A stretch of DNA of 64,000 bases from a phage, in sequence record PZ583739.1; one strand, 5' to 3'. The translations under genes and the position numbers were made by a program. The notes beneath the pieces are model-generated. The model was not told the DNA's origin. It did not search any database and saw only the letters and a program-made list of their open reading frames with translations. Shown here piece by piece: positions 1 to 64,000 of this stretch. How positions within the stretch are numbered: the first letter of the stretch is position 1; each line of letters begins with the position of its first letter.

Positions 1-114
1 CAAACCATTTTCCAGAAATAAGCACACAATGAGTGTGGGCGAGAATTGCGGTCATAAAATTTATCGTGGAAACGAGCATGCCAAGAGTTTGTATTGATAA
101 TCATAATATTTTCC

Positions 115-675
115 TTAAGAGTTCATAGTTGGGATAACAGAGTTCAGATAAGAGACTAAAACTTTTAGCTCGTCTTTAGTAAATACCACTTCATTAAAAC
201 CGTCGTGGGTCTGGGTCAGGGATAGCAAATCACGACCCTCGTGTTGATACACGGTTAATTCAGTATCATAATTCAGTTCTTCTTCATCACCTTCAAATGT
301 TTCACTAGAACGAATCACCGCATCTTGACCAGGGACTTTCCATTCAACTTCTGGCTTGCATTCTTCCTGGAACAGTTTAAAAATACATTTAAAGAATTTA
401 TCAGAATCGCTAATGCTCAGACATTTTTCATCTGTTTCAATATTAAACCCGCCATCGTGCTTATAAATGCGAGCGCATACATCATCGTTAATATCAAATA
501 CACCACTAAAACTACCGTTAAGATATTCATCTTTATCCAAAACCTTTAAATCATAAAGCGGCTTGATATCTTGGATAGTCAGTACGATTTTATCGTCTTC
601 TTGACAAAGCTCAATTGCGTTATTAACTACTTCAGCGGTCAGTTCGCCAAACAATTCAGTTGTTTCAATAATCAT
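115..675 (-). CDS. hypothetical acidic protein (186 aa)
   Basis: Long minus-strand ORF in the early gene array downstream of rI.-1; no motif recognised. Confidence 0.45.
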   Translation of the reverse strand: MIIETTELFGELTAEVVNNAIELCQEDDKIVLTIQDIKPLYDLKVLDKDEYLNGSFSGVFDINDDVCARIYKHDGGFNIETDEKCLSISDSDKFFKCIFKLFQEECKPEVEWKVPGQDAVIRSSETFEGDEEELNYDTELTVYQHEGRDLLSLTQTHDGFNEVVFTKDELKVLVSYLNSVIPTMNS

Positions 676-685
676 TTTCTGTTCC

Positions 686-922
686 TCAACGGTTATGTTT
701 TAAAATACTATAAAGCGCTTCTACTTGGCTTGCATCCAGGTAAATAACATCATCATCTTGCTCAATGGAAATCCCACCAGTATTACCTTTAACAAAATTA
801 CATTCGCACACTTCAACTGGGCGGTATACGTCACCAACTGGATGCTCAGGCTCCAGAACAATCACACCATTTTCAGAATTACCACTTGGGTCATATAAAC
901 TCATCTCATGCTCCTGTGCCAA
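686..922 (-). CDS. hypothetical protein (78 aa)
   Basis: ORF co-oriented and tightly packed with neighbours. Confidence 0.35.
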   Translation of the reverse strand: MAQEHEMSLYDPSGNSENGVIVLEPEHPVGDVYRPVEVCECNFVKGNTGGISIEQDDDVIYLDASQVEALYSILKHNR

Positions 923-1158
923 CAGTTTCGTGGCTCACGTTTAAAAATTTCATCATGCATTGATTGACAACCAACACAATATATCACACCTTTAATCGCT
1001 TGTCTCCGCGCTTCAGGAATTTTTTCGTCGCAGTCAAAACAGAATTCAGCAGACTCCCTTTCAACTGCAACTTGTGCTCTCGCATGGGTGATAGCGGCTT
1101 GGACAACCGCTTCCATCTCTAACTGTTCAGCACCATCTTTTGCAAATCCAACAGCCAT
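901..1158 (-). CDS. TraR/DksA-type C4 zinc-finger protein
   Basis: CFDC...x17...CVGC four-cysteine motif in an 85 aa protein. Confidence 0.5.
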   Translation of the reverse strand: MAVGFAKDGAEQLEMEAVVQAAITHARAQVAVERESAEFCFDCDEKIPEARRQAIKGVIYCVGCQSMHDEIFKREPRNCWHRSMR

Positions 1159-1340
1159 TATGCTTTCAACCCATTCAGATACTCAACCAATGCTGCTTTA
1201 GAATTCGCTAAATCTCGTTTACACTGCTCTATTCCGGAATATGAATAGCCTTCACAATGTTCTACTGCACTATCATAAGAATCGCGTTCAATAGTAGTAG
1301 CGAGTTTAAGGATTTGTTCAATCTGTTCAGTAGTTAACAT
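1158..1340 (-). CDS. hypothetical protein (60 aa)
   Basis: ORF abutting the upstream gene stop in the same orientation. Confidence 0.35.
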   Translation of the reverse strand: MLTTEQIEQILKLATTIERDSYDSAVEHCEGYSYSGIEQCKRDLANSKAALVEYLNGLKA

Positions 1341-1344
1341 AATA

Positions 1345-1581
1345 TCACCAGTATTTTTTGATGGTAGAAATTAATTCTTGGACTTGAGTAGTTTTCAGTT
1401 TACACCCGCAACCCTTTAGGGTGTCTTTAAGGAGCCATGGTTCCTTGAGCTCATCCTTTTCCAGGCGGATTCTATATCCGCGGTAATCAGCAAATATGCT
1501 TCTGTCATCAAATATCTTAATTTCAAGAATATGATTATTGGTTTCATATTCCAATGAAACCATGGTATTTGTAAGTTTCAT
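1345..1581 (-). CDS. hypothetical protein (78 aa)
   Basis: ORF in co-oriented array. Confidence 0.35.
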   Translation of the reverse strand: MKLTNTMVSLEYETNNHILEIKIFDDRSIFADYRGYRIRLEKDELKEPWLLKDTLKGCGCKLKTTQVQELISTIKKYW

Positions 1582-1784
1582 TATTCCACCACATATGATA
1601 ATGAGAAAATTGCTGATGAAAGATGGGTAGCATCTTCTTCACACAGTTCAAATGGAGCTTTCTGTAAGAGTTCAACCACTTCTTCATCAGTGGCACTGTC
1701 CATAAAGATTGCATAATCATTAAGATAGATAACAACCTCATCACCAGTATTAACTGCATCAATCTTGATATTTTTAATTCTCAT
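1581..1784 (-). CDS. hypothetical protein (67 aa)
   Basis: ORF preceded by an early-promoter-like sequence at about 1793-1825. Confidence 0.35.
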   Translation of the reverse strand: MRIKNIKIDAVNTGDEVVIYLNDYAIFMDSATDEEVVELLQKAPFELCEEDATHLSSAIFSLSYVVE

Positions 1785-1851
1785 TGTGTTCTCCTCAGTA
1801 GTTGATGGGATAATAGTACACCCTTTTTATGAGGATGTAAACACCCTAAAT

Positions 1852-1882
1852 GAAAAAAAAAGGTCCACCCGAAGGCAGACCT
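1852..1882 (-). terminator. hairpin terminator downstream of rI.-1
   Basis: GC stem aggtc...gacct flanked by an A9 run on the plus strand, which is a U-run on the minus transcript. Confidence 0.5.
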
Positions 1883-1888
1883 TTTGAA

Positions 1889-2272
1889 TTACTCTAGTGT
1901 TAACAGATACTTAGTCTGAAAGAAAACTCCAACGATATCGTCCAGAGTCGATTGAATAGCCTTGGGTACAACTTTATAGACTCTTTCCGAGCTTTTAATC
2001 ATTTCATCTAAAAACAAAATTGTATCTTTCGGCAAGTCCGAGGCGGACGGTAATGCAGCTTTGTATTGTTTCCCGCTGTAACCTAACCATTGCTCACTGA
2101 ACTGGTCGAGTGGACCTTGGATTTCTGTGAAGTAGAAATCATAAGCTTTATGGCGGGCGTAACTTTTGGTTTCAAGATGGGCGGACTTAAAATAAGCCAA
2201 AGAGACTAACAACCACCCAATATATGAATCCACCTCAGACCCACGACCCGTTACGAAATCATCAAATTTCAT
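1889..2272 (-). CDS. rI.-1: rI.-1-like protein
   Basis: 127 aa ORF immediately downstream of rI, as in T4; size matches. Confidence 0.5.
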   Translation of the reverse strand: MKFDDFVTGRGSEVDSYIGWLLVSLAYFKSAHLETKSYARHKAYDFYFTEIQGPLDQFSEQWLGYSGKQYKAALPSASDLPKDTILFLDEMIKSSERVYKVVPKAIQSTLDDIVGVFFQTKYLLTLE

Positions 2273-2555
2273 CTTCCAATTTTACCTTCATTAATTTAGC
2301 GTACTCTCTCGCCGCAGCTTTACCATCGCTTTTGCAGGTAATTTCAGTTTCGCATTGGCTTTTGTTGTTCCATTCAGTCTTGATAAACGCCCAGAACTGT
2401 TCGGATTGGTGCACGCTTGGTTCTTTGAATTGCGAATAAATCTTCATCGCACTATCTGCATATTGGGTAAACTTCCCATCTGTTGCAGAGGACAGATTTG
2501 GACCTAAACAGCCCAGGATTATTAGACTTAATGAAAGTCCTCGAATAAGGTCCAT
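2262..2555 (-). CDS. rI: lysis inhibition regulator RI
   Basis: 97 aa with N-terminal signal-anchor; C-terminus AREYAKLMKVKLEDE resembles remembered T4 RI; adjacent to tk. Confidence 0.65.
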   Translation of the reverse strand: MDLIRGLSLSLIILGCLGPNLSSATDGKFTQYADSAMKIYSQFKEPSVHQSEQFWAFIKTEWNNKSQCETEITCKSDGKAAAREYAKLMKVKLEDEI

Positions 2556-2627
2556 AAGGACTCCTATTGTTGGTCATGATTACGCTTTGCAGCCTTAACA
2601 TAGCGGAATACTAGTTAGTAACTGTAT

Positions 2628-2903
2628 TTATAGACGTTTAAAATTAAAGCAGTACTCTGAAAATAAACCTGCAAAATTACGTTCAACCCAGACCCGTTGT
2701 TTTGGACTGGTAATCGTTGACAAATAGTATGCTTGTTGCAGGCTTATTCCGTTTTTATTAGGGCACTCTTTGTTGAACGAGTGATAGGTACTTGCAACGA
2801 TTTCGACTTCGCGCTCATACCTTTCCTGGTCCTGTTGCATAGGAACAAAAACCAAAACCAGGAATATCAAAATAGAGATATACGTCCAAACCTTGTATAC
2901 CAT
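2628..2903 (-). CDS. small membrane-anchored protein (rI.1 position)
   Basis: Hydrophobic N-terminal helix YISILIFLVLVFV; lies between tk and rI. Confidence 0.4.
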   Translation of the reverse strand: MVYKVWTYISILIFLVLVFVPMQQDQERYEREVEIVASTYHSFNKECPNKNGISLQQAYYLSTITSPKQRVWVERNFAGLFSEYCFNFKRL

Positions 2904-2910
2904 GTGAACC

Positions 2911-3483
2911 TCAGCTTGTTAATTCGAGCCAATGTTTTCTGCACAAAGATACGTACGATTCATTCCCACCGACCAATACTTGCTCGCCGTCCTTTACAGC
3001 AGCACCGTCGATTACTCGAGCGGTCATGGTTGCTTTCCGGCCGCAATGACAGACGCCCTTTAATTCAACCAGTTTATCCGAAATAGCCAGAAGTCTGGCC
3101 GAACCGGGAAATAATTGACCCCGAAAATCTGTTCTTAGCCCGTAACACATAACGGGGATATTGTAATTATCAACCACTTGAGCTAACTGGTCAATTTGCT
3201 CTGGTAACAAAAATTGAGCTTCATCGACCAGGACACAATGGATATCCTTTTGAGACTCGGCCCATTTATAGAATTCAAACAGGTTCATGTCGGCCGTTAC
3301 CAGGTTTGCTTCCTGGCTAATACCGATGCGTGATTTAATTTCGCCTTCCGAGTCCCGATTATCAATAACAGGTTTTAGCAAAAGCACACTCATTCCACGC
3401 TCTTTATAGGAATAAGCTGCAGTCAGCAATGAAGCTGTTTTGCCTGCATTCATTGCTGCGTAATGATAAATTAAACTCGCCAT
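2911..3483 (-). CDS. tk: thymidine kinase
   Basis: P-loop NAGKTASLL at N-terminus and C-terminal CxxC zinc knuckle; strong resemblance to T4 Tk. Confidence 0.9.
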   Translation of the reverse strand: MASLIYHYAAMNAGKTASLLTAAYSYKERGMSVLLLKPVIDNRDSEGEIKSRIGISQEANLVTADMNLFEFYKWAESQKDIHCVLVDEAQFLLPEQIDQLAQVVDNYNIPVMCYGLRTDFRGQLFPGSARLLAISDKLVELKGVCHCGRKATMTARVIDGAAVKDGEQVLVGGNESYVSLCRKHWLELTS

Positions 3484-3492
3484 ATCACCTTC

Positions 3493-3678
3493 TTAAAGCG
3501 TATTCACATAAGCTATTAATTCGTTTTCTTTCGCATCAAATCGATTGGCAAATTCTTCCTGATGGTCGGCATCTATCGGGCCATATTCATCATAAAAAGC
3601 ATTTGCTTCCGTATGCTCATCCAAAAGCTCATGGATAAGCTCAAATAATCTACTTTTCTGACTAATGCTTAAACTCAT
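3493..3678 (-). CDS. hypothetical protein (61 aa)
   Basis: Small ORF immediately upstream of tk on the same strand. Confidence 0.35.
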   Translation of the reverse strand: MSLSISQKSRLFELIHELLDEHTEANAFYDEYGPIDADHQEEFANRFDAKENELIAYVNTL

Positions 3679-3881
3679 TTCGGTTCCCCATATCGCACAA
3701 ATTTAGGATGTTCGCAATAACCAGAATGAAAACCTTCACCCTTATGATTAGAACATCCTTTATTAGAACAGTACCACCAGTAATCATATTCGCAATTCAT
3801 TTCATCATTGCATAAAGCTGCGATTACTGGCCATTCACATTTTTCACATTTGGCCGTTTTAAGAATTCGGGCTTGGCTCAT
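3675..3881 (-). CDS. Cys-rich small zinc-binding protein
   Basis: Multiple CxxC/CxxxxC pairs in 68 aa. Confidence 0.4.
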   Translation of the reverse strand: MSQARILKTAKCEKCEWPVIAALCNDEMNCEYDYWWYCSNKGCSNHKGEGFHSGYCEHPKFVRYGEPK

Positions 3882-4332
3882 AATCCACCACTATTAAATC
3901 AATATCAGGAGTAAACATGTCGATTAATTTAGAAACCTTATCCCAATCGCCGCCAGCAATACCACAACCAATACGAGGAATATAAATTACCGGTTTAAAC
4001 AAAAGGGTTTCTGCCTGTAGATTTAATTCTATCATACAATTTACTAAAGCGCCATAATCAAGATTAGGGCCCGGTTCATATTGGGTGTACAAATTATAGC
4101 ACATACCAAACCCAGTAGGTTTATGTTTAAAAACAATAGACATATCACCGAGTTTTCCTCTGTAACCATAGTCGGTTGAGGTTTTATCTATTTCTAAAAC
4201 TTTTGGATAAGCCTTCGCCAACTGTCCAGCTACGCCAGAACCCATTGTGTGAAAGCAGTTGCAACCATGTGCAATAATATTGCCTTGAAGAAAGAGGGCG
4301 ACGATATCGCCCTTAATATACTGGGTAATCAT
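3859..4332 (-). CDS. macro-domain (ADP-ribose binding/processing) protein
   Basis: KGDIVALFLQGNIIAHGCNCFHTMGSGVAGQL and IPRIGCGIAGGDW match macro-domain signature regions. Confidence 0.6.
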   Translation of the reverse strand: MITQYIKGDIVALFLQGNIIAHGCNCFHTMGSGVAGQLAKAYPKVLEIDKTSTDYGYRGKLGDMSIVFKHKPTGFGMCYNLYTQYEPGPNLDYGALVNCMIELNLQAETLLFKPVIYIPRIGCGIAGGDWDKVSKLIDMFTPDIDLIVVDYEPSPNS

Positions 4333-4688
4333 TTAGAGTTCAATCCTCTATTATATGAATCCACTAACCTGTCAACCATACTGGTGCAGGCCGCCTTATA
4401 TTTTGCACTTGACAGAATGCAATCCATTTCAAATAGTTTCTTTTCATATTTGTTGGATAATACATTCTTTTTCAAAAGCGTATGTTCAACATCATTTTGG
4501 CCATCTTTATAGGCTGCGGTGAGCTTGGCACTGAACCGGATTACACAATCCACATTGCTTGATGCGCAATAATCTTTAGCCGTCCTCGTTGCATATTCTA
4601 CGATGCTGTTGTTGTCGTCGCTCTGTACTGAAGCTATTCCTCCCATGCTGAATACTAACCCTATGGCTAAAGTGATAACTCTTACCAT
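4329..4688 (-). CDS. secreted small protein
   Basis: N-terminal signal-peptide-like segment LAIGLVFSMGGIASVQS. Confidence 0.4.
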   Translation of the reverse strand: MVRVITLAIGLVFSMGGIASVQSDDNNSIVEYATRTAKDYCASSNVDCVIRFSAKLTAAYKDGQNDVEHTLLKKNVLSNKYEKKLFEMDCILSSAKYKAACTSMVDRLVDSYNRGLNSK

Positions 4689-4690
4689 TT

Positions 4691-5233
4691 TTAATCCACC
4701 GTTTTTAATAGGCCTCGTGATTTTAAGTAGTTAGCTTTTTCTAGGACCTGTGAAGCATACGTATTACCAGCTTTCACATTCCATCCTGCGTTATATGATG
4801 ATAGTGTTTTTCTTATATCCCCCTTATGAATATTCAACCAGTATGAAAGCTCAATATAAGCCCAGCGCGCACTGTTCTCTCTCTTGCTTATCATCTTGAT
4901 TATTTCTTTATCTGTCATTGTCCACCCAACCTGTTTCACGCGTTCGCGCACGGTTGGAAGATAATTTTGGAATATACCATATGCATGATGCTTATCTTTA
5001 TTTAATCCAGTATTAACCCCAGCAGAACTTTCCTGCCAGGTTAAACCAGCCATGATATATCCCAAACCATTACGTTGGTGTGGATTTTCTTTGTACTTGC
5101 CATTTTTCTGGAACTGCTCTCCAAACGCATAAGCATATTGGAGGTTCCCCATTTGTTCATTACTGAAAGTAGGCTCTACGCTATGGGCAGACATACTAAC
5201 TGTCAATAGTAAGGTGGCGATTACTTTTTTCAT
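4691..5233 (-). CDS. secreted lytic-transglycosylase-like (SLT domain) protein
   Basis: Signal peptide, then WQESSAG (catalytic Glu-Ser) and AYGIFQ resembling SLT motifs. Confidence 0.5.
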   Translation of the reverse strand: MKKVIATLLLTVSMSAHSVEPTFSNEQMGNLQYAYAFGEQFQKNGKYKENPHQRNGLGYIMAGLTWQESSAGVNTGLNKDKHHAYGIFQNYLPTVRERVKQVGWTMTDKEIIKMISKRENSARWAYIELSYWLNIHKGDIRKTLSSYNAGWNVKAGNTYASQVLEKANYLKSRGLLKTVD

Positions 5234-5243
5234 GAATTCCCCA

Positions 5244-5702
5244 TTAGATATAAATCACTTTTGTGCTAATTTTTCCTTCCAGACGATTAGAGTTAACAAA
5301 CGCCATACGACAACACATGGTCGGAGACTTCCCAGGAAGAGCTGGGTTAACTGTCATTCCTAACCATAGGTTCTTGTCTGTGATTTCCAGACGAAGTGGA
5401 CGGTAGTTCACATTCGGGTCAATTTGTGCTTCAACTTCCGGGAGCGGTTTCATCTCCAGGAATTCAACGATTTCTTTTACATGTGGTGTGATTTTTCCAA
5501 ACAAGTCAAAAACATATTGTTCATCAATTTCACGTTGGATTGCACGGTCCAACAGGTGCGGACTGTACTTAATGAAGAATGCCTCAAGGCCTGCTTCTTT
5601 ACAAGCCTTGTTGATAGCATTATTAATTTTGAGGAACTCCGTTTCAAAAATGCGACGAAGTTTATTGCGGCGAATGTAAACACTTGAATCGATAGTAGTC
5701 AT
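5244..5702 (-). CDS. regB: RegB site-specific endoribonuclease
   Basis: VYIRRNKLRR...HLLDRAIQREIDE...CRMA closely matches T4 RegB; start set at internal ATG with AAGGAG RBS. Confidence 0.8.
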   Translation of the reverse strand: MTTIDSSVYIRRNKLRRIFETEFLKINNAINKACKEAGLEAFFIKYSPHLLDRAIQREIDEQYVFDLFGKITPHVKEIVEFLEMKPLPEVEAQIDPNVNYRPLRLEITDKNLWLGMTVNPALPGKSPTMCCRMAFVNSNRLEGKISTKVIYI

Positions 5703-5758
5703 GATTATCTCCTTTTGTTTGATGGGATAATCATAACTCATTTCAACCTGCTTGTACA

Positions 5759-6338
<580 letters not shown>

Positions 6339-6342
<4 letters not shown>

Positions 6343-6572
6343 TTCACTTCCTCGCCAGTTGCGATATCATATTCTACCAAACGAAGGCCTTCAGTCCAAC
6401 CTTGCACGGAGATATAGGTAGTCGGGTAAATCATTTCTTTACCATTCCACCGACCGCCATCCCAGACTTCCAGAAAGTCTTGTTCACCTGGCCCATTAAA
6501 CCATTCAACAAATCTTTTCAGAGCTTCATCAGAGCCTTCAATTGTCAATTTAGACATATTTTTTCCAGTCAC
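6339..6572 (-). CDS. hypothetical protein (77 aa)
   Basis: ORF overlapping neighbour by 4 nt (coupled). Confidence 0.35.
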
Positions 6573-6849
6573 TAATTAATCGCACATCCTGGTCATAGGT
6601 CAGGAGGCTACGAGTGATAATACCCTTACACGGTCCAGAAATAAATTCCAGAGTAAAGTAAGGAACCAACTTCATCAAGCGAATACTCGGAGCAGTGCAA
6701 CGAAATCTGGACCCAATAAAAGGCCCAGACAAAAACACATACTCAAAGAAATTTGCTTTATTAAAGATTTCAAAATTCTTTACGAAATCTTCTGACCTAA
6801 CCTTTGGAATAAAATAGATTTGGTCAAAAAGCTCTTCATGGGTCATCAT
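6550..6849 (-). CDS. hypothetical protein (99 aa)
   Basis: ORF in early array. Confidence 0.35.
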   Translation of the reverse strand: MMTHEELFDQIYFIPKVRSEDFVKNFEIFNKANFFEYVFLSGPFIGSRFRCTAPSIRLMKLVPYFTLEFISGPCKGIITRSLLTYDQDVRLISDWKKYV

Positions 6850-7442
6850 TGCATTCCTATCACAAAGAACAGAGGACGTGTGGTTTGATTGGTTTCTTCA
6901 CATGATGCACGACAGCAATAATGCACAACCTTTATGTGGGCATCGTAAATCTTATCCATATCAGGTGTTTTAACAGGCTCATCAATTATATACAGAACCC
7001 GTGAAAGTGATAATCCACGGAATTTGCATGCAGTGTTACCAATAAAACTACGAACAGAATCAGTGTACAAACGGTGCTTAATACTTTCTGTATGGTTATT
7101 AAAATATTCCTTTCGGATTGCAGTAGCCGAAACATTAGCATATGCCGTGTTATTAGACAAAATAACAATAGAGCCGCCATCAGCTAACCATTCCGTAGCA
7201 AAAATGGATACTGCTTTAGTTTTACCAGATTGACGCCCACCATCAAGTTTTAAGGTGCAGCATTCTTTAAACAAGGTTTGTGAATCGGGTACATAAAACC
7301 CACTATTACAAATGTGTTCTACTCTAGCATCAGAATGGTTTGCAAAAGCATTCATCAGGGATAGATAACTACCGGTTAAAAACGTTTTCATAATTGTCTC
7401 TTTTAAGTGGTGGGGCCATTCCTTGGCACATAATTCGTCCAT
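6846..7442 (-). CDS. hypothetical P-loop-containing protein
   Basis: Walker-A-like GGRQSGKT; true start may be the internal Met. Confidence 0.4.
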   Translation of the reverse strand: MDELCAKEWPHHLKETIMKTFLTGSYLSLMNAFANHSDARVEHICNSGFYVPDSQTLFKECCTLKLDGGRQSGKTKAVSIFATEWLADGGSIVILSNNTAYANVSATAIRKEYFNNHTESIKHRLYTDSVRSFIGNTACKFRGLSLSRVLYIIDEPVKTPDMDKIYDAHIKVVHYCCRASCEETNQTTRPLFFVIGMQ

Positions 7443-7554
7443 GTATCCGTATGTAAACCCTTTACCGCACTTGGGCTCGACCTTATTACAGGTAGGGAAA
7501 GGTCCATCACTCAGAGGACGCGACGTTCATGAGGAGAGGGTCGGCTTGCCTTTA

Positions 7555-7854
7555 TTAGAAAGAACCAGAACCTTTAATTGTGTTCTGGCGACCTTTATTT
7601 TCTAATTCAGAATGGTCAATTTCATATGCTTGTGCTACGCCAAAGGCCTTTTTAACTTTAGCTAAAGAACCTTTAGATGTAACAATATTAAAAGTATTGC
7701 CTTTAGTAAAATCAACCGAATCCACTTGCACGCCCTGTTTACCGAGGCTTGCTACAATAGCATCAACATATTGTTGGTCTAAATTACCTTGGACTCCGAT
7801 TTGAAATGCTTTAGGAGCTTTAGCTTCTGTGATAAATTCTTTATAAGTTAACAT
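7555..7854 (-). CDS. internal-protein-like capsid-targeted protein
   Basis: N-terminus MLTYKEFITEAK resembles the T4 capsid targeting sequence MKTYQEFIAE. Confidence 0.5.
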   Translation of the reverse strand: MLTYKEFITEAKAPKAFQIGVQGNLDQQYVDAIVASLGKQGVQVDSVDFTKGNTFNIVTSKGSLAKVKKAFGVAQAYEIDHSELENKGRQNTIKGSGSF

Positions 7855-7902
7855 TTTATATTCTATTGTTTGGTTGATAAAATCAGTATACAACCTTTTT
7901 AG

Positions 7903-8319
7903 TTAAGCGTACACTGCTTTCCCATAGTATTTGTACCAGGTAGGCTTTTGAGAAATTTTCTCATTCAGTCTGGCTTGACTGATTTCAATTGACCAGATTG
8001 ATGGTTGATAATCATTCTTCCATTCATCAGGAATATCATTTAAATCTTGGGTAGAAATATCTTTTATGTTAAACCCTCGCTTTAAACATTCCGCAATAAG
8101 TTCTTGATGGCGGTTTTTAAGGAACAAAAGTTTATCATAAAAGAAGGTGACATGACCAGTCCCTAAAAGAAAAGATGATGGGATTTTAAAGTCAGAAACC
8201 TTTTTACCATTTTGTACATGTTTGCGAACCGCACCAAACACGCGAGGAAGCTCACGATATTCAGCCATAAGGTGTTGGTCAGCAAGTTCAGATACCAGGG
8301 TTAAGTTAATACGTGTCAT
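7903..8319 (-). CDS. denV: endonuclease V (pyrimidine dimer DNA glycosylase)
   Basis: 138 aa, [35 protein letters not shown] nearly identical to remembered T4 DenV. Confidence 0.9.
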
Positions 8320-8374
8320 GTTTGTTCTCCGTAGTTGATAGGGTCATTATAACCCTATCATTTGGAGATGTACA

Positions 8375-8644
8375 TCATTTCTTAGAGTATTGACCCATAA
8401 GTTTAGCGATATCACCCAATTTCTGATTAAACAAATAATCCACTTCTTTACCAGATTTATCTACAATTTGCCACTGGCCACTTCCTTTGTTACCAAAGGT
8501 CCAATCACCAACTTTAAATGAAGTTCCATTAACTTTTTTAATAGAAGTAAACTCAAAGCCTTCTTTCTTAGCTAAAAATGCCATGCGGCTTTCATCTGAT
8601 TCATTTAATACAGATTCAGCCAAAAATTCTTGATACGTTTTCAT
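8375..8644 (-). CDS. internal protein (CTS-bearing)
   Basis: Starts MKTYQEFLAE, the canonical capsid targeting sequence; position matches the T4 ipII/ipIII region. Confidence 0.6.
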   Translation of the reverse strand: MKTYQEFLAESVLNESDESRMAFLAKKEGFEFTSIKKVNGTSFKVGDWTFGNKGSGQWQIVDKSGKEVDYLFNQKLGDIAKLMGQYSKK

Positions 8645-8647
8645 ATT

Positions 8648-9142
8648 TTACCTTTTGTATGCGTCAAAAGTTCCAGTACGGAAAGTTTCGATAACTCGTT
8701 TTGCCCTATTCGGAGTCTGGACTTTATACCATCTTGAGTCAGCTAGTTCCTTAGCAGCAGCTTCCCATGATTTAGCCTTCAGAAGTCGCATACCCTTAGG
8801 AAAACCAGCTACCCCAGCAACACCCATCTGGAATACCATATTAATGAGTGCACAGCGACGAACTTCATCCAGTACATCATAAACAGGTTTTAAGACAGGA
8901 TGTCTCAAGATTCCAGCTTTAGCTTTTTCGACCGAACGATTAAACAATGTTTCAGCTTCGTGTTGGGTTATGCGACCATTGCAGACGCGACCCATGAGCT
9001 TGTCGAGCTCAGCACGAGCAACATCTTTTGATGGGTTCTTAGTTATCAGTTGCCCGATACCAATGGTCCAATAGCCTTCAGTATCTTTATACAAATCCAA
9101 CTTACAACCTTCATCTATACGTAACATTTCGAATATATTCAT
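8648..9142 (-). CDS. e: lysozyme (endolysin)
   Basis: [12 protein letters not shown]...[11 protein letters not shown]...[12 protein letters not shown] matches T4 lysozyme, with catalytic E11/D20/T26 equivalents. Confidence 0.92.
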
Positions 9143-9168
9143 AATACCCCCTTATATAGGAGTATTTA

Positions 9169-9630
9169 TTATCCGAAAATTTGAGTCATTACCTTGTACA
9201 TCGATTTGCCCATCACGTACTGCCATTGGCTCGGTTTAATCAGAGCAAATGCATCAAACTCTGGGACCGAACTGCCATCCGGGAAGGTATGATAGGCAGA
9301 GCATTTACTGTGTCTGAATTGCTCATGCTCGACAGGAACCGTATACAAAAACAGGTGAAGGTTTTTGTTATCTGAATAACGGAACTCACCGAGGTCTTTT
9401 AAGAATGCCGGGTCGTATTGGGTAAACCCAGTTTCTTCTTCGGTTTCACGAATAGCCGCTTCAATCGGGGATTCACCAGCTTCCACATGACCCTTAGGGA
9501 TGTCCCATTTGTGTGCTGGCATACCTGGTTTACGAGAACCGGTCACACGACCCATGAATAACTCTTTATCTTCAGTCATGAAAATAATGCCAGCAGATAA
9601 TTCTTTCACCTTGTTTTTCTTACTCATCAT
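9169..9630 (-). CDS. nudE: Nudix hydrolase
   Basis: Nudix box GHVEAGESPIEAAIRETEEETG; immediately downstream of e as in T4. Confidence 0.75.
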   Translation of the reverse strand: MMSKKNKVKELSAGIIFMTEDKELFMGRVTGSRKPGMPAHKWDIPKGHVEAGESPIEAAIRETEEETGFTQYDPAFLKDLGEFRYSDNKNLHLFLYTVPVEHEQFRHSKCSAYHTFPDGSSVPEFDAFALIKPSQWQYVMGKSMYKVMTQIFG

Positions 9631-9856
9631 CACGTTCCCAAGATTTTTTAAAGATTTCGCCCATAATAATTTCAATACGTGTTTCTGTTGAAGGCGATTC
9701 ACTATCAGAAGTTTGAACTTTATATTCAGAAATAGGGCGGAACATATCTAAGTCAGTTTCTAAATCATCTTTGATTTTCTCTTCTGATGTACCTGTGTCA
9801 TAGGAATACAGATAAGAATCACATGACTCAGATTTAATATAAATCGCAATACTCAT
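9620..9856 (-). CDS. hypothetical acidic protein (78 aa)
   Basis: ORF coupled to the upstream gene (ATGA overlap). Confidence 0.35.
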   Translation of the reverse strand: MSIAIYIKSESCDSYLYSYDTGTSEEKIKDDLETDLDMFRPISEYKVQTSDSESPSTETRIEIIMGEIFKKSWERDDE

Positions 9857-28663: not shown

Positions 28664-29185
28664 ATGAGCACTGACCTAGGAGACTCCATGGAAGGAGCCT
28701 CAATCGATGTTACGTTTACAGCTCAATTAGAAACAAACGAAACATTAGTCGAAATAAATATAACTGAATATGAGGCCACCCCTGGCGTTAATGTTGAGGG
28801 TAATCATCTTTATGGTGTTTATGAATCCGTGTTCGGATTTGCAGATGATGCGCTTAAATACCGACTTAACGATGAATTCAAAACTGCCGGTTCATGGGAA
28901 GACCTTCCTACCGATAAGAGTACTCAATTGTATCTCTGGAGGGCCCCAGCGAGCCTCCAGAAGGTCTTTTCATACACGGTAACCCTAACCTATGACTTTC
29001 AAGAAGAGAGCTCTGGTGGAGACACAGGGAGCTCTGGTGGCAGTAATAGCCGTGCAGGTAATGAGACCGACCCACCTCCTGCTCCAGTAAGAAAAACAAT
29101 GACAAAAGTTTACACAAAAACTATCGTTGGCAACTGGTCAAGATGGGCAGATAAACTGCGTTCATACGTATACGCGAGGGATTAA
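28664..29185 (+). CDS. 5.1: gp5.1-like protein
   Basis: ORF between gp5 and gp5.4; start set at first ATG after the gp5 stop. Confidence 0.45.
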
Positions 29186-29478
29186 TGGCTGGATTAAGTT
29201 TCAATCAATGTGTTACAGCAGGCCACGAAGCATGGCCACCGACTGTAATTAATGCAACTCAAGGTAAAGTATTCACCGGGGGAATTCCGGTGTTAGTTGC
29301 CGGAGACCCTATTACCGAGCATACCGAAATTAAAAAACCATATGAAACTCACGGTGGAGTAACACAACCGCGCACATCAAAAGTATTTGTTACCGGTAAG
29401 AAAGCTGTTCAAATGGCAGACCCGATTTCATGTGGTGATACTGTCGCACAAGCTTCAGGGAAGGTGTTCATAAAATGA
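29185..29478 (+). CDS. 5.4: PAAR-repeat spike tip protein gp5.4
   Basis: 97 aa, same length as T4 gp5.4; PAAR-like repeats. Confidence 0.8.
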
Positions 29479-30152
29479 ACAAAGAATTTAATTTTGTATA
29501 TGTAACTACAAACCTAGAAAATGGTAAAAAGTATATAGGCAAACATTCTACTGACGATATGTTTGATGGATATTACGGCACAGGGGAGCTTATCAAAAAG
29601 GCTTATAAAAAATATGGAAAGGATTCGTTTGAGACAAAAATAATAAAATTTTTTGATACTGAAGATGAAGCTTACGACTACGAAGAATTTTTAGTAGACG
29701 AATCTATAATTTATGATGATAGATATTATAATATAGATTTGGGTGGCAAAGGAAGTATGCGAGGAAGAAAGCATAAGGAATCTTCAAAAAAGCAAACATC
29801 AGACAAAATGAAGGGTAGGCCAAAGCCACCTAGAAGTAAAGAACATATTGAAAATTTTGAAAAAGCTATGGCCAAAAGGAGAAAACCTAAGCTACCTCCA
29901 AAACCGAGGGTTTTTGTTAGAGGAGAAGAGCATCCTTTATATAAAAGACCAAGACCTCAATCTGTTATTGACCTATGCAAACTTAATAATAGAAAACACC
30001 CCATTTGGCAATCATATGATATTTTATTCAAATTATGGAAAGAAAATGATAAGCCAGGTTGGAGAAAAATGACACGATTGGCCATTGAAAACGGATTTCC
30101 AAATACGGCTTATGACAAAATGATAAAACAATTTAAACAGGATTCAGAATAA
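29475..30152 (+). CDS. GIY-YIG homing endonuclease (seg-like)
   Basis: N-terminal [19 protein letters not shown]...YYGTG GIY-YIG motif; basic C-terminal DNA-binding half; between 5.4 and 6. Confidence 0.7.
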
Positions 30153-32098
30153 TGGCTACTCCTACGAATTACCAATTAACAAGAACCGTTAACGCTATCC
30201 CAAAAGTATTTGTGGGAGCTACGTTTGAAGAAATTAAAAAGAACATCATCGACTGGTTATCAAGCCAGGATGAATTTAAGGATTATGATTTCGTCGGTTC
30301 GCGAATGAATATCCTGATTGATATGCTTGCATACAATACATTGTATATGCAACAGTTTGCTAACACGGCAGTTTACGAATCATTTATCGGAACTGCAAAC
30401 TTAAGGTCTTCGGTTGTTCAGGCGGCACAGGATAATGGATATCTTCCATCTTCACGTTCGGCCGCAAAGACTTCGGTTATGCTGACATGTTCTCATGCTC
30501 TGCAACCATCGAATATCGAAATCCCACGAGGAACTAAATTCCTGGCCTATGCTCGTGATACATCAGCTGACCCTTATGTTTTTGTTACCACGGAAAACGT
30601 TATTGCGGTTAAAGATATTAACAACCAATACCTTCCGATTGTATCTCTAGCCCAGGGTCGTATTATTCGTACAGAACTTTTATATGACCCGAAACAACCT
30701 ATTCTTATTCGCGACCCGGATATCGACCGCAAAGAAGTTAAGTTATATGTGAACGGTGTTGAGTGGGTTGACTGGACGAACAAATCAATGGTCCATGCTG
30801 GTTCGACTTCCACCATATTTTATATGCGTGAAACAATCGATGGCTATACTGAATTTTTCTTCGGTGAAGGTGAATCCACCAAATCCGTAGCCGGCGGCGT
30901 TATGGAAGCCAACTATATTGGCGGTCTCAAACCTGTGCAAGATTCGACAATTGTTATTGAATATCTTCGCACCTCAGGGGCAGATGCAAACGGTGCTGTT
31001 GATTTCAGTTATGCCGATACTTTGTCTTATATCACAGTGGATAAAATTACTGAAAACTACAATGACGACCCTGATTATGTCGGTGCTGATGGTGGTGGTG
31101 ACCCAGAAGATATCGAACGTATCCGTGAACTGGCTGTTGTTAAACGTGAAGCGCAGATGCGTGCTGTCACCGGAACAGATTATGATACCTTCGTATCTGA
31201 AAGATTTGGTTCAATCGTGCAAGCCGTACAGACGTTTACAGACGCAAATAAGCCTGGGTATGCGTTTATATCAGTTAAGCCTAAATCGGGCTTGTATCTC
31301 ACTGCAGTGCAGCGTGAGGACATCCAGAACTACCTTAGTGAGTTCAACGTATCAACAATTACACCATCGGTAATTTCTCCGGATTATTTGTTCCTTAAAC
31401 ATAATATCAAAGTATCTTATGCGCTGAACAAATTACAAGAATCTGAACAATGGTTGCAAGCACAAATCATTAATCAGATTGACCGTTATTATATCGATGA
31501 AGTTGAAATCTTTAACAGAAGTTTTGCTAAGTCAAAAATGCTTACGTATGTGGATAATACTGACCATAGTATTCTTGGTTCGTCTGCAACCATTTCGATG
31601 GTGCGTGAAGTCCTGAACTTCTTTAAGACTCCAGAATCCGGCATTAAATACTATAACCAGTATGGCAACCGTTCAGTCGAATCAAGTGAATTTGAATTTG
31701 TTCCGACCACGGGTGAAGCCTATAACGTTCGCATTGTTGCAACTGATAAAGATTCTCGTGGTGATGGTAAAATGGTAATTGGTCCATTCCGCCCGGGTGA
31801 TGTTATTGAAAACGTAAACATCCACCCTTACCTACAAGATGACTTTAATAAAATGGAAGCTCCGGCTGACCAAACAGTTTATTACGCAATTGGCGAAATT
31901 GACTATTACTCTGATTATATTTTTTGGGATATCGCCGCGATTGGATTGACCTCCGAACGCTTTGAAGTTCAATCAATCGAACTTTATGCAAGTCCTAACC
32001 AAGATAATATATACACGCAAGATGGTTCACTGATTGTATTTGAGAATGACCTTCGTCCGCAATATACAAAGATTGACCTTGAACCAATTACACTATAA
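30152..32098 (+). CDS. 6: baseplate wedge protein gp6
   Basis: 648 aa; synteny and size match T4 gp6. Confidence 0.85.
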   Translation: MATPTNYQLTRTVNAIPKVFVGATFEEIKKNIIDWLSSQDEFKDYDFVGSRMNILIDMLAYNTLYMQQFANTAVYESFIGTANLRSSVVQAAQDNGYLPSSRSAAKTSVMLTCSHALQPSNIEIPRGTKFLAYARDTSADPYVFVTTENVIAVKDINNQYLPIVSLAQGRIIRTELLYDPKQPILIRDPDIDRKEVKLYVNGVEWVDWTNKSMVHAGSTSTIFYMRETIDGYTEFFFGEGESTKSVAGGVMEANYIGGLKPVQDSTIVIEYLRTSGADANGAVDFSYADTLSYITVDKITENYNDDPDYVGADGGGDPEDIERIRELAVVKREAQMRAVTGTDYDTFVSERFGSIVQAVQTFTDANKPGYAFISVKPKSGLYLTAVQREDIQNYLSEFNVSTITPSVISPDYLFLKHNIKVSYALNKLQESEQWLQAQIINQIDRYYIDEVEIFNRSFAKSKMLTYVDNTDHSILGSSATISMVREVLNFFKTPESGIKYYNQYGNRSVESSEFEFVPTTGEAYNVRIVATDKDSRGDGKMVIGPFRPGDVIENVNIHPYLQDDFNKMEAPADQTVYYAIGEIDYYSDYIFWDIAAIGLTSERFEVQSIELYASPNQDNIYTQDGSLIVFENDLRPQYTKIDLEPITL

Positions 32099-32118
32099 GC
32101 CTCTTCGGAGGCTTTTTA
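32099..32118 (+). terminator. hairpin terminator after gp6
   Basis: gcctcttcggaggc stem-loop followed by TTTTT. Confidence 0.5.
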
Positions 32119-32126
32119 AGGAAACC

Positions 32127-35100
32127 ATGATGAGTGTTAAAGCCCCTTATGTAACCAGCTTACGGATTGATAAACTATCTGCTAACCAGGTTAGCATAAA
32201 ATGGGATAATGTTGGCGCCAACTTTTATTATTTTGTTGAGATTGCTCCGACAAAAGAAAATGGTGTTGCTATTCCAGAAGAAAATCTGTTATGGAGGAAT
32301 TTAGGTTATACTCCAGACAATGAATGGTTCGAACAAGATTTTATTCGTCCAGTATCATTTTACAAAATGCGTGTTGCTGTTGCAGCAATGGGTTTTGAAC
32401 AATCTGATTGGGTTTATACCGAAGAATTTGAAACCTTTGCAACTAACGCATACACATTTGAACACATGCGTGAGTTTACATTAACAAATAAATTCATCGA
32501 AGAAAAATTCACAAACAATAATCAGGCTTATATCAACTTTAATAATGATGCAATTATGGCATCGTTGATGTCTGAAGATTTTAGCTTTACTCCTGCTTAT
32601 TCTCATTTGTCTTCAATTTCAAACTATGTATTAAAAGAAGACCAATATCACGAAATTCAGGGCAGTATTCAGCCAGTGTGTAACGATGTTAATCGTACGA
32701 TGATTGCTGAACTCGGTGGTGTACTGTATTTGTTTGAACGATTCCAGACAACTGTCAAAGTCTCCAATGATAAAGGGCAGAACTGGTATTATGTAAAATT
32801 GTTTAATGACCGTATCGGTAACCCAGTATCGCGCACAATTTATTATCAATCAGATACGACAACTTATGTACTCGGATATGACCGAATTTTTTACGGCCGC
32901 AAATCAAGTGACATAAGATGGTCTGCTGATGATGTTCGATTCAGTTCCCAGGATATAACATTTGCAAAAATTGGTTCGGATATCAATCTCGGATTTGATA
33001 TTGAAATATTTGGCACATACGCAAGACTCCCGGCATATATCTCAACAATTGCCGAAGCAATTACTACGACCGATTCCATGATTTACGTTGCTGGCCGCGA
33101 CCGTGTATACAAAGCTAAATCCTCTGATGCTCCAATTGATAACGACCCTAACTCTCCAACATTCGGTGAAAAATTATTTGAAGCTGGATATAGCACAATA
33201 AGCGGCAACCCAAAAGCTGTTTGTTACAAGATGGATTCAATTGACGGTGAAGTGTTTGCATTAATCACGGGTGAAGTAAAGGAAGAACGCCAAGACCCGA
33301 CTAAGCCTGAAAACGTTGTCGATTCATTATCAAAGGGCGTTTATAAATTAAATACCGATACCGATACATGGACACGAGTTTTTGGTAATACAGAGGATGA
33401 ACGTCGCCGTATTGAACATGGTTACACAAGCATGTCAACTGATGGAATTGAACTTTTTATCAGTTCAAGTAACTTCCGTTATTCCGTTGAGCCAGATACC
33501 GAACTCCCTGCTAAGTATCCTGAAGAAGTTAACGAAGCAGTCAAATATGTGTATGATGAACAATGGATACATGACAAGCATTATTTGATGATGAGTTTTA
33601 GGTCAAATAAAGATTCAGGTTGGGAAGAGTTTAAACCTGGACGTATGTCATATTACGCTGAACCGTTCTTTAACTGGTCTCGCCGTGATGATACTCGTTG
33701 TTGGATTACCACATCAGACAGAGCTCTGGTTGTATATAATGACATGCTGTATCAAAAGATTATCGATACCTTTGGTGGTTCATCCCCTGAACGTATTGTA
33801 CACGAATACTGGAATAAAGGTCAAGTAAAAGTTACTTCTCCTAACATCGAATTCAATGGCTTTAAAAAATATGCCTCGGGTATTATGTTACATAAAAATA
33901 CTGGTGAGCTTATTGGTTATTTTGAATTCGACTATCGTATGCGTGATGAAGTTAGATTAATCTGGAAACCGAAAGAAGTTATGTTCACTGCAGAATTACA
34001 GAACCAGGAACATGATATTCCATGGACCCCGGATAATGATGAACAAGAGAAAGACCCGGACTTGCGTCCTCTTTTAACAAAGATGGTTCCGGATAGTTAT
34101 TTGCTCCAGGATAGCAACTTCGAAAAATTCTGTGAATATTATTTACAGTTTATCAGTGATGGTTCTGGCACATATTATAACAACCTTTTGAACTTGATTC
34201 GCAACCAGTACCCACGCGAGGAAGATGCATGGGAATACCTTTGGAGTGAAATGTACAAAAGAAATATATATTTGTCAAAGACCAAGCGTGACGAAGTAGT
34301 TCGTTTCTTTGAAGCAAGACAGTCTGATTTTTGGGCAACCAAGGGGACTGAAGCATCCTATAAGTTTTTATTCAAATTGTTATATAATGAAGACGTTGAA
34401 ATCGATATTGAATCCAAGAACGGAACCGAGTATGACATAATCGTCGAATCCGATAATATCAGCGAAGATATTGTTGGGCAAACAATTTACACATCAACTG
34501 GCCGCAGTAACGTTACCTATATGGAGCGTGACTACAAACAGGGTAAATTGAGATGGCGTATCACGATTCATAACTTGCTTGGTCGCTTTATTGTTGGGCA
34601 AGAAATTAAATCCGAAAGGACTTCCTTTGAAGGCATGATTGTTCAGGGCGTTCGCGGGAAAGAATTACTTAGCAATAACATCGATTATATCAACCGAAAT
34701 CGTTCTTACTATGTAATGACCATTAAATCAAGTCTCCCGACATCTCGTTATCGTAATGACGTATTGCGATTTGTTCATCCGGTTGGATTTGGATTCGTTG
34801 GAATTACATTATTGACAATGTTTGTTAATGCTGGTCTGTCATTAAAACACACAGAAACCATTATCAATAAACTGAACAACTATCGTTGGTCGTCGGGTAT
34901 TCCGTCAGAATGGTGTGACCGTATCGCAGTTATTGGAGCCGATGGAAACATTGAGCATAATGCTGTTACAGGCGAAGCAGTATATAATATTGCTCCTAAC
35001 GCAGGTTTACCGTTCCCATTACCGGCAGATTACGATGCCGAAAACGATTTTTCAGATTTTCATGGGACTCTCCCGTCTGAACGTCGTAAAAAATACAGTC

Positions 35101-35225
35101 CATTGTTTGACCAGTCCGCCGTGACTTTTGCTAACTGGCGCAATTTGGTTAATCAACGTCTTAAGGATGATATTGGTAATCCACGCGACCCGAAAGACCC
35201 ATCACAGGTAAAGGTAAATGAATAA
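32127..35225 (+). CDS. 7: baseplate wedge protein gp7
   Basis: About 1032 aa; start set at ATGATG after GGAAACC RBS; synteny. Confidence 0.85.
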   Translation: MMSVKAPYVTSLRIDKLSANQVSIKWDNVGANFYYFVEIAPTKENGVAIPEENLLWRNLGYTPDNEWFEQDFIRPVSFYKMRVAVAAMGFEQSDWVYTEEFETFATNAYTFEHMREFTLTNKFIEEKFTNNNQAYINFNNDAIMASLMSEDFSFTPAYSHLSSISNYVLKEDQYHEIQGSIQPVCNDVNRTMIAELGGVLYLFERFQTTVKVSNDKGQNWYYVKLFNDRIGNPVSRTIYYQSDTTTYVLGYDRIFYGRKSSDIRWSADDVRFSSQDITFAKIGSDINLGFDIEIFGTYARLPAYISTIAEAITTTDSMIYVAGRDRVYKAKSSDAPIDNDPNSPTFGEKLFEAGYSTISGNPKAVCYKMDSIDGEVFALITGEVKEERQDPTKPENVVDSLSKGVYKLNTDTDTWTRVFGNTEDERRRIEHGYTSMSTDGIELFISSSNFRYSVEPDTELPAKYPEEVNEAVKYVYDEQWIHDKHYLMMSFRSNKDSGWEEFKPGRMSYYAEPFFNWSRRDDTRCWITTSDRALVVYNDMLYQKIIDTFGGSSPERIVHEYWNKGQVKVTSPNIEFNGFKKYASGIMLHKNTGELIGYFEFDYRMRDEVRLIWKPKEVMFTAELQNQEHDIPWTPDNDEQEKDPDLRPLLTKMVPDSYLLQDSNFEKFCEYYLQFISDGSGTYYNNLLNLIRNQYPREEDAWEYLWSEMYKRNIYLSKTKRDEVVRFFEARQSDFWATKGTEASYKFLFKLLYNEDVEIDIESKNGTEYDIIVESDNISEDIVGQTIYTSTGRSNVTYMERDYKQGKLRWRITIHNLLGRFIVGQEIKSERTSFEGMIVQGVRGKELLSNNIDYINRNRSYYVMTIKSSLPTSRYRNDVLRFVHPVGFGFVGITLLTMFVNAGLSLKHTETIINKLNNYRWSSGIPSEWCDRIAVIGADGNIEHNAVTGEAVYNIAPNAGLPFPLPADYDAENDFSDFHGTLPSERRKKYSPLFDQSAVTFANWRNLVNQRLKDDIGNPRDPKDPSQVKVNE

Positions 35226-36222
35226 TTCATCTGTAGTTTATCGTTCGATAATTACCTCGAAATTTCGAACTGAAAAAATGTATAACTTTTATAAAATGAT
35301 TGGTAATGAGCCCGACCAGAATACGATGTATGTAACATTCGGTCGTGCTGAACCCTGGGCTTCGAATGAGAATGACCCGGGGTTCGCCCCTCCTTATCCG
35401 GTTGACACAGCACAAGGTGTTGAAGATACTTGGACAAATATGATGGGTGCAGTCAAAGTTTATAAGTCAATGCTTGATTGTGTTGTCCCACGTAAAGACT
35501 GGGGTGATATTAGATATCCTAATCCGCTTAACTTCCAGGTAGGAGAAATTGTTGTAGCTAACAGTGCTCCATATAACCGAACTGATGTTGGTAAAGGTTG
35601 GATGGTTTATCGTTGTGTAGACGTTCCTGATGTTGGGACTTGCTCCATTTATTCTATTATCAATAAAGAAGAGTGTTTAAAACTCGGTGGTAAATGGACT
35701 GCTGAATATAACTCGACGAGAGCTCCAGCTGGGACTGGTGATACAGAAGGACGAGTCGATATGGGCGATGGTTATCTCTGGGAATATTTGTATGAGATTC
35801 CACCTGATGTATCCATCAACCGTTGTACTAACGAATATATTGTTGTTCCATGGCCTGAAGAAATTGAAGAAGACCCATCACGTTGGGGTTACAAAGACAA
35901 TATCAGCTGGCAACAAGGTGATTTCGGTTTAATATACAGAATCAAAGGATATACAATCAGATTTAAAGCATTTATGGATTCCATTTATTTCCCAGAGTTC
36001 AGTCTTCCAGGGAACAAAGGCTTCCGCCAGCTGTCGATTATATCCAACCCACTTGAAGTTAAAGTACATCCTAATGACCCAAATATCAAAGCAATCAAAG
36101 AATACTACGATGCAATTGATTTGGACCGTCATTCCGGGGAAATGATTTATATGGAAAACCGCCCACCGATTATTCGTGCAATGGACCAGACAGAAGAAGT
36201 TAACATTATTTTTGAATTCTAA
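35218..36222 (+). CDS. 8: baseplate wedge protein gp8
   Basis: 334 aa, identical length to T4 gp8. Confidence 0.85.
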   Translation: MNNSSVVYRSIITSKFRTEKMYNFYKMIGNEPDQNTMYVTFGRAEPWASNENDPGFAPPYPVDTAQGVEDTWTNMMGAVKVYKSMLDCVVPRKDWGDIRYPNPLNFQVGEIVVANSAPYNRTDVGKGWMVYRCVDVPDVGTCSIYSIINKEECLKLGGKWTAEYNSTRAPAGTGDTEGRVDMGDGYLWEYLYEIPPDVSINRCTNEYIVVPWPEEIEEDPSRWGYKDNISWQQGDFGLIYRIKGYTIRFKAFMDSIYFPEFSLPGNKGFRQLSIISNPLEVKVHPNDPNIKAIKEYYDAIDLDRHSGEMIYMENRPPIIRAMDQTEEVNIIFEF

Positions 36223-36225
36223 CAA

Positions 36226-36248
36226 GGGACCTTCGGGTCCCTTTTTTA
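36226..36248 (+). terminator. hairpin terminator after gp8
   Basis: gggaccttcgggtccc followed by TTTTTTAT. Confidence 0.6.
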
Positions 36249-36251
36249 TTC

Positions 36252-36259
36252 TATAAATA
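36252..36259 (+). promoter_or_regulatory. late promoter TATAAATA (gene 9)
   Basis: Exact TATAAATA about 28 nt upstream of the gp9 start. Confidence 0.55.
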
Positions 36260-36286
36260 TAGCTATATCAATAACGAGGCTTACCT

Positions 36287-37156
36287 ATGATTAATCAAAC
36301 CCCAAAATTATTAGTAGACATCGGCGAGATTGGTAACGCCAGCACCGGTGATATTCTATATGAAGGCGGTCGTAAACTGAACGTGGATTTAGACAGTTTG
36401 TATAATACATTCGGCGACCAGCGTCTGTACTCTGTGAACAATGGAGAAAACTCCCAGGTACTTCATGCGACTGGCTACTATCAAAAAGCCACAAATATCA
36501 TCGAATGGAACTCGACTGTTGCCCTCGGTTCTATGCGGGATGTCAATACTGCCGAAGGTGTTATCACTGCAAGAATTGCAAAAGGTAAAGCAGGCGAAGG
36601 TGTTATCTTTATTAACTCCAATGGTTCATTATCCACCTCGTTGCCTCTGGAAGTTGAACTACAAGGCACGGATTCATTCCTGACTGCTGCAACGAACAAA
36701 ATGAAATTTACTCAGCCTTATACAAAAATTACATTGTGGTGTATTGACGATGCTAACGGTGTAGGGACCTGGGACTACAAAATTGAAAGTATGTTTGGCA
36801 ACCAATCTGTATTGCTCGACAAAACATACAATATGAGCTCGGTTGTTCGTGATATTCCACTTGCTTTCCGCGCAGATTATAAAACTATCAAATTGATGCT
36901 GACGGCTATTTCAACAGACGAAACTAAATACAAAGCATCAGAAATATTACTTTACATCGACCTTAAGGACCGCAAGGTATATAGCACAGAATACGCTGTA
37001 ATCAGACGTGGACAAACTAATGAAGAAGATGAGATATATGCCATCGATTTTAGAATTGATAACCAGGATATCATTCAGGCGGCTATAAGCTCACCCACTG
37101 CCATGAAGCTCGCTATTAAAGTAATTTCCGCCCAAACAATCGGAGTACCGGTATAA
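36287..37156 (+). CDS. 9: baseplate wedge / long tail fiber socket gp9
   Basis: 289 aa; synteny. Confidence 0.85.
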   Translation: MINQTPKLLVDIGEIGNASTGDILYEGGRKLNVDLDSLYNTFGDQRLYSVNNGENSQVLHATGYYQKATNIIEWNSTVALGSMRDVNTAEGVITARIAKGKAGEGVIFINSNGSLSTSLPLEVELQGTDSFLTAATNKMKFTQPYTKITLWCIDDANGVGTWDYKIESMFGNQSVLLDKTYNMSSVVRDIPLAFRADYKTIKLMLTAISTDETKYKASEILLYIDLKDRKVYSTEYAVIRRGQTNEEDEIYAIDFRIDNQDIIQAAISSPTAMKLAIKVISAQTIGVPV

Positions 37157-38967
37157 TGAAACAGAATTTAAAAATTGGCAATATGGTTGATGATGGTACT
37201 GGTGATTACCTTCGTCTCGGCGGTCAAAAAATAAACAATAACTTTGACGACCTTTATTATCAGCTGGGTGACGGTGAAAATCCTCATGCGGCTGGTGCAT
37301 GGAAAACTTGGACTACACAAGAAGGCACCGAGTTGTCTGCTGTTATGGGTCGAAGCTATACCATCGATACATCAGCCGGGGCAGTCCGAGTTATCCTCCC
37401 GAAAGGAACAACTCAAGAATACAATTATGTAATTCGATTGCGCGATGTGTTTGCTACCTGGCAAATCAACCCGGTGACAATTGTTCCTGCAGTCGGGGAT
37501 ACGATTAAAGGCTCACCAAATCCAGTAGAAATTAAACGCAACTTAGCTGACCTTGAACTTGTATATTGTTCACCAGGTCGTTGGGAATATATCGATAATA
37601 AACAAGTCGATAAAATTTCAAATAACGACGTTGCTACAGTTGCATCCCAACAGTTTATTGCTACCGAAGGACAAACTGACTTTATCAATGTGTTTGGTGC
37701 TATTCCGTATAGCGTATCGAACTTAGAAGTCAAACATCGTGGTAACGACCTGTTTTATGGTAAAGATGATATTTTCGACCCGGTGAATGCTGAATTTGGT
37801 TCCCCTGGTGCAAACCCTGGTGAAATCGTTGCGCTTGATGGTAAAAGCATCCGTCTGAAAATGCCATGTGCTGAAGGTGATACTGTTATCATCCGAACAT
37901 TTAATGATGGTATTGCTCAATGGCGTAGTTCGTATAATCGTCGTGATGTACTTGTTCGTAGTCAGGACAGGACCAAAGAAACAACAATTAATGGTTCTTT
38001 GATTGTTACAGATTTGACATCCAAACACACCTTTACAATTGAAGAACTTGGTATCTCTCCGGGTAGCCCAATTAACCCAAATGCATGTCAGGTATTCATT
38101 AACAGTATTTTACAACACCAAGCCGGGACTGCAGGAACTCCAGTATTTTATTGCGAAGGTGCGCAAGGTTCCACTGCGGCAGAATGTAGCGCAAATGGTG
38201 GCAGTTGGTCTGAATCAACCCAGGATTATTTGCTGCAATTTGATGATGACAACCGCATCGAAGGTATTAGCATTTATCGTGAATTTGAAGATGGTGATAT
38301 TCTGTCGGTCATTTGGTACAATAACGATATCGGCACAACTATGACCATGGATGAAATCCGTGATGAGACTGACACTCTTTATGTTTCTCAGGGAAATACA
38401 TTGAGCTTAACTGGTCGTGTACGTATTACAGATTTTGATAATCCGTTTGCACCGAACGTTGAACCAGTCGGTCTTCAGGAAGTTGTTCCATCTTCTGTTG
38501 GCGCTATCTTTGAATTATTCTATCCGGTTGGTACAATTTACGAAAATACGGTTAACCCGAATAACCCGGTTACTTATATGGGATTCGGTTCATGGAAACG
38601 TTTGAAAGAACGTGTAATCGTTGCCTGGTCGGACGACCCTGCCTCAAACTTCCATACAAACAATAATGACCTGGATTCTGGTGGTAACCCACAAGCGACA
38701 GCGGGTGGCACAGGTGGTAGTGTTGAAGTTCATATTAAAGATATAAACGTACCTAAACTTGAAACCGATGAGAAAGTATTAGTTGTTGATGATAATGGTC
38801 CGATTGTTGTCGGCGGTTGCCAGGTAGACCCAGATGCACAAGGTCCAGCCTATACCAAATACAGAGAAGACAAAGTCACTATTAATCAGGCGCAAGACCC
38901 TCAAGCTCAACCGGTTTATACAATGCCTCCATATTTGATTGCTCATCGCTGGGTAAGGATTGCTTAA
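37156..38967 (+). CDS. 10: baseplate wedge protein gp10
   Basis: 603 aa; synteny. Confidence 0.85.
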   Translation: MKQNLKIGNMVDDGTGDYLRLGGQKINNNFDDLYYQLGDGENPHAAGAWKTWTTQEGTELSAVMGRSYTIDTSAGAVRVILPKGTTQEYNYVIRLRDVFATWQINPVTIVPAVGDTIKGSPNPVEIKRNLADLELVYCSPGRWEYIDNKQVDKISNNDVATVASQQFIATEGQTDFINVFGAIPYSVSNLEVKHRGNDLFYGKDDIFDPVNAEFGSPGANPGEIVALDGKSIRLKMPCAEGDTVIIRTFNDGIAQWRSSYNRRDVLVRSQDRTKETTINGSLIVTDLTSKHTFTIEELGISPGSPINPNACQVFINSILQHQAGTAGTPVFYCEGAQGSTAAECSANGGSWSESTQDYLLQFDDDNRIEGISIYREFEDGDILSVIWYNNDIGTTMTMDEIRDETDTLYVSQGNTLSLTGRVRITDFDNPFAPNVEPVGLQEVVPSSVGAIFELFYPVGTIYENTVNPNNPVTYMGFGSWKRLKERVIVAWSDDPASNFHTNNNDLDSGGNPQATAGGTGGSVEVHIKDINVPKLETDEKVLVVDDNGPIVVGGCQVDPDAQGPAYTKYREDKVTINQAQDPQAQPVYTMPPYLIAHRWVRIA

Positions 38968-39632
38968 TGAAAACATTAACGAATAAAAAGGCTGGAGTAA
39001 TTTCCCGCCTTGCTAGTTACTTAGAATTTCAAAATACATCAAAAAATATTACGGCTGTCATGGGTCAACGAGCAATCGGCGGCCCATCCGCAACACAAAC
39101 AACCGAGGGTATTTTTTATCCAACAGTTCAGAGCGCAATAGATGATATTGCGTTTCGATATGAGCTTCCGGTTGGCAGTGTAATTACTAATACAAATAAC
39201 CTTTCTCCTGCGGCAATTAGTCAGTCGGATAAAATTAAATTCACCGGGTCTATTTCTGGTGCTGGGGTTGGTGATACTGTTTTATTTTTCATTTTTGGTA
39301 TTCCAGTTGAGGTTATTGTCGGGGATTCGGCTGTATTAGTTGCTTCCAAGGTTAACGATGCTTTGCTGACGGCTGTTGCTGATAGTTTAATTGTGTCAAG
39401 CTCTGCAATTGATAGTGTGGACCAGTCTATATTAAATATTACATATAACGACTACCAAAACCATAATTTTGCACCTTTCGCTCAATATGGTTGTACGCTT
39501 AGCCAGATTATTACACAGCAACCGCGCGGTGGTTATGGTTCCTGGGAATATCTTGGAACTTCAACCCAGACATTATCAGGTGGCACAGCAAATGGCGCAA
39601 TTTCACTTTACCATTATAAGCGAGTATCGTAA
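38967..39632 (+). CDS. 11: baseplate wedge protein gp11
   Basis: 221 aa; synteny. Confidence 0.85.
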   Translation: MKTLTNKKAGVISRLASYLEFQNTSKNITAVMGQRAIGGPSATQTTEGIFYPTVQSAIDDIAFRYELPVGSVITNTNNLSPAAISQSDKIKFTGSISGAGVGDTVLFFIFGIPVEVIVGDSAVLVASKVNDALLTAVADSLIVSSSAIDSVDQSILNITYNDYQNHNFAPFAQYGCTLSQIITQQPRGGYGSWEYLGTSTQTLSGGTANGAISLYHYKRVS

Positions 39633-41182
39633 TGACAACGACTAACACGCTAAAACACATTAGCGATAAATCTGAATATAAAACGTTCGACCCGACGGGG
39701 ACAGCTTTCCCGTCGACTGTTACCAACGTACAAGAGGCTTTAGGGTCTCTTAATAAAATTGCGTTAGATGGATATATCCCAGCCTCTTCCGAAACGACTG
39801 CAGGACTCATCAGACTAGCCACCACACAAGAAGTTATTGATGGTATTAGTCCAGACTCTGCAGTTACTCCAGCGACCTTAAAAGCTCGTTTAGACATCCC
39901 TACGCAAGCCACAGAAACTTATGTAGGTATTACCCGTTATGCAACCAATGCTGAAGCAATTGCCGGGACAGTAACCGATGCGGCTATTGTTCCATCTTCA
40001 TTAAAAGCAACAATTGATGATGTTTTTACTGTTCGTGTCGGTACCGAAAATAATTTGGGTGTTCTTCGTATTAGTACCGAGGATGCAGCTTTAGCTGGTA
40101 CAGATGATACAACTGCTATGTCTCCGTTGAAAGTTGCTCTGGCAATTGGCAAAGCAACAGCAGCTCTTCCGACTTATTCAACTGCCACACAAACTGTTTC
40201 TGGTTTAGTACGAATTGCTACAAATGCTGAAGTGCAAGCAGGAACTCTGGGTGACGGTGTAGCAATTTCTCCGGCTGGTTTAAATGCTCGTACAGCAACA
40301 CAAGACCGCGCGGGGATTATTCGTCTTGGTACTCAGTCAGAGATTAATAACAGTGCTGATGGTGTTGCGGTAACCGGAGCAACTCTTAATGGTCGTGGTG
40401 CTACAACCGATATTCGCGGTGTTGTTAGATTAACTACTCAGGCTGGGGTTGCTCCTGGTGGTGACGGTGCCGGGGCGCTGGCTTGGAACGCCGATGTAAT
40501 CAACACTCGCGGCGGTCAACGAATTAATGGAAGTCTTTCTTTAGATTATATTTCCACCGGCAATTTTGATTCTAATACGGCCCATATGGGTGGCCAATTA
40601 CTTTCCACACAGCGTTATGCTTCCGAACGCGTTCCTGTCGGAACAGTGATGATGTTCGCGGGTGATAGTGCTCCTCCTGGTTGGATTATGTGTCATGGTG
40701 GCACCGTTAATGGTGACCAATTCCCTGACTATCGAAATACTGTTGGAACTCGTTTTGGTGGCGATTGGACTAACGTCGGTATTCCTGATATGCGCGGTTT
40801 GTTTGTTCGCGGTGCTGGTACCGGTGGACATATTCTGAATAACCGCGGTCAAGATGGTTATGGCAAAGACCGTTTGGGTGTTGGTTGTGATGGTTCATGG
40901 GTCGGTGGTGTACAAGCTCAGCAAATGTCATATCATAAACACGCGGGTGGCTGGGGTGAATACCAACGCAACGAAGCTCCATTTGGTGCATCAGTTTATC
41001 AGGGTTATCTGGGCACAAGAAAATATGCAGACTGGGATAACGCTTCATATTTTACTAACGATGGATTTGAACTCGGTGGCGGCAGAGATGCTTTAGGTAC
41101 ATTAAACCGTGAAGGTCTTATTGGTTATGAAACTCGCCCATGGAATATGTCTTTAAACTATATTATCAAAATTCATTACTAA
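39632..41182 (+). CDS. 12: short tail fiber gp12
   Basis: 516 aa with repeated GxxRLxT-type repeats in the N-terminal half. Confidence 0.85.
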   Translation: MTTTNTLKHISDKSEYKTFDPTGTAFPSTVTNVQEALGSLNKIALDGYIPASSETTAGLIRLATTQEVIDGISPDSAVTPATLKARLDIPTQATETYVGITRYATNAEAIAGTVTDAAIVPSSLKATIDDVFTVRVGTENNLGVLRISTEDAALAGTDDTTAMSPLKVALAIGKATAALPTYSTATQTVSGLVRIATNAEVQAGTLGDGVAISPAGLNARTATQDRAGIIRLGTQSEINNSADGVAVTGATLNGRGATTDIRGVVRLTTQAGVAPGGDGAGALAWNADVINTRGGQRINGSLSLDYISTGNFDSNTAHMGGQLLSTQRYASERVPVGTVMMFAGDSAPPGWIMCHGGTVNGDQFPDYRNTVGTRFGGDWTNVGIPDMRGLFVRGAGTGGHILNNRGQDGYGKDRLGVGCDGSWVGGVQAQQMSYHKHAGGWGEYQRNEAPFGASVYQGYLGTRKYADWDNASYFTNDGFELGGGRDALGTLNREGLIGYETRPWNMSLNYIIKIHY

Positions 41183-41190
41183 GGACCAAA

Positions 41191-42822
41191 ATGATTAATA
41201 AACTCAGTCTCAAAGAGCTGCCGTATAGCATCGGTATTCCAGACGAAGGTCAACAGAGAATTCGTTGGATACAAAACGGCGATTGTATGACTGCGGCCAG
41301 TACCAAATATGGTTATGATGGTAATTTGAACGCCGCTGCAGTTGGCGTTCAAACAAACGTAGATACACTCGACGACAACTCAAATGCATCTAAAGAAAAA
41401 ATCAACGAAATTATTGATAACGTCAATAATATTCAGGAAGCTTTGGATATAACAACTAACACAGAAGTTGTTAAACAAATTGAAAAAAACCGTACGGATA
41501 TTCTTGACCTTGATGAACGTCAATTTAATACCGAATTGCTGTCAAGTGAAACATCCGAAGGTCTTAAAACGTTAAAAGAAGATGTTGGTGCTTATGACCC
41601 GTTAACCGATTCATATTATCGCACAGTTCGTAATGACCTCGTATGGATTAAAAATGAATTAGGTCAGTATGTTGACCAAGATATAAATGGTCTCCAGGTT
41701 ATCGGCAATCCATCAAAAGGCATGAAACGCCGCATCATCGATAACAGTTCTGCTATTGTTGCTCATGGAGTTCGTATTAAGACTCTTGAGGACAATTACC
41801 ATGATTCTGATGTTGGTTCTCTTAACGTAAAAGTAATTAAAATTCGCGAAGAATTAGGTGAGTCTACTTTAGCAATAGGTAAACCGGCTGTATTTGTTAG
41901 ACTGAATACTCTTGATGGTAAAGCAGTCGAAATTGACGAAGATATTGCCAACATTCAAGAAGCTATTGGTTTTGGTACAGGGATTGCAATTACAACCCGC
42001 GTTGAAAATCTTGGTGGGCGTGTTTCGGTCAATGAAACAGATATTGCGAATATCAAACCAAGACTCACTAAGGTTGAAGCTGATATTGGAACAGCACTGG
42101 AGCCATTGACAATTAATGGTCGAATCAGTGCTTTACGAGCGGATGTCAATGGATTACAGGTTGTTGTTGGCCAGGATTCAAGTTCCGGTTTGCGTGGTAC
42201 CACTGCATGGCTTTCTCAGAGAATCGGTACAGAGCAATCTCCAGAGCCAAACACTATCACGTATAAGTTGAATGCAACCACTACGCTGGCTAACGAAACT
42301 GCATCAGGTCTCCAGGATGTACAAGCTGAAATTGGTACAAATAACACTGGTATGAAAGGTTCTATTTTGACTTTAACTAGTCAGATGAATGGTACAAACC
42401 CTAACGGTGCTACTGTGGCTGAACGTGGTGTTCTTCCGGTTGTAATTAACTTGGATATGCTGATGGCGTCCAAGCTGAACGATGCACCACTGGATAATAA
42501 GCTATATGGACGTAAGCAAGGAACCTGGGCTGAAATTATCGATGCTAAAACCGAGATTGATGCAATTAAACTCGATACTGCAAAAATCGCACCATTAACT
42601 ACTCGTGTGACAACTCTTGAAGGTACAGTAACTCCGCTTCCTGGTCGCCTGGATGCGGCCGAGACGAAGATAACTACTTTAGAAGGTAAAGTATCAGCCT
42701 TAGAAACAGAGCTCGCCAAAAGGCCTCCTGTCGCTCCTGTGGCCGATGGCCTCCCGTATGTTCTAGTTGATAATGCATGGGTTCTTTTGTCAACATTTGT
42801 GACATTAAATCCAGCACCATAA
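41191..42822 (+). CDS. wac: fibritin (whisker) Wac
   Basis: Coiled-coil repeats and C-terminal foldon-like YVLVDNAWVLLSTF; start set at the ATG after the gp12 stop. Confidence 0.85.
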   Translation: MINKLSLKELPYSIGIPDEGQQRIRWIQNGDCMTAASTKYGYDGNLNAAAVGVQTNVDTLDDNSNASKEKINEIIDNVNNIQEALDITTNTEVVKQIEKNRTDILDLDERQFNTELLSSETSEGLKTLKEDVGAYDPLTDSYYRTVRNDLVWIKNELGQYVDQDINGLQVIGNPSKGMKRRIIDNSSAIVAHGVRIKTLEDNYHDSDVGSLNVKVIKIREELGESTLAIGKPAVFVRLNTLDGKAVEIDEDIANIQEAIGFGTGIAITTRVENLGGRVSVNETDIANIKPRLTKVEADIGTALEPLTINGRISALRADVNGLQVVVGQDSSSGLRGTTAWLSQRIGTEQSPEPNTITYKLNATTTLANETASGLQDVQAEIGTNNTGMKGSILTLTSQMNGTNPNGATVAERGVLPVVINLDMLMASKLNDAPLDNKLYGRKQGTWAEIIDAKTEIDAIKLDTAKIAPLTTRVTTLEGTVTPLPGRLDAAETKITTLEGKVSALETELAKRPPVAPVADGLPYVLVDNAWVLLSTFVTLNPAP

Positions 42823-42825
42823 TAA

Positions 42826-42846
42826 AAGGGCTTCGGCCCTTTTTTC
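42826..42846 (+). terminator. hairpin terminator after wac
   Basis: gggcttcggccc followed by TTTTTT. Confidence 0.6.
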
Positions 42847-42847
42847 G

Positions 42848-42855
42848 TATAAATA
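42848..42855 (+). promoter_or_regulatory. late promoter TATAAATA (gene 13)
   Basis: Exact TATAAATA upstream of gp13. Confidence 0.55.
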
Positions 42856-42873
42856 CAGTAAAGAGGAAAACAT

Positions 42874-43812
42874 ATGGCAACTGAATCATACAACCCGAAA
42901 CAATTAAAAGATGCAATCCTTCGTCGTCTTGGTGCGCCAATCACGAATATCGAAGTTACGACCGAACAGGTTTATGATTGCATCCAGCGTGCATTAGAAT
43001 TATATGGCGAATATCACTATAATGGTTATAACAAAGGTTATCAGGCTTTTTATATTGGCCATGATGAAGTTTCACAGCAGAAATTCCGCGATGGTGTTTT
43101 CGATTTAAAAGGCCGTAATATTTTTGCAGTAACGCAGATTATTCGTACTAACGTCGGTTCATTAACTTCGATGGACGGGCAAGCCACATATCCGTGGTTC
43201 ACAGATTTTGTTCTGGGACTTGCTGGGATTAACGGTGGAATGGGTAGCTCATGTAACAGCTTTGGACCAAATGCTTTTGGTGCAGACCTTGGTTATTTTA
43301 CACAGCTTATGCAATACCGTTCAATGATGCAAGACCTGATGGTTCCGCTGCCAGATTACTGGTATAATGACGATACTGAACAACTTAAAATTATGGGCAA
43401 CTTCCGTCAGGGAGATGTGATTGTAATTGAAGTTTATACCAAATCATATAACGGTGTGGATTCAATGGTAGGCAATACAGCTGGCTATGGTTTTGCTTCG
43501 GCCGATTGTGATAATCCATGGAATGCTGGTGCACAGTGGGATAACCCAGCGCGCAGAATAAGCGGCATGAGAGCCGGTGAGGACCTTGGACTTCAAGATG
43601 GTGCATACAACAATCGTTGGGTGAAAGACTATGCCACGGCACTCGTTAAGGAAGTTAATGGCAACGTATTAGCTAAACACCAGGGAATGATGATGCCAGG
43701 TGGCGTCACAGTTGATGGTGTTCGTTTAATCGAAGAAGCTCGTATGGAAAAAGAACGTCTTCGCGAAGAACTTGACCTGCTGGATGCACCGACTCCTATA
43801 TTGGTGGGCTAA
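42874..43812 (+). CDS. 13: neck protein gp13
   Basis: 312 aa; synteny. Confidence 0.85.
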
Positions 43813-44597
43813 TGGCTACTTATGACTCAAGATTATTCGCCCGGCTCGAAGACGGGACCGGGTATGACAATACTAATGCTACAGAGATATTGAACCCTTA
43901 TGTAAACTTTATGCATCATGAAAATACCCAGACTTTAGCCGATGCTATTGTTGCCGAAAGTATTCAGATGCGCGGAATGTCTCTCTATTATATCCCAAGA
44001 CAATTCGTTAAACCGGATTTGTTATTCGGTGAAGACCTCCAGAGTAAATTTGATAAAGCATGGAAATTTGCAGGTTATCTGGATACGTTTGACGCATATC
44101 AGGGTGATGGTTCTATCTTTAGTAAATTCGGTATGACTGTGAATGATGAAATCACAATATCGATTAACCCTAATCTGTTTAAACATCAATGCAACGGAAC
44201 CGAACCTATTGCAGGGGATTTGATTTATTTCCCTCTTGATAACAGCCTGTTCGAAATTACATGGGTGCAACCTTACGACCCATTCTATCAGGTAGGTCAA
44301 AACGCCATTCGTAAAATCACCGCGAGCAAATACATTTACTCCGGGGAAGAACTTAAACCTGAATTGCAACGGAATGAAGGTATTAATATTCCAGAATTCA
44401 GTGAGCTCGATTTACAACCAATCCACAATATCGATGGTCTTACAGATATCAGCGATATCCCTTATGCTGAATCCAATGAGATTAACGCAGAAGCAGCTGA
44501 ATATATTAAACCATATTTTGTGCAGAATGGTCGTGGACTTGAGGCTCCTCCTAAGGCAAAACAGGATAGCTTTGACGATAGTTTCTTTGATGAATAA
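43812..44597 (+). CDS. 14: neck protein gp14
   Basis: 261 aa; synteny. Confidence 0.85.
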
Positions 44598-44640
44598 ATA
44601 CATTTATTAATGCGCCCGAACTGGGCGCCTGGAGGTTACT

Positions 44641-45512
44641 TTGTTTGGGCATTTTTATAATTCGTCTCTGCGTCGCTATATCGTTTTAATGGGCGATTTA
44701 TTTTCCCATGTACAAGTGGCCAGAACCAGAGAAGACACTGGACTTAAATATATTAAGGTCCCTATTTCTTATGCTTCAAAAGAAAAATTCATGATGCAGC
44801 TTGGAAAATGGACCGCTATTCAGAATACACCGACTCCTGACATGTCACCACAAGAACGTGCTGCTCAGAAGGCTAAAATCGAGACCGTATTGCCCCGTAT
44901 GAACCTACATATGGTTGACTTGATGTATAACGGGCAATATAAAACGGCTCTCCAGAATCACACACAAGCGCGATTTGCTAATAACGACCCTCGCAAGCAG
45001 ATATCTCAATATTCTCCTGTGCCGGTCAAAATGATTTTCGAGCTTGGAATATATACAAGGCATCAAGATGATATGTTCCAGATTATCGAACAAATCATGC
45101 CTTACTTCCAGCCACATTTTAATACAACCATCACTGAACTTTACACGAATGAAATTACATTCGAACGTGATATAAGAATCGTATTGCAGTCAATTGCTAT
45201 GGATGAGCAAATTGAAGGTGATGCAATGACTCGTCGTAGACTCGAATGGTCCATTATGTTCGAAGTTAACGGTTGGTTATATCCACCGGTCAAGGAAGTA
45301 GCCGGGGAAATCCGTACTATCTATCTTGACTTCTTTGCAAATTCCAGAGAGCTTGCACCGGAGGGCAATTTCGAATCTGTTGACTCGGAAGCTGTTCCAC
45401 GAGACGTCGACCAAGAAGACTGGCAAGGTGAATCTGTTCAAACATATTCGCAGGATATTCCTGTGCCGGTTGACCCAGCACCGCCAGCCCCAAGAAAAAA
45501 TAGGGTACCACT

Positions 45513-45516
<4 letters not shown>
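44641..45516 (+). CDS. 15: tail sheath stabilizer / tail terminator gp15
   Basis: [12 protein letters not shown] matches the T4 gp15 N-terminus; apparent TTG start after GGAGG. Confidence 0.8.
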
Positions 45517-47823
<2,307 letters not shown>

Positions 47824-47852
47824 AAGTAAAGCAAACTATTAGAGGACTCAAA

Positions 47853-49832
47853 ATGGCTTTATTATCTCCGGGCATTGAGCTCAAAGAAACAACGGTCCAA
47901 AGCACTGTTGTTCGTAACGCGACGGGTCGTGCGGCGCTGGTTGGTAAATTCCAGTGGGGCCCAGCTTTCCAGGTAACTCAGATTACAAACGAAGTTGAAC
48001 TTGTTGATTTGTTTGGTGGTCCGAATAATGAAACAGCAGATTACTTTATGAGTGGGATGAACTTCCTGCAATATGGTAATGACCTCCGTACTGTACGTGT
48101 TGTTAACCGTGACGAAGCTAAAAACGCATCCCCTATTGCTGGCAATATTGAAACTACCATCGTAACTGCTGGTACAAACTATGCTGTCGGTGATGTTATT
48201 CAGGTTAAACACAACCAGACTGTTGTTGAACCAGCTGGCCGTGTGACCAAGGTCGATGTTGATGGTAAAATTCTGGCAATCTTTATTCCTACCAATAAGA
48301 TTATTGCATTTGCTAAAACTATTAATCAGTATCCTAATTTGGGCAGTGCATGGACTGCAGAAGTTACGACCACTTCTTCCGGTGTATCTGGTACCATCAC
48401 TGTCGGAAAAATTGTTACCGATTCTGGCATTCTGTTGACTGAAGCAGAAAACAGTGAAGAAGCAATTACTTCTCTGGAATTCCAGGCATCATTGGCAAAA
48501 TATGCAATGCCGGGTGTTGTTGCTCTTTATCCTGGTGAAATTGGTTCGACTCTTGAAGTTGAAATCGTATCCAAAGCTGAATTTGAAAAAGGCGCAACTG
48601 CAAATCTGGATATTTTCCCCGGTGGTGGTTCCCGCGCTTCTATAGCTCGTGCAGTGTTTAACTATGGTCCTCAGACCGAAAACCAATATGCAATTATCGT
48701 TCGCCGCGATGGTGCAATCGTCGAAAACGTTGTTTTGTCTACTAAGCAGGGCGAAAAAGATGTTTATGGTAATAACATTTACCTGGATGACTACTTTGCA
48801 AAAGGTACTTCCAACTACATCTATGCAACATCTCGCAACTGGCCTGTAGGCTTCAGTGGTATCATCAATCTGTCTGGTGGTATTTCTGCAAACGATAAGA
48901 TTACCGCTGGTGATTTGATGCAAGGTTGGGACCTGTTCGCTGACCGTGAAGCTCTGCATATCAACCTACTTATCGCTGGTGCTTGTGCTGGTGAAGGTGA
49001 TGCGACCGCTTCCACTGTTCAGAAGCACGTAGTTTCTATTGCTGACGAACGTCAGGATTGCTTGGCATTCATTTCCCCGCCGAAAGGTCTGTTGGTTAAC
49101 GTTCCTCTGACCCGTGCAGTGGATAACCTGATTGACTGGCGTACAGGTGCTGGTGCATTTGATACTGATAACATGAATATCAGCACGACTTATGCAGCGA
49201 TTGATGGCAACTATAAATATCAGTATGATAAATATAACGACGTTAACCGTTGGGTTCCTCTGGCAGCTGATATGGCTGGTCTGTGTGCTCGTACTGATGA
49301 TGTTTCTCAGCCTTGGATGTCTCCGGCAGGTTATAACCGCGGTCAGATTCTGAACGTTCTGAAATTGGCTGTTGAACCACGTCAGACCCAACGTGACCGC
49401 ATGTATCAGGAAGCTATCAACCCGGTTGTTGGTTTCGCAGGTGGTGATGGTTTTGTTCTGTATGGTGATAAGACTGCAACTAAAGTTCCATCTCCGATGG
49501 ACCATATTAACGTTCGTCGTCTTACGAATATGCTGAAGAAAAATATCGGTGATGCATCCAAATATAAACTGTTTGAGCTTAACGATAACTTCACTCGTGC
49601 ATCATTCCGTATGGAAACTTCTCAATACTTGGATGGTATTCGTGCACTTGGTGGCATTTATGAAGGTCGTGTAGTTTGTGATACTACTAACAACACCCCG
49701 GCGGTTATTGACCGAAATGAGTTTGTTGCTAGCATTTATTATAAACCTGCCCGCAGTATTAACTATATACAGCTTAATTTCGTTGCCACTAGCACTGGTG
49801 CTGATTTCGATGAGCTGATTGGGCCACAATAA
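47853..49832 (+). CDS. 18: tail sheath protein gp18
   Basis: 659 aa, identical length to T4 gp18. Confidence 0.92.
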   Translation: MALLSPGIELKETTVQSTVVRNATGRAALVGKFQWGPAFQVTQITNEVELVDLFGGPNNETADYFMSGMNFLQYGNDLRTVRVVNRDEAKNASPIAGNIETTIVTAGTNYAVGDVIQVKHNQTVVEPAGRVTKVDVDGKILAIFIPTNKIIAFAKTINQYPNLGSAWTAEVTTTSSGVSGTITVGKIVTDSGILLTEAENSEEAITSLEFQASLAKYAMPGVVALYPGEIGSTLEVEIVSKAEFEKGATANLDIFPGGGSRASIARAVFNYGPQTENQYAIIVRRDGAIVENVVLSTKQGEKDVYGNNIYLDDYFAKGTSNYIYATSRNWPVGFSGIINLSGGISANDKITAGDLMQGWDLFADREALHINLLIAGACAGEGDATASTVQKHVVSIADERQDCLAFISPPKGLLVNVPLTRAVDNLIDWRTGAGAFDTDNMNISTTYAAIDGNYKYQYDKYNDVNRWVPLAADMAGLCARTDDVSQPWMSPAGYNRGQILNVLKLAVEPRQTQRDRMYQEAINPVVGFAGGDGFVLYGDKTATKVPSPMDHINVRRLTNMLKKNIGDASKYKLFELNDNFTRASFRMETSQYLDGIRALGGIYEGRVVCDTTNNTPAVIDRNEFVASIYYKPARSINYIQLNFVATSTGADFDELIGPQ

Positions 49833-49874
49833 GACTTTACTTCTGATTTAACTTGGGTTATAATGCGCGTATAA

Positions 49875-49882
49875 TATAAATA
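49875..49882 (+). promoter_or_regulatory. late promoter TATAAATA embedded in an inverted repeat
   Basis: gcgcgtat-aaTATAAATAcgcgc upstream of the HNH gene. Confidence 0.5.
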
Positions 49883-49899
49883 CGCGCAAGGATTTACAA

Positions 49900-50505
49900 G
49901 TGATTATTTCTAAATTTGTTGAAGTTAAAATACGAAATCATGCAAAATGGTGGAGTGAATACTTAGGTAAAACTCTAACATACCATGATGTAATTTCTGT
50001 TCCAGTTGAACAAATGCCAGATAATAGTAATAAAAAGATTGAGTGTTCCTGTGATGAATGTGGGGTACATTTTGAGCGCGGCATTCAGCTGCTTCGTCGT
50101 GTTGATAAACATTTATGTAAAGCATGTTCAAGAAAAGATATTGGACAAAAGAATGTTATTGCGCAAGGTGGTGTACCAAGACCATGGCAACGCGGTGAAA
50201 AACATCATAGCTGGAAGGGTAATAAGCGCGAATTCTATTTGTATGCTCAACGCGTTCATGCATTGACAAGAGCAAAACATCTAAAGAATATTTGGTCAAC
50301 ATGGGAAAATGCAGATAAGATAGGAAAATGTGGAGAAGATGGTGCATATCAACTTGACCACAAAGTTTCTATTGCATATGGATTTTATAATCACATACCA
50401 GAGACTGTTATCGCTTCGCTCAACAATTTAGAAATAGTCACTTGGGAATCTAATAGGTCCAAAGGAAAATCAAATAGTATTGACTTATGGGATATATTAT
50501 CCTGA
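49900..50505 (+). CDS. HNH homing endonuclease (freestanding)
   Basis: C-terminal QLDHKVSIAYGFYNH...NLEIVTWESNRSKG HNH motif preceded by Cys-rich zinc finger; GTG start; between 18 and 19. Confidence 0.7.
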   Translation: MIISKFVEVKIRNHAKWWSEYLGKTLTYHDVISVPVEQMPDNSNKKIECSCDECGVHFERGIQLLRRVDKHLCKACSRKDIGQKNVIAQGGVPRPWQRGEKHHSWKGNKREFYLYAQRVHALTRAKHLKNIWSTWENADKIGKCGEDGAYQLDHKVSIAYGFYNHIPETVIASLNNLEIVTWESNRSKGKSNSIDLWDILS

Positions 50506-50640
50506 CAGTAAATGTAATTAAGCAGTAAACCGTAGAACCATTATACAATGCTATAAATAAAAGCATATCATCGGTTCCACGGACTCCTCAGAGCTCCTCC
50601 AGCGACCTAAATACATTTATTGATGAATCATATTACCTAG

Positions 50641-50648
50641 TATAAATA
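50641..50648 (+). promoter_or_regulatory. late promoter TATAAATA (gene 19)
   Basis: Exact TATAAATA; a second copy lies at 50552-50559. Confidence 0.5.
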
Positions 50649-50700
50649 CATGCATCAGGGACGCGTTCGCGCGACCTGTGTCTATAAAGAGGATTCCTTA

Positions 50701-51192
50701 ATGGAGTTGACCGATATCACACGTGCTTTCGAATCCGGTGACTTTGCTCGTCCTAACCTGTTCGAAGTCGAAATCCCATTCCTGGGTAAAAACTTTGCTT
50801 TCCATTGTAAAGCAGCCCCGATGCCAGCTGGCATTGTAGAAAAAGTTCCGGTCGGTTACATGAACCGTAAAATCAACGTGGCGGGTGACCGTACATTTGA
50901 TGACTGGACTATTACGATTTATAACGACGATGCTCATAAAGTTCGTCAAGCAATTGTTGATTGGCAAAACCTGTGTCACGGTATGACTAACGAAATCACT
51001 GGTGCAGCTCCTGCTGATTATAAGAAAACCGCTACTGTCCGCCAGTTCCATCGTGATGGCAAGACCATTACGAAAGAAGTTGTTATTACCGGCATGTGGC
51101 CAACCAACGTTGGGGAAGTCCAGATGGATTGGGACTCCAATAATGAGATTGAGACGTTTGAAACAACGTTCGCAATTGACTGGTGGGAATAA
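50701..51192 (+). CDS. 19: tail tube protein gp19
   Basis: TRAFESGDFARPNLFEVEI matches the T4 gp19 N-terminus; 163 aa. Confidence 0.92.
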   Translation: MELTDITRAFESGDFARPNLFEVEIPFLGKNFAFHCKAAPMPAGIVEKVPVGYMNRKINVAGDRTFDDWTITIYNDDAHKVRQAIVDWQNLCHGMTNEITGAAPADYKKTATVRQFHRDGKTITKEVVITGMWPTNVGEVQMDWDSNNEIETFETTFAIDWWE

Positions 51193-51193
51193 G

Positions 51194-51201
51194 TATAAAT
51201 A
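51194..51201 (+). promoter_or_regulatory. late promoter TATAAATA (gene 20)
   Basis: Exact TATAAATA just after the gp19 stop. Confidence 0.5.
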
Positions 51202-51249
51202 AAGTTATTATGAGGCTTCGGCCTCATTTCCCAAACTTCGGAGACTCTA

Positions 51250-52821
51250 ATGGCAGGTTTTAACACAATACTAAATTTTCTTAAGCCTTGGGCTAAAGAA
51301 GATGAACAAGAATATAAGCAACAAGAAAAAAATAATTTAGAGTCAATGACCGGGCCGAAGTTTGATGATGGGGCTCGTGAAATTGAGTCACAAGAACAAA
51401 ACGTCCCGTATAATGCATTGATGCAACAGATGTTCGGGAGCAATGAACCTGAAGTAAAAAATACCAGGGAATTAATTGACACCTACCGCAACTTACTAAA
51501 TAATTATGAAGTTGATAACGCAGTGCAAGAAATTGTGTCTGATGCTATCGTTTTTGAAGACGGTAAAGATGTTGTAGCTCTTAACCTTGATGCTACCGAA
51601 TTTAGTCAGAAAATTAAAGACCGAATCCTCGAAGAATTCTCGGAAGTCAATAACCTCCTTAATTTCGAGCGCAAAGGTTCTGACCACTTTAAACGTTGGT
51701 ATGTGGATTCTCGAATTTTCTTCCACAAAATTATCAACCCATCAAAACTTAAAGATGGAGTTCAAGAACTTCGTCGCCTTGACCCAAGACAAATCCAGTT
51801 CATCCGTGAAATCGTTACACGCATGGAAAACGGTACAAAAATTGTCGACGGTTACAGAGAATATTTTGTATACGATACTGGCCATGAAAGTTATTGTGCC
51901 GATGGTCGTATATATGAAGCAGGTACTAAAATAAAAATTCCTCGTGCGGCGATTGTATATGCGCATTCTGGATTACTCGATTGTTGTGGCAAGAATATCA
52001 TCGGATACTTGCAACGAGCAATTAAACCTGCAAACCAATTAAAACTATTAGAAGATGCTTTAGTCATTTATCGTATAACTCGTGCCCCAGACCGCCGAGT
52101 CTTTTATATCGATACCGGGAATATGCCGTCTCGTAAAGCAGCAGCACACATGCAACATATTATGAATACGATGAAAAACCGTGTCGTATATGATGCAACC
52201 ACGGGTAAAATCAAAAACCAACAGCACAACATGTCTATGACAGAAGACTATTGGTTGCAACGTCGTGATGGTAAAGCAGTCACCGAAGTTGATACTCTCC
52301 CGGGTGCGCAAGGCATGTCGGATATGGACGATGTTCGCTGGTTTAAGAACAACCTATATCAGGCTCTCCGAATTCCATTATCTCGTATCCCTAATGACCA
52401 AAACAGTGGTGTTATGTTTGATGCGGGCGCGACAATTACTCGCGATGAATTGAATTTCTCTAAATGGATTCGACAGCTACAGAATAAATTTGAAGAAGTT
52501 TTCCTCGACCCACTTAAAACCAACCTTATCCTGAAAAAAATTATTTCAGAAGAGGAATGGGAAAAGGAACTAAATAATATTAAAGTTACGTTCAACCGTG
52601 ATAGCTATTTCACTGAAATGAAAGATGCAGAAATCATGGAACGCAGAATCAATATGCTAACGATGGCTGAACCGTTTATCGGTAAATATATTTCGCATCA
52701 AACGGCTATGAAGGATTTCCTCCAGATGTCTGATGAAGAAATTAATCAAGAAGCTAAGCAAATTGAATTGGAGTCCAAAGAGGCTCGTTTCCAAAACCCT
52801 GAAGAAGAAGAGGATTTCTAA
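51250..52821 (+). CDS. 20: portal vertex protein gp20
   Basis: 523 aa; synteny. Confidence 0.9.
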
Positions 52822-53081
52822 TGGATGATTTATTTGAAGCCATTAAATCAAACGACCTCGTAGCCGTTCGCAAATATTTTGCTGAAAACATTGGCCCAGT
52901 ATGCGGTAGTTTGATTGAAGAACGTAAGATTGAAATTGCACGTTCCATCATGATTGAAGGCGAAGAGCCTAAAGATGATGAAGATGAAGACAAGGACGAC
53001 GGTAAAGCAGAAAAGAAAGACAAAAAAGAATCTGATGACGCTGACGAAGGCGACGATGATGAAGATGAGGACGATGAATAA
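52821..53081 (+). CDS. 67: prohead core protein gp67
   Basis: 86 aa, highly acidic C-terminus. Confidence 0.8.
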
Positions 53082-53509
53082 TGTTTATTATCCCTGATGA
53101 TTACGAATTAACTCTTGAAAACATCGAAAGTGTTTCCGAAGAAGCTCAGGGACAATTTGATTCATTATCTGAAGCCTTAGAAAAAGACGATATAAATATT
53201 ATTGTAGAAAACATGTTTGCAGCCGGTGAATACGAAAAAGCAACGGTTATCGGCGCTCTGAATGAAGGTGTTCAGCTTAACGAATTTATCGTTAAACATG
53301 TATCGTCTCGCGGTGAGTTAACCCGCACAAAAGACCGAGCTACTCGTAAGCGTAATGCTTTCCAAACAACTGGTCTTTCTAAAGCTAAACGTCGTCAAAT
53401 TGCCCGTCTGGCTACTAAAACGAAAAGAGCAAACCCATCTACGCAAATTAGAGCAGAGCGCAAGCGCAAAAAAGCTCGAGCTAAGCGTAAAGCATTCGGA
53501 CTTGATTAA
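53081..53509 (+). CDS. 68: prohead core protein gp68
   Basis: 142 aa; synteny. Confidence 0.8.
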
Positions 53510-54147
53510 TGGAACAGAAACCAGAGTTACTAATCGAACACTGGGGTCAACCGGGCGAAATTAAAGATGGTGTACCGATGTTGGAATCTCATGATGGTTC
53601 CAGCAGCGGTTTAAAGCCAGGACTTTATATTGAAGGTATTTTCCTACAAGCTGAAGTTGTTAACCGTAATAAACGACTTTATCCTAAACATATTTTGGAA
53701 AAAGCCGTTGCGGACTATATCGCCGAACAGGTTGAAACCAAGCAGTCTCTTGGAGAATTAAACCATCCACCTCGTGCAAACGTTGACCCTATGCAGGCGG
53801 CAATTATTATCGAGGAAATGTGGTGGAAAGGGAATGATGTATATGGCCGCGCTCGTATTATTGAAGGCGACCATGGCCCAGGTGATAAACTTGCTGCGAA
53901 TATAAGAGCAGGTTGGATTCCTGGTGTATCTAGTCGTGGACTTGGTTCCCTGACTAAATCAGCAAAAGGTTATAGCATCGTTAATGAAGGTTTTAAATTG
54001 ACGGTTGGAGTAGACGCAGTATGGGGGCCAAGTGCTCCGGACGCTTGGGTCAAACCAAAGCAGATTACAGAATCACAAACGGCTGTTGCCGATACCAGTG
54101 CCGATGACGCCTTTATGGCTCTCGCAGAGGCTTTAAAGACGTTATAA
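53509..54147 (+). CDS. 21: prohead core protease gp21
   Basis: 212 aa, identical length to T4 gp21. Confidence 0.9.
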   Translation: MEQKPELLIEHWGQPGEIKDGVPMLESHDGSSSGLKPGLYIEGIFLQAEVVNRNKRLYPKHILEKAVADYIAEQVETKQSLGELNHPPRANVDPMQAAIIIEEMWWKGNDVYGRARIIEGDHGPGDKLAANIRAGWIPGVSSRGLGSLTKSAKGYSIVNEGFKLTVGVDAVWGPSAPDAWVKPKQITESQTAVADTSADDAFMALAEALKTL

Positions 54148-54150
54148 ATA
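54143..54150 (+). promoter_or_regulatory. late promoter TATAAATA (gene 22)
   Basis: Exact TATAAATA overlapping the gp21 stop. Confidence 0.5.
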
Positions 54151-54179
54151 AATGTATATCTTAACAACAGGACTACAAA

Positions 54180-54998
54180 ATGCTTAAAGAACAACTCATT
54201 GCCGAAGCTCAGAATATCGATGCTTCCGTTGCTCTCGATAGTATTTTCGAATCAGTTAATTTGTCCCCGGAAGCGAAAGCTACCTTCGGCACTGTATTCG
54301 AAGCTACCGTCAAGCAACACGCCATCAAACTGGCAGAATCTCACATTCACGCCATCGCTGAAAAAGCTGAAGAAGAAGTCGAAAAGAATAAAGAAGAATC
54401 CGACGAAAAAGCAGAGAAAAAACTGAAAGAATCTGCAGCTAAATTCCTGGACCACGTTGCTAAAGAATGGCTTGCTGAAAATAAACTGGCTGTCGACCGT
54501 GGCATTAAAGCTGACCTGTTCGAATCCATGTTCACCGGCATGAAAGAACTGTTCGTTGAGCACAACGTTGTTGTTCCGGAAGAATCTGTTGATGTTGTTG
54601 CAGAAATGCAGGAAGAACTGGCTGAACAGAAAGAAGAAACCGCTAACCTGTTCGAAGAAGTTTCTAAGCGTGATGCTTATATCAATTATGTCCAACGTGA
54701 AGTTGCGTTGACTGAAGCAACTAAAGACCTGACTGAATCTCAGAAAGAAAAAGTTGGTTCTCTGGTAGAAGGCATGGAATACTCTGATGCATTCGGTACC
54801 AAAATTGGCGCTATTGTTGAAATGGTTAAAGGTCAGGTAGAACCTACCGACAAACCAATCACCGAAGCCGCTATAAATAAAAATGTAGACGATGCTGCGG
54901 CACTGAATTACATTTCAGAAGCAGTTGAAGAAAAAGGCGCCAAGCCTACCCTGTCCTTCGCGGACTTGTCTGCTCTCGCAGCATCACGAATTTCTTAA
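54180..54998 (+). CDS. 22: prohead core scaffold protein gp22
   Basis: 272 aa helical acidic protein. Confidence 0.9.
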   Translation: MLKEQLIAEAQNIDASVALDSIFESVNLSPEAKATFGTVFEATVKQHAIKLAESHIHAIAEKAEEEVEKNKEESDEKAEKKLKESAAKFLDHVAKEWLAENKLAVDRGIKADLFESMFTGMKELFVEHNVVVPEESVDVVAEMQEELAEQKEETANLFEEVSKRDAYINYVQREVALTEATKDLTESQKEKVGSLVEGMEYSDAFGTKIGAIVEMVKGQVEPTDKPITEAAINKNVDDAAALNYISEAVEEKGAKPTLSFADLSALAASRIS

Positions 54999-55019
54999 TT
55001 TAATAAGGTTATACAACAC

Positions 55020-56579
55020 ATGAAAAAGAATGCATTAGTTCAAAAATGGTCCGCTCTGCTGGAAAACGAAGCTCTTCCGGAAATCGTTGGTGCTTCTAAA
55101 CAAGCTATCATCGCTAAAATCTTTGAAAACCAGGAACAAGATATTCTGACCGCTCCTGAATACCGTGACGAAAAAATCTCTGAAGCATTTGGTTCTTTCC
55201 TGACCGAAGCTGAAATCGGTGGTGACCATGGTTATGATGCTACCAATATTGCTGCTGGCCAGACCTCTGGTGCAGTAACTCAGATTGGGCCGGCAGTTAT
55301 GGGTATGGTTCGTCGTGCTATCCCGCATCTGATTGCGTTTGATATTTGTGGCGTACAGCCTCTGAACAACCCGACTGGCCAGGTATTTGCACTGCGTGCA
55401 GTATACGGCAAAGACCCTGTCGCTGCTGGCGCTAAAGAAGCTTTCCATCCGATGTATGCTCCGAACGCTATGTTCTCTGGTCAGGGCGCTGCTCAGACTT
55501 TTGAAGCACTGGCTGCAAGCAAAGTTCTGGAAGTTGGTAAAATTTATTCTCACTTCTTCGAAGCAACCGGTTCTGCACACTTCCAGGCTGTTGAAGCTGT
55601 AACTGTTGATGCTGCTGCTACCGATGCTGCTAAACTTGACGCTGCTGTTACCGCTCTGGTTGAAGCTGGTCAGCTGGCTGAACTGGCTGAAGGTATGGCT
55701 ACCTCCATCGCCGAACTGCAAGAAGGTTTTAACGGTTCCCAGGATAACCCGTGGAACGAAATGGGCTTCCGCATCGACAAACAAGTTATCGAAGCTAAAT
55801 CCCGTCAGCTGAAAGCAAGCTACTCCATCGAACTGGCACAGGACCTCCGCGCTGTTCACGGTATGGATGCTGATGCCGAATTGAGTGGTATTCTGGCTAC
55901 CGAAATTATGCTGGAAATCAACCGCGAAGTTATCGATTGGATTAACTACTCCGCACAGGTTGGTAAATCTGGTATGACCAACACCGTTGGCGCTAAAGCT
56001 GGTGTGTTTGACTTCCAGGACCCGATTGATATCCGTGGTGCTCGTTGGGCTGGTGAAAGCTTCAAAGCTTTACTGTTCCAGATTGATAAAGAAGCCGCTG
56101 AAATCGCTCGTCAGACCGGTCGTGGTGCAGGTAACTTCATCATCGCTTCCCGTAACGTAGTTAACGTGCTGGCTGCTGTTGATACTTCTGTTAGTTATGC
56201 TGCTCAGGGTCTGGGTAAAGGTTTCAACGTTGACACCACTAAAGCTGTGTTCGCTGGTGTTCTGGGTGGCAAATACCGTGTCTATATCGACCAGTATGCT
56301 CGTGCAGATTACTTCACCATCGGTTACAAAGGCGCTAACGAAATGGATGCTGGTATCTACTACGCACCATATGTTGCACTGACCCCGCTGCGTGGTTCTG
56401 ACCCGAAAAACTTCCAGCCGGTTATGGGCTTCAAAACCCGTTACGGTATCGGTATCAACCCGTTTGCTGACCCTGCTGCTCAGGCTCCGACCAAGCGCAT
56501 TCAGAACGGCATGCCGGACATCGTTAACAGCCTTGGCTTGAACGGTTACTTCCGCCGCGTATATGTTAAAGGAATTTAA
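55020..56579 (+). CDS. 23: major capsid protein gp23
   Basis: Long stretches identical to T4 gp23 (AEIGGDHGYDATNIAAGQTSGAVTQIGPAVMGMVRRAIP...). Confidence 0.97.
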   Translation: MKKNALVQKWSALLENEALPEIVGASKQAIIAKIFENQEQDILTAPEYRDEKISEAFGSFLTEAEIGGDHGYDATNIAAGQTSGAVTQIGPAVMGMVRRAIPHLIAFDICGVQPLNNPTGQVFALRAVYGKDPVAAGAKEAFHPMYAPNAMFSGQGAAQTFEALAASKVLEVGKIYSHFFEATGSAHFQAVEAVTVDAAATDAAKLDAAVTALVEAGQLAELAEGMATSIAELQEGFNGSQDNPWNEMGFRIDKQVIEAKSRQLKASYSIELAQDLRAVHGMDADAELSGILATEIMLEINREVIDWINYSAQVGKSGMTNTVGAKAGVFDFQDPIDIRGARWAGESFKALLFQIDKEAAEIARQTGRGAGNFIIASRNVVNVLAAVDTSVSYAAQGLGKGFNVDTTKAVFAGVLGGKYRVYIDQYARADYFTIGYKGANEMDAGIYYAPYVALTPLRGSDPKNFQPVMGFKTRYGIGINPFADPAAQAPTKRIQNGMPDIVNSLGLNGYFRRVYVKGI

Positions 56580-56600
56580 TCCTAGATTAAGTTAAATAAA

Positions 56601-56630
56601 AAGGGACCCTTGAGGTCCCTTTCTTGTTTT
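56601..56630 (+). terminator. hairpin terminator after gp23
   Basis: gggacccttgaggtccc followed by a T-rich run. Confidence 0.6.
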
Positions 56631-56911
56631 CATACCATACCATTTAAATGAACTTCTACCCGGCGCTTGATGAGGTCTCTGAAGTTAACATTGTTTTCTT
56701 GAAGTTTCAACCAGTTACCATTTTTATCTTTAGTGTGAGTAGAATAATTACCATTCCACCAGAAATCAGTGTCATATGCTAAGTTTTCATATTTTTTAAC
56801 TAGTTTGTTCAGAGCATTACCATTAACACCATTTGGGTATTTGTTGACCAAGGCAATAACTTCAATTTCCAGATTTTTAAAGGTGTTCAGAAGGAAAGTT
56901 GCTTTGTTCAT
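56630..56911 (-). CDS. hypothetical protein (93 aa) inserted between 23 and 24
   Basis: Minus-strand ORF with its own early promoter/leader cassette. Confidence 0.45.
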   Translation of the reverse strand: MNKATFLLNTFKNLEIEVIALVNKYPNGVNGNALNKLVKKYENLAYDTDFWWNGNYSTHTKDKNGNWLKLQENNVNFRDLIKRRVEVHLNGMV

Positions 56912-56952
56912 TTTTAAACTCCAGGTTTTGTTTGTTAACTCAGTATGGAATC

Positions 56953-56982
56953 ATTATGTCTTATCTTAATCTGGTTGTAAAC
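56953..56982 (-). promoter_or_regulatory. early promoter (GTTTACA -35, 17 nt spacer, CATAAT -10)
   Basis: Read on the minus strand; followed by the conserved leader gattccatactgagttaacaaac. Confidence 0.45.
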
Positions 56983-56988
56983 AACTTT

Positions 56989-56996
56989 TATAAATA
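56989..56996 (+). promoter_or_regulatory. late promoter TATAAATA (gene 24)
   Basis: Exact TATAAATA about 26 nt upstream of the gp24 start. Confidence 0.5.
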
Positions 56997-57021
56997 AAGT
57001 ATATCACAAAAGGAAATAGCA

Positions 57022-58302
57022 ATGGCTAAAATTAACGAACTCTTAAAAGAGTCGACCACGACCACAAGTTCTTCGATTGGTCGACCGAATCTAGTAGCTT
57101 TAACCAGAGCTACGACTAAACTGATTTACACCGATTTAGTAGCACAACAGCGCACATCCCAGCCACTGGCGGCATTATACGGTCTTAAATACCTGACTCA
57201 GCAAGATGAATTATCTTTCCAGACTGGTGCAACCTATTCTGGTGCAGTATCAGCAAAAGACCGTGCGACCATTCCGGTTTTTGTTGCTGGCACAGTTTAT
57301 GCTAAAGACGATTTGTTCCAGTTTGAAAATGTAGTTTATAAAGCGCTGGTAGCAACTCCATTTGCTGGAGCAACGGGCGATGAGTATGACCAGCTTCAAG
57401 AAGCGATGGTTAAATTGACCATCCGTATTATGTCCGAAGCTGCAATCACCGAACGTTTTGAAGGACCGCAGGAAGTCGAAATTGCCGAAGCTAAATTTTT
57501 GGTTAACAAATGGAATGCTCCGGTTAAATCTCGTAAGCTGAAAAGCACTGTTACAGTGGAACTGGCCCAGGACCTGGAAGCAAACGGTTTTGACGCTCCA
57601 AACTTCCTGGAAGACCTGTTAGCTACCGAAATGGCTGATGAAATTAACAAAGATATCCTGCAATCCCTGGTAACAGTTTCCAAGCGTTATAAAGTTGCTG
57701 GGCTCTGTGATGATGGCCTGATTGACCTGTCTTATACCAACTCTCCGGAAGCTTCACGCAAGTTGTACGAAATCATGTGTGAGATGGTCTCCCATATTCA
57801 GCGGGCAACTTCTTACACCGCAACATACGTTGTTGCTTCTACGCGTGTAGCTGCAGTTTTGGCTGGTTCCGGTTGGTTGAAGCATCGTCCACAAGATGAG
57901 AAATATCTCTCCGATAATGCGTATGGTTTCTTGGATAATGGTCTACCGCTTTATTGCGATACGAACACTCCATTTGATTATGTGACTGTTGGTGTTAAAG
58001 AAGATTTCGGTGGGAAAGAGATGGTGGGTTCACTGTTTTATGCACCTTATACCGAAGGTCTTGACCTGGAAGACCCTGAACATGTTGGTTCGTTCAAAGT
58101 TGTCGTTGACCCAGAAAGTTTGCAGCCGTCTATTGCATTAATGGTTCGTTATGCGTTAGCAGCTAACCCTTATACAGTGACTGCTGATGATAAACAAGCT
58201 CGTATTATTGATGCAACAAATATGGATTTGATGGCAGGACGTTCAGATATGTCTGTACTGCTTGGTGTGAAACTTCCTAAAGTTCTGACTGAAATAAATT
58301 AA
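57022..58302 (+). CDS. 24: capsid vertex protein gp24
   Basis: 426 aa; gp23 paralog. Confidence 0.92.
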   Translation: MAKINELLKESTTTTSSSIGRPNLVALTRATTKLIYTDLVAQQRTSQPLAALYGLKYLTQQDELSFQTGATYSGAVSAKDRATIPVFVAGTVYAKDDLFQFENVVYKALVATPFAGATGDEYDQLQEAMVKLTIRIMSEAAITERFEGPQEVEIAEAKFLVNKWNAPVKSRKLKSTVTVELAQDLEANGFDAPNFLEDLLATEMADEINKDILQSLVTVSKRYKVAGLCDDGLIDLSYTNSPEASRKLYEIMCEMVSHIQRATSYTATYVVASTRVAAVLAGSGWLKHRPQDEKYLSDNAYGFLDNGLPLYCDTNTPFDYVTVGVKEDFGGKEMVGSLFYAPYTEGLDLEDPEHVGSFKVVVDPESLQPSIALMVRYALAANPYTVTADDKQARIIDATNMDLMAGRSDMSVLLGVKLPKVLTEIN

Positions 58303-58330
58303 AAAGGGACCTTCGGGTCCCTTTATTTTT
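58300..58330. terminator. bidirectional hairpin terminator between gp24 and rnlB
   Basis: aaaaagggaccttcgggtccctttatttt between convergent genes. Confidence 0.6.
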
Positions 58331-59336
58331 ATTCACTAACTAATGCAATCCAAACATGTCTTAATGTTTCTCTTACATTTGTGATGAGTTGCTTTTTAAC
58401 TTCAACAGGATTTTCCGTCAGGGACAATTCAAGACCTTCGCGCCCCGCTTCTTCCAGAATATCTTGGACTGTTAACCCCATTACCTTTCCAAAATCCTTC
58501 GGTGTTACTTCCCCAATTTTACTGATAACATTGTTGATACGGTTAACAGTCACATAATCAGTGAAATTCCACAGTAAATCCATATCATTTTGGCTCAGAA
58601 CCACTGCAGCCTTAATAGGCTTATCAGACTTTTTCTTTTCACTGAATTTAGAGTTCTTACATTTAATCGCTACACGCTCGCCGTTAGGTAACCATGCAGG
58701 AACATCAGGTTTTAATACAAATCCTTCAGCAGTGAATACTTTACCTTCCGCCTTTGCATCAAAATCAGTGGTATTTGCTGTAGTCAAACCTGTGTTATCC
58801 ACTGTAAAATTGTAATCAGGGACAACAGAATCCAGGTCATTAGGGAGCTTAATTAATTCTTCAAAACTACCTGTAGCCAGGCGCGGTGCAACCTTAAACT
58901 TATGGATAATACAGAATGCTTCCATCAAGGTGTCAGTCAGGACGGATTCAAAACCATCTTCTTTAGTAACGCGGATATCAAATACATAAAAATCTTTATC
59001 ACCGTAATCCACATTCTTCTGGATACCTGCCCCGGCAAACTCACCATAAATCTGGTATGCCTGGTAATTAATATCCTGCAAAAGTTTCTGCACAGATTTA
59101 ATAGAATCAGCATAATTCTTTAATACAATTTCATAACCATAGAAATCTTCTGCAGGCAGGATAGGTCCAGTGCGTTTCGCACATGTCACATTGTCTTGTT
59201 CAATGATTAATGAAAAGTTGGTACCATGAATCTTCTCGCGAGCTACCCATTCACCGCTGGTGAAGCCTTGCAGGCGAATCTTTTCAATGAACTTGTTGTT
59301 ATAGTGATTTTCAAGGCTGTTGTATTTCTTAAACAT
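58329..59336 (-). CDS. rnlB: RNA ligase 2
   Basis: [19 protein letters not shown]...[13 protein letters not shown] with the KxHGxN ligase motif; matches T4 Rnl2. Confidence 0.9.
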
Positions 59337-59434
59337 AATCTCTCACTTTTGATGTTATAAATATCATTATAAATTAGACCCATTATACTTTCTTTCTCTG
59401 AAAGGAATTAATAGTCACAAAGGGGTCTAGAACC

Positions 59435-59461
59435 ATTATACCACAATTTTATTTGAAGCAA
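59435..59461 (-). promoter_or_regulatory. putative middle promoter (MotA box TTGCTTCA plus TATAAT)
   Basis: Minus strand reads tTTGCTTCA, 13 nt, TATAAT upstream of rnlB. Confidence 0.35.
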
Positions 59462-59467
59462 AAAGGG

Positions 59468-59731
59468 TCAGAATTTTACATACAGCATTGGCTTGGCTTC
59501 TTGCCAATCATAATTCCAGGTAAATGATGTAAATTTTTCTGCTCGCAGAAAATCAGATATCTTCGCGCGGTTTCCTTCTTCATACTCTTTTTCAGAAACT
59601 GCCATATTAACAGCATCTTTGCCATTCTCGGCGGCGGCAATAGCCACTTTGCGAAATATAGCAATAAAGTCATTTGCAACTTTATCTTGGGATTCTTTTG
59701 CGATTTGACGTAGTTCTTCTGCGAATGTCAT
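59468..59731 (-). CDS. hypothetical protein (87 aa)
   Basis: ORF upstream of rnlB. Confidence 0.4.
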   Translation of the reverse strand: MTFAEELRQIAKESQDKVANDFIAIFRKVAIAAAENGKDAVNMAVSEKEYEEGNRAKISDFLRAEKFTSFTWNYDWQEAKPMLYVKF

Positions 59732-59931
59732 TTCTTCACCTTTTTGTTATTCAAACGTTTACGATAAACAATCTTTTCTTTTGCTTTAAATTTAGCTTTG
59801 GCCTGTTCTACATCAACCCAGGCCTTTGCCATCTCTTTAGCAGTCCCGCCTAATACCTTGGCAATTTCAATAAATGTCATGCCAGATTCATGCAGAAAAT
59901 GTACTTTAACCTTATCCATAATGATTCTCAT
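59728..59931 (-). CDS. hypothetical basic protein (67 aa), possible HTH
   Basis: Overlaps the downstream gene by 4 nt. Confidence 0.4.
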   Translation of the reverse strand: MRIIMDKVKVHFLHESGMTFIEIAKVLGGTAKEMAKAWVDVEQAKAKFKAKEKIVYRKRLNNKKVKK

Positions 59932-60015
59932 GTTGAGTTAGTGAAGCTATCTTAACATGGAATTTTTAACTTGTAAACAGGGTTTTTATGCCAGGCGACG
60001 TTTGTACAGTACCAT

Positions 60016-60045
60016 AAAAACAAAGGGACCCGAAGGTCCCTTTTT
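60016..60045 (-). terminator. hairpin terminator after hoc
   Basis: gggacccgaaggtccc flanked by A and T runs. Confidence 0.55.
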
Positions 60046-60047
60046 AA

Positions 60048-60896
60048 TTAATAAACGTAATCGTATATAATACCAGCTTCTAAAGCGGTGCGATGAATAA
60101 TTCGACCATTACGAGATTCCTGTACATCAACCTCTGGATAGTCGGTAATCATTTTTTGAAGTGTATATCGGTGCAAATAATACGGGCTATCTGGAGCATC
60201 AGTTTTCCAGTCTTGCCCAGCAAGAGTCATTTTCTGAATTTCGTCCATAACCCACCAACCACACCAGATATAAGCTGAATTACGAACTGGCAGCGGATGA
60301 ACGTAAGGTAGTTCGCCCTCTGGTTCAGGAGCTACTTTAGCCGTGACTGTTACATTACCAGTTTTTGTAACGGTTACAGGGTTATAATCAGTCGCAGATA
60401 CAACAACAGAAACTTCAATTACCTGGGAACCTTCGGTGCTTGTATCGATTGCTAGAGTATCCGTGGTGCCAACTACAGGAGAACCGTCTTTCTTCCATGA
60501 ATATGCAAAAGTAGCTCCACTCGGTGCGCCAACTACATCTGCTTTAAATGAAGCTAGGGTGTCTTCCGGAACATTAATTGATTCTGGGGTTAATGTCACA
60601 GAAACACCAGACATTGTTTTATTCTGGATAGTTAAAGTTGTTTCGGCTTCAGCTGTTTCTGGTTCGCCGTCCGCTGGTGTAGTTGTTGCAACAACTTTAA
60701 TAGTCTTACTGCCTGCTGGACCAACAGCAACATAATCCATTGCAGCAGTCACAGAAGATTGAGGAACGCCATCAACGGTCCAGACAAATGATTCGGTACC
60801 TTCAGCTGCAGCACCGGAACCGGTCGCAGTGAAATTGGTTGTTGCTCCAATAACGGCCGTAGCCGCCAAAGGAGCAATAGTTACGGTATAAGCCAT
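60048..60896 (-). CDS. hoc: Hoc-like outer capsid protein (Ig-like domains)
   Basis: Beta-rich T/V/S repeats typical of Ig-like domains; position next to inh as in T4. Confidence 0.65.
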   Translation of the reverse strand: MAYTVTIAPLAATAVIGATTNFTATGSGAAAEGTESFVWTVDGVPQSSVTAAMDYVAVGPAGSKTIKVVATTTPADGEPETAEAETTLTIQNKTMSGVSVTLTPESINVPEDTLASFKADVVGAPSGATFAYSWKKDGSPVVGTTDTLAIDTSTEGSQVIEVSVVVSATDYNPVTVTKTGNVTVTAKVAPEPEGELPYVHPLPVRNSAYIWCGWWVMDEIQKMTLAGQDWKTDAPDSPYYLHRYTLQKMITDYPEVDVQESRNGRIIHRTALEAGIIYDYVY

Positions 60897-60905
60897 AATA
60901 AACCC

Positions 60906-61571
60906 TTATTTTAAAGTGACAAAAGATGAGTTACGAGTTTCTCGTACTAGAACAGACCCATTACGATTGATGTAATAAATCAAACTGAATAGAGTTTGGT
61001 GTGCGGTGGGATGTGGGAAAGCAGTTGGACGTTCTTTCCAATCTGGAGTCTCGGCAATCCACTGATAAATCCACCATGGAACAGTACAGAATCCAGGGTT
61101 CTTACCAATAAGCATAAGATTTGGACTAAAGTTTTTTGGCAGAGCAAATACAGGTTTTTCAGATTCGATAACCTTAGCAACAGCAGCTTCGAACTTTTCT
61201 TCGACAAAAGGAACATCTTCTTCAACCACAACAACTGGTTCTTCGATTTCAACAACTTCAACCTTTGCTTCGGTTGGAGCATCAAATAAGAGTTTAGCTT
61301 CTTCTTTAGCTGACTCATCGCCATCAAATTTAGCACCTGACAATTCATCATCGGCATCGATAAGGTCAGTGATGCTCAGGCCTTCATTATCATCAGGCAT
61401 AGGCATGTCAGCAAATGCTTTAAGTCCTGCTTCCAGGTCAGCCAACATATTATCAAAGGTTTTTGTTTTCTTAACATCAACACCAAGTGATGCTGCATAT
61501 TCGGCTAATTTTTCTTTGGCTTCTTTTTTCTCGAGGACACGAATTTCCTCAATGTAGTTCTTGTCAATCAT
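60906..61571 (-). CDS. inh: Inh, inhibitor of prohead protease
   Basis: 221 aa; position between hoc and uvsW as in T4. Confidence 0.6.
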   Translation of the reverse strand: MIDKNYIEEIRVLEKKEAKEKLAEYAASLGVDVKKTKTFDNMLADLEAGLKAFADMPMPDDNEGLSITDLIDADDELSGAKFDGDESAKEEAKLLFDAPTEAKVEVVEIEEPVVVVEEDVPFVEEKFEAAVAKVIESEKPVFALPKNFSPNLMLIGKNPGFCTVPWWIYQWIAETPDWKERPTAFPHPTAHQTLFSLIYYINRNGSVLVRETRNSSFVTLK

Positions 61572-61589
61572 GATGAACCTCGGTTAGTG

Positions 61590-61597
61590 TATAAATA
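61590..61597 (+). promoter_or_regulatory. late promoter TATAAATA (uvsW)
   Basis: Exact TATAAATA about 29 nt upstream of the uvsW ATG. Confidence 0.5.
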
Positions 61598-61625
61598 TAG
61601 ATATATTTATTACCTTGGAATCATC

Positions 61626-63125
61626 ATGGATATTAAAATCAACTTTCTAAATTTTAGTCACGTGCATGTTGAATGTGAAGATGGAATCTTCTACGAACTC
61701 CGTGATTACTTCAGCTTCGAAGCTGAAAACTATCGCTTCAATCCAAAGTTCAAGCAGGGAGTTTGGGACGGACGAATCCGCCTCCTGGATTACAATCGTA
61801 AATTACCATACGGTTTGGTTAATCAAATTAAAAAGTTCGCTGACCAGTTTGGCTATTCATTCTGGATTGACCCGCAAATCACCGAGAAAGAAGAAATCTC
61901 TCGCGAAGAATTCAACAAATGGGTTGAGTCAAAAGAAATCTATTCAGGCAATACCAAGATAACTCCTCATTGGTATCAATCTGACGCCGTATATGATGGT
62001 CTGGTCAACAGAAGAAAGATTCTGAACTTACCTACGTCTGCAGGTAAAAGCCTCATCCAGGCGCTTCTGGCGCGATATTATCTCGAGAACTATGAAGGCA
62101 AGGTGCTTATCCTTGTTCCTACAACTGCGCTTGTTGACCAGATGATTAATGACTTTGTTGATTATCGGCTTTTCCCTCGTGCAGCTTGTCTGGGTATTCG
62201 TTCCGGGACTAAACGCGATTCTGATGCGATGATTTATGTATCGACTTATCAGACGGCTGTAAAACAACCTAAAGAATGGTTTGAACAGTTTGGCCAGTTT
62301 ATGAATGACGAATGCCACATGGCTACAGGTAAATCGATTTCGACGGTTATCGAAGGCCTTACGAATTGCATGTTTAAATTTGGTCTGTCAGGTTCACTCC
62401 GTGATGGCAAAGCCAACCTTATGCAATATATGGGTCTGTTTGGTGATATCTTTAAACCAGTATCAACATCTAAATTAATGGAAGATGGCCAGGTTACTGA
62501 CCTTAAAATAAATAGTATTTTCCTTCGTTACCCTGATGAATTCACCGTTAAAATGAAAGGTAAAACTTATCAGGATGAAATCAAGGTAATTACAAAAGCT
62601 ACACGCAGAAATAAATGGGTAACAAACCTTGCCCTCAAGCTTTCTAAAAAAGATGAAAACGTCTTTTTGATGTTTAAGAATATCGAGCACGGTAAATCGA
62701 TGTTTGAAATGATTAAGGAAGCTGGTCATGAAAAAGTGTATTATGTTTCTGGGGAAGTCGATACCGAAACTCGTAATGCTCTGAAGGTCATGGCAGAGAA
62801 TGGAAAGGGAATTATTGTTGTAGCTTCATATGGTGTATTCTCGACGGGGATTTCCGTTAAAAACCTCCATCATATTATTTTCGCTCACCCAGTCAAGTCA
62901 AAGGTAATTGTACTCCAGACAATTGGTCGTGTGCTTCGAAAACATGAATCCAAATCGACCGCAAACGTGTGGGACATTGTGGATGATATGGGGGTCAAAC
63001 CCAAATCAGCAAACGCTAAAAAGAAATATGTTCATATTAACTTTGCGCTTAAACATGCACTAGAACGTATTCAGCGGTATGCAGACGAAAAATTCAATTA
63101 TGTAATTAAACAGGTGGAAATATAA
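61626..63125 (+). CDS. uvsW: UvsW DNA/RNA helicase
   Basis: MDIKINFLNFSHV...LPTSAGKSLIQALLARYY...DECH closely matches T4 UvsW. Confidence 0.95.
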   Translation: MDIKINFLNFSHVHVECEDGIFYELRDYFSFEAENYRFNPKFKQGVWDGRIRLLDYNRKLPYGLVNQIKKFADQFGYSFWIDPQITEKEEISREEFNKWVESKEIYSGNTKITPHWYQSDAVYDGLVNRRKILNLPTSAGKSLIQALLARYYLENYEGKVLILVPTTALVDQMINDFVDYRLFPRAACLGIRSGTKRDSDAMIYVSTYQTAVKQPKEWFEQFGQFMNDECHMATGKSISTVIEGLTNCMFKFGLSGSLRDGKANLMQYMGLFGDIFKPVSTSKLMEDGQVTDLKINSIFLRYPDEFTVKMKGKTYQDEIKVITKATRRNKWVTNLALKLSKKDENVFLMFKNIEHGKSMFEMIKEAGHEKVYYVSGEVDTETRNALKVMAENGKGIIVVASYGVFSTGISVKNLHHIIFAHPVKSKVIVLQTIGRVLRKHESKSTANVWDIVDDMGVKPKSANAKKKYVHINFALKHALERIQRYADEKFNYVIKQVEI

Positions 63126-63352
63126 TGAAATCCTTCGAAGAAATTATGTACGAAGCATCAATTGAAGGCTTTATGGCTAAGATTGGTTCCTGTCAGACCA
63201 TGGACGGTCTGAAGGAGTTGGAAGGCTATTATAAGAAACGCAGCAAAGAAGCTGAACTGAAAGATTCCGATGATATCAGTGTTCGCGATGCTCTTGCCGG
63301 TAAACGCGCCGAGCTTGAGGATATGGACGACGAAGAAGACGAAGATTTCTAA
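63125..63352 (+). CDS. uvsW.1: UvsW.1 small acidic protein
   Basis: 75 aa directly following uvsW. Confidence 0.75.
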   Translation: MKSFEEIMYEASIEGFMAKIGSCQTMDGLKELEGYYKKRSKEAELKDSDDISVRDALAGKRAELEDMDDEEDEDF

Positions 63353-63383
63353 ATAAAAAGGCCCCAACCAAAAGGAAGGGGCA
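63353..63383 (-). terminator. hairpin terminator (minus-strand sense)
   Basis: gcccc...ggggc stem with a plus-strand A-run (minus U-run), downstream of the small minus gene. Confidence 0.45.
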
Positions 63384-63409
63384 AAACCAAAAATGGTTAA
63401 CAACACTAG

Positions 63410-63577
63410 CTAAATTAAAAGTTGGGTCTCGTTCAGTTGCTCTTCTGTATTTTCCGTAACTGGCAAACTCTGAACATAATTATAACAGGCGCCCGGATGC
63501 ACCGGACCTTGGTCTGTATCCACAACCAATGCAGAATCGATTGGAGTTTTACAGACAACACAAATCTTATCTGACAT
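63410..63577 (-). CDS. small zinc-ribbon-like protein (55 aa, hand-translated)
   Basis: Not in the ORF track; GAGGAGA RBS; MSDKICVVCKTP...HPGACYNYV. Confidence 0.35.
   Translation of the reverse strand: MSDKICVVCKTPIDSALVVDTDQGPVHPGACYNYVQSLPVTENTEEQLNETQLLI

Positions 63578-64000: not shown

Follow-up and report, generated by a model that had tools for sequence, protein, structure and literature searches.

What does the small protein encoded between vs and the tk cluster of this T4-like phage do, and how does it do it? Within the window, by which we mean the whole 64,000-nucleotide stretch of phage DNA that was analysed, an open reading frame (ORF) on the minus strand (3859..4332, 157 aa, ATG to stop) had been described in a sequence-only reading as a macro-domain protein of the tk-regB region, on the basis of two peptides. 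Both are present in its translation, the first as GDIVALFLQGNIIAHGCNCFHTMGSGVAGQL (residues 8-38) and the second as IPRIGCGIAGGDW (residues 118-130). The setting was also as described, with tk (2911-3483, minus strand; 71% identity to T4 tk by tblastn against the T4 region) and regB (5244-5759, minus strand; Pfam REGB_T4, E 5.7e-72) flanking the macro ORF. The phage is T4-like and belongs to the genus Gaprivervirus (SP18-like), and the DNA from 2800 to 6200 is 97-98% identical to that of phages P479, SP18 and vB_EcoM_RZ.

The 157-aa protein is a genuine macro domain. The signal lies well outside what chance would give: Pfam Macro (PF01661) scored 32.1 bits (E 1.3e-7; gathering score 22) across 116 of 118 profile positions, and PHROG 335 matched at 8.7e-69. 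A profile built from the family alignment (A1, 72 sequences) matched solved macrodomains at E values from 1.5e-18 to 7e-10, including BT1257 (1.5e-18), TARG1 (9e-17), SCO6735 (5e-15), Poa1p (3e-14) and Mycobacterium tuberculosis DarG (2.8e-11). The AlphaFold2 model built on the same alignment (mean pLDDT 94.4, pTM 0.89) was compared with the PDB by Foldseek, and the best matches were TARG1 (E 2.9e-10, TM 0.82), BT1257, Poa1p and, at TM 0.75-0.79, the macrodomains of DarG. Macrodomains of viral and further origins came next. Among the 50 matches listed, every solved natural protein was a macrodomain (probability 1.00), and a few entries were designed serine hydrolases. SCO6735 (PDB 5E3B) was not among these best 50 structural matches, though it is a clear sequence match.

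Two ADP-ribose-binding loops were located. The first (4228..4269, minus strand; H22-A35, HGCNCFHTMGSGVA) holds the conserved Asn25 and was placed by family conservation and by alignment with N23 of the PhiKZ protein discussed below; the second, glycine-rich and diphosphate-binding (3943..3978, minus strand; P119-W130, PRIGCGIAGGDW), was placed by family conservation. Residues H22, G23, N25, C26, G33, A35, P119, G122, G124 and W130 are invariant in the Tk.4 family, and G31, G127 and G128 are nearly so. A non-macro fold or a missing glycine loop, which the sequence-only reading had named as grounds for giving up its assignment, were both looked for: the predicted fold is that of a macro domain and both glycine-rich loops are intact.

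The sequence-only reading doubted that T4 has a macro gene at this position, and here it was mistaken. A1pp is an old name of the macro domain. In the T4 record (NC_000866), tk.4 (60922-61389, 155 aa) lies between tk.3 and vs and carries the text "phosphatase; Tk.4; contains A1pp phosphatase motif". The 157-aa protein aligns with T4 Tk.4 along 153 of its residues and is 57% identical to it (E 4e-69). Gene order is collinear with T4 by tblastn (rI.-1, rI, tk, tk.2, tk.4, vs, vs.1, regB, vs.3, vs.4), and tk.4 stands in the same arrangement, between vs and the tk cluster, in RB69, SP18 and vB_EcoM_RZ; the counterpart gene bears the label tk.4 in RB69 and in RefSeq SP18. The product of the vB_EcoM_RZ counterpart is 97.5% identical. 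Thus, the ORF at 3859-4332 is the orthologue of T4 tk.4 (adfM), a gene that is common and already catalogued.

Homologues were found by tblastn in 2,750 phage records, with at least 80% query coverage in 2,417 of them, and the hosts of those phages include Escherichia, Klebsiella, Salmonella, Pseudomonas, Vibrio, Acinetobacter, Aeromonas, Campylobacter and Bacillus. Some homologues vary in architecture: that of Aeromonas phage PX29 has an extra internal N-terminal insert and a C-terminal tail, and that of phiSUSP1 carries a long C-terminal extension. Labels vary as well. A 2026 preprint on T2 RIL-seq, which found that tk.4 mRNA interacts with the host sRNA ArcZ, terms tk.4 a 'putative thymidine kinase' (10.64898/2026.06.19.733364); we treat this as a mislabel, apparently taken from the gene name.

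The genes around tk.4 are tightly packed. Upstream, vs (valyl-tRNA synthetase modifier; 4329..4688, minus strand), the neighbour that defines the synteny, is 45% identical to T4 vs by tblastn and its counterpart is labelled vs in the vB_EcoM_RZ record; vs.1 (4691-5233) was identified by its tblastn match to the T4 region. An ATGA (4329..4332, minus strand; read from the sequence and the ORF coordinates) serves both the vs stop and the tk.4 start, an overlap that suggests translational coupling of the two genes; a 4-nt coordinate overlap of vs and tk.4 is also found in T4 and vB_EcoM_RZ. Downstream, a Cys-rich 68-aa ORF in the T4 tk.3 slot (3675..3881, minus strand; Phage_zn_bind, Pfam PF23895, E 1.4e-29) overlaps the last 23 nt of tk.4 with its start; tblastn of this ORF against the T4 tk-regB region gave no match. 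The overlaps at both ends of tk.4 fit a tightly packed, co-translated gene string. Scans of 2800-6200 found 8 consensus promoter sites against 10.1 in shuffled sequence and 4 terminator sites against 2.8, which we judged to be no excess. As neither scan was richer than shuffled sequence, we assign no promoter and derive no transcription unit from the scans.

Several other features of the window were recorded. For regB, the ORF list takes a GTG at 5759 as the start, but the Pfam RegB match begins only at residue 23, and RegB in vB_EcoM_RZ is 152 aa long, so that the true start is probably an internal ATG near 5702. A 198-aa ORF (6846-7442, minus strand) gave only sub-threshold P-loop-type matches (Terminase_6N, 21.3 bits against a cutoff of 22; AAA_30). 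The only tRNA genes found across the window are tRNA-Arg(tct) and tRNA-Met(cat), back to back at 18376-18528 (minus strand). A Nudix hydrolase ORF (9169-9702, minus strand; Pfam NUDIX, 3.9e-16) adjoins the lysozyme gene, at the position of T4 e.1/nudE; it is a speculation that this enzyme could further degrade ADP-ribose freed by the macrodomain.

DarT2 ADP-ribosylates thymidine in single-stranded DNA and blocks replication, and the macrodomain of its antitoxin DarG reverses the modification (PMC11825919). T4 lacking both adfA and adfN is still resistant to DarTG2 (PMC11825919), and because resistance persists without these two genes a further T4 anti-DarTG2 factor was to be predicted. A preprint of November 2025 used HIDEN-SEQ transposon mapping with a T4 library on a DarTG2-expressing host and found tk.4 to be the sole significant gene for growth on DarTG2 hosts; a clean T4 tk.4 knockout was DarTG2-sensitive, and the gene was renamed adfM, for anti-DarT factor, macrodomain (10.1101/2025.11.20.689424). 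Biochemical precedents come from other proteins. PhiKZ gp104, also called AdfM, strips the DarT2 ADP-ribose from an oligonucleotide in vitro, and its N23A mutant is impaired (PMC13309987); N25 of the window protein aligns with that N23. SCO6735 of Streptomyces coelicolor cleaves thymidine-linked ADP-ribose off DNA and rescues cells from DarT (PMC9411070).

Taken with orthology to T4 tk.4, these precedents make it likely, in our judgement, that the window protein de-ADP-ribosylates phage DNA and thereby defeats DarTG2; for T4 Tk.4 and the window protein alike, we infer the enzymatic reaction on DNA. In the mechanism we propose, tk.4 would share its minus-strand transcription with the rest of the vs-tk.4-tk string, and its product, a stand-alone macrodomain from the ALC1-like/TARG1-like class, would be an ADP-ribosyl glycohydrolase. 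Where DarT2 attached ADP-ribose to thymidine in single-stranded phage DNA, the protein would bind the ADP-ribose and hydrolyse the thymidine-ADP-ribose bond, so that replicable DNA would be restored and the DarTG2 defence neutralised. Of the two roles put forward by the sequence-only reading, reversal of a host ADP-ribosylation defence has held up, since the T4 orthologue acts genetically against DarTG2, while degradation of NAD-derived signals found no support for the Tk.4 family.

The chemistry of the Tk.4 proteins probably departs from that of DarG. At the column of TARG1 K84, DarG K80 and SCO6735 Gln85, the window protein has Gln84 (codon CAA, 4081..4083, minus strand; alignments A2 and A3 and the profile alignment), as do T4 Tk.4 and RB69 Tk.4, where TARG1, DarG and PhiKZ gp104 (FPTK) have the catalytic Lys. 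Gln84 aligns instead with the Gln of the NMIGQHG motif in SCO6735 and BT1257 (sequences taken from the PDB searches). The residue was conserved in 121 of 121 close homologues and in all six distant phage homologues inspected (Pakpunavirus, a Campylobacter phage, Angelvirus, Bacillus phage FADO, Suspvirus and Thalassavirus), and it was present in 75 of 75 sequences when 74 bacterial relatives were aligned with the window protein. A phmmer pairwise register with BT1257, gapless near residues 78-95 and placing Q84 opposite Asp, was dropped; the register adopted, given by the family profile and two MAFFT alignments, assigns 6 inserted residues to BT1257 and SCO6735 and sets NLYTQ against NMIGQ. 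The numbering of 5E3B was checked on V25, K34, Q85 and K89 of SCO6735, and a chain offset of 20 fitted all four.

In SCO6735, the Q85A substitution abolishes DNA de-ADP-ribosylation, and the study makes the case for a mechanism that is mediated by water and independent of lysine (PMC9411070). The window protein probably follows this Gln-dependent route rather than the Lys-dependent route of DarG and TARG1. SCO6735 uses Lys34 and Lys89 to hold DNA (PMC9411070), but its DNA binding is not directly transferable, because the window protein lacks the longer mobile loop and both lysines. The Tk.4 proteins are thus Gln-type, yet they are not simply copies of SCO6735.

Bacteria carry stand-alone 'NxYTQ' macrodomains with 33-41% identity to the window protein; among the groups that have them are Ruegeria, Verrucomicrobia, Desulfobacteraceae and Hyphomicrobiaceae. 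In a survey of the immediate neighbours of the 74 bacterial relatives, based on crude ORF calls and with families matched by a single neighbour only partly listed, DarT did not figure in the 25 commonest neighbour families. Most neighbours were housekeeping genes, such as those for tRNA synthetases, RNA polymerase and transporters; a NADAR gene adjoined four relatives and a Nudix gene two. The pairing of macro and NADAR genes in bacteria echoes T4, which carries both AdfM and AdfN. With DarT missing from these commonest neighbour families, we tentatively derive the T-even family from stand-alone bacterial macrodomains and not from the DarG antitoxin. A fuller reading, to which we give about even credence, joins these points: Tk.4 would be a separate Gln-dependent TARG1/ALC1-like lineage, recruited from bacterial 'NxYTQ' macrodomains and using SCO6735-like lysine-independent chemistry, and its substrate range might exceed that of DarG and PhiKZ AdfM by taking in ADP-ribose on both DNA and protein. 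On that reading, anti-DarT2 macrodomains would have arisen in phages on two or more occasions, from different sources.

As promiscuity in vitro is common among macrodomains, the window protein may have other substrates. T-even phages encode three ADP-ribosyltransferases of their own, a circumstance that favours a protein substrate; Alt and Mod make Arg-linked ADP-ribose, which counts against one, as macrodomains are not known to cleave such bonds. Under this alternative the target would be ADP-ribose on proteins, and the enzyme would either undo a host defence based on a protein-targeting ADP-ribosyltransferase or tune the marks left by phage Alt, ModA and ModB. The best fold match, TARG1, is a Glu/Asp-ADP-ribose protein hydrolase, and SCO6735 acts on protein as well as DNA (PMC9411070), but the catalytic dyad of TARG1 is absent here (K84 to Gln, D125 to Ala). 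T-even phages with tk.4 are still sensitive to the mRNA ADP-ribosyltransferase system CmdTAC, according to the paper that describes it, which makes no mention of phage macrodomains (PMC11618068). As the main function we consider protein de-ADP-ribosylation improbable; as a side activity it is possible, by analogy with SCO6735 and TARG1. We regard as very unlikely the function that the 'phosphatase' label of the T4, RB69 and SP18 records implies, namely an ADP-ribose-1''-phosphate phosphatase that would dispose of a by-product formed when RNA 2'-phosphates are removed. Yeast Poa1p, which does act as an Appr1p phosphatase, matches significantly in both sequence and fold, and the His aligned with its H23 (H22) is invariant. 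However, the label reflects transfer of a domain name, not an assay, the column of Poa1p S30 (T29 in the window protein) varies in the family among T, L, V, Q, S and M, and the only phenotype on record for the T4 orthologue is DarTG2 sensitivity. These columns were chosen from the deposited Poa1p mutants of H23 and S30; F152 falls outside the reliably aligned region.

Degradation of soluble NAD-derived molecules (O-acetyl-ADP-ribose, Thoeris-type cyclic ADPR signals or free ADPR derivatives) has been proposed for jumbo-phage Macro domains in a comparative-genomics review (PMC7824862), some metagenome sources label homologues O-acetyl-ADP-ribose deacetylase, and a distant homologue in Vibrio phage ABurr is flanked by two NAD-salvage genes. 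This too seems highly unlikely for the window protein, which scored 12.8 bits against a cutoff of 291 with the MacroD/YmdB-type NCBIfam model and falls in the TARG1/DarG class, not with MacroD. The ABurr gene, a Gln-type homologue (MW344056.1, 106541-107017), lies between genes for ribose-phosphate pyrophosphokinase and nicotinate phosphoribosyltransferase, a setting that may point to a connection with NAD/ADPR metabolism in ABurr. It is equally hard to credit that binding, to the toxin or to its DNA site, and not catalysis is the main way in which the protein blocks DarT2. Catalytically dead SCO6735 Q85A, DarG K80A and TARG1 K84A do still inhibit DarT in vitro, SCO6735 being the strongest inhibitor of the three (PMC9411070). 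The window protein, at 157 aa against a DarG model of 338 positions, lacks DarG's C-terminal DarT-binding domain, and all the catalytic-site residues are strictly invariant across the relatives from phages and bacteria, a pattern that speaks for selection on enzyme activity. Removal of ADP-ribose from phage DNA is therefore the function that we favour.

The gene itself is not new: the macro (A1pp) motif of tk.4/adfM has been annotated for two decades, and its anti-DarTG2 role was assigned in 2025. For annotation, the gene should be named 'anti-DarT2 macrodomain (AdfM/Tk.4)' wherever genomes of Gaprivervirus or other T4-like phages now have 'phosphatase' or 'hypothetical protein'. Mechanistically, the T-even family is tied to SCO6735 by its invariant Gln, which stands where DarG and TARG1 have the catalytic Lys. 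Only this exchange of Lys for Gln, together with an origin that is probably independent of the PhiKZ-type AdfM, goes beyond existing annotation.

Comparison with known systems places the window protein most closely with T4 Tk.4/AdfM, which occupies the same slot (vs-tk.4-tk), is of nearly the same length (155 against 157 aa), and shares Q84, the other invariant residues and the overlap with vs. The T4 protein differs by 43% sequence divergence, by a glycine loop that reads GAGIGKG where the window protein has GCGIAGG, and by its downstream neighbour, which is tk.3 in T4 and the Zn-binding ORF here. PhiKZ gp104 (Cell Rep 2026, PMC13309987) is likewise a phage stand-alone anti-DarTG2 macrodomain, but it is close to DarG (E 9e-25 to M. 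tuberculosis DarG), has the Lys of FPTK, and shows no more than a weak match to the window protein (E 0.001, 31 residues). The name AdfM thus covers two lineages of one fold class; the invariant Gln of the Tk.4 family suggests that the two phage proteins arose independently.

The DarG macrodomain (M. tuberculosis 5M3I, Thermus aquaticus 5M31) is of the same fold class as the window protein, and its target, the thymidine-ADP-ribose made by DarT2, is also the one proposed for Tk.4. It has the catalytic Lys80 where the window protein has Gln84 (alignments A2 and A3), and neither DarG's C-terminal DarT-binding domain nor an adjacent darT gene is present for the window protein. Membership of the DarG family was rejected: NCBIfam NF048014 scored 30.2 bits against a cutoff of 250, over positions 3-149 of 338, which is the macro half only, and the PADLOC DarG model was also weak (about 30 bits, macro half only). 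Human TARG1/OARD1 (PDB 4J5R), the best structural match, shares the PRIGCG motif and a short mobile loop, but its K84/D125 dyad corresponds to Q84 and A126 in the window protein.

A probable chemical parallel lies with SCO6735 (PDB 5E3B) and BT1257 (PDB 2FG1/2AFC), which are Gln-type ALC1-like macrodomains; BT1257 is the best PDB sequence match of the window protein. All three are stand-alone proteins of about 150-180 aa, and the catalytic Gln is common to them (NLYTQ in the window protein, NMIGQ in SCO6735 and BT1257). The PRIGCG[IL]AGGxW loop is nearly identical (PRIGCGIAGGDW in the window protein, PRIGCGLAGGTW in SCO6735 and PRIGCGLAGGKW in BT1257), although overall identity to the window protein is only 25-27%. 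There are also differences from SCO6735: the Tk.4 proteins have a 6-residue gap at its extended mobile loop, which carries the DNA-contacting K89 and K93, Ser32 stands in the column of K34, and G23 of the window protein takes the place of V25.

Follow-up and report, generated by a model that had tools for sequence, protein, structure and literature searches.

Why does the baseplate operon of a T4-type phage carry, between two of its structural genes, a small gene that even close relatives of this phage lack? We addressed this question for the junction of genes 5.4 and 6 (5.4|6) in a 64,000-nt stretch of phage DNA (sequence record PZ583739.1; hereafter the window), where a sequence-only reading had proposed a Seg-like GIY-YIG homing endonuclease embedded in the baseplate operon. 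Family models, similarity to the Seg proteins of phage T4, and a presence/absence polymorphism among related phages all support this assignment. In our judgment the product of this gene, here called seg, is very probably a free-standing GIY-YIG homing endonuclease that is active and spreads by intronless homing; within the T4 Seg family it comes nearest to SegA and SegE, and that it is a nuclease we infer from its sequence.

The seg Gene and Its Setting

The open reading frame was confirmed exactly at the proposed coordinates and on the proposed strand (Table 1). The strings FVYV, KYIGKHS and YYGTG, which had been read as a GIY-YIG module, are all found in its translation, and the C-terminal half is indeed rich in lysine and arginine: residues 95–225 contain 27% of these two residues and have a pI of 10.4. 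Within this half, residues 95–160 reach 36% and a pI of 11.3; the N-terminal domain (residues 1–94) has a pI of 4.6. The neighbors had been named correctly as gp5.4 and gp6, as judged by PF05488 and the gp6 Pfam domains, and gp5 and gp5.1 stand ahead of the gp5.4–seg–gp6 arrangement. Of the two 4-nt overlaps that had been proposed, the upstream one exists (ATGA, 29475–29478), whereas the downstream one is in fact a single nucleotide: in the sequence TAATG the seg stop codon occupies 30150–30152 and the gp6 start codon 30152–30154.

Table 1. Positions of seg, its neighbors and associated sequence elements in the window.
Feature	Position	Strand	Remarks
seg-like gene, free-standing GIY-YIG homing endonuclease (very probable)	29475..30152	+	ATG start, 225 aa plus stop
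Gene 5.4, encoding the PAAR spike-tip protein (97 aa); host gene before seg	29185..29478	+	PF05488, E 2e-10; phrog_281
Gene 6, encoding a baseplate wedge protein; host gene after seg	30152..32098	+	five Pfam domains of gp6, E 1e-35 to 1e-44
N-terminal GIY-YIG catalytic domain, residues 1–94	29475..29756	+	Y9, Y20, Y33/G35, E70, N86
Basic linker, residues 95–160, two short predicted helices	29757..29954	+	composition; helices 102–112, 122–134
C-terminal four-helix domain, residues 161–225	29955..30149	+	
Gene 5.4 3′ end travelling with seg	29445..29478	+	9–11 substitutions vs empty-site relatives; stop TAG to TGA; S to G
GGGAAGG, Shine–Dalgarno-like, 10 nt upstream of seg ATG	29458..29464	+	sequence; putative function
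Hairpin GUUCAU-AAA-AUGAAC, would pair seg start codon	29466..29480	+	RNA fold
AGGA at the 3′ end of the seg coding sequence, 9 nt before the gp6 ATG	30139..30142	+	
First 92 nt of gene 6, same in seg+ and seg− phages	30152..30243	+	candidate co-conversion footprint or homing-site part

The GC content of seg is 32%, that of gene 5.4 44%, of gene 6 41% and of the whole window 40%. This low value is the only property that would fit a chance or miscalled reading frame in an AT-rich spacer, a view that we give practically no credence and that is refuted by the strong homology, the confident fold and the purifying selection described below. A separate detail of the operon concerns gp5.1, whose reading frame as listed mechanically (28604..29185) begins with a TTG located within the 3′ end of gene 5; in public records the start lies early in VR26 and CLB_P2 and at an ATG about 35–50 nt later in P479 and dhabil, and the true start is uncertain.

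Family Membership and Domain Architecture

By sequence, seg belongs to the T4 Seg family. Its product matches the Pfam families SegE_GIY-YIG (PF19835; 27.6 bits against a cut-off of 25) and GIY-YIG (PF01541; 24.3 bits against 22.6), in both cases by a small margin, and the homing endonuclease family phrog_314 over residues 1–220 with an E-value of 1.9e-42. PADLOC returned homing-endonuclease models only, among them HEase with an E-value of 1e-29; a defence nuclease was ruled out on this basis. The alignment to the T4 Seg proteins that the sequence-only reading had called for (sequences taken from NC_000866) extends over the full length and includes SegA to SegE, with phmmer E-values of 1e-34 for SegA, 5e-32 for SegE, 2e-21 for SegD, 5e-21 for SegC and 3e-20 for SegB. 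The likeness to SegA and SegE is collinear throughout, tblastn aligning 97% of the length with SegA at 35% identity: All three proteins have the catalytic layout “YIGKHST..DGYxGSG..KKYG” in common, and SegA and the seg protein additionally share the C-terminal pattern “W..W...GK.G..K...LA.E.GFPN..Y”. With SegA–E as a group, the similarity runs along the catalytic domain and takes in the DGYxGSG loop. The setting is likewise that of a Seg gene, namely a free-standing reading frame that is oriented like its neighbors and inserted between two genes which related phages conserve side by side.

The N-terminal domain has the GIY-YIG fold, a three-stranded β-sheet with flanking helices of the type known from I-TevI and the N-terminal part of UvrC. 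I-TevI, the GIY-YIG endonuclease encoded in the intron of the T4 td gene, has been solved structurally (PDB 1LN0/1MK0). A profile of 19 homologues matches its catalytic domain, 1LN0, with an E-value of 0.0024; a search of the PDB sequences with the single seg sequence by phmmer gave only noise (E ≥ 1). The model of group I intron-encoded endonucleases of the I-TevI type, TIGR01453, scored 52.2 bits and thus remained under its cut-off of 56.05; moreover, there is no room for intron sequence because the seg frame overlaps both neighbors, and an intron endonuclease of this type was rejected. Accordingly, seg differs from I-TevI in not lying within an intron, and the Cys-rich linker segment of I-TevI has no counterpart in the seg alignment.

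The basic linker that follows the catalytic domain probably comprises NUMOD3-like segments binding DNA in the minor groove, as judged from homologues that bear PF07460 (NUMOD3) and from the LC53 orthologue, which is annotated with a NUMOD3 motif. The C-terminal domain is predicted to bind DNA in a helix-turn-helix-type manner and is the probable determinant of target specificity; a Pfam search with the isolated C-terminal 135 residues produced no match even at E ≤ 10, and the fold assignment of this domain is weak.

The Catalytic Residues

Enzymes of the GIY-YIG class have a conserved arginine on helix α1 (R27 in I-TevI, R39 in UvrC) that is regarded as catalytic. The sequence-only reading had accordingly made its assignment dependent on the presence of the catalytic arginine and glutamate, and of these two the glutamate is there whereas the arginine is not. 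E70, which is invariant in the homologue alignment, aligns with the metal-binding E75 of I-TevI. The other hallmarks of the active site are also in place: Y9 of the GIY motif (here FVY) aligns with Y6 of I-TevI and is at least 90% conserved in the 19 homologues, Y20 of the YIG motif aligns with Y17 and is invariant among them, and the invariant N86 corresponds to N90, the asparagine of motif E. By contrast, the first arginine of the seg protein does not occur before residue 83. In the profile alignment, R27 of I-TevI falls opposite D28 within a loop that is shorter by about nine residues, so that helix α1 with R27 and H31 is missing and its place is occupied by an invariant, Seg-specific DGYxGSG loop that contains Y33 and G35, both themselves invariant.

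This deviation is a reason for considering that seg might be a catalytically dead or domesticated relic, which binds DNA without cutting it and is kept for the ribosome-binding site of gp6 and the overlap with the gene 5.4 stop codon that it provides. The Shine–Dalgarno motif of gp6 does lie inside seg, and according to the review by Edgell, Gibb and Belfort, host signals embedded in this manner favor the retention of an endonuclease gene (PMC2988022). However, the shortened loop “YIGxHxT..DGYxGSG” is common to T4 SegA–E, and SegA, SegC, SegD and SegE contain no arginine between the YIG motif and strand β3, although SegA, SegC and SegE belong, together with SegB, SegF and SegG, to the proteins that the same review lists as experimentally active (PMC2988022). 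Since the T4 Seg proteins share this layout and most of them are active, the missing arginine looks like a trait of the Seg subfamily and does not speak against function. The near-complete invariance of Y9, Y20, E70 and N86 also argues against a relic. Conceivably, the active site of the Seg subfamily is a non-canonical one in which the DGYxGSG loop replaces the arginine-bearing helix; K23, H24, Y33 and K46 are candidates for the compensating residue. Our literature search retrieved no statement on the missing arginine in Seg proteins.

Occupied and Empty Sites

A presence/absence polymorphism among related phages, which the sequence-only reading had suggested as a check, is clear and extends over three genera. 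Of 544 phage records with matches to the flanks, seg is present in those of VR26 and CLB_P2 alone (two each). The closest backbones, among them P479, TH41, UPEC01 and DK-13 with a flank identity of 97–98%, are without it and show a precise gap, and the same holds for more than 25 further ones; at flank identities of 92–98%, the gene is missing from P479 and more than 30 other phages. Within Dhakavirus, CLB_P2 has the gene and dhabil and dhaeg (98% identity) do not. Likewise, X20 and LC53 possess a 65%-identical orthologue that is lacking in CHI14, CBH8 and several Erwinia and Kosakonia phages (98%).

All orthologues recovered from phage genomes and metagenome contigs in these three genera, with amino acid identities from 58 to 100%, reside at the 5.4|6 junction, and the orthologues, eight or more in number, are all intact. 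Three are already annotated: VR26_163 as “segA homing endonuclease” (AIZ02800.1; 97.8% amino acid identity), UNI73014.1 of CLB_P2 as “homing endonuclease” (97.8%) and ARW58132.1 of Serratia phage X20 as “putative endonuclease segE” (65%). The gene is thus an ordinary element that is known as a homing endonuclease in these phages; a study dealing with it in VR26, CLB_P2 or X20 was not found in the literature.

A further observation comes from two T4-like metagenome contigs with a seg orthologue at 5.4|6 (SRR15128878_903 and SRR15882462_4891; L013 and L014): Both carry at 1598..2212 a gene for a 204-aa NUMOD3 protein between 5.1 and 5.4, which is the slot of T4 segC, so that the small PAAR gene has an endonuclease gene on either side.

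Transfer Between Phage Genera

The distribution of alleles shows clear signs, at the sequence level, of recent jumps between phage genera. The seg genes of VR26 (Gaprivervirus) and CLB_P2 (Dhakavirus) do not differ at any of their 678 nt, whereas the gp6 proteins of the two phages are 86% identical and the flanking DNA is only 70–80% identical (65–90% in the wider range). Similarly, the Seg proteins of X20 and of a metagenome contig (L016) are 80% identical, as compared to only 65% for gp6. The allele of the window is distinct from that of VR26 and CLB_P2 and sits on a P479-like backbone. It was found in 10 metagenome contigs and is absent from the phage collection searched; four metagenome contigs contain it without a single nucleotide difference on two backbones that diverge by about 13% just upstream. 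Identical copies on backbones that are 70–87% identical point to recent active transfer. Between the window and VR26, the seg genes differ at 23 nt and 5 aa, which corresponds to a dN/dS of 0.066 over the whole reading frame: The gene is under purifying selection. As this ratio includes the catalytic domain, and as a DNA-binding relic fails to explain nucleotide-identical copies on such divergent backbones, we consider loss of catalysis highly improbable.

An active nuclease could also serve mainly in phage competition, by marker exclusion or by attack on foreign DNA, with its spread as a by-product. Marker exclusion, though, follows from the same break-and-repair mechanism as homing and is therefore not an alternative to it. 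Moreover, the fidelity to a single site over 58–100% identity and the co-transfer of flanking sequence (see below) are the signature of homing, and the PADLOC matches include no defence nucleases. We hence regard a primarily competitive role as highly improbable and return to homing as the preferred explanation of how seg spreads.

The Co-Transferred End of Gene 5.4 and the Anatomy of the Insertion

To locate what travels with seg, we compared occupied and empty junctions without gaps, anchored on the stop codon of gene 5.4 and the start of gp6; pairwise MAFFT alignment split the insertion gap. Outside a short patch, the window is 99–100% identical to P479 for hundreds of bases. In the last 54 nt of gene 5.4 it shows 11 substitutions and, in addition, the altered stop codon. 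The mismatches are located at positions −54, −33, −30, −24, −20, −19, −18, −15, −12, −9, −1 and 0, and the remaining 290 nt compared contain a single other one (−123). At the patch positions the window matches the other seg+ alleles, all of which have the patch in common, and at −30 and −33 it has Dhakavirus-type bases. The part of gene 5.4 that always travels with seg amounts to the last ~25–33 nt. A search of the phage database returned the patch at 94% identity or more from CLB_P2 and VR26 alone, both of them seg+. All other records, with the many close relatives lacking seg among them, show at most 86%; no footprint of seg loss, that is, a patch of the seg+ type in a seg− phage, was seen above 86% identity.

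The empty site reads ...ATAAAATAG-GAAATAAA-ATGGCT in P479, ...TAG-GAATTAAA-ATG in dhabil and ...TAG-GATTTAAA-ATG in T4, with a spacer of 8 nt between genes 5.4 and 6 in each of the three; in CHI14 the two genes overlap as TAATG. The filled site reads ...ATAAAATGA-ACAAAG...CAGGATTCAGAATA-ATGGCT. The change of the gene 5.4 stop codon creates both the ATGA overlap and the start codon of seg. Seg+ alleles have GG(G/A)AAGG in place of the TCAAAAG or TCTAAAG of empty sites; this motif, a product of the co-transferred substitutions, sits in the end of gene 5.4 and costs gp5.4 the single serine-to-glycine change. At the other end, the AGGA motif near gp6 replaces the ribosome-binding site of the lost empty-site spacer (TAGGAAATAAA). 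The nucleotide sequence of the 3′ end of seg, CAATTTAAACAGGAT, is preserved in most orthologues, namely in the window, VR26, CLB_P2, X20, LC53 and L016, hence even in copies that are only ~65% identical as proteins; L012 and L013 deviate slightly.

The Winklervirus copies present a variant of this junction. In the Serratia phages X20 and LC53, seg overlaps gp5.4 by 8 nt (L004, 2501..2508; L011, 1502..1509), and the C-terminus of gp5.4 is changed from KVFIK to KVFLNG, each directly before the stop codon. The element therefore alters the last residues of the PAAR protein differently by lineage.

Putative Target and the Conserved Start of Gene 6

Taken as homing, these data suggest the following course of events. 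Upon co-infection by a seg+ and a seg− phage, the C-terminal part of the Seg protein, consisting of the NUMOD-like linker and the helical domain, would bind the 5.4/6 region lacking seg, and the N-terminal GIY-YIG domain would introduce a double-strand break nearby. Phage recombination would then repair the break from the seg+ genome, thereby copying seg together with the last ~25–33 nt of gene 5.4. As our best guess, the putative target comprises the junction and the 3′ end of gene 5.4; we favor it over the start of gene 6 because no other stretch consistently distinguishes seg+ from seg− alleles. The same difference in the end of gene 5.4 could explain how a seg+ genome is immune to its own enzyme.

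The start of gene 6 nevertheless deserves attention as the competing target. Its first 92 nt are 100% identical in 59 phage records from Gaprivervirus and Dhakavirus, in DNA that is otherwise about 75% identical. P479 and dhabil share no exact match longer than the 99 nt at this position, and the next longest measures 45 nt; the edges of the 92–99-nt block are sharp and coincide with the seg insertion point and with approximately +95. The block may represent a recognition sequence that has been conserved or a footprint left by conversion. In the latter case, conversion tracts from repeated repair of Seg-induced breaks would stop at the heterology formed by seg, and the true cleavage site would be inside gene 6. 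Going one step further, the seg lineage might homogenize this piece of the baseplate region across genera, the block being the footprint of repeated break repair; we consider this scenario, and likewise the separate idea of a non-canonical Seg active site, rather unlikely. The block is the same in seg+ and seg− phages, and a target located there would therefore leave the phage's own genome unprotected, so that the end of gene 5.4 and the junction remain our favored target.

Expression

On the + strand, no perfect late-promoter box TATAAATA occurs between 26296 and 36252; at 26296 (+), TATAAATG stands in front of gene 53. Late boxes with one mismatch appear at chance frequency, and a search for seg-specific signals found σ70-like sites and terminators at or below the shuffled expectation. 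The sequence thus presents seg as a promoter-less cassette on late baseplate transcripts, and late expression is the likely consequence. An arrangement of this kind has also been described for T4 segC, segF and segG (PMC2988022). According to this model, seg would be transcribed as part of the late operon 53-5-5.1-5.4-seg-6-7 and translated at a low level, coupled to gp5.4 through the ATGA overlap.

The hairpin at the seg start is weak (6 bp) and absent from X20-type orthologues; its 5′ arm is made by substitutions that travel with seg. It recalls the RNA structures that limit the translation of I-TevI, segB and mobE and is, with low confidence, a possible translational damper.

The start of the operon shows a feature of its own. 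The promoter in front of gene 53 is part of a palindromic arrangement, TATTTATAAATG (26292..26303), located between a divergent ORF (25811..26263, −) and gene 53 (+), which reads as a perfect TATAAATA on the − strand (26292–26299) and as TATAAATG on the + strand (26296–26303). Transcription of both late units, of which the + unit would carry seg, is probably driven from here.

Relation to Known Systems

With regard to sequence, seg is closest to segA and segE; with regard to genomic setting, it is closest to segC. SegA and SegE resemble the seg protein in length (~220 aa), and their genes are likewise free-standing and oriented as the host genes. They are, however, only 33–37% identical to it and differ in their insertion sites: segA is found between uvsX and β-gt, segE between inh/hoc and uvsW, and seg between 5.4 and 6, so that the target is presumably different. 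Furthermore, seg has no promoter of its own, in contrast to segA and segE, for which specific middle or late promoters are described (PMC2988022). T4 segC is located between 5.1 and 5.3, two genes upstream of 5.4|6 and in the same baseplate operon. It is promoter-less, overlaps the upstream gene by 20 nt and relies on operon transcripts (PMC2988022). Its GIY-YIG domain is 34% identical to that of the seg protein, but SegC as annotated comprises 140 aa and is devoid of the C-terminal domain.

The stretch from gene 5 to gene 6 of the T4-type baseplate operon is thus confirmed as a recurring landing site of Seg endonucleases, with segC in T4, seg at 5.4|6 and, in some contigs, the NUMOD3 gene between 5.1 and 5.4 as instances. 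What the comparison adds is modest, namely the identical copies across genera, the sharply bounded patch, the gp6 block and the lack of the arginine throughout the family; its main relevance is for annotation, and the current understanding of homing endonucleases is unchanged. As an apparently clean natural example of homing across genera, the locus could guide the mapping of the target site, and an active enzyme with a target in a conserved structural gene would be a possible tool for marker exchange in Gaprivervirus and Dhakavirus.

A Second Endonuclease-Like Gene

The window contains a second free-standing gene resembling those of homing endonucleases at 23603..24277 (−), which encodes 224 aa and is flanked by an ORF with a gp19-type tail-tube Pfam domain (22918..23598) and the ORF 24259..25095. 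Its product has no Pfam match, and NCBIfam gave only a faint match of the HNH region to IscB; among the T4 proteins it resembles the HNH endonucleases MobB (E 9e-25), MobD (6e-18) and MobC (2e-14).

Follow-up and report, generated by a model that had tools for sequence, protein, structure and literature searches.

The window analysed here is a 64,000-nucleotide stretch of phage DNA, whose region 56300-57300 is 100% identical to Escherichia phage DK-13 (Gaprivervirus, Tevenvirinae) and 99% identical to Shigella phage SP18. Two head genes on the plus strand border a small slot in this region: gene 23, for the major capsid protein, on the left (55020-56579; a 519-aa ORF annotated as major head protein in DK-13), and gene 24, for the capsid vertex protein, on the right (57022-58302; a 426-aa ORF annotated as head vertex protein). 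The slot holds a 93-aa gene on the minus strand (56630-56911, with its ATG at 56911), which belongs to phrog_6003 and is an ortholog of RB69ORF188c and VR7ORF190c. Upstream of this gene, on its own strand, a Shine-Dalgarno GGAG (56919-56922) lies 7 nt 5' of the ATG, followed by the -10 hexamer CATAAT (56953-56958) and the -35 element GTTTACA (56976-56982, containing the TTTACA hexamer) of a candidate early (sigma-70) promoter, and then by an AT-rich stretch (56983-57005) that may act as an UP element. On the plus strand, the late promoter TATAAATA of gene 24 is found at 56989-56996, 25 nt 5' of the gene's ATG, and an AGGA at 57011-57014 precedes the same ATG. Gene 23 and the small gene converge on a common bidirectional intrinsic terminator (56598-56624); a second bidirectional terminator, detected by a hairpin scan (58303-58324), separates gene 24 from rnlB, which is placed on the minus strand at 58329-59336 by gene order. 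The preliminary description had put the minus-strand GTTTACA-17 nt-CATAAT element, the 93-aa gene and the plus-strand late promoter for gp24 exactly where we find them.

The hairpin at 56598-56624 is GC-rich and lies between an A-run and a T-run, with a U-tract on both transcripts; the plus-strand tract is interrupted (UUUCUUGUUUUC) and the minus-strand tract reads UUUUUAUUU. RNA folding gives -15.9 kcal/mol on the plus strand and -17.0 kcal/mol on the minus strand (z-scores of -2.7 and -3.3, respectively). Given these folds and U-tracts on both strands, the hairpin can end the gene 23 transcript as well as the antisense transcript of the small gene. An equivalent hairpin follows gene 23 in all relatives examined. 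A known RNA family was also considered for 56400-57200 and rejected, as the matches were sub-threshold only and all lay over the terminator hairpin. The stem of the second terminator (AAAGGGACC/GGTCCCTTT, 58303-58324) hardly differs from that of the hairpin at 56600-56622, and by its sequence this terminator would insulate the small gene from minus-strand transcription out of rnlB.

TATAAATA occurs 20 times in the 64-kb window against 5.2 expected, and none of 100 shuffles reaches 20. The copies are strictly sorted by strand, with five on the minus strand (2625-26299) and fifteen on the plus strand (36252-61597); none was found on the minus strand of the window beyond position 26299. This sorting suggests that the direction of late transcription switches somewhere between 26.3 and 36.3 kb. 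Two of the plus-strand copies (59356-59363 and 61590-61597) lie beyond rnlB, where the annotated genes up to ~62.3 kb (hypotheticals, hoc and inh) are all on the minus strand. Of the relatives examined, only TH57 lacks the copy before gene 24, having AATAAATA instead, and a gp55 homolog is annotated in DK-13. In its exact TATAAATA, its position 25 nt 5' of a late structural gene and its conservation across genera, this copy matches the gp55/gp33/gp45-dependent late promoters of T4. It is known here from its sequence, and is standard except for its overlap with the AT-rich region of the divergent early promoter.

That early promoter candidate has a 17-nt spacer and a -10 hexamer, CATAAT, that agrees with TATAAT at five of six positions, the first T being replaced by C; it is preceded by AGA, and the extended -10 TGn is not present. 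Its -35 element, GTTTACA read from 56982 to 56976, fits the TTTACW and GTTTAC forms of T4-type early promoters, and 11 of 12 positions agree with the T4/PST early consensus TTTACW-N17-TAYWAT (PMC4122927). T4 early promoters are of the UP/-35/TGn/-10 type (PMC2988021). In the window, 20 of the 23 bases at 56983-57005 (-40 to -60) are A or T, and this putative UP element overlaps the late promoter on the opposite strand, the gap between the -35 element and the late-promoter core being 6 bp (56983-56988). Transcription is predicted to start near 56946, and no structure is predicted in the resulting 5'UTR of the small gene (0 kcal/mol, RNA fold). The same promoter form stands 5' of early genes elsewhere in DK-13, in one case with CATAAT, before an annotated ADP-ribosylase gene. 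In a sigma-70 scan of 54900-59500 the candidate ranks first, with 10 of 12 matches, among seven promoter-like sites, a number that is not above chance (8.3 expected). A search of the whole 64-kb window for GTTTAC-N16-18-NATAAT gives a single match, and at least one match is seen in 20 of 100 shuffles. As this single match is non-significant, the window alone cannot settle the candidate early promoter.

Occupied and empty 23/24 slots of relatives were compared, the former in DK-13, a JS98-like locus, C6, PhAPEC2, T4, TH15 and CGG4-1 (n=7; five lineages and three occupant arrangements) and the latter in teqhad (Tequatrovirus), LilPanda (Jiaodavirus), PEi20 (Kanagawavirus) and TH57 (Gaprivervirus; n=4). 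TTTACA-N17-NANNAT is found 5' of the first occupant gene in 7/7 occupied slots and 0/4 empty ones; the four empty slots contain the hairpin, a T-run and the late promoter only. By chance, as estimated from shuffles of the same size and composition, it would arise in 0.2-0.4% of such ~100-nt regions. Ahead of the small gene, the element reads GTTTACA...CATAAT in DK-13 (Gaprivervirus), GTTTACA...TGT TACTAT in the JS98-like locus and C6 (Dhakavirus), and GTTTACA...TGA TACTAT in PhAPEC2 (Mosigvirus). Ahead of segD, it reads ATTTACA...TGA TATTAT in T4 (Tequatrovirus), GTTTACA...TATAAT in TH15 (Gaprivervirus), and GTTTACA...TGA TAAAAT in CGG4-1 (Gelderlandvirus). A TGn thus stands directly 5' of the -10 hexamer in the versions of four relatives (Dhakavirus, Mosigvirus, T4 and CGG4-1). 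The window version, with CATAAT and no TGn, is the weakest of the set, and would be a comparatively weak promoter.

Between lineages, hardly any alignment is possible for the 17-nt spacers or the leaders. The promoter is credible because its hexamers and 17-nt spacing are kept in occupied slots and not in empty ones, and from this pattern we conclude that the minus-strand element may be taken as a genuine sigma-70-type early promoter; the lineages are related, and conservation of the -35 element beside the late promoter is in part shared ancestry and not independent evidence. The phylogenetic footprinting of occupied versus empty slots hence supports the original reading of back-to-back early (minus) and late (plus) promoters.

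The slot had also been equated with the position of segD in T4, and this holds: T4 segD occupies this interval too, is likewise antisense, and has a hairpin after gene 23. The two units share a TTTACA-17 nt-TANNAT-type element whose -35 lies 5-6 nt from the TATAAATA of gene 24; in T4 it is ATTTACA-N14-TGA-TATTAT, 20 nt before the segD ATG (NC_000866, ~107233-107289, minus strand). They differ in that the occupant in the window is unrelated, with 93 aa and no GIY-YIG domain, and that T4 has TGn and TATTAT where the window has CATAAT without TGn. With regard to timing, uvsX and e are middle or late genes. In time-resolved omics of T4 (PMC9697503 Table S2), segD is assigned to the early class by RNA and to the middle class by protein, this "early" RNA class being a broad one that includes uvsX and e and not a start-site map. 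From the sequence, together with the RNA class of T4 segD, we infer early timing in the window phage, and we also infer the activity of the promoter and the order of evolutionary events discussed below. As for the transcription of segD, a 2010 review of T4 mobile elements (PMC2988022) reports that no promoter specific to segD emerged from bioinformatic searches, and proposes read-through.

The 23-24 interval was compared across T4-like genomes, as the preliminary description had called for, with a concatenated gp23-end and gp24-start query that sampled 1,794 records. Its content varies among four states. It is empty in the majority of the sampled T4-like genera, where it measures ~85-125 nt (about 90 in most); this group comprises Tequatrovirus relatives, Jiaodavirus and other Klebsiella phages, Kanagawavirus, one Enterobacter phage and one Acinetobacter phage. 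The small gene alone gives an interval of ~420-442 nt in Gapri-, Dhaka- and Mosigvirus. A homing endonuclease gives one of ~805-817 nt in CGG4-1 and Manna, and segD is alone in the slot in T4, TH15 and CGG4-1. Finally, the small gene and segD are stacked, with one promoter and one terminator, in UP19 and IME341 and, judging by coordinates, in the LF82 series and JM10 (Dhakaviruses); in stacked slots segD begins 3-4 nt past the stop of the small gene. SegD-like proteins are found in 119 records at E<=1e-40, and the endonucleases encoded by T4, TH15, UP19 and CGG4-1 are orthologous to one another, with 58-72% identity. The 93-aa gene, which had been called "extra", does occupy a variable slot, but this phage is not alone in having it: it is what the slot usually holds in Gapri-, Dhaka- and Mosigvirus, with homologs in 238 phage records.

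Within Gaprivervirus, TH15 has segD in place of the small gene and TH57 has neither. Since relatives in the same genus hold either segD or nothing, the interval is a real hotspot for insertion, deletion and replacement. Of the proposed cassette replacement at a hotspot, the hotspot therefore stands, but strict alternation does not, as several Dhakaviruses stack both genes. In an alignment of DK-13, TH15 and TH57 the right-hand breakpoint falls at the -35 element: TGTAAACAACTTTTATAAATAAAG... is the same in DK-13 and TH15, and the -10 hexamer, leader, ORF and hairpin differ. The sequences point to the early/late promoter junction as a shared border, behind which cargo would be exchanged, stacked or deleted. 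In TH57, the apparent deletion junction leaves AATAAATA in place of TATAAATA, which may impair the late promoter of gene 24 in that phage. When IMG/VR was scanned for loci of greater diversity, only nine were obtained, among which VR20, VR25, VR26, VR5, IME341 and 005 are isolate genomes already in GenBank. In EC-F1 (Pseudotevenvirus; locus 1201-1836), a Seg-like endonuclease ~40% identical to SegD is found in the same interval, on the plus strand like the capsid genes.

The 93-aa protein matches phrog_6003 with E=3.6e-47 (PHROGs; the family is unannotated), and pN/pS of its gene is 0.10-0.27 within Gapri- and Dhakavirus; from these two results, the small ORF is a real gene under purifying selection. 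Orthologs in the RB69ORF188c/VR7ORF190c family are 37-100% identical, occupy the same position and orientation, and are syntenic in Dhakavirus and Mosigvirus. The window copy is identical to those of SP18 and RZ, and is no different in kind from RB69ORF188c, VR7ORF190c or phrog_6003 at large. Beyond this family, little was recovered. A word-indexed protein search gave three matches, and an exhaustive profile search of 1.84 billion representatives gave only ~6 true small homologs (clusters). The long profile matches were rejected as Ig-repeat, zinc-finger or low-complexity repeat proteins, and so was the P0006 match, which covers a short C-terminal stretch only and has an unrelated N-terminus. 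No Pfam family is matched by the protein, and a sequence-profile search of the PDB yielded nothing below E=0.29. No GIY-YIG domain was found by Pfam or by BLASTP against T4 SegD (E=3.1), and the idea that the small protein is a SegD remnant was rejected on the latter value.

The AlphaFold model (pLDDT 76) has a helix-helix-hairpin-helix topology, as predicted for a small soluble protein. A structure search of the PDB with this model yielded nothing at E<0.1, and the sole match in BFVD is an 88-aa unnamed protein that is possibly a family member. The phrog_6003 family is tiny, phage-only and without detectable fold or domain relatives. Our best guess, by analogy with most small early T4 ORFs, is that the protein is a non-essential early accessory (host-interaction) protein. 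Lit/Gol and CapRel are host defences that sense the major capsid protein; speculatively, the 93-aa early protein could be kept beside gene 23 to counter such a defence. A 34%-identical homolog is present in ABPH49 (locus 2501-2767), an Acinetobacter phage filed under Vequintavirinae, where its neighbours are small hypothetical genes and capsid genes are absent from the vicinity. Judging by this setting, the 93-aa family moves between unrelated contexts.

Among known arrangements, PeSL cassettes (Arbiol 2010, Comeau 2014; PMC4122927) share with this unit a T4/PST-type early promoter, a Shine-Dalgarno sequence and the start of a small ORF, a stem-loop bounding the ORF, and indels at the locus between close relatives. 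They differ from it in that no stem-loop lies directly 5' of the promoter here, where the divergent late promoter and the gene 24 leader are found instead, that the slot lies inside a conserved head-gene block and not in a hyperplastic region, and that there is no tandem PeSL pair. The unit fails the PeSL definition because of the missing stem-loop before the promoter. It was likewise rejected as a homing-endonuclease cassette, there being no GIY-YIG domain.

Taking the locus as a whole, we consider it likely that the 23/24 interval is a self-contained antisense single-gene unit with a T4-type early promoter, in a slot of variable content. Unmodified host sigma-70 RNA polymerase would read TTTACA-17 nt-CATAAT, with the AT-rich stretch 5' of it, and the transcript would run through a short unstructured leader and GGAG into the 93-codon gene, and then to the hairpin that would end both this unit and convergent gene 23. 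For gene 24, transcription would begin anew past the terminator of gene 23, at the gp55-type late promoter TATAAATA. The two promoters would thus share ~45 bp and be used at different times, the host holoenzyme acting early and the gp55/gp33/clamp-modified polymerase late. Promoter and terminator would bound a slot that may be empty or hold the small gene, the GIY-YIG endonuclease gene segD, or both in series.

It could be argued that the minus-strand motif is non-functional, and that the small gene is read through from minus-strand middle or late promoters 5' of rnlB, 24.2 or inh, whose transcripts would cross gene 24 in antisense. The 2010 review, having found no promoter for T4 segD, suggested such read-through for that gene (PMC2988022), and the window element invites the same view, its -10 being imperfect and without TGn and its single match non-significant alone. 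We nevertheless regard read-through as improbable. The bidirectional terminator at 58303-58324 stands between rnlB and gene 24, the hexamers and their 17-nt spacing persist in all seven occupied slots despite diverged spacers and are missing from empty ones, and both protein and RNA of T4 segD are detected, the RNA being classed early (PMC9697503). Nor does it seem at all probable that minus-strand transcription here starts from a middle promoter dependent on MotA/AsiA, or from a late one, so that the gene would not be immediate-early. T4 SegD protein is classed as middle (PMC9697503), and where T4 homing endonucleases have been assigned a promoter of their own, it is a middle or late one and never an early one (PMC2988022); in the window, however, there is no TGCTT box at -30, on which ground a middle (MotA) promoter was rejected, and no minus-strand TATAAATA nearby. 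Furthermore, MotA boxes take the place of the sigma-70 region 4 element (PMC2988021), and that element is present here as a canonical TTTACA 17 nt from the -10 hexamer.

A different objection concerns history and not expression: the small gene and its promoter may be ancestral to T-even-like genera, with segD having homed in downstream and T4, TH15 and CGG4-1 having lost the small gene, in which case there was stacking and deletion but no swapping of cassettes. We give this account a substantial chance, if one short of even. The two genes do coexist 3-4 nt apart in UP19, IME341, the LF82 series and JM10; the -35/late-promoter junctions of T4 (TGTAAATAACTTTATAAATA) and of the small-gene phages are homologous; and the empty interval of TH57 (locus 3780-3861) resembles a TH15-type locus after loss of segD and the early promoter. 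Against it, no small-gene remnant is found between promoter and segD in T4, TH15 or CGG4-1, whose leaders are only 20-25 nt, and DK-13 and TH15 differ in terminator and -10 hexamer along with the ORF, as whole-segment replacement predicts. The spacing from the -35 element to TATAAATA also differs in CGG4-1. Returning to the self-contained unit, we tentatively suggest a stronger form of it, in which early promoter, late promoter and hairpin make up a fixed "expression socket" in the capsid operon that has repeatedly captured unrelated cargo, the same element being the missing promoter of T4 segD; it is a possible reading that we would not yet favour.

The locus is ordinary T4-like genome architecture, with one mildly new point, the conserved promoter for the segD slot, and the current picture of T4 gene regulation is unchanged by it. 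It does indicate that the conserved T4-like head-gene block holds a small polymorphic slot, equipped with an early promoter and a terminator of its own. Such a slot lends itself naturally to non-essential cargo, and hence to engineered insertions. It also offers a simple answer to the question of T4 segD transcription left by the 2010 review (PMC2988022), and flags phrog_6003, a conserved early-type ORFan family, as a candidate host-interaction gene.

Gene 24 itself varies beside this slot. Two tandem gene 24 paralogs are found in TH57 (3862-6425), UP19 (4871-7294) and CUA3 (4197-6805; all in locus coordinates), versus one in the window. In TH15 and TH57, the first gp24 departs from the DK-13 protein soon past the N-terminus, and in a megablast comparison gene 24 gave no match to TH57; at the 3' end of gene 23, identity to TH57 is ~97%. 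Divergent gp24 alleles thus lie beside a conserved gene 23 3' end, and in this sense the slot marks a mosaic boundary. The two terminators that flank the small gene and gene 24 are near-repeats 1.7 kb apart, and could be recombination substrates for gene 24 duplication or loss.
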